From Nitrospinaceae bacterium (GTDB lineage: Bacteria; Nitrospinota; Nitrospinia; Nitrospinales; Nitrospinaceae), in assembly GCA_965223665.1 (NCBI GenBank), contig CBDCXH010000003.1, positions 1-13,415 of the forward strand: a DNA stretch of 13,415 nt, written 5' to 3'. Below are positions 1 through 13,415 of the stretch, piece by piece. The notes below the pieces were generated by a model. That model had not been told where the DNA came from and ran no database searches. It was given only the letters and a program-made list of their open reading frames with translations. Both the position numbers and the translations under genes were made by a program. Numbering within the stretch: position 1 is the stretch's first letter; each line of letters opens with the position of its first letter.

Positions 1-282
1 TTAAGAGTCGTAATCAGTTAATAATCAACAAGTTTCTACAATAAATAATAGCAATGATTTCAAGGTAATTTGGGAATCTTAGAATTGTAGTTAGTTGTGA
101 AAAACTGACTCTTTTTGTGACTAATAGGCCTATTTGTGGCCCATTCGAACCTTCTGATTTTTCCTTTGATTTGTTTAACATTTGGAATAAATTCATAGGG
201 ATCGAGTCAAGTCCATAACGGGAAAGCCCTATGCAAATAATTAGAGGGATGCATATTTTATGAAATAAAATCCGGTTTCTTT

Positions 283-945
283 TCATTTAGAGATTTTCAA
301 TTTCTTTTCAAAACTTGAAACTTTTCTCAATAATTTCTCCCATAGGTTTGGATCCACACCCAAAACTTCTGCCATAACCTCTCCGGAGAGGACAGCAAAA
401 AACATTGCATCTTCGGCAAGAAATAGTTGACTTGGAATCTTAGTTTCGTCGCGATCACAGCTCAAATATAAGCAGGCTTGCCTTATCTCCTCAATCTTTC
501 CATGTTCAGCATCTTTAATAAATTTTGCAACCCGATCAACTCCTAAAATATGATCTAACCTCGAGTTCACTAATGCTCCTTGGCATGCTGCCATTAAATG
601 TTTACTTCGGTGTTTATAAAACCAATCTCTTCTATTGACTTCACAATAATCATCTGGCGTTCCCTTAGAAAAACTTATTAGTTCAAATCTAAGCGGACAT
701 AATTTTCCGGTTTCTTCTAAAGTTAATATTGAGAAAAATATAGAAAACGAATATTTTTTCGATAAAAATAACTCTGAAGCATGGCCCCAACATTCTTCAA
801 TATATCCAATGTATTTTAGGCTTTGACTGTAGGCATCATCAAAGGTGGGCCCTTTTAAAATTCTAGGGGGTTTTCCAATTCCTATTAATTTACAGTGCTC
901 CTTGAATAACCTAAAAGCGTCTTTTTTGTTAAGACTTTCTTCCAT
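283..945 (-). CDS. AbiV-family (HEPN_AbiV) abortive infection protein
   Basis: 220-aa ORF with the AbiV-like pattern A-x-x-L-F...Y-S-F-S-I-F-F-S-I-L-T-L-E-E-T-G-K, then FYKHRSKH and RQACLY. Recognised from family motifs. Confidence 0.75.
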   Translation of the reverse strand: MEESLNKKDAFRLFKEHCKLIGIGKPPRILKGPTFDDAYSQSLKYIGYIEECWGHASELFLSKKYSFSIFFSILTLEETGKLCPLRFELISFSKGTPDDYCEVNRRDWFYKHRSKHLMAACQGALVNSRLDHILGVDRVAKFIKDAEHGKIEEIRQACLYLSCDRDETKIPSQLFLAEDAMFFAVLSGEVMAEVLGVDPNLWEKLLRKVSSFEKKLKISK

Positions 946-1264
946 AAATAATTAACCCAAAAATAATTCATTTAATTTGTTTTAACATATTGGTTAAAAA
1001 ATTTCATTTTATCCATTAGGTAGCCCATTCCTAGCAGAAGAGTTAGGCTTGCCCTACGACCATCTACGTTGCTTGTTCCTATTTATCTGGTGGATAACCA
1101 TATTTTCTTTACGATAGATTGATTATCGTTGTTTGATTGTATTAGAGACAGGAAAATTTGTTTTGGAGAAAATTTGAAAAATCCTCCTGTAGCAATAAAG
1201 AAAATGCCACAATCAACTTAATAACTTTTAACCAGAATTACTAATTCTGTTTTTAAATTTGTGT

Positions 1265-1292
1265 TTGTCATATTATGAGTATTATGTAAAAT
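1265..1292 (+). promoter_or_regulatory. Putative sigma70 promoter upstream of the 1371 gene
   Basis: TTGTCA (1265-1270), 16-nt spacer, TAAAAT (1287-1292). The region is AT-rich, so a chance match is possible. Confidence 0.4.
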
Positions 1293-1318
1293 TAAATTTT
1301 CTATCATGGTGACCTTAC

Positions 1319-1342
1319 GTCTACTCACGACCCTTAGCAGTC
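1319..1342 (+). repeat. Site S1: 9-6-9 imperfect palindrome, putative recombination site
   Basis: GTCTACTCA-CGACCC-TTAGCAGTC; intergenic, ends 28 nt before the ATG at 1371. Confidence 0.75.
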
Positions 1343-1370
1343 ATATAACCCTTTTCTACCAATACCAGAT

Positions 1371-2609
1371 ATGAACATCTTTTACTCATGGCAAGCTGAT
1401 ACACCCGAAAAGATCGGCAAGCAATTTGTGCGTCAGGCACTCGACGATGCCGTCAAAGAACTCGCAGAAATATTGGAGCTTGAGGAAGCAGAACGCCCAG
1501 TCGTTGATCAGGATACACTGGGTGTCATGGGATCTCCGGTGATCGTCGAAACAATTTTCGAAAAGATCCGAAATGCGCAGGTTGTTGTCGCCGATTTAAC
1601 TCTCACTTGTGCGACAAAGGAAGGTAAGAAACTAGTCAACAGTAATGTTGCTTACGAACTCGGTTATGCTCATGGTCATCACGGTGATGAAGTTATACTA
1701 ACAATAATGAATACTCACTATGGCCAGGCTGATGATCTCCCATTTGATTTAAAACATCGGAGGTGGCCCGTAAGGTTTGATTTATCACCAGAAACATCAA
1801 AAACAGAGCGACGCAAAGCAAGAGAATCGCTCGCAAAAGAACTCGCCGATATATTACGGCGTTATCTGCAGGGGGTCACTCCCGAAAAAAAGTTTGAACC
1901 TAAACCTTCAACCGTAAATGCAGCCTCCTATTGGAATGAAGGAGAGTTATTGGTCAAATATGGAGGTTCAAATTTTCAAGATGAGCTTCTAGAACTTGGC
2001 TATAACAAAGATCAGCCGCTTATCTATCTGCGAGTGTGGCCCGAAAAACCGCTTGAAGAGCTCTCAGGTAGCCAGCTGGGAGACAATAATTTATCGGGAA
2101 TTGATCCTCTCATGGGACGATATGGGGACTATTACTATCTCCGCAACCAATACGGAGCTATTACATGCTCAAAGGAAAGTACGGGAAAATTAATTGCGAC
2201 AACACAGCTTTTTAAGAGTGGCGAAATTTGGGGCATTGATTCTTCCCTACTAAGACATCGCAACGATTTTGCCACCTACTTCGTCCCAACTACTGTTTTT
2301 GAAAACGGCATAATTCGTTCATTGAATATTTACCTAAAGATAGCTTTTGGGCGTTTGGGATACTCCGATCTTGTTCATTTTGAAGCAGGATTGGTAAATG
2401 TTGAAGGTTTTAAATTGGCCATGCCACAAAATTACATTGACAATTTTTGGGGACCAATCTTTGAAGATATTTCTATTGAAGCAACTATCGATAGGAATAC
2501 ACCAGAAACCACCAATAATGCTTTAATGAAACTATTTGAGAAAGTCTTTGACTCTGCTGGTATGAAACGACCTGATAAATATAATAATTTTCCTCCTTCG
2601 ACTGTCTGA
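1371..2609 (+). CDS. TIR-like/nucleoside 2-deoxyribosyltransferase-like N-terminal domain fused to a ~230-aa C-terminal domain; candidate defence protein
   Basis: 412 aa. N-terminal motifs IFYSWQAD, GSPVIVETIFEKIRNAQVVVADLT, NSNVAYELGYA (putative catalytic Glu) and LPFDLKHRRWP are typical of TIR/NDT-like Rossmannoid effectors. Confidence 0.7.
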   Translation: MNIFYSWQADTPEKIGKQFVRQALDDAVKELAEILELEEAERPVVDQDTLGVMGSPVIVETIFEKIRNAQVVVADLTLTCATKEGKKLVNSNVAYELGYAHGHHGDEVILTIMNTHYGQADDLPFDLKHRRWPVRFDLSPETSKTERRKARESLAKELADILRRYLQGVTPEKKFEPKPSTVNAASYWNEGELLVKYGGSNFQDELLELGYNKDQPLIYLRVWPEKPLEELSGSQLGDNNLSGIDPLMGRYGDYYYLRNQYGAITCSKESTGKLIATTQLFKSGEIWGIDSSLLRHRNDFATYFVPTTVFENGIIRSLNIYLKIAFGRLGYSDLVHFEAGLVNVEGFKLAMPQNYIDNFWGPIFEDISIEATIDRNTPETTNNALMKLFEKVFDSAGMKRPDKYNNFPPSTV

Positions 2610-2671
2610 GAGTTCTCTAGCAACTATTCTGAAATTGATACTATTGATGCAGATATTCTCTTGCCGTGAAG

Positions 2672-2695
2672 AACAGCTTTTGGCCGAAAACGGTC
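2672..2695 (+). repeat. Site S2: 9-6-9 imperfect palindrome, putative recombination site
   Basis: AACAGCTTT-TGGCCG-AAAACGGTC; 62 nt after the stop of the 1371-2609 gene. Confidence 0.7.
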
Positions 2696-2797
2696 TATCT
2701 AGAGGTATATTATCTTTTTTTGAATATCCGGATTAGAGTATTTGCAGAATTAGCAAGTTTAGCAGCTCGACGCTTTAAAGTTACTAATTTTGACTCG

Positions 2798-3022
2798 TTA
2801 CGCAGGAAAGAATCGAATTCCAACGGCACGGTGAATTGGAATTCCACTAAACAATACTAACTCGGGGACGATCACAACCCCACCGCCAAAACCGAACATG
2901 CCCAACAGGAAACCAGTTCCCATTCCTACAAGTATGAGCAGAATGGCACATCGAGTCGTAAATTTAAGTTTCCCACCTCCCTCACGCTGGCATGCTGATG
3001 TCTCTAGCTTAGATTTATTCTT
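2798..3022 (-). pseudogene. Internal fragment of a TauE/SafE (TSUP family) sulfite exporter gene
   Basis: Not in the ORF track. Manual translation of the stop-bounded frame gives ...SACQREGGGKLKFTTRCAILLILVGMGTGFLLGMFGFGGGVVIVPELVLFSGIPIHRAVGIRFFPA*, matching the TSUP motif G-x-x-x-G-x-F-G-x-G-G-G-x-x-I-V-P...H-x-A-V-G. No start codon upstream of the homologous part; it stops right after the motif. Confidence 0.8.
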
Positions 3023-3127
3023 TTACTGATAAATAGCATTAAAATTATATTAAAAGCTAAGATGAATATAGCTTTTTGCCTAGCTATCTCCTGGTTACAA
3101 GGAATTTGAGAGCAACATACCAAATTA

Positions 3128-3156
3128 TTGACATTAACGGCAAGTTGAAATAGAGT
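3128..3156 (+). promoter_or_regulatory. Putative sigma70 promoter for the 3188/3854 gene pair
   Basis: TTGACA (3128-3133), 17-nt spacer, TAGAGT (3151-3156); 31 nt before the ATG at 3188. Confidence 0.65.
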
Positions 3157-3187
3157 GCCGCAACTCAATTTAAATTAAAAAAAGCCT

Positions 3188-3814
3188 ATGCCAAATAATA
3201 TATATTTCCATGTAAACAAAAGGCCAAACATTTTGCCGCCAGAATCACCTGATTTTGAGTTGATGAAACAAGGACAGCAGATAAAGGTTGGAGATGAAGT
3301 GAATCCGTTTTTTCGACGCTGGAAAAATGAAATCCCATTTAAGGTTTATGGTAGCGAGACTTTTCCAAATACTCTGCCCTTTAATGAATTTTTGGAAAAT
3401 CTTGTAAAAGGAGAATACAACGAACATGCGGAGTTTCCGGGCTTTCTATGGAACCCATTAATGGTCTATTTGGGGTGCCTCAGCGAATTGGTTTTGGAAT
3501 CAATAAGAATTAAAGAGTTTAAGGCCTTACCTTCAAGACAGAGATGTTTATGGCTTATTAAGACCCTAGATGAAGCTGTAGAATGGGCCTCAGATACTTC
3601 TTCTGGTAACAAACATCAGATAGTGAGGGTTCGTGTTGAAGGGAAAATATTTGAATGCGATGCATCTTTGTTAAATTATGAAAACCAATCTTTGTCAGAT
3701 ATGGAGGAAACGGCGCGATTGTATTGGTTGGGGAAACAACCCTTTGAACGAGAGGAAATTCTTTTTGAAGGAAATGCCGAAGTAATTGAAGTTCTATCGA
3801 ACGAACAGCCTTAA
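3188..3814 (+). CDS. DUF2441-like protein (possible ADP-ribosyltransferase-like fold)
   Basis: 208 aa with ELVLESIRIKEFKALPSRQRCLW, GKIFECDA, ARLYWLG and EILFEG, matching my recollection of DUF2441 proteins; N-terminal YFHV strand. Confidence 0.65.
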   Translation: MPNNIYFHVNKRPNILPPESPDFELMKQGQQIKVGDEVNPFFRRWKNEIPFKVYGSETFPNTLPFNEFLENLVKGEYNEHAEFPGFLWNPLMVYLGCLSELVLESIRIKEFKALPSRQRCLWLIKTLDEAVEWASDTSSGNKHQIVRVRVEGKIFECDASLLNYENQSLSDMEETARLYWLGKQPFEREEILFEGNAEVIEVLSNEQP

Positions 3815-3853
3815 CCCATTGTTTGATGGAAAAAGCTCAGGGGATTTTAAAAA

Positions 3854-4288
3854 ATGAAATTCTGGGAAAAATGGATACAAAGTAGAAAGCTAAGGAAACA
3901 ACTAAAGAAGAAAGATAATAAATGTAAAATTTGCGGTTTACGGGCCGAAATCTTAGAAGATGACGATAAATTTGTCTTGTGTCATAAACTTTTTGAAGCT
4001 GGAATTGTCAATCAAAGGTTTCCAAGAAATATCTTCATGGGAACAGAAAACTCAAAAGGAAACAGTTGTCCAGATGAATATTGCGTAATTGGCTCTAATA
4101 AGTGGAATAGGTTCGATGAGAATTGTCCTTGGTGGCAGTTTAAAAATGAAGAATTAGGGTTAGAAGGTCATGTCTCAATTTATCATGCCAATAGGAATGC
4201 TGAGTCAGCTCGATTCCTAGCTATTGTTGCAATAATAATTTCGATTTCTATCTTATCGGTGATAATTTATATCAATTTTATTAGATAA
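3854..4288 (+). CDS. Hypothetical protein, Cys-containing, with C-terminal transmembrane helix
   Basis: 144 aa with CKIC and four further Cys, and a hydrophobic tail FLAIVAIIISISILSVIIYINFI. Starts 39 nt after the 3188-3814 gene on the same strand. Confidence 0.65.
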   Translation: MKFWEKWIQSRKLRKQLKKKDNKCKICGLRAEILEDDDKFVLCHKLFEAGIVNQRFPRNIFMGTENSKGNSCPDEYCVIGSNKWNRFDENCPWWQFKNEELGLEGHVSIYHANRNAESARFLAIVAIIISISILSVIIYINFIR

Positions 4289-4400
4289 GAAATGGCCCTC
4301 TACATTCCCTACAAATACCCGAATTGCTTCGAAAGCGCGACACTGATACAACCATAGCATAAAAATGGTATGAGATCAAAACTGTCAATCAAGCTCTAAA

Positions 4401-4424
4401 GACAGCTTTCGACCCAAAGCGGTC
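4401..4424 (+). repeat. Site S3: 9-6-9 imperfect palindrome, putative recombination site
   Basis: GACAGCTTT-CGACCC-AAAGCGGTC; arms are complementary at 8 of 9 positions; intergenic between 4288 and 4625. Confidence 0.8.
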
Positions 4425-4624
4425 ATTCTCGGTAACTGAATATACAAACCGATCGCAAGTCTTTTAGAGACACCTTCCTTATAATATAGCTGTACCACCA
4501 TAACGCTTTCAAAAGATATCGGGCATCCGGAAGGGATGTGACGTGAAAGCATACAAGTACAACCTGCCGCTATCAATCTGCTGACTTTCTCTCTCCGGCA
4601 AATTGGGGTACACTCTCCCACATT

Positions 4625-5239
4625 ATGATTCGATTCCTTTTATTCATTGTCGTTGTTCTGGTCTTAGGGTTCCCGACCTCATCCATCGCTGCCGCTCCAA
4701 ATAGTATTCATATTGAAGAAAATGAAAAGGGCATCACGGTTTGGGTGAATGAAGCGTCCTTGGATGATGTGTTGGAGTCCATCACAGAAAAAGCCGGGAT
4801 TCAGTTCCGCTCGTCCCCTTGGATAATGAATGACCCGATCACGGTCAACCTGAATGCTCCAAACTGGCCAACCGCAGTGAGACAGCTTCTCGAATCCTAT
4901 AGCCGAGTGGAACTGTTAAATTCCCAGCAGGAATTGACCCAAGTTCATATCCTGTCAAAGTCAGATGATACTGCAAGTCTCAAACCTGAGAACCCGAGAA
5001 CAGCCTCGGTATCCACAACAGCATCCTCCCCTCAGTTGAACCGAAGGCAATTACGCAAAATAGGTAAACGACCCTTTAGGGCGCCGCTCCCCCCAAACCT
5101 GTTCGACGATCCAGAGATACGAAACTTTTTAAACCAGTACAATATTCATACACTGGAAGATATGAAGGATGTCAAAAAAACCCGAAGAGTTCGAGTTCGC
5201 GCCCGTGATTTATTGCTAAAAATGACCCGGGCTAAATAA
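4625..5239 (+). CDS. Secreted/periplasmic protein with a secretin-N/STN-like domain
   Basis: 204 aa. Signal peptide MIRFLLFIVVVLVLGFPTSSIAA; segment ITVWVNEASLDDVLESITEKAGIQF...ITVNLNAPNWPTAVRQLL resembles secretin/TonB N-terminal domains; basic C-terminus; no beta-barrel. Confidence 0.6.
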   Translation: MIRFLLFIVVVLVLGFPTSSIAAAPNSIHIEENEKGITVWVNEASLDDVLESITEKAGIQFRSSPWIMNDPITVNLNAPNWPTAVRQLLESYSRVELLNSQQELTQVHILSKSDDTASLKPENPRTASVSTTASSPQLNRRQLRKIGKRPFRAPLPPNLFDDPEIRNFLNQYNIHTLEDMKDVKKTRRVRVRARDLLLKMTRAK

Positions 5240-5255
5240 AGAAACCCGAGTCATT
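5221..5255 (+). repeat. Inverted repeat/hairpin overlapping the stop of the 4625 gene
   Basis: AATGACCCGGG (5221-5231) and CCCGAGTCATT (5245-5255) are complementary at 10 of 11 positions. No U-tract follows. Confidence 0.5.
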
Positions 5256-5370
5256 GTAAACCATACCCATTGCCAGTTTGGGAGAGCAAAGTCACGACAA
5301 CACCTCTCCCGCTAAAGATTCCGACATTAAGACCGGCACATCAACCTTTAGGAATATCGGATGACCGCCA

Positions 5371-5399
5371 TTGACAAATCAATTGTGGTGACCTACTAT
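5371..5399 (+). promoter_or_regulatory. Putative sigma70 promoter for the 5489 gene
   Basis: TTGACA (5371-5376), 17-nt spacer, TACTAT (5394-5399). An AGAGGAG ribosome-binding site precedes the ATG at 5489. Confidence 0.75.
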
Positions 5400-5488
5400 C
5401 CTCCCAAATATATTAAAGAAGCAGTCATTACAGGAAACCCCCATCAACGTTTTGAATGGGAAAGTTATCGATATAGAGGAGAATACCT

Positions 5489-6043
5489 ATGTTTAAACGA
5501 ATATACCTGATTGTATCTATTGTAGCGCTCAGTTTCATGATTGCCCCTACACTAGTGTTGGCGAACACAGCAGACGGCAATACCCCTGCTGAGGAAACCG
5601 TATGCGACGGACAAAGCGGAGCGGCCTATGGTCTGTGTAACGCTTACTGTGAGGCCATGGACTGTGACAGCGATAGTCCCAACGCAAACCAATCAGCCTG
5701 CGACAAGGTTGGAACCAAGTTCGAAAACATTACGGGAGAGATTCCACCTTGTGAAGTAACTTGTCCCTGCGCGGGTGTTGTACTTGATACGGGTTATAGT
5801 TGGGAGGATACAAGCGGGTTCGATTCTTGTCAAAACTCATCAACTTTCACGGTTCTCAATGATACTATTAATGGTGACAAAGTGCTCAAGAGAGCCAATC
5901 AAAATGGCTGCGATTTTTGGGACGATTTCAGATCCCCAGGTAACTTTTTTTCTACGCAAACGACACCAGACGAACACAGAGCTTGTGTGAGAGACCTATT
6001 GGCTCAAGCGAAGGCTGCAGATGTCACCTGCCCAACTCCTTAA
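5489..6043 (+). CDS. Secreted cysteine-rich protein of unknown function
   Basis: 184 aa. Signal peptide ending ...TLVLA; 12 Cys including VCDGQSGAAYGLCNAYCEAMDCD and PPCEVTCPC; strong RBS. Confidence 0.8.
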   Translation: MFKRIYLIVSIVALSFMIAPTLVLANTADGNTPAEETVCDGQSGAAYGLCNAYCEAMDCDSDSPNANQSACDKVGTKFENITGEIPPCEVTCPCAGVVLDTGYSWEDTSGFDSCQNSSTFTVLNDTINGDKVLKRANQNGCDFWDDFRSPGNFFSTQTTPDEHRACVRDLLAQAKAADVTCPTP

Positions 6044-6190
6044 AGGGAGCAAGCAATAAAAACCCGCAAACGTTTCCACAATTGGGTAAGCGGGGAGGTT
6101 GCCCATCCTTGAAACAGGCGAATGGTCTGCCCGATGTGCTGTTCATCGGCACAAGGCTCTAAGCCGGGAGATGGGTTCTAAATAAAATTA

Positions 6191-6227
6191 AAAAGATGGC
6201 GGTCCTTCGGGGCCGCTATTTTTGTTT
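6191..6227 (+). terminator. Intrinsic terminator, possibly bidirectional
   Basis: Stem ATGGCGGTCC (6196-6205), TTCG loop, GGGCCGCTAT (6210-6219), then TTTTGTTT; an A-tract precedes the stem. Confidence 0.85.
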
Positions 6228-6238
6228 GTGTGTTTAAC

Positions 6239-6262
6239 GTCTACTTTTGGCCGATTGCGGAC
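6239..6262 (+). repeat. Site S4: 9-6-9 imperfect palindrome, putative recombination site
   Basis: GTCTACTTT-TGGCCG-ATTGCGGAC; directly after the terminator, between convergent genes. Confidence 0.75.
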
Positions 6263-6427
6263 AATCGAAGTTGCTAGGGAACGTCTGCCTGGGCGAGTGC
6301 GAAAAACTGCCGTTTGTAATTGAGAAGTGGTCCTATAGTGTTCACAGTTCCCGTGGGCTATAAGCTAGTTACGTTTACAACCTTAACGATTCCTTACCAC
6401 AGGGCTAGTCGGTGGCACCAAGGGGAG

Positions 6428-7420
6428 TTAGTGGAGCAAATCCTGGGTTTCTGTCCAGATATATAAATCCTCCAAAAAATCACCCTGAATTCTCCACAGA
6501 AATCCATGATCCTTCGCTTTACCATCTTTCAGTGACAGCGTGAAATCGAGATATACCTTGCCTTCGCCAATTAAACGCAAGAATTTAATGATTGAAGGTG
6601 ATTTACAATAATTAACGCTCTCTATGCAGCAAACTTCTTTTTCCTTTTCTACCCGGGTAGATAGCGTTATATACGCTGTTTGACTATGCTTGGAAAGCAA
6701 TGCTTCCTCAATGCTTTCTGCATCGTATTCCAGTACTTCGTTACCGCCATTCATTACAACTACTCGATCCTGCTTGGGTACTAAGTAAAATCCAAATGAA
6801 TCAGGTGTATTGCAAAATGACGTGTATAGGGCCTTACGATTTCGCTTGGCATCCTCATAACCATATCTATCCAGTAAATCCATCTTGTCAGAACATCCTG
6901 TATATTTGGATGGCACCCTTGAAAATAACGTCTGTAGCGTTTTATCGCTCTTTGTCTTTAATTCGATGCCCATGAAATCGGGATACTTGCTGCTATTTTG
7001 TGGGATACCAAGTGCATTCTCTATAGATAGACCAAATCGGCCAGTGCCTTTACCAATGACTGGGATTGGTCCTTTACGTTGCAACCCTCGTAGTTTATGA
7101 AACAAGATTTCATGTGGTTCACGCTCTTGAACCCGGCCTTTTCTGACGCGATCAAGGACAACTAGTTTTAGGAGATTCTGATACTGAAACTTGGGTTTCA
7201 ATCCATCGCAATATGGGAGATTCTCCTCATATAAAACAGCACTGATATTCTGGAACTTGTATTCAAAGGCCTTGGCACTGCGATTAGGAAATTTTTCTGC
7301 CAAACCCTGGTATATGGCTGATTTAACTGGCTCCTTCCGCTTGTTCTGGTCATCAAGTAGCTTGAAATACGCATCTACTGCGCCTTTCACTTCTGCTTCT
7401 GTCCATGATTTATTCTTCAA
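6428..7420 (-). CDS. MvaI/BcnI-family PD-(D/E)xK endonuclease with an extra N-terminal domain
   Basis: 330 aa, TTG start with AGGTGA RBS (7425-7430). Motif GTGRFGLSIENALGIPQNSSKYPDFMGIELKTK...TLFSRVP...KDHGFLWRI. The N-terminal ~90 aa carry WTEAEV...YFKLL...RSAKAFEYKFQNISAVL...GLKP. Confidence 0.8.
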   Translation of the reverse strand: MKNKSWTEAEVKGAVDAYFKLLDDQNKRKEPVKSAIYQGLAEKFPNRSAKAFEYKFQNISAVLYEENLPYCDGLKPKFQYQNLLKLVVLDRVRKGRVQEREPHEILFHKLRGLQRKGPIPVIGKGTGRFGLSIENALGIPQNSSKYPDFMGIELKTKSDKTLQTLFSRVPSKYTGCSDKMDLLDRYGYEDAKRNRKALYTSFCNTPDSFGFYLVPKQDRVVVMNGGNEVLEYDAESIEEALLSKHSQTAYITLSTRVEKEKEVCCIESVNYCKSPSIIKFLRLIGEGKVYLDFTLSLKDGKAKDHGFLWRIQGDFLEDLYIWTETQDLLH

Positions 7421-7652
7421 TTCATCACCTGTATTTGTGGAAATAGGCCTTTGCAGCTAACAGAACCGCTGTCAGTTCAGAATATTCTCAGATTAATCCA
7501 CAAAAAATCAAGAAGCTACATCATAGGGCGTGCTAATTGAAGATAATTAAGTGATGTTTCTTACCTTCTATAATTTTAACCAGACTCAAGAAGAGTGTTT
7601 ATTTGAGGATTAAACGGCTGACCCGCTCCTGTAAGTTGTACAACAGATGAAT

Positions 7653-7676
7653 GTCCGCATCTGGCCGACTACTGAC
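7653..7676 (+). repeat. Site S5: 9-6-9 imperfect palindrome, putative recombination site
   Basis: GTCCGCATC-TGGCCG-ACTACTGAC; 75 nt beyond the stop of the last core gene (7752). Confidence 0.7.
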
Positions 7677-7751
7677 GACCCTATACTGACAAACCCCCAT
7701 AATCCATTCCAGATATTAAACCAATCATTTAGAAAACCTACTTAGCAATTT

Positions 7752-8057
7752 TCATTTATCAATTAAACCCACCAACCAATTCAATTCACGCCTTACCCTC
7801 ATAGAATCTTTTCTTTGTTGAATAACTTCTGTAGAACGGTTCCCGTGTTTCCAGTTGGCCTTATGACTGCGTTCCAAACCTTCCAACGTGCGAGGTCCTG
7901 TGCTCTTACCCCCATGCAATCGACAACGTCCATTTTTCATTGCGGGACATTGGCAAGGAGTTCCTTTTCTAGTTTTTGCCCCACACCGAGGTGCTTGGTT
8001 GGCATAGTTTAAACCTATCTTCCAAATGGGTTGATGGGGTTCATTGATGTTTATCAT
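7752..8057 (-). CDS. HGGxSTG-domain protein
   Basis: 101 aa: RCGAKTRKGTPCQCPAMKNGRCRLHGGKSTGPRTLEG...KANWKHG. Overlaps the upstream gene by 17 nt. Confidence 0.9.
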   Translation of the reverse strand: MININEPHQPIWKIGLNYANQAPRCGAKTRKGTPCQCPAMKNGRCRLHGGKSTGPRTLEGLERSHKANWKHGNRSTEVIQQRKDSMRVRRELNWLVGLIDK

Positions 8058-8751
8058 GATCCCCCCTTGTATCTAAGGCCCCGGTGACTACTGCTTGGCC
8101 TCCATCCTTAACGTTGATATGTTGCACAGTGATGGTTTGGTTTCCTCCCTTTCGAAGTTTATGGAGAGCCATTAAACCTTTCTGAAAACTATCCATCATT
8201 CTTGCAGAAGCATTGGATGCTCGTATAGACTCTAATGAATAATATTCCTTACTTTGGAAGGTGATTGCTTTATCACTTTCATTCAAATTGCTCAGTGAAC
8301 GACTGGCAAATGTCATTGCTAATTTATGAGCGGCCCCTAATTGGTGAGCCAACATTTTTTCCAATGAGTTCTTAGCTTGGATAGTTTCAGCCGCATCCAG
8401 AGCGAGTCCGGTGCAGTCTGTATCGAATATCAATTGCAGTCGTTCTTGACTCGCTTCAGCAGTTACATTATCAGGTTTTTCGACGGTATTAATCAAAGCG
8501 GGTAATTCCTCAACTCTTTCTTTGGACAATGATAATTCACCACCACAACCCACAGTGGGATGCTCATTCTCTGGAATTTTTATGGCTTCCTGAACCTGCT
8601 CTTCTAACTCATTTGCATCCAAACGCATGAAACTGGCTCCCAATTTATCTACACAAGGAGGAGATTCCAGTTCATTAGCCGTAGCTCTCAGGTTTTTTAC
8701 TTCAACCTTATCTCTTAATGCTTTTTTTAATTTATCTTTTGGCTTTGACAT
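8041..8751 (-). CDS. Conserved hypothetical protein of the type found upstream of HGGxSTG genes
   Basis: 236 aa with LALDAAETIQAKNSLEKMLAHQL...ARMMDSFQKGLMALHKLRKGGNQTITVQHINVKDGGQAVV; recalled as a recurrent neighbour of HGGxSTG genes in integrated elements. Confidence 0.75.
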   Translation of the reverse strand: MSKPKDKLKKALRDKVEVKNLRATANELESPPCVDKLGASFMRLDANELEEQVQEAIKIPENEHPTVGCGGELSLSKERVEELPALINTVEKPDNVTAEASQERLQLIFDTDCTGLALDAAETIQAKNSLEKMLAHQLGAAHKLAMTFASRSLSNLNESDKAITFQSKEYYSLESIRASNASARMMDSFQKGLMALHKLRKGGNQTITVQHINVKDGGQAVVTGALDTRGDHDKHQ

Positions 8752-8785
8752 AATTCATCCAAATGAAATTAGAATTATATGCTTA

Positions 8786-9085
8786 TTAATTTTTCCAATG
8801 TTTTTGCAATTCTTCTCTAATATCCTGAATTTTCATGCTACCTGGTTTCCACCAATGGTACTTTTGATTGCAATCAAAAGGAATTACTAAACTTTTTTGT
8901 TCATTTAAATAAGGTTTGGGTGCTAACTTTTTAATTATTTGAATTAATTGAGGCTTAAAACACTTTATTTGTTCAATCAGTTCTTCCTCAATAGGTTGAT
9001 TTCCTGCGCACTTTAATTGGTTTCCTTCAACACTTAACTCAAAACCTTTTTTTTGTATTTCTTTCAAAAATTGCTGAGGGGTCAT
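8786..9085 (-). CDS. Small protein with a TubC N-terminal docking domain-like region
   Basis: 99 aa: FLKEIQKKGFELSVEGNQLKC...LIEQIKCFKPQLIQII. Its start overlaps the primase stop as ATGA (9082-9085). Confidence 0.65.
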   Translation of the reverse strand: MTPQQFLKEIQKKGFELSVEGNQLKCAGNQPIEEELIEQIKCFKPQLIQIIKKLAPKPYLNEQKSLVIPFDCNQKYHWWKPGSMKIQDIREELQKHWKN

Positions 9086-11547
9086 ATCTTTACCTCATGT
9101 ATAGAAGAGTCCAGATTTCCTTTAGATTTCTTAGGAAAAACGCCGTTATCGCCGTCCGGGCCGAACAAATCTTTATTTTTAAAGGTTGTATTTTTTGGCG
9201 GCCTTTTGTCGGCGTTGGCCTGGGTCGACAAATCCTCGTCAACAAGGAACTCTTTATTTATAAAGGAGTTATTCTCCATTACGTTGGTCATGTCGGCCTG
9301 TTCGACATTTTCCGGAACTTTTCTAAATGTGACAATTTTTCGACCAGTGCCTTTTTTTCGTTGATCAAAATCGACTTCGATTCCGATTTCCAGCAGGGTA
9401 GGAGCCAACCTCCTGACTCGGTTCGAAAGTACGCTTGGAGATTTGGGCCATTGTTTGTTTCCACTGACTCTGAAATCTATCTGTTTACCGAGTGCGGAAA
9501 ACAAATCTGAAAAGCTACCTTCCCATTTTTCTTGCATGACAATGAATTGAATAATGGCCTGGGCCAATACATCTGTTTCAAGACTGTTTTCAATCGCTAA
9601 GGCAAGGTTATTCTCATATTCTTTTAGAAAAGATCCAGATTCCCAACCTAGAAATGATTCAGCAGCCGTAACCCACTTTGCAAAATCGGCCATGCGAGGA
9701 TACGAATTCAAGGTTACCTTTTCGTATTCCTTTAGGGCATGACAAACAGTATCCAATAACGCTCCTAAAATTTTGGGACGGGCTTCTTCAAAATCTTTTA
9801 ACAAAGTTTTTTCGTCTTTCCTTTTTTCTCTTGGGATTCTTGGCAGGAAAAAAATTAAAGATCTGTCTCTAAGGTCATCCCGTTTGCAGATGTCATCAAT
9901 ACCATTCAGAATCATGGGACGCTGGGAATCAAAAATGATCTCTTCGGAATCGGTATATAATTCTCGGGTGCTAAATCCTCCCCCAGTCGATAGTCTGCAG
10001 AAAGCATCGGATAGCCACGGGGGAATACCACTCAAATTGTCAAAGGCTAATATCCAAGAGTTTCTGGCGCTGATCATCAGATCTCGGCACTCTTTCGGTG
10101 TACTTCTCAATTGCGATATTGAAGGATCGACTACAGAACGGATGATGCGACTGAAGGTTGACTTGGCAGAACCGTGTTCGCCTTGAATGACCAATATAGG
10201 AAAAGGGCCTTTGGATTTTAAAGCTGCGATCAAATAACCCACGACCAATTTTTTCTGGTCCTCACGAATATTAATGAATTTAAACAATTCATCAACCTTA
10301 CCCCCAGATACTGGATGAGGAAGGGGACCCATTCCCCTCGCCCGGACAAATTTAACCGGAGATTGGGAAATAACTTTCCAACCTGTGCAAGTGATTTCTA
10401 CGACTTCCCATTTGTCATTGCACAGATCTAGGTAAATATTTCCATCCGCTTCACCTATTCGTGTATAAACTGGAATGGTTTTGCCTTCAAATCTAGCTCT
10501 GCCTTCCAAAATTCCTAAGGCATCGCTTAGAGCTTGATTTCCTGGGGGCTTATTGAACTGAGAGAAAAATTTATGACCTAGCCATAACTTGAAACTCTTC
10601 GATCGGACTTGACTGGTTTCGTTATGGTCCTCTACCAGATAAGTTACATAGGCTGTCCCATCAGGGTTGTGAAAAAATTCGCAACTAGAGGTCAGGTCAA
10701 TCAACGACTGCGCTTGGGTTGGTTTTTCATCCCCTGAAAGATCAGAGAAAGAGCCATTAGAGATAGTTACGTGCGAATCGGGAATATTTTCTTCACCAAA
10801 ATAACTCGCATAGCTTCCTTGGTATATAGGAGCTTCATCGACTAACTTCTTTAATTCTTCAATTGAATTTTCCTCAAGGTAATCAGAAACGTCACAGCCT
10901 GATTTGCAGTCCTTAAATCGAATGATTTTGATGGACTGAGCATATTTAAAAAGATGTTCCGAAACCAATTTGCCATGAGCACGTCCCTTTTCATCATTGT
11001 CTTCAATAATCACTACTTCCCGATCTTTAAAGTAGAGATTGTATTCTGATTTCCATTTTGCCTCACCATCGAAGTTGGTGGTTGCCGCAAGGTTATGTTT
11101 GGATAAGTTATCTGCATCCTTTTCACCTCCCACCAAATAAACTGTTCCTGTACTCTTTAATAACTCTGGAAGTCTATAAAGGACCCGTTTGGTGTTGCCA
11201 AGTTTCCAAGTCCAGCCTCCTGATCGTTTTGGTTTTCTAAGTCGAAATTCTTTAGAAGGGTATCTTACTTTTTGAAAAAGGAGATTCCCAGTCTCATCAT
11301 GATAAGGATATACTTTGATTATTGTTTCTGAATTGCCATCTTCTAGTCTACCCTTCCAACCACAGTGGTGACAAAACCAAACCCGTTTGTCTAAATTGAC
11401 GGACAGGCATCGTGCCGTCTTCTTTTGACGCCCATGAGAACATTTTGGGCATAACGTGCTTACTTCTCCAGCTTGTTTCTCATCAATCTGAATACCAAAG
11501 TCAGCAATCGAAATAGCCTCTTTTAATTTTTCTTTATCAATATTCAT
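9082..11547 (-). CDS. Primase-helicase: Zn ribbon + TOPRIM + C-terminal ATPase (SF3-like)
   Basis: 821 aa. CPKC...WFCHHCGWKG zinc ribbon; TOPRIM VYLVGGEKDAD and IIEDNDEKG; Walker A-like GEHGSAKST; Walker B-like ILAFDNLS; STGGGFSTRELYTD. Start overlaps the upstream stop (TAATG). Confidence 0.85.
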   Translation of the reverse strand: MNIDKEKLKEAISIADFGIQIDEKQAGEVSTLCPKCSHGRQKKTARCLSVNLDKRVWFCHHCGWKGRLEDGNSETIIKVYPYHDETGNLLFQKVRYPSKEFRLRKPKRSGGWTWKLGNTKRVLYRLPELLKSTGTVYLVGGEKDADNLSKHNLAATTNFDGEAKWKSEYNLYFKDREVVIIEDNDEKGRAHGKLVSEHLFKYAQSIKIIRFKDCKSGCDVSDYLEENSIEELKKLVDEAPIYQGSYASYFGEENIPDSHVTISNGSFSDLSGDEKPTQAQSLIDLTSSCEFFHNPDGTAYVTYLVEDHNETSQVRSKSFKLWLGHKFFSQFNKPPGNQALSDALGILEGRARFEGKTIPVYTRIGEADGNIYLDLCNDKWEVVEITCTGWKVISQSPVKFVRARGMGPLPHPVSGGKVDELFKFINIREDQKKLVVGYLIAALKSKGPFPILVIQGEHGSAKSTFSRIIRSVVDPSISQLRSTPKECRDLMISARNSWILAFDNLSGIPPWLSDAFCRLSTGGGFSTRELYTDSEEIIFDSQRPMILNGIDDICKRDDLRDRSLIFFLPRIPREKRKDEKTLLKDFEEARPKILGALLDTVCHALKEYEKVTLNSYPRMADFAKWVTAAESFLGWESGSFLKEYENNLALAIENSLETDVLAQAIIQFIVMQEKWEGSFSDLFSALGKQIDFRVSGNKQWPKSPSVLSNRVRRLAPTLLEIGIEVDFDQRKKGTGRKIVTFRKVPENVEQADMTNVMENNSFINKEFLVDEDLSTQANADKRPPKNTTFKNKDLFGPDGDNGVFPKKSKGNLDSSIHEVKI

Positions 11548-11798
11548 TAATTTCCCCCCAAAACCCAGTCAAAATATTTTGGGACATTAATGATTATTTT
11601 CTTACCCAGCTTGATAATGGCCTCTGATTTTTCTAACCCATTATTTTTTCGGTTGAAAATTTGGTAGCGTAGACCTCCTTCACTAATAAAGTCATATTTG
11701 TTGCAAAATTTTGCCACTGTTAATAATTCTGGGACCTCAGTGGTTACAGGCGTAAGAAAACGATTTACCGTCTTCGAATTGTGATTTCTTTCATTCAT
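11547..11798 (-). CDS. AlpA/excisionase-like winged-helix DNA-binding protein
   Basis: LLTVAKFCNKYDFISEGGLRYQIFN...NGL...AIIKLGKKIIINVPKYFDWV. Start re-called to the ATG at 11798 (83 aa) because an AGGAG RBS precedes it. Position upstream of the primase is typical of satellites. Confidence 0.7.
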   Translation of the reverse strand: MNERNHNSKTVNRFLTPVTTEVPELLTVAKFCNKYDFISEGGLRYQIFNRKNNGLEKSEAIIKLGKKIIINVPKYFDWVLGGN

Positions 11799-11945
11799 AA
11801 ATTCAGCTCCTAAAATTGTTACCAAACAATAATCAACATCAATAAACAATATTGATTGTTTCTAACGAAATTTTAGGAATTTATGCTTTTATTTGACAGG
11901 GACATTAAAGGGGGGGAATTTGTCCTTAATTTCTGGGAGAAAAAA

Positions 11946-12767
11946 TTAAACCTTGGAGTGGGTAGGAAGATTTTTTATTCCTTTCCTTCGCAATCCTTTA
12001 ATTAAGGATTCTTTACTTTGGACAAAATCTTTGTGTTTTTTATAAACAAGGTCAATAATTTCATCTGATGTCAATCCATTTTCATATTTTTCTCCCATAA
12101 AAGTAAAGGGTTTGCCAGAGTTGGATTTTTTTATTACACGTTTTCGAGTTTCAATAATGGCTCCCCAGGGAATTGTTTTTCTTGGCGAGTTGACTAACCT
12201 AGCAACCAAACTTGCTGCTTTTTCAGTGCGTCCATGTTTCATGAAAATTCCGTCAATAAACCTTTTTAATTGAGTATGGACGAAAACTTCCTCTAAAATC
12301 TCTTCTATATAATCTATAGTAAATTCGTATTTGGTGGCAGAATCTAATGCCCTTCTAAGCAATTCGATCTCATTTTTTGTGAACTTTATTCCTTTAAATT
12401 TATTTTCTAAAATTTTTCCTTTTAGTTCTTCATAACTTTTTTTAATGGCCGATGCATTATCTACTAATTTTTTGTGAAACTCATTGAACTCACTCATTAA
12501 GGGATTATTTAGTTTTATGGTGTCCCATAAATGACCTCTTTGATGTTCTTCAAATTTTAGTAATTCTAAATCGTATTCTCCGCCAATTTCCAAACCTTCA
12601 ACCATCAAGTCAAAGTCCGATTCAGAGCCTTCAAAAAGTTTTTCAGATTGTAAGGGAATTTTATCTTTTAATTTTTCAAAACATCTTTTTTTTATTTCTT
12701 TCAAACTTAGACCTCTTTTTTCTTTTAGCCCTAAATATTTTATATAAAAAAGATAATCCAAACTCAT
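11946..12767 (-). CDS. Hypothetical protein (Lys/Glu-rich, AT-rich gene), possible regulator
   Basis: 273-aa ORF starting 2 nt after the integrase stop; no family recognised. Confidence 0.7.
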   Translation of the reverse strand: MSLDYLFYIKYLGLKEKRGLSLKEIKKRCFEKLKDKIPLQSEKLFEGSESDFDLMVEGLEIGGEYDLELLKFEEHQRGHLWDTIKLNNPLMSEFNEFHKKLVDNASAIKKSYEELKGKILENKFKGIKFTKNEIELLRRALDSATKYEFTIDYIEEILEEVFVHTQLKRFIDGIFMKHGRTEKAASLVARLVNSPRKTIPWGAIIETRKRVIKKSNSGKPFTFMGEKYENGLTSDEIIDLVYKKHKDFVQSKESLIKGLRRKGIKNLPTHSKV

Positions 12768-12769
12768 GA

Positions 12770-13415
12770 TTAAAGACCAAATATCTTTTCATTCATTTTC
12801 GATACTACGCTATGGGTATGCTGTTCTGAAAGGTGGCTGTAACGCTTCACCATCTGCAATGTTTTATGGCCAAGCACTTCTGCGATCTCAGCTAGCGAAG
12901 CACCGCTCATAGCTAGATAGGACGCAGCAGAATGCCTTAAATCATGGAACCTGAAGTTTTTGATTCCAGATTTTTTAAGCGCGTCTTCCCAGGAGGCTCT
13001 AATATCAAAAGGCTTTTTTCCGTCTTGACTAGGGAATAAATAGCGCGTATCAATCCTTCGTTTTTTGCTTAACTCTTTAATCACTTCAAGAGAACGCCCC
13101 GCAAGAGGCAAAGCCCGACGTTCATTATTTTTAGTTTGATTTAGTATCGCTACTTTTCTTTCTAAATCAATGTCGCTCCATTGCAAACTTAAAATTTCAT
13201 TTTTTCGCGCTCCGGTACTAAGAGCAACAACGACCACTGGATATAAAAAGGGATTGTCATCTTCCTGGCATACCTTCAAAAGCTTATCTCTTTCCTCATC
13301 ACTCAAGTACCTGACTCGTCCTCTGGGTTCCTTGGGCTTAGAGACTTTTCGCATTGGGGTATCATCCATCCATCCCCATTCTTTCACTGCAATGGTAAAG
13401 GCATGACTTAAAGCC
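12770..13415 (-). CDS. int: Tyrosine recombinase/phage integrase (5' part outside the window)
   Basis: Full catalytic set: TGARKNE (R), QTKN (K), HDLRH (HxxR), LGHKTLQMVKRY (H, Y). The frame stays open to the window edge (ALSHAFTIAVKEWGW), so the GTG at 13387 is internal. Confidence 0.95.
   Translation of the reverse strand, partial: ALSHAFTIAVKEWGWMDDTPMRKVSKPKEPRGRVRYLSDEERDKLLKVCQEDDNPFLYPVVVVALSTGARKNEILSLQWSDIDLERKVAILNQTKNNERRALPLAGRSLEVIKELSKKRRIDTRYLFPSQDGKKPFDIRASWEDALKKSGIKNFRFHDLRHSAASYLAMSGASLAEIAEVLGHKTLQMVKRYSHLSEQHTHSVVSKMNEKIFGL

Follow-up and report, generated by a model that had tools for sequence, protein, structure and literature searches.

The stretch of Nitrospinaceae DNA analysed here (the window, 13,415 nucleotides) carries five 28-bp sites, S1 to S5, that separate modules of cargo genes. 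We interpret these sites, with a probability of about two in three, as worn representatives of a family of double-strand recombination sites that is widespread among bacteria, and the array that they form as an orphan gene-cassette store.

Sites and cargo modules of the window

Each site consists of an 11-bp arm, a 6-bp spacer and a second 11-bp arm, and all five lie on the plus strand (Table 1). One palindromic arm sequence, in variant forms, accounts for all ten half-sites. The sites read as degenerate copies of ATGTCCGCTTT-N6-AAAGCGGACAT that retain 13–18 of 22 arm positions, with S3 as the best-preserved one. Spacers fall into two classes, A (TGGCCG, three sites) and B (CGACCC, two sites), as an earlier note on this DNA had stated. 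Direct reading also bore out the shared stretches reported there, i.e., ACGTCTACT in S1 and S4, and ACAGCTTT...AAARCGGTC in S2 and S3. S1 to S4 are single sites. S5 looks like a compact A+B double site (7651–7692): its A half is formed by an arm (7651–7661) and TGGCCG (7662–7667), and 8 nt further on follow CGACCC (7676–7681) and a weak arm (7682–7692). This compact form was also found at two other loci (L001 9552 and L002 9047).

Table 1 Features of the window in positional order. Arm matches are given relative to the consensus.
Feature	Position	Strand	Content	Evidence
AbiV-type HEPN defence gene, left of S1	283–945	−		PF18728, 1.6e-12; PADLOC AbiV, 1.8e-23
S1, class B	1317–1344	+	ACGTCTACTCA CGACCC TTAGCAGTCAT; spacer 1328–1333	arms 13/22
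S1–S2 cargo	1371–2609	+	412-aa protein, weak TIR-like N-terminal domain	PF10137, E 1.1e-4, below curated cut-off
S2, class A	2670–2697	+	AGAACAGCTTT TGGCCG AAAACGGTCTA; spacer 2681–2686	arms 14/22
S2–S3 cargo	3188–4288	+	DUF2441 protein 3188–3814; 144-aa ORF 3854–4288	PF10386, E 1.9e-17 (DUF2441 protein)
S3, class B	4399–4426	+	AAGACAGCTTT CGACCC AAAGCGGTCAT; spacer 4410–4415	arms 18/22
S3–S4 cargo	4625–6043	+	two ORFs, 204 aa and 184 aa	
S4, class A	6237–6264	+	ACGTCTACTTT TGGCCG ATTGCGGACAA; spacer 6248–6253	arms 16/22
S4–S5 cargo, antisense to array	6428–7420	−	MvaI/BcnI-type nuclease-like gene	PF15515, E 5e-35; PADLOC REase_II
S5, class A	7651–7678	+	ATGTCCGCATC TGGCCG ACTACTGACGA; spacer 7662–7667	arms 14/22
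Element backbone	7771–11507	−		90% identical to chromosomal island C1:3022334–3026071 (blastn)
Replication-protein-like gene, part of backbone	9082–11547	−	821 aa	weak Helic-prim_T7_N and Rep3_C matches
Tyrosine integrase, cut by contig end	12770–13414	−	C-terminal 214 aa	PF00589, 8.8e-35

As a site we counted any position at which a class spacer was exact and 13 or more of the 22 arm positions agreed with a consensus taken from other genomes. Five such sites were found on the plus strand of the window and none on the minus strand, compared with a mean of 0.005 and a maximum of one in 2000 dinucleotide-preserving shuffles (ten shuffles with one site, none with two). Together with direct reading, this confirmed the observation of five sites. 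A looser pattern gave 7 matches in the 13.4-kb contig (0.52 per kb) versus 38 in the 4.24-Mb chromosome (0.009 per kb). A de novo repeat search of the window grouped S2, S3 and S4 into one family unaided.

The earlier note had favoured direct repeats and had offered inverted S1/S2 and S3/S4 pairs as an alternative. In arrays elsewhere, A and B were always co-oriented. In Noviluteimonas caseinilytica, 32 A and 27 B sites over 36 kb lie 59 to 0 on one strand, and in a second Noviluteimonas array the TGGCCG/CGACCC sites are distributed 0 to 7. A Pantoea array with another spacer pair on the same arms, TGGCAC/GAGCGA, is co-oriented 29 to 0, and the count in the window is 5 to 0. We therefore read all five sites as direct repeats and reject the inverted pairs. 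An inverton or shufflon, which needs such pairs, was also discarded, as the window contains no reverse-oriented class spacer with arms of at least 13/22.

On this plasmid-like element the order is S1 (B), TIR-like gene, S2 (A), DUF2441 pair, S3 (B), two orphan genes, S4 (A), nuclease, S5 (A+B) and backbone. S1 ends 26 nt upstream of the ATG of the TIR-like gene. The 412-aa product of this gene gave no PADLOC match, and the two S3–S4 ORFs gave neither a Pfam nor a PADLOC match. The N-terminal 95 residues of the nuclease-like protein match the candidate PDC-S36. In other genomes, no close relative of a cargo gene from the window was found to be flanked by sites of this kind. The frame of the truncated integrase was not restored by joining the contig ends.

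The site family and its candidate recombinase

Sites with the same inverted arms around a 6-bp spacer are present in Proteobacteria and Nitrospinota. The exact 17-mer CGACCCAAAGCGGACAT occurred in at least 124 stretches; by our own arithmetic, about 70 would be expected by chance in 596 Gb for the 17-mer alone. The left arm was present at 7 or more of 11 positions in 82 of the 124 distinct 17-mer matches listed, compared with 0.8% by chance. Perfect-core sites were found in 27 of 120 Nitrospinota genomes, and a reversed-pattern control gave no perfect-core match in these 120. The two spacer classes of the window dominate in this phylum: TGGCCG (25) or CGACCC (28) made up 53 of the 56 perfect-core sites listed, i.e., exactly two of the eight words allowed by the consensus YGRCCS of the earlier note. 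Protein families were almost never common to neighbours within 2 kb of the 124 listed sites (biggest cluster, 4 members). The fun(Z) gene of phage P2 is enclosed by sites with these arms, at 15333 (spacer GTGCCA) and 17430 (spacer TCGCTC); read in reverse, their spacers correspond to A and B of Pantoea.

The candidate enzyme is a tyrosine recombinase of about 200 residues that comprises the catalytic domain (PF00589) only. Its gene lies among sites of this family in Pantoea, Noviluteimonas, Pseudomonas and two Nitrospinota genomes. The 200-aa recombinase gene within the Pantoea array has a site 37 nt upstream, and homologues from N. gilva, 56–57% identical to the Pantoea protein, are flanked by sites at about 63 nt on the upstream and 28 nt on the downstream side. 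Full-length copies were found in 2 of the 120 Nitrospinota genomes, in one with sites on both sides of the gene (G053) and in the other with one site seen, just past the 3′ end (G056). Among the best 80 of at least 556 homologous loci, a fixed-polarity half-site, in a pattern written after examples had been seen, occurred upstream in 23/77 and downstream in 33/76, with a background of 0.096 per 500 nt. Only 14 of these 80 loci contained a full site (at least 17/22 arm positions), and in only 4 was it no more than 250 nt away from the gene. The nearest solved relatives are XerA (PDB 4a8e) and XerH (5jjv), with E values of about 2e-4 to 4e-4; in NCBIfam, the best partial matches were XerA and XerC, far below all curated cut-offs. 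From its gene position we infer that this small recombinase is the likely enzyme acting on the sites.

In the 98.6%-complete genome that carries the window, no match to the Pantoea recombinase was found at E 1e-3 or better. The matches of a three-member profile were limited to XerC, XerD and two further, unrelated tyrosine-recombinase frames, with E values of 4.5e-5 or worse. As this genome contains no copy of the site-linked recombinase, the array in the window is probably orphaned. The small recombinase is also missing from 25 of 27 site-bearing Nitrospinota genomes and from the complete N. caseinilytica genome with its about 60 sites. Since most site-bearing genomes do not encode it, it is possible that another enzyme, supplied in trans, acts on the sites. 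The degenerate arms in the window (13/22 in S1) might serve a diverged enzyme.

Module borders and competing readings

The two Noviluteimonas arrays share a cassette whose copies match perfectly from the B spacer up to and including the A site, with unrelated sequence on either side. Another, common to two species and two array positions, starts at an A site and stops at the next A or B site. The linkers vary from copy to copy, and it is single A or B sites that coincide with the borders. The end sites of the segments shared in other genomes are of different class. Such borders are no direct prediction of simple same-class excision; B...A interval exchange, repeated independent events and simple excision would all be compatible with them.

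For the window, S4–S5, S1–S3 and S2–S4 had been listed as excisable units if spacers must match. As a formal prediction this list is right, because the 11-6-11 layout of the sites is that of ordinary core sites for double-strand tyrosine recombinases. Present-day excision at S1–S5 is doubtful, however, with the recombinase family absent and the arms worn. Contigs from the source sample had S2–S5 unchanged, and the only joint connects S3 to S4, i.e., an unmatched B/A pair, with both sites kept. This joint (4427 to 6244) omits exactly the S3–S4 cargo, and its shorter side is just 20 nt long. Weak hints of module borders in the window come from a contig start at 4394 and a loose end at 4397 near S3, and from a loose end at 6263 near S4 that runs on into another CGACCC site. 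We infer that the array is currently inactive in this genome; its modules are probably delimited correctly by S1–S5 but immobile without a helper enzyme.

A different reading, which we consider unlikely, is that a composite A-linker-B unit folds as single-stranded DNA like attC. Outer arms would pair with each other, as would inner arms, spacers would form a central bubble, and spacer matching would be unneeded. A followed by B at a short variable distance does recur (17 cases in the Noviluteimonas array, offsets 33–71 nt; 9 of 124 listed B sites, versus 0 in the reversed control), and compact forms exist in this genome and at S5. Moreover, the left arm of B in composites is consistently GTGACCGCTTT, so that the folded form would carry a constant A-A mismatch, and the linker position is often occupied by the recombinase gene. 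However, many family sites occur singly as perfect 28-bp palindromic-arm sites, e.g., three consecutive B sites in one locus (L012), S1–S4 are single as well, and cassettes end at single sites while linkers vary. The small recombinase also has no counterpart of the additional domain found in integron integrases, and its score is far under the cut-off set for them. That the sites are instead a classical integron cassette array without integrase (CALIN) is hardly tenable. Single-gene modules do alternate with repeats in an array, and a relative of the S1–S2 protein, 61% identical, sits behind a classical attC in a metagenome contig, i.e., is an integron cassette elsewhere. But attC sites are 57–141 bp long with RYYYAAC and GTTRRRY cores, and these cores were absent by direct reading from the 28-bp sites S1–S5 and from the 124 listed related sites. 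In addition, none of five genomes tested had an integron integrase above the curated cut-off (profile TIGR02249, best match 82.8 bits versus 265).

The truncated tyrosine integrase on the same contig could in principle use the sites for resolution or attachment. Full-length homologues were found in three of four other site-bearing genomes tested, in one of them 5–13 kb from sites. Nevertheless, this is very unlikely: the gene is cut at the contig end, has no N-terminal domain and lies outside the site-linked recombinase family. None of the three loci with the closest full-length homologues (50–75% identical; L136–L138) has a site, four more distant loci show just three weak, chance-level site matches, and the contig that bears the intact paralogue (C6) has none. 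A tyrosine recombinase lies within 2 kb at only 1 of about 124 listed site loci. The scarcity of recombinase genes near most sites, the location at gene ends and the possible 11-bp hairpin at each site would suit terminators, REP-like repeats or operators that do not recombine. We give this reading equally little weight in view of near-identical 28-mers with two discrete co-oriented spacer classes across phyla, their clustering in arrays of small unrelated genes, cassette-copy identity that ends within sites, the linkage to a recombinase family and no match to an Rfam family. Recombination of pdif-like modules by host XerC/XerD would agree with the 11-6-11 geometry, with the plasmid-like element that carries the modules and with XerC and XerD in every genome examined. 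It is highly improbable, however. Both site arms are one sequence and hence not a XerC/XerD arm pair, the sites are co-oriented and not alternating, and the canonical chromosomal dif, AGTTCCCATAACATATATTATGTTAACT at C1:720379–720406 near a GC-skew extreme, has no arm in common with them.

Proposed exchange mechanism and relation to known systems

Under our preferred reading, i.e., a double-strand recombination-site family, the two arms are inverted copies of one sequence, such that the spacer alone sets the direction of a site. Arrays typically run B, cargo, A, short linker, B, cargo, A, with A and B mutually non-matching. The catalytic-domain-only recombinase, most like Xer proteins, may bind the arms as a symmetric dimer and exchange strands inside the spacer, restricted to sites of the same class, a specificity suggested by the known behaviour of tyrosine recombinases. 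Segments between two A or two B sites would leave as circles and re-enter at any same-class site, and a B...A interval could be swapped between replicons by one crossover per end. In the genome studied here, with the recombinase gene missing and the sites drifted, the array is most likely a frozen store of imported cassettes, movable only with the enzyme in trans.

More tentatively, the system may be a natural form of recombinase-mediated cassette exchange, in which one minimal recombinase serves a cross-phylum pool of cassettes held between incompatible spacers, B in front and A behind. A single cassette would then not be lost by excision between its own ends but swapped as B...A among plasmids, phages, islands and chromosomes. 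Lineages would share arms and differ in the spacer pair (TGGCCG/CGACCC here, TGGCAC/GAGCGA in enterobacteria and phage P2).

If the small recombinase acts on these sites, they would constitute a second gene-cassette system beside integrons, in several phyla and in phage P2, with simpler sites and a simpler enzyme that work on double-stranded DNA. The two-spacer logic would explain module-by-module exchange of defence and accessory genes. Such a system would also allow modules in plasmids, islands and prophages to be delimited by rule, and its compact natural recombinase and heterospecific sites could be put to use in engineering. Literature searches found no publication that describes such a cassette system of small recombinase and 28-bp sites, and no published name.

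As in integrons, mostly single, unrelated and co-oriented cassettes are arrayed between sites, a tyrosine recombinase is probably involved, orphan arrays are common and the cargo includes defence genes and small enzymes. In contrast to integrons, the core sites are short, with palindromic arms and two unmatched spacer classes and without the attC boxes, and a requirement for folded single strands is not evident. Compared with IntI, the linked recombinase of about 200 residues has neither the N-terminal domain nor the IntI-specific insertion. The pdif modules of Acinetobacter plasmids are bounded by dif-like 11-6-11 sites with distinct XerC and XerD arms in alternating orientation. Like cassettes of the present site family in other genomes, these plasmid gene modules recur in different contexts, whereas here the arms are identical and unlike the host dif, all sites are co-oriented and a dedicated small recombinase is linked. 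This recombinase also differs from Xer proteins in having no N-terminal DNA-binding domain; in size it resembles FimB and FimE (about 200 residues). Nilsson, Karlsson and Haggard-Ljungquist are said to have described, in 2004 (Mol Biol Evol 21:1), inverted repeats that flank fun(Z) and other variable genes of P2-like coliphages; the fun(Z)-flanking sites of P2 have the same arms as the sites here and a different spacer pair. In engineered recombinase-mediated cassette exchange, one recombinase acts on heterospecific lox or FRT sites on either side of a cassette; these sites have identical arms but two different spacers, each of which recombines only with its own kind. The array described here would represent a natural version of this arrangement.

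The sites and their distribution

Direct reading confirmed the sites S1 to S5 of the earlier note (starting at 1317, 2670, 4399, 6237 and 7651), each with a 6-bp spacer between two 11-bp arms. With a consensus built from other genomes, an exact class spacer (class A, TGGCCG, in S2, S4 and S5; class B, CGACCC, in S1 and S3) together with at least 13 of 22 matching arm positions was found at five positions in the window, all on the + strand. The same search in 2000 dinucleotide-preserving shuffles gave a mean of 0.005 and a maximum of 1. A second spacer, CGACCC, with a weak arm lies behind S5 at a distance of 8 nt, and two more instances of this compact double form lie on the chromosome. Under looser criteria, contig C2 also has sites and the chromosome has several clusters of them, including one inside the island that shares its backbone with the window.

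A collection of species-representative genomes has at least 124 stretches with the exact 17-mer CGACCCAAAGCGGACAT, taken from chromosomal copies, compared with about 70 chance hits that we calculate for the 17-mer alone in 596 Gb. The left arm was present at seven or more of its 11 positions in 82 of the 124 distinct matches listed, where chance would give 0.8%. Hosts of the listed matches are Alpha-, Beta- and Gammaproteobacteria as well as Nitrospinaceae. The full site reads ATGTCCGCTTT-CGACCC-AAAGCGGACAT. Its arms repeat one sequence in inverted orientation, and site polarity is hence given by the spacer only. Perfect-core sites were found in 27 of 120 Nitrospinota genomes, and the reversed pattern, run as a control on these 120 genomes, yielded none. 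No Rfam family matched the window, a part of the large array of Noviluteimonas caseinilytica or the chromosomal island, and we therefore dropped a known RNA family as an explanation.

Spacer classes, orientation and module borders

The two spacer classes described earlier hold across the phylum: among 56 listed Nitrospinota sites, 25 carry TGGCCG, 28 CGACCC and three another spacer, with a search pattern that permitted eight words. In the complete genome of N. caseinilytica, an array from 2,774,502 to 2,810,744 has 66 positions at 15 or more of 22 matches, including 32 exact A and 27 exact B sites on a single strand; in a second array of this genome, class sites are distributed 0 to 7 by strand. 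On a megaplasmid of Pantoea eucalypti, 40 kb hold at least 33 sites that keep the arms of this family, use the spacer pair TGGCAC/GAGCGA instead and are oriented 29 to 0. Because both classes share one strand in every array, the five sites are correctly read as direct repeats, and the alternative reading of S1/S2 and S3/S4 as inverted pairs is wrong. The palindromic arms and the shared spacer orientation likewise spoke against sites as inverted left and right ends of units, and this reading was dropped.

Cargo typically has a B site in front and an A site behind, after which a linker of 5–43 nt leads to the next B. Between 2,783,442 and 2,810,744 of N. caseinilytica, start distances from A to the next B cluster at 37–38, 48 and 58–59 nt, at intervals close to one helical turn, which could stem from phasing or simply from related linkers.

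Protein families are hardly shared among the neighbours within 2 kb of the listed 124 sites: the biggest cluster comprises four proteins, all of them ordinary enzymes. The copies of one cassette in the two N. caseinilytica arrays are identical between the B spacer and the end of the next A site, and beyond these limits they are unrelated. Another, with a small cysteine-rich gene, is common to N. lactosilytica and two N. caseinilytica array positions; all three copies begin at an A site, and they extend to the next A site or, in the case of two of them, past the following B site. From these comparisons we conclude that breakpoints fall in the sites. Both compared Noviluteimonas cassettes have their two ends in sites of different class. 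For the window cargo, the phylum holds distant relatives only, with no adjoining sites, and none of four related loci in metagenome contigs had sites, one of them lying behind a classical attC. This integron attC (GCCTAAC...GTTAG, metagenome contig L249, 1985–2105) directly precedes a 61% identical relative of the TIR-like gene between S1 and S2, and the same type of cargo thus travels in both cassette systems.

Phage P2 carries two sites (15333–15360 and 17430–17457) that flank fun(Z), with the same arms and the Pantoea (enterobacterial) spacer pair reversed. Read on the minus strand, fun(Z) is a B–cargo–A cassette. This ties the site family to the inverted repeats that Nilsson et al. reportedly described in 2004 around variable genes of P2-like phages. 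A later paper, in the part available, cites Nilsson et al. 2004 for the variable loci only. Literature searches with site-sequence words returned unrelated papers, the matches being probably primers, and neither keywords nor site words led to a description of a recombinase and site system in the main texts searched.

The window in its genome and source sample

The genome consists of a 4.24-Mb chromosome and five small contigs, of which the window is all of C4 (13,415 bp).

Annotated features of the window
Feature	Position	Strand
AbiV-type HEPN gene	283–945	-
412-aa protein, weak TIR-like domain	1371–2609	
DUF2441 protein and 144-aa ORF	3188–4288	
Two ORFs, no family match	4625–6043	
MvaI/BcnI-type nuclease-like gene	6428–7420	-
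Backbone, including 821-aa replication-protein-like gene	7771–11507	
Tyrosine integrase, C-terminal part, truncated by contig end	12770–13414	

The backbone is 90% identical to C1:3022334–3026071 on the chromosome. In the island at this position (C1:3022000–3040000), sites of this family delimit a different set of cassettes; positions 12755–14038 of the island encode a P4-type integrase. Window positions 11513–13405 resemble contig C6, and the tyrosine integrase has its closest relative in a Nitrospina MAG. In the sample contigs, positions 1–448 of the window are hardly covered and one contig extends 728 nt past the window end; joining the C4 ends leaves the integrase frame broken. It is hence possible that C4 is not circularly closed and that the actual molecule encodes a full integrase. 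No methyltransferase gene adjoins the nuclease-like gene, and the first 95 residues of its product match PDC-S36, a candidate family of PADLOC. Instead of a classical restriction enzyme, the gene may encode a different kind of defence nuclease.

Three runs of one sample contain the stretch, as assembled contigs only. A 6200-nt contig equals window positions 1705–7904 with zero differences, so S2 to S5 occur in the assembled order. The sole joint in the sample contigs connects 4427 to 6244: S3 (B) and S4 (A) are both retained, and what is missing is precisely the cargo between them. Its depth is above that of the plasmid contigs (7.44 versus 2.4, and 4.7 versus 2.1). As the shorter side of the joint measures only 20 nt, it may belong to another replicon or locus with similar sites. 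Loose contig ends were also seen, at 4397 shortly before S3 and at 6263 directly behind S4; the second runs into a different CGACCC site. Joint and loose ends are at most hints at other neighbours of S3 and S4 in co-occurring DNA. The matched-spacer excisions predicted earlier were not seen, with no S4/S5, S1/S3 or S2/S4 joint among the sample contigs; rare variants are invisible in contigs, and this result therefore does not speak for their absence.

Candidate recombinase and proposed mode of exchange

Several known systems were considered for the sites. The chromosomal dif site is canonical (AGTTCCCATAACATATATTATGTTAACT, C1:720379–720406, near the GC-skew extreme) and unlike S1 to S5, which dismissed dif/Xer; the cumulative GC skew peaks 50 kb away from this dif, at 670 kb. 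Integron sites were rejected, as a search of five genomes gave no integron integrase that attains the curated cut-off. The 28-bp length and a resolvase-like arm had brought in a serine recombinase, the resolvase half-site being TGTCYNNTA, and none is encoded in the source genome. The integrase family of the contig itself (C6/C4-type) was discarded since none of three loci of its closest full-length relatives carries a site, and two odd paralogous recombinases near the sites of locus L003 are not conserved in other site-bearing genomes. Just one of about 124 listed site loci has a tyrosine recombinase within 2 kb, and the flanks of the large N. caseinilytica array have no recombinase.

A gene for a 200-aa 'site-specific integrase' is part of the Pantoea array, and 37 nt separate its start from a site upstream. 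Homologues in N. gilva (56–57% identity) have a site about 63 nt upstream, one of them also a second site 28 nt downstream, and fragments of this small recombinase lie at contig ends in N. lactosilytica. It comprises the PF00589 catalytic domain only, does not come close to any curated family cut-off and has XerA and XerH as nearest solved relatives (E about 2e-4). The family is very large, with at least 556 of 586 candidate stretches confirmed; we counted sites in the best 80 of these 556 or more loci. Full sites (17 or more of 22) were found in 14 of the 80, in four within 250 nt of the gene. Half-sites of fixed polarity occurred upstream as arm-then-spacer in 23 of 77 and downstream as spacer-then-arm in 33 of 76, with both in 15, against a background of 0.096 per 500 nt; the pattern was written after examples had been seen, which flatters this figure. 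Half-site arms facing the gene are non-canonical. In eight of the 15 loci with both (L162, L164, L173, L178, L229 and others), the gene lies within an inverted half-site pair of the same class, an arrangement that might allow the recombinase gene itself to be switched by inversion. Full-length copies occur in two of 120 Nitrospinota genomes, one with sites on both sides and the other with a single site seen, just past the 3' end of the gene. We conclude that the small recombinase is likely the enzyme of these sites.

The geometry of the sites, the identity of their two arms and a catalytic domain of Xer type all suggest that double-stranded sites react as with ordinary tyrosine recombinases: a symmetric recombinase dimer would bind each site, and strands would be exchanged across the 6-bp spacer. 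That the A–linker–B composite is used as a folded single strand in the manner of attC appears improbable. In the double-strand reaction, unlike spacers should not recombine, judging from known enzymes of this type, and in formal terms deletions would then be expected for S4xS5, S2xS4, S2xS5, S1xS3 and pairs with the B half of S5. A tentative and rather doubtful extension is that B...A intervals might be exchanged via one crossover per end, as in engineered cassette exchange; it is prompted by the recurring B–cargo–A build, by spacer pairs that differ between lineages while the arms stay constant, and by shared segments whose two borders are of different class.

In the source genome, the Pantoea recombinase had no match at E 1e-3 or better, and a three-member family profile gave no E-value better than 4.5e-5, its hits being limited to XerC, XerD and two further tyrosine-recombinase frames, likewise unrelated. 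The small recombinase is also absent from all 20 other genomes of the same family as the source organism. As the source genome is without this enzyme and the arms of S1 to S5 are worn, matching the consensus at 13–18 of 22 positions, the window array is most likely an orphan, comparable to integron cassette arrays without an integrase.

Follow-up and report, generated by a model that had tools for sequence, protein, structure and literature searches.

Paired palindromic sites of two spacer classes bound gene cassettes in a Nitrospinaceae genome and recur across bacterial phyla

We analysed a 13 415-nt stretch of DNA from a Nitrospinaceae bacterium (the window) and found that its cargo genes are bounded by copies of a conserved 12-6-12 palindrome, AATGTCCGCTTT-N6-AAAGCGGACATT, which occurs in two spacer classes: L sites carry the spacer CGACCC and lie upstream of the cargo, while R sites carry TGGCCG and lie directly after the stop codon. 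In our view these palindromes are probably double-stranded, lox-like recombination sites at the borders of exchangeable cassettes, with inverted 12-bp arms on either side of a 6-bp crossover spacer. The data point to a widespread gene-cassette exchange system of which we found no description: site 15-mers gave chance primer matches or nothing, topic searches returned nothing relevant, and a search for terms in PMC10250229, PMC4957104 and PMC8138268, outside supplements that may list target sites, gave no useful passage.

Sites and genes of the window

A first-pass annotation of this DNA had proposed five sites, S1 to S5, separating units of 1353, 1729, 1838 and 1414 bp. All five sequences are found as quoted at the start positions given in Table 1, and the unit lengths are correct. 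The sites had been described as 9-6-9 palindromes; the inverted-arm layout holds, the 9-bp arms do not, as only 5–8 of the 9 positions are self-complementary and the unit is 12-6-12. Scores were obtained with a 27-bp matrix whose seeds come mostly from elsewhere in the host genome (G000), only 2 of the 14 being from the window. With this matrix no match of at least 12 bits occurs between 7700 and 13415, in agreement with the earlier statement that the satellite core holds no clear copy. A search with the full palindrome consensus, allowing up to three mismatches, matched only S3 in the window and nothing in 200 shuffles. At the same tolerance the half-site pattern of the relatives gave 8 matches, against an average of 3.08 in shuffles (8 being reached in 4 of the 200); six of these lie within S2–S5 and two outside, and S1 is not matched.

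Table 1. Sites, genes and intervals of the window
Feature	Position	Strand	Description
AbiV-like gene, left of array	283–945	-	PF18728 HEPN_AbiV, E 1.6e-12
S1	1319–1342	+	L-type, spacer CGACCC; 18.2 bits (27-bp matrix), weakest of the five
Cassette 1 cargo, 412 aa	1371–2609	+	weak TIR-like match, PF10137, E 1.1e-4, under family cut-off
S2	2672–2695	-	R-type, TGGCCG on + strand; 26.4 bits
Inter-cassette interval, R...L	2696–4400	.	contains DUF2441 gene and 144-aa ORF
DUF2441 gene	3188–3814		PF10386, E 1.9e-17
144-aa ORF	3854–4288		in S2–S3 interval
S3	4401–4424	+	L-type; 34.9 bits; full 30-bp form 4398–4427
Cassette 2	4425–6238	+	two ORFs, 4625–5239 and 5489–6043
S4	6239–6262	-	R-type; 31.6 bits
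MvaI/BcnI-like endonuclease gene	6428–7420	-	PF15515, E 5.2e-35; inverted relative to neighbours
S5	7653–7676	-	R-type; 24.4 bits; overlapped by weak L-type site 7667–7690 (12.5 bits)
Integrative element core	7752–13415	-	small ORFs; without sites
821-aa primase/helicase-like gene	9082–11547		in integrative element core
Tyrosine integrase	12770–13414		in integrative element core; truncated by contig end

The gene of cassette 1 is oriented from L (S1) to R (S2). The stretch from S2 to S3, previously counted as a further cassette, runs from R to L and is an inter-cassette interval rather than a cassette of the usual kind; it occupies the position that a small recombinase gene holds in other genomes, and bases 2814–3023 within it are conserved in three relatives. 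Neither ORF of cassette 2 matches any Pfam family. The DNA of this cassette has a homologue in genome G015 (72–74% identity, covering 4583–6222 of the window) that carries no sites; beyond this cassette and short repeats, a comparison of the cargo DNA with 60 relatives gave no matches. The integrative element core is repeated with 90% identity at C1:3022334-3026071, and C6 carries a related copy.

Site anatomy and array structure

Logos of 67 L and 60 R sites read AAT-GTCCGCTTT-N6-AAAGCGGAC-ATT with a fixed spacer; the arms are GTCCGC...GCGGAC, the unit measures 24–30 bp and the double site 50 bp. Conservation within the unit is asymmetric and covers one strong arm, the spacer and 'AT'. L sites read outer arm-CGACCC-AAAGCGGAC and R sites GTCCGCTTT-TGGCCG-outer arm, with the conserved arms of a cassette on its inner sides. 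Three spacer classes cover 67 of the 86 non-seed sites, and in Enterobacterales the spacer pair is GTGCCA/TCGCTC with unchanged arms.

Among the Nitrospinales loci, 37 of the 40 pairs of facing strong arms are heterotypic L/R pairs (p 1e-8), and the genes point from L to R 25 times and from R to L 8 times. That most pairs have unlike spacers counts against simple inversion. Eight of 14 close pairs show a 26-bp offset, which corresponds to an R-AT-L double site, and the arrays of genome G056 follow the order L, gene, R-AT-L, gene, R-AT-L, gene, R. Co-oriented cassettes that each end in a site are seen in G056, in the host genome and in other arrays.

Distribution in the host genome and beyond

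Genome-wide we found 65 matches of at least 16 bits (both orientations counted), compared to none in 2 Mb of order-2 Markov sequence. The genome has 38 distinct sites, 33 of them intergenic, and 35 of the 38 fall into five clusters, or islands, that make up 3.0% of the genome (p 4e-50, a descriptive value only, because the clusters were drawn after the hits were known). The sites are thus enriched in islands, and the even, REP-like spread that had been set against the cassette reading is not seen. The proposed tie to a satellite does not hold: the largest array (17 sites, 110 kb) contains no integrase, and sites are also present next to core genes, on plasmids and within prophages.

An exact half-site is present in 38 of 61 order-level genomes, with 0–2 matches per genome for the reversed control; counts for genus g2 are slightly inflated, because its 'TGACCGAAAGCGGAC' matches near xerC are false positives located within a conserved ORF of 152 aa. 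The same arm and spacer sequences recur across the order and in Alpha-, Beta-, Gamma- and Zetaproteobacteria. Sites with other spacers are carried by 832 plasmids and by 648 of 5426 E. coli genomes; Klebsiella plasmids with sites number 495. Related genomes do not count as independent samples. In other phyla the matches have a palindromic outer arm in 75 of 126 cases, compared to a chance expectation of about 1%. One contig with a site at each end (G015:C17) was not taken as a circle, because terminal overlap is absent.

Junctions at the sites

Junctions were compared in a prophage slot between DUF977 and hokD in E. coli. Its left flank is common to five unrelated cargos through the outer arm and the spacer, the five diverge from the first base of the inner arm, and the right flank is common to three of them from the spacer on. 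A shared flank that ends exactly at the spacer in front of five unrelated cargos is the mark of a site-specific crossover. Some E. coli prophages (L239–L241) have the same slot filled without any sites, and a seemingly empty slot (L237) proved to be an unrelated deletion. In the host genome and in G056, the tblastx homology of a 276-aa methyltransferase cassette ends at the R site.

Contigs assembled from the metagenome of the window's own sample, which cover parts of the window, have breaks at the borders of S3 and S4. S3 variants include a loose contig end at 4397 and a joint that begins at 4427, and a contig omitting the cassette 2 stretch was obtained in two of three runs; one side of the joint 4427->6244 is just 20 letters long, and the joint does not form the hybrid site expected from a clean crossover. 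Past 6263, an S4 variant contig enters an L-type site and so forms an R-AT-L double site. Further loose ends lie away from the sites, at 750, 2594, 3812 and 4730. The claim that sites mark module breakpoints stands in part: in the comparative data backbone/cargo junctions do coincide with sites, but 26 of the 38 ends of mosaic blocks between the host genome and its sister G001 are not within 160 bp of any site.

A candidate recombinase

In other genomes a tyrosine recombinase of 200–208 aa (PF00589), with no more than the catalytic domain plus about 40 residues, lies between an R-type and an L-type site (Fisher 4e-7). At 80 metagenome loci of this recombinase, a site of at least 12 bits was found after the gene in 18 of 78 cases and before it in 19 of 74, compared to 7 among 228 control windows. 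A site at this threshold accompanies only about one in four loci; the association emerged from the matrix scan, which weights the spacer, and not from an arm-only scan (upstream 2 of 71, downstream 4 of 74). The link to the sites is statistical, and the small recombinase is the likely candidate enzyme. Single loci show several arrangements: at L265 the gene lies between inverted sites of 33 nt, an orthologue in G021 (56% identical) has a site 30 bp after its stop, a three-arm site was found downstream of a recombinase gene, and on E. coli and Pantoea plasmids the recombinase is bracketed by sites; on pMOL30 no site accompanies it. Copies more than 80% identical appear under Nitrospinales, Nitrospirales and Cyclobacteriaceae names.

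The host genome itself gave no recombinase for the sites. At E<=1e-5 the host, G001, G015 and G056 contain no homologue of the small recombinase, and the host arrays are therefore orphan arrays, although the two genomes richest in sites, G056 and G015, are among those without the gene. When 497 ORFs beside arrays were clustered, an integrase family was present in only 3 of 25 loci, and a tyrosine-recombinase-like gene of any kind in only 9 of 152 motif loci. Two tandem recombinases beside a Duffyella array have no homologue in the host, which also gave no match to PF00239, the serine recombinase family expected with res/hix-type sites. The only tyrosine recombinases of G063 are two Xer-like proteins, and those of G015 are two Xer-like proteins and one divergent integrase, a content compatible with Xer action on the sites.

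Proposed mechanism and alternative explanations

Site-specific capture and shuffling of cassettes had been proposed from the sequence of the window; that sites bound cargo modules holds, and the recombination itself, with its catalysis, cassette circles and direction of transfer, we infer as follows. Given that the two spacers differ, an L site should recombine only with another L site and an R site only with another R site. Circular cassettes with an abutted R-AT-L junction could then integrate at a site of either class, which would yield arrays with double sites internally and single hybrid sites at their ends, and combined L x L and R x R crossovers would swap the cargo, as in engineered recombinase-mediated cassette exchange. 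The enzyme would probably be the 200–208 aa tyrosine recombinase located between R-type and L-type sites elsewhere, which may act on the orphan arrays in trans or have done so in the past.

The palindromes could instead be conserved punctuation, i.e. gene-end and gene-start hairpins or a protein-binding insulator, between which cargo is swapped by ordinary short-homology recombination and no dedicated recombinase, as in the promoter/stem-loop cassettes of T4-type phages. We regard this as unlikely, albeit the strongest of the alternatives. It would suit the location of the sites, either in 5' leaders downstream of promoter-like elements or 1–18 bp after stop codons, as well as the lack of the small recombinase in the host and the fact that the E. 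coli slot sites are part of conserved flanks. However, no T run follows the hairpin, where the logos show ATT and then unconserved positions, so that an intrinsic terminator (G+C-rich hairpin and T run) was rejected; compensatory change between the arms does not exceed that in shuffles, the spacer is confined to a few discrete classes across phyla, a quarter of the cassettes are inverted relative to their sites, and divergence of the five E. coli cargos starts precisely where the spacer meets the arm, whereas exchange driven by homology would be expected to scatter.

The palindromes resemble REP/BIME elements in being imperfect, of two types, alternating in orientation and mostly intergenic (118 of 131 sites in Nitrospinales loci), and in Pseudoroseicyclus (L191) they form REP-like tandem runs of 46 bp. 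That they are self-spreading extragenic palindromes which merely collect in variable regions is nevertheless improbable: the host genome (98.6% complete) has no match to the Y1/RAYT transposase family (PF01797) and just 38 copies, confined to islands, the pairs around cargo are mostly heterotypic, and the sequence is common to several phyla, whereas REPs are lineage-specific. Very improbable, in our estimate, is a non-autonomous transposon (mobile insertion cassette) with 28-bp terminal inverted repeats TGTCC...GGACA, a transposase elsewhere and insertion at AT. The outer arms do have their own consensus with AT at both flanks, adjacent ends abut with AT between them, and the breakpoints seen in the population fall on the outer sides of S3 and S4; against this, the inner arm in E. 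coli varies with the cargo and the outer arm and spacer remain part of the backbone, no transposase occurs among 40 annotated cassette proteins, and the site-associated enzyme is a tyrosine recombinase.

Going beyond lox-like sites that bound cassettes, a pan-bacterial 'two-lox' system is a possible but tentative extension. Here a highly mobile single-domain tyrosine recombinase of about 200 aa, encoded between R and L sites, would let satellites, plasmids, prophages and chromosomes exchange cassettes for defence, metabolism and resistance, in hosts ranging from Nitrospinota to E. coli. The outcome would be integron-like, on double-stranded DNA, and each spacer pair would define a compatibility group with its own cassette pool. 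If the cassette-exchange reading holds, bacteria, phages and plasmids would have a further general route for capturing and swapping single genes beside integrons and dif modules, one that reaches well-studied organisms (E. coli genomes, Klebsiella plasmids) and would explain the origin of hotspots with one defence gene in prophages and satellites. The site signature offers a means to locate accessory and defence genes in metagenomes, and a compact natural recombinase with heterospecific sites might serve as a tool.

Comparison with known systems

The arrays share with integrons, including the integrase-less CALIN, tandem, mostly co-oriented and often single-gene cassettes, a composite site of two simple sites between them, defence-rich cargo, the lack of a recombinase in most arrays and, where the gene is present, its place at a site-flanked platform. 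Unlike attC sites (57–141 bp), the sites here measure 24–30 bp, or 50 bp when double, show no sign of a folded single strand and have their junctions in the central spacer, and the candidate enzyme has only about 200 aa. Judged on the logos, attC cores are absent, as had been stated before; the best host match to IntI (TIGR02249, E 4e-23) is under the cut-off, which is exceeded in 1 of 61 genomes (G047), and an attC/IntI identity was therefore rejected.

The dif modules of Acinetobacter plasmids (pdif, XerC/XerD) are the subject of PMC6449649 and PMC13141974. Such modules have accessory genes between arm-6-arm sites of alternating type, are shuffled between replicons and contain no recombinase themselves, much as here. 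A pdif site is similar to the dif of its host, whereas the motif is unlike the dif candidate of our host genome (AGTTCCCATAACATATATTATGTTAACT, C1:720379), a site of the classical type 36 kb from the GC-skew maximum. The two have no arm in common, in line with the earlier remark that the sites do not match Xer arms, and a dif/Xer likeness was rejected. In further contrast to pdif, both arms are alike here, the classes differ by the spacer, and the sites are spread across phyla and prophages.

REP/BIME elements also consist of two palindrome types of alternating orientation between genes, but the sites here are low in copy number, island-confined and conserved across phyla. FimB/FimE invertases likewise have about 200 aa and act on short inverted sites; the small recombinase, however, scores far under the cut-off of the model NF007371 'tyrosine-type DNA invertase' (E 8e-6 and 2e-4). 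As in Cre/loxP, inverted arms surround an asymmetric spacer and two spacer variants flank the cargo; a heterospecific spacer pair flanking cargo is the design of recombinase-mediated cassette exchange. Unlike Cre/loxP and engineered exchange, this is a natural system with 12-bp arms, a 6-bp spacer and a small candidate enzyme. The layout of lox, FRT and dif-type sites is found here both in the 12-6-12 logo and in the divergence of backbone and cargo at the spacer edge in five cargos.

Distribution of the sites within the genome

The five palindromic sites reported in the first-pass annotation were all recovered at their coordinates, and a position matrix seeded mainly from parts of the genome outside the window scored S1 to S5 at 18.2, 26.4, 34.9, 31.6 and 24.4 bits, with no match in the satellite core. 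At a threshold of ≥16 bits the complete genome (six contigs, 4.35 Mb, 38% G+C; contig C4 is entirely the window) contains 65 matches, both orientations counted, versus none in 2 Mb of simulated sequence; shuffle tests support S2–S5, with S1 being marginal. The expected intergenic position and enrichment in islands were both borne out: 33 of 38 distinct sites are intergenic, and 35 of the 38 fall into five clusters that make up 3.0% of the genome (see table).

The right half of the window is an element with integrase and primase/helicase genes, of which a second copy (90% identical) is found on contig C1 and a related one on C6. The 15-kb C1 copy is enclosed by 57-bp direct repeats (96% identical) and carries its cassettes between core and integrase; in the window they lie beyond the core. 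S1 and S3 are L sites (spacer CGACCC), S2, S4 and S5 are R sites (spacer TGGCCG); S1–S2 and S3–S4 form standard cassettes. The interval S2–S3, previously counted as a cargo unit like the others, runs from R to L and lies between cassettes instead. The MvaI module has no L site of its own; a weak L site overlaps S5.

Other repeats were also observed. Three cargo stretches of ~40–75 bp, one of them promoter-like in appearance, have copies of 86–92% identity at many unrelated places in the sister genus g2. One region of C1 is dense in other interspersed repeat families (50–200 bp) and holds ~25 paralogues of a 277-aa CBM96-domain protein (DNA identity 66–70%). A tandem repeat (150-bp period, copies ~96% identical) lies between two weak tyrosine-recombinase genes and adjoins the site cluster B.

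Features and their coordinates (C1, C2, contigs of the window's genome; L, loci from elsewhere)
Feature	Location	Strand	Remark
Left-half cargo	window		AbiV, weak TIR-like protein, DUF2441, two ORFs without family, MvaI/BcnI-like nuclease
Integrase element	window 7752-13415
Second element copy	C1:3022334-3026071
57-bp direct repeats	C1:3021193-3021249, C1:3036239-3036295
Site cluster	C1 1.457-1.563 Mb		17 sites
Site cluster	C1 2.242-2.244 Mb		5 sites
Site cluster	C1 3.029-3.033 Mb		6 sites, within second integrase-element copy
Site cluster	end of C2		2 sites
Site cluster	window (C4)		5 sites
Elements with promoter-like hexamers upstream of L sites	C1:2242090-2242186, C1:3031628-3031724, C2:34683-34779, C1:1554705-1554846, C1:1558650-1558790
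Classical dif-like site AGTTCCCATAACATATATTATGTTAACT	C1:720379	-	36 kb from cumulative GC-skew maximum
Cargo stretches repeated in g2	window 3113-3158 (promoter-like), 6298-6340, 4287-4362
Repeat-dense region	C1:1.40-2.24 Mb
Tandem repeat	C1:2235659-2236331
Capsid gene at array	L013 (G056:C22) 15515-16660
Head-to-tail sites	L191 4317-4478, 5661-5960
Overlapping recombinase genes	L231 2223-5313

Anatomy of the sites and cassette grammar

Logos of 67 and 60 sites gave the consensus AAT-GTCCGCTTT-N6-AAAGCGGAC-ATT, in which the spacer is of one of two classes, either CGACCC (L) or CGGCCA/TGGCCG (R). Conservation is asymmetric, being strong in a single arm, in the spacer and at two flanking bases, and relaxed in the opposite arm. 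No compensatory change between the arms was detected, which makes a hairpin kept by selection unlikely; the sites are likelier to be bound by a protein on duplex DNA. L sites lie 5' of the cargo with the strong arm towards the gene, and R sites start, in the best examples, 1–18 bp past the stop codon. Surveying 33 loci from this and nine more Nitrospinales genomes, we found 118 of 131 sites to be intergenic, 37 of 40 strong-arm-facing pairs to be L/R heterotypic, and cassette genes to point from L towards R in 25 cases and the opposite way in 8. The 26-bp offset of a double site, R-AT-L, was seen in eight of 14 close pairs, and arrays of a genome from another family (G056) read L, gene, R-AT-L, gene, R-AT-L, gene, R. 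A phage capsid gene adjoins a cassette array of the same genome (L013), indicating that Nitrospinales arrays also border a prophage or capsid-bearing satellite. Directly 5' of L sites, before two Shedu and other cassettes, we noticed conserved elements of ~70–140 bp with promoter-like hexamers, some of which are mini-modules flanked by two same-class sites.

Known types of site were considered as well. Integron integrases scored above the cut-off in just one of 61 genomes and not in this one, and attC cores are absent, as had been stated. The claimed dissimilarity to XerC/XerD sites also held, the dif candidate near the GC-skew maximum being of the classical type and different from the motif. 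The genome has neither a Y1/RAYT gene, as for REP elements, nor a serine recombinase, and the hairpin is not followed by a T run, as a terminator would be.

Junctions at the sites

In E. coli, a slot between a DUF977 gene and hokD holds strain-variable cargo (NUDIX+HAD, RelA/SpoT, DUF5677, QueH or an Sll1717-type ATPase). The left flank is common to all five cargos through the outer arm and spacer, and the sequences part at base 1 of the inner arm; the right flank is common to three cargos from spacer and outer arm onward. Backbone arm, spacer and cargo arm in this order are what a crossover inside the core site would leave. In other prophages (L239–L241) the slot is filled without sites and the breakpoints lie elsewhere, and an apparent empty slot turned out to be a plain deletion. 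A 276-aa methyltransferase cassette is common to G056 and the genome studied here; in each, its similarity breaks off precisely at the R site. The proposal that homology ends at the sites holds at these junctions, but only in part against the sister genome G001: there the big island is a mosaic, with a site no farther than 160 bp away at 12 of 38 block ends, an enrichment that is far from a rule. Contigs containing the window were further compared from three metagenome runs of one sample. One form joins 4427 to 6244 and skips cassette 2, with just 20 letters on one side; a second departs 4 bp left of S3, and a third enters an L site past 6263, giving a canonical R-AT-L. Loose ends away from sites occur at 750, 2594, 3812 and 4730.

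Taken together, site-specific cassette exchange via two heterospecific lox-like sites is the best account and, in our judgement, probably correct, although we infer the catalysis. It is unlikely that the sites are regulatory punctuation, with exchange proceeding through short homology; that they are REP-like palindromes seems quite improbable, and non-autonomous transposons bounded by repeats very improbable. All three are weakened by the discrete conserved spacers and by junctions at the spacer edge. No published description of the motif or system was found in the article texts open to search.

Distribution beyond the genome

The exact half-site is present in 38 of 61 order-level genomes and 13 of 19 genera (reversed control, 0–2 per genome); a few of the matches in genus g2 are coding false positives. 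Several matches lie <400 bp from contig starts, and a 5-kb contig of G001 represents another version of an array that branches off at an R site; both patterns would be expected from strain differences at the sites. A scan of 185 579 species yielded at least 118 loci with the motif. Among the matches listed, 75 of 126 have a palindromic outer arm (~1% expected by chance), from Sphingomonadales, Rhodobacterales, Lysobacterales, Pseudomonas, Burkholderiales, Mariprofundaceae, Nitrospirota and others. Arrays in these genomes adjoin core genes, e.g. pheST and mutY, with no neighbouring recombinase; three spacer classes cover 67 of 86 additional sites at these loci. Sites that keep the arms but have GTGCCA or TCGCTC as spacer were found on 832 plasmids (495 from Klebsiella, 124 from Pantoea) and in E. 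coli, where 648 of 5426 genomes carry them, nearly always singly and in lambdoid prophages. Pseudoroseicyclus aestuarii (L191) has CGGCCC-spacer sites head-to-tail with a 46-bp period; no such runs were seen in Nitrospinales.

A candidate recombinase

Gene clustering around the arrays found no recurrent recombinase, and the tyrosine recombinases of two genomes (G015, G063) comprise little besides XerC and XerD. An alphaproteobacterial genome encodes a 208-aa protein with a PF00589 catalytic domain only, its gene flanked by 33-nt inverted sites, and holds a broken second copy inside a different array. The orthologue in the Nitrospinales genome G021 is 56% identical and has a site 30 bp after its stop; remnants lie close to sites in G029 and G043. 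Homologues are carried by 549 plasmids: the gene is bracketed by sites on an E. coli IncY plasmid, surrounded by them in Pantoea, and flanked by diverged sites with unchanged spacer on a P. aeruginosa plasmid; on pMOL30 no sites were found at the gene. The family comprises at least 8000 metagenome clusters bearing names from three phyla, many being 81–97% identical, exactly 208 aa long and on very short contigs.

Among 80 metagenome loci, 18 of 78 have a site of ≥12 bits no more than 130 bp downstream of the gene (Fisher, 4e-7) and 19 of 74 have one no more than 160 bp upstream (Fisher, 5e-8), compared with 7 of 228 control windows. The downstream site begins 22–38 bp past the stop and joins a distinct gene-side arm through CGGCCA to the canonical arm; upstream, the site is of the CGACCC type, its canonical arm facing away from the gene. 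The gene thus has an R-type site on its downstream side and an L-type site on its upstream side. A homologue search did not find the small recombinase in the genome studied here, G001, G015 or G056. The arrays of this genome are orphan arrays. In Duffyella gerundensis pEM02 (L231), two tyrosine-recombinase genes that overlap (encoding 333 and 705 aa), without homologue in the genome studied here, end 18 bp before the array's first site. At loci L282–L297, the 100 bp that follow the small-recombinase gene contain a conserved three-arm structure, a short hairpin whose second arm also serves the downstream site as its gene-side arm; the structure may act in accessory binding.
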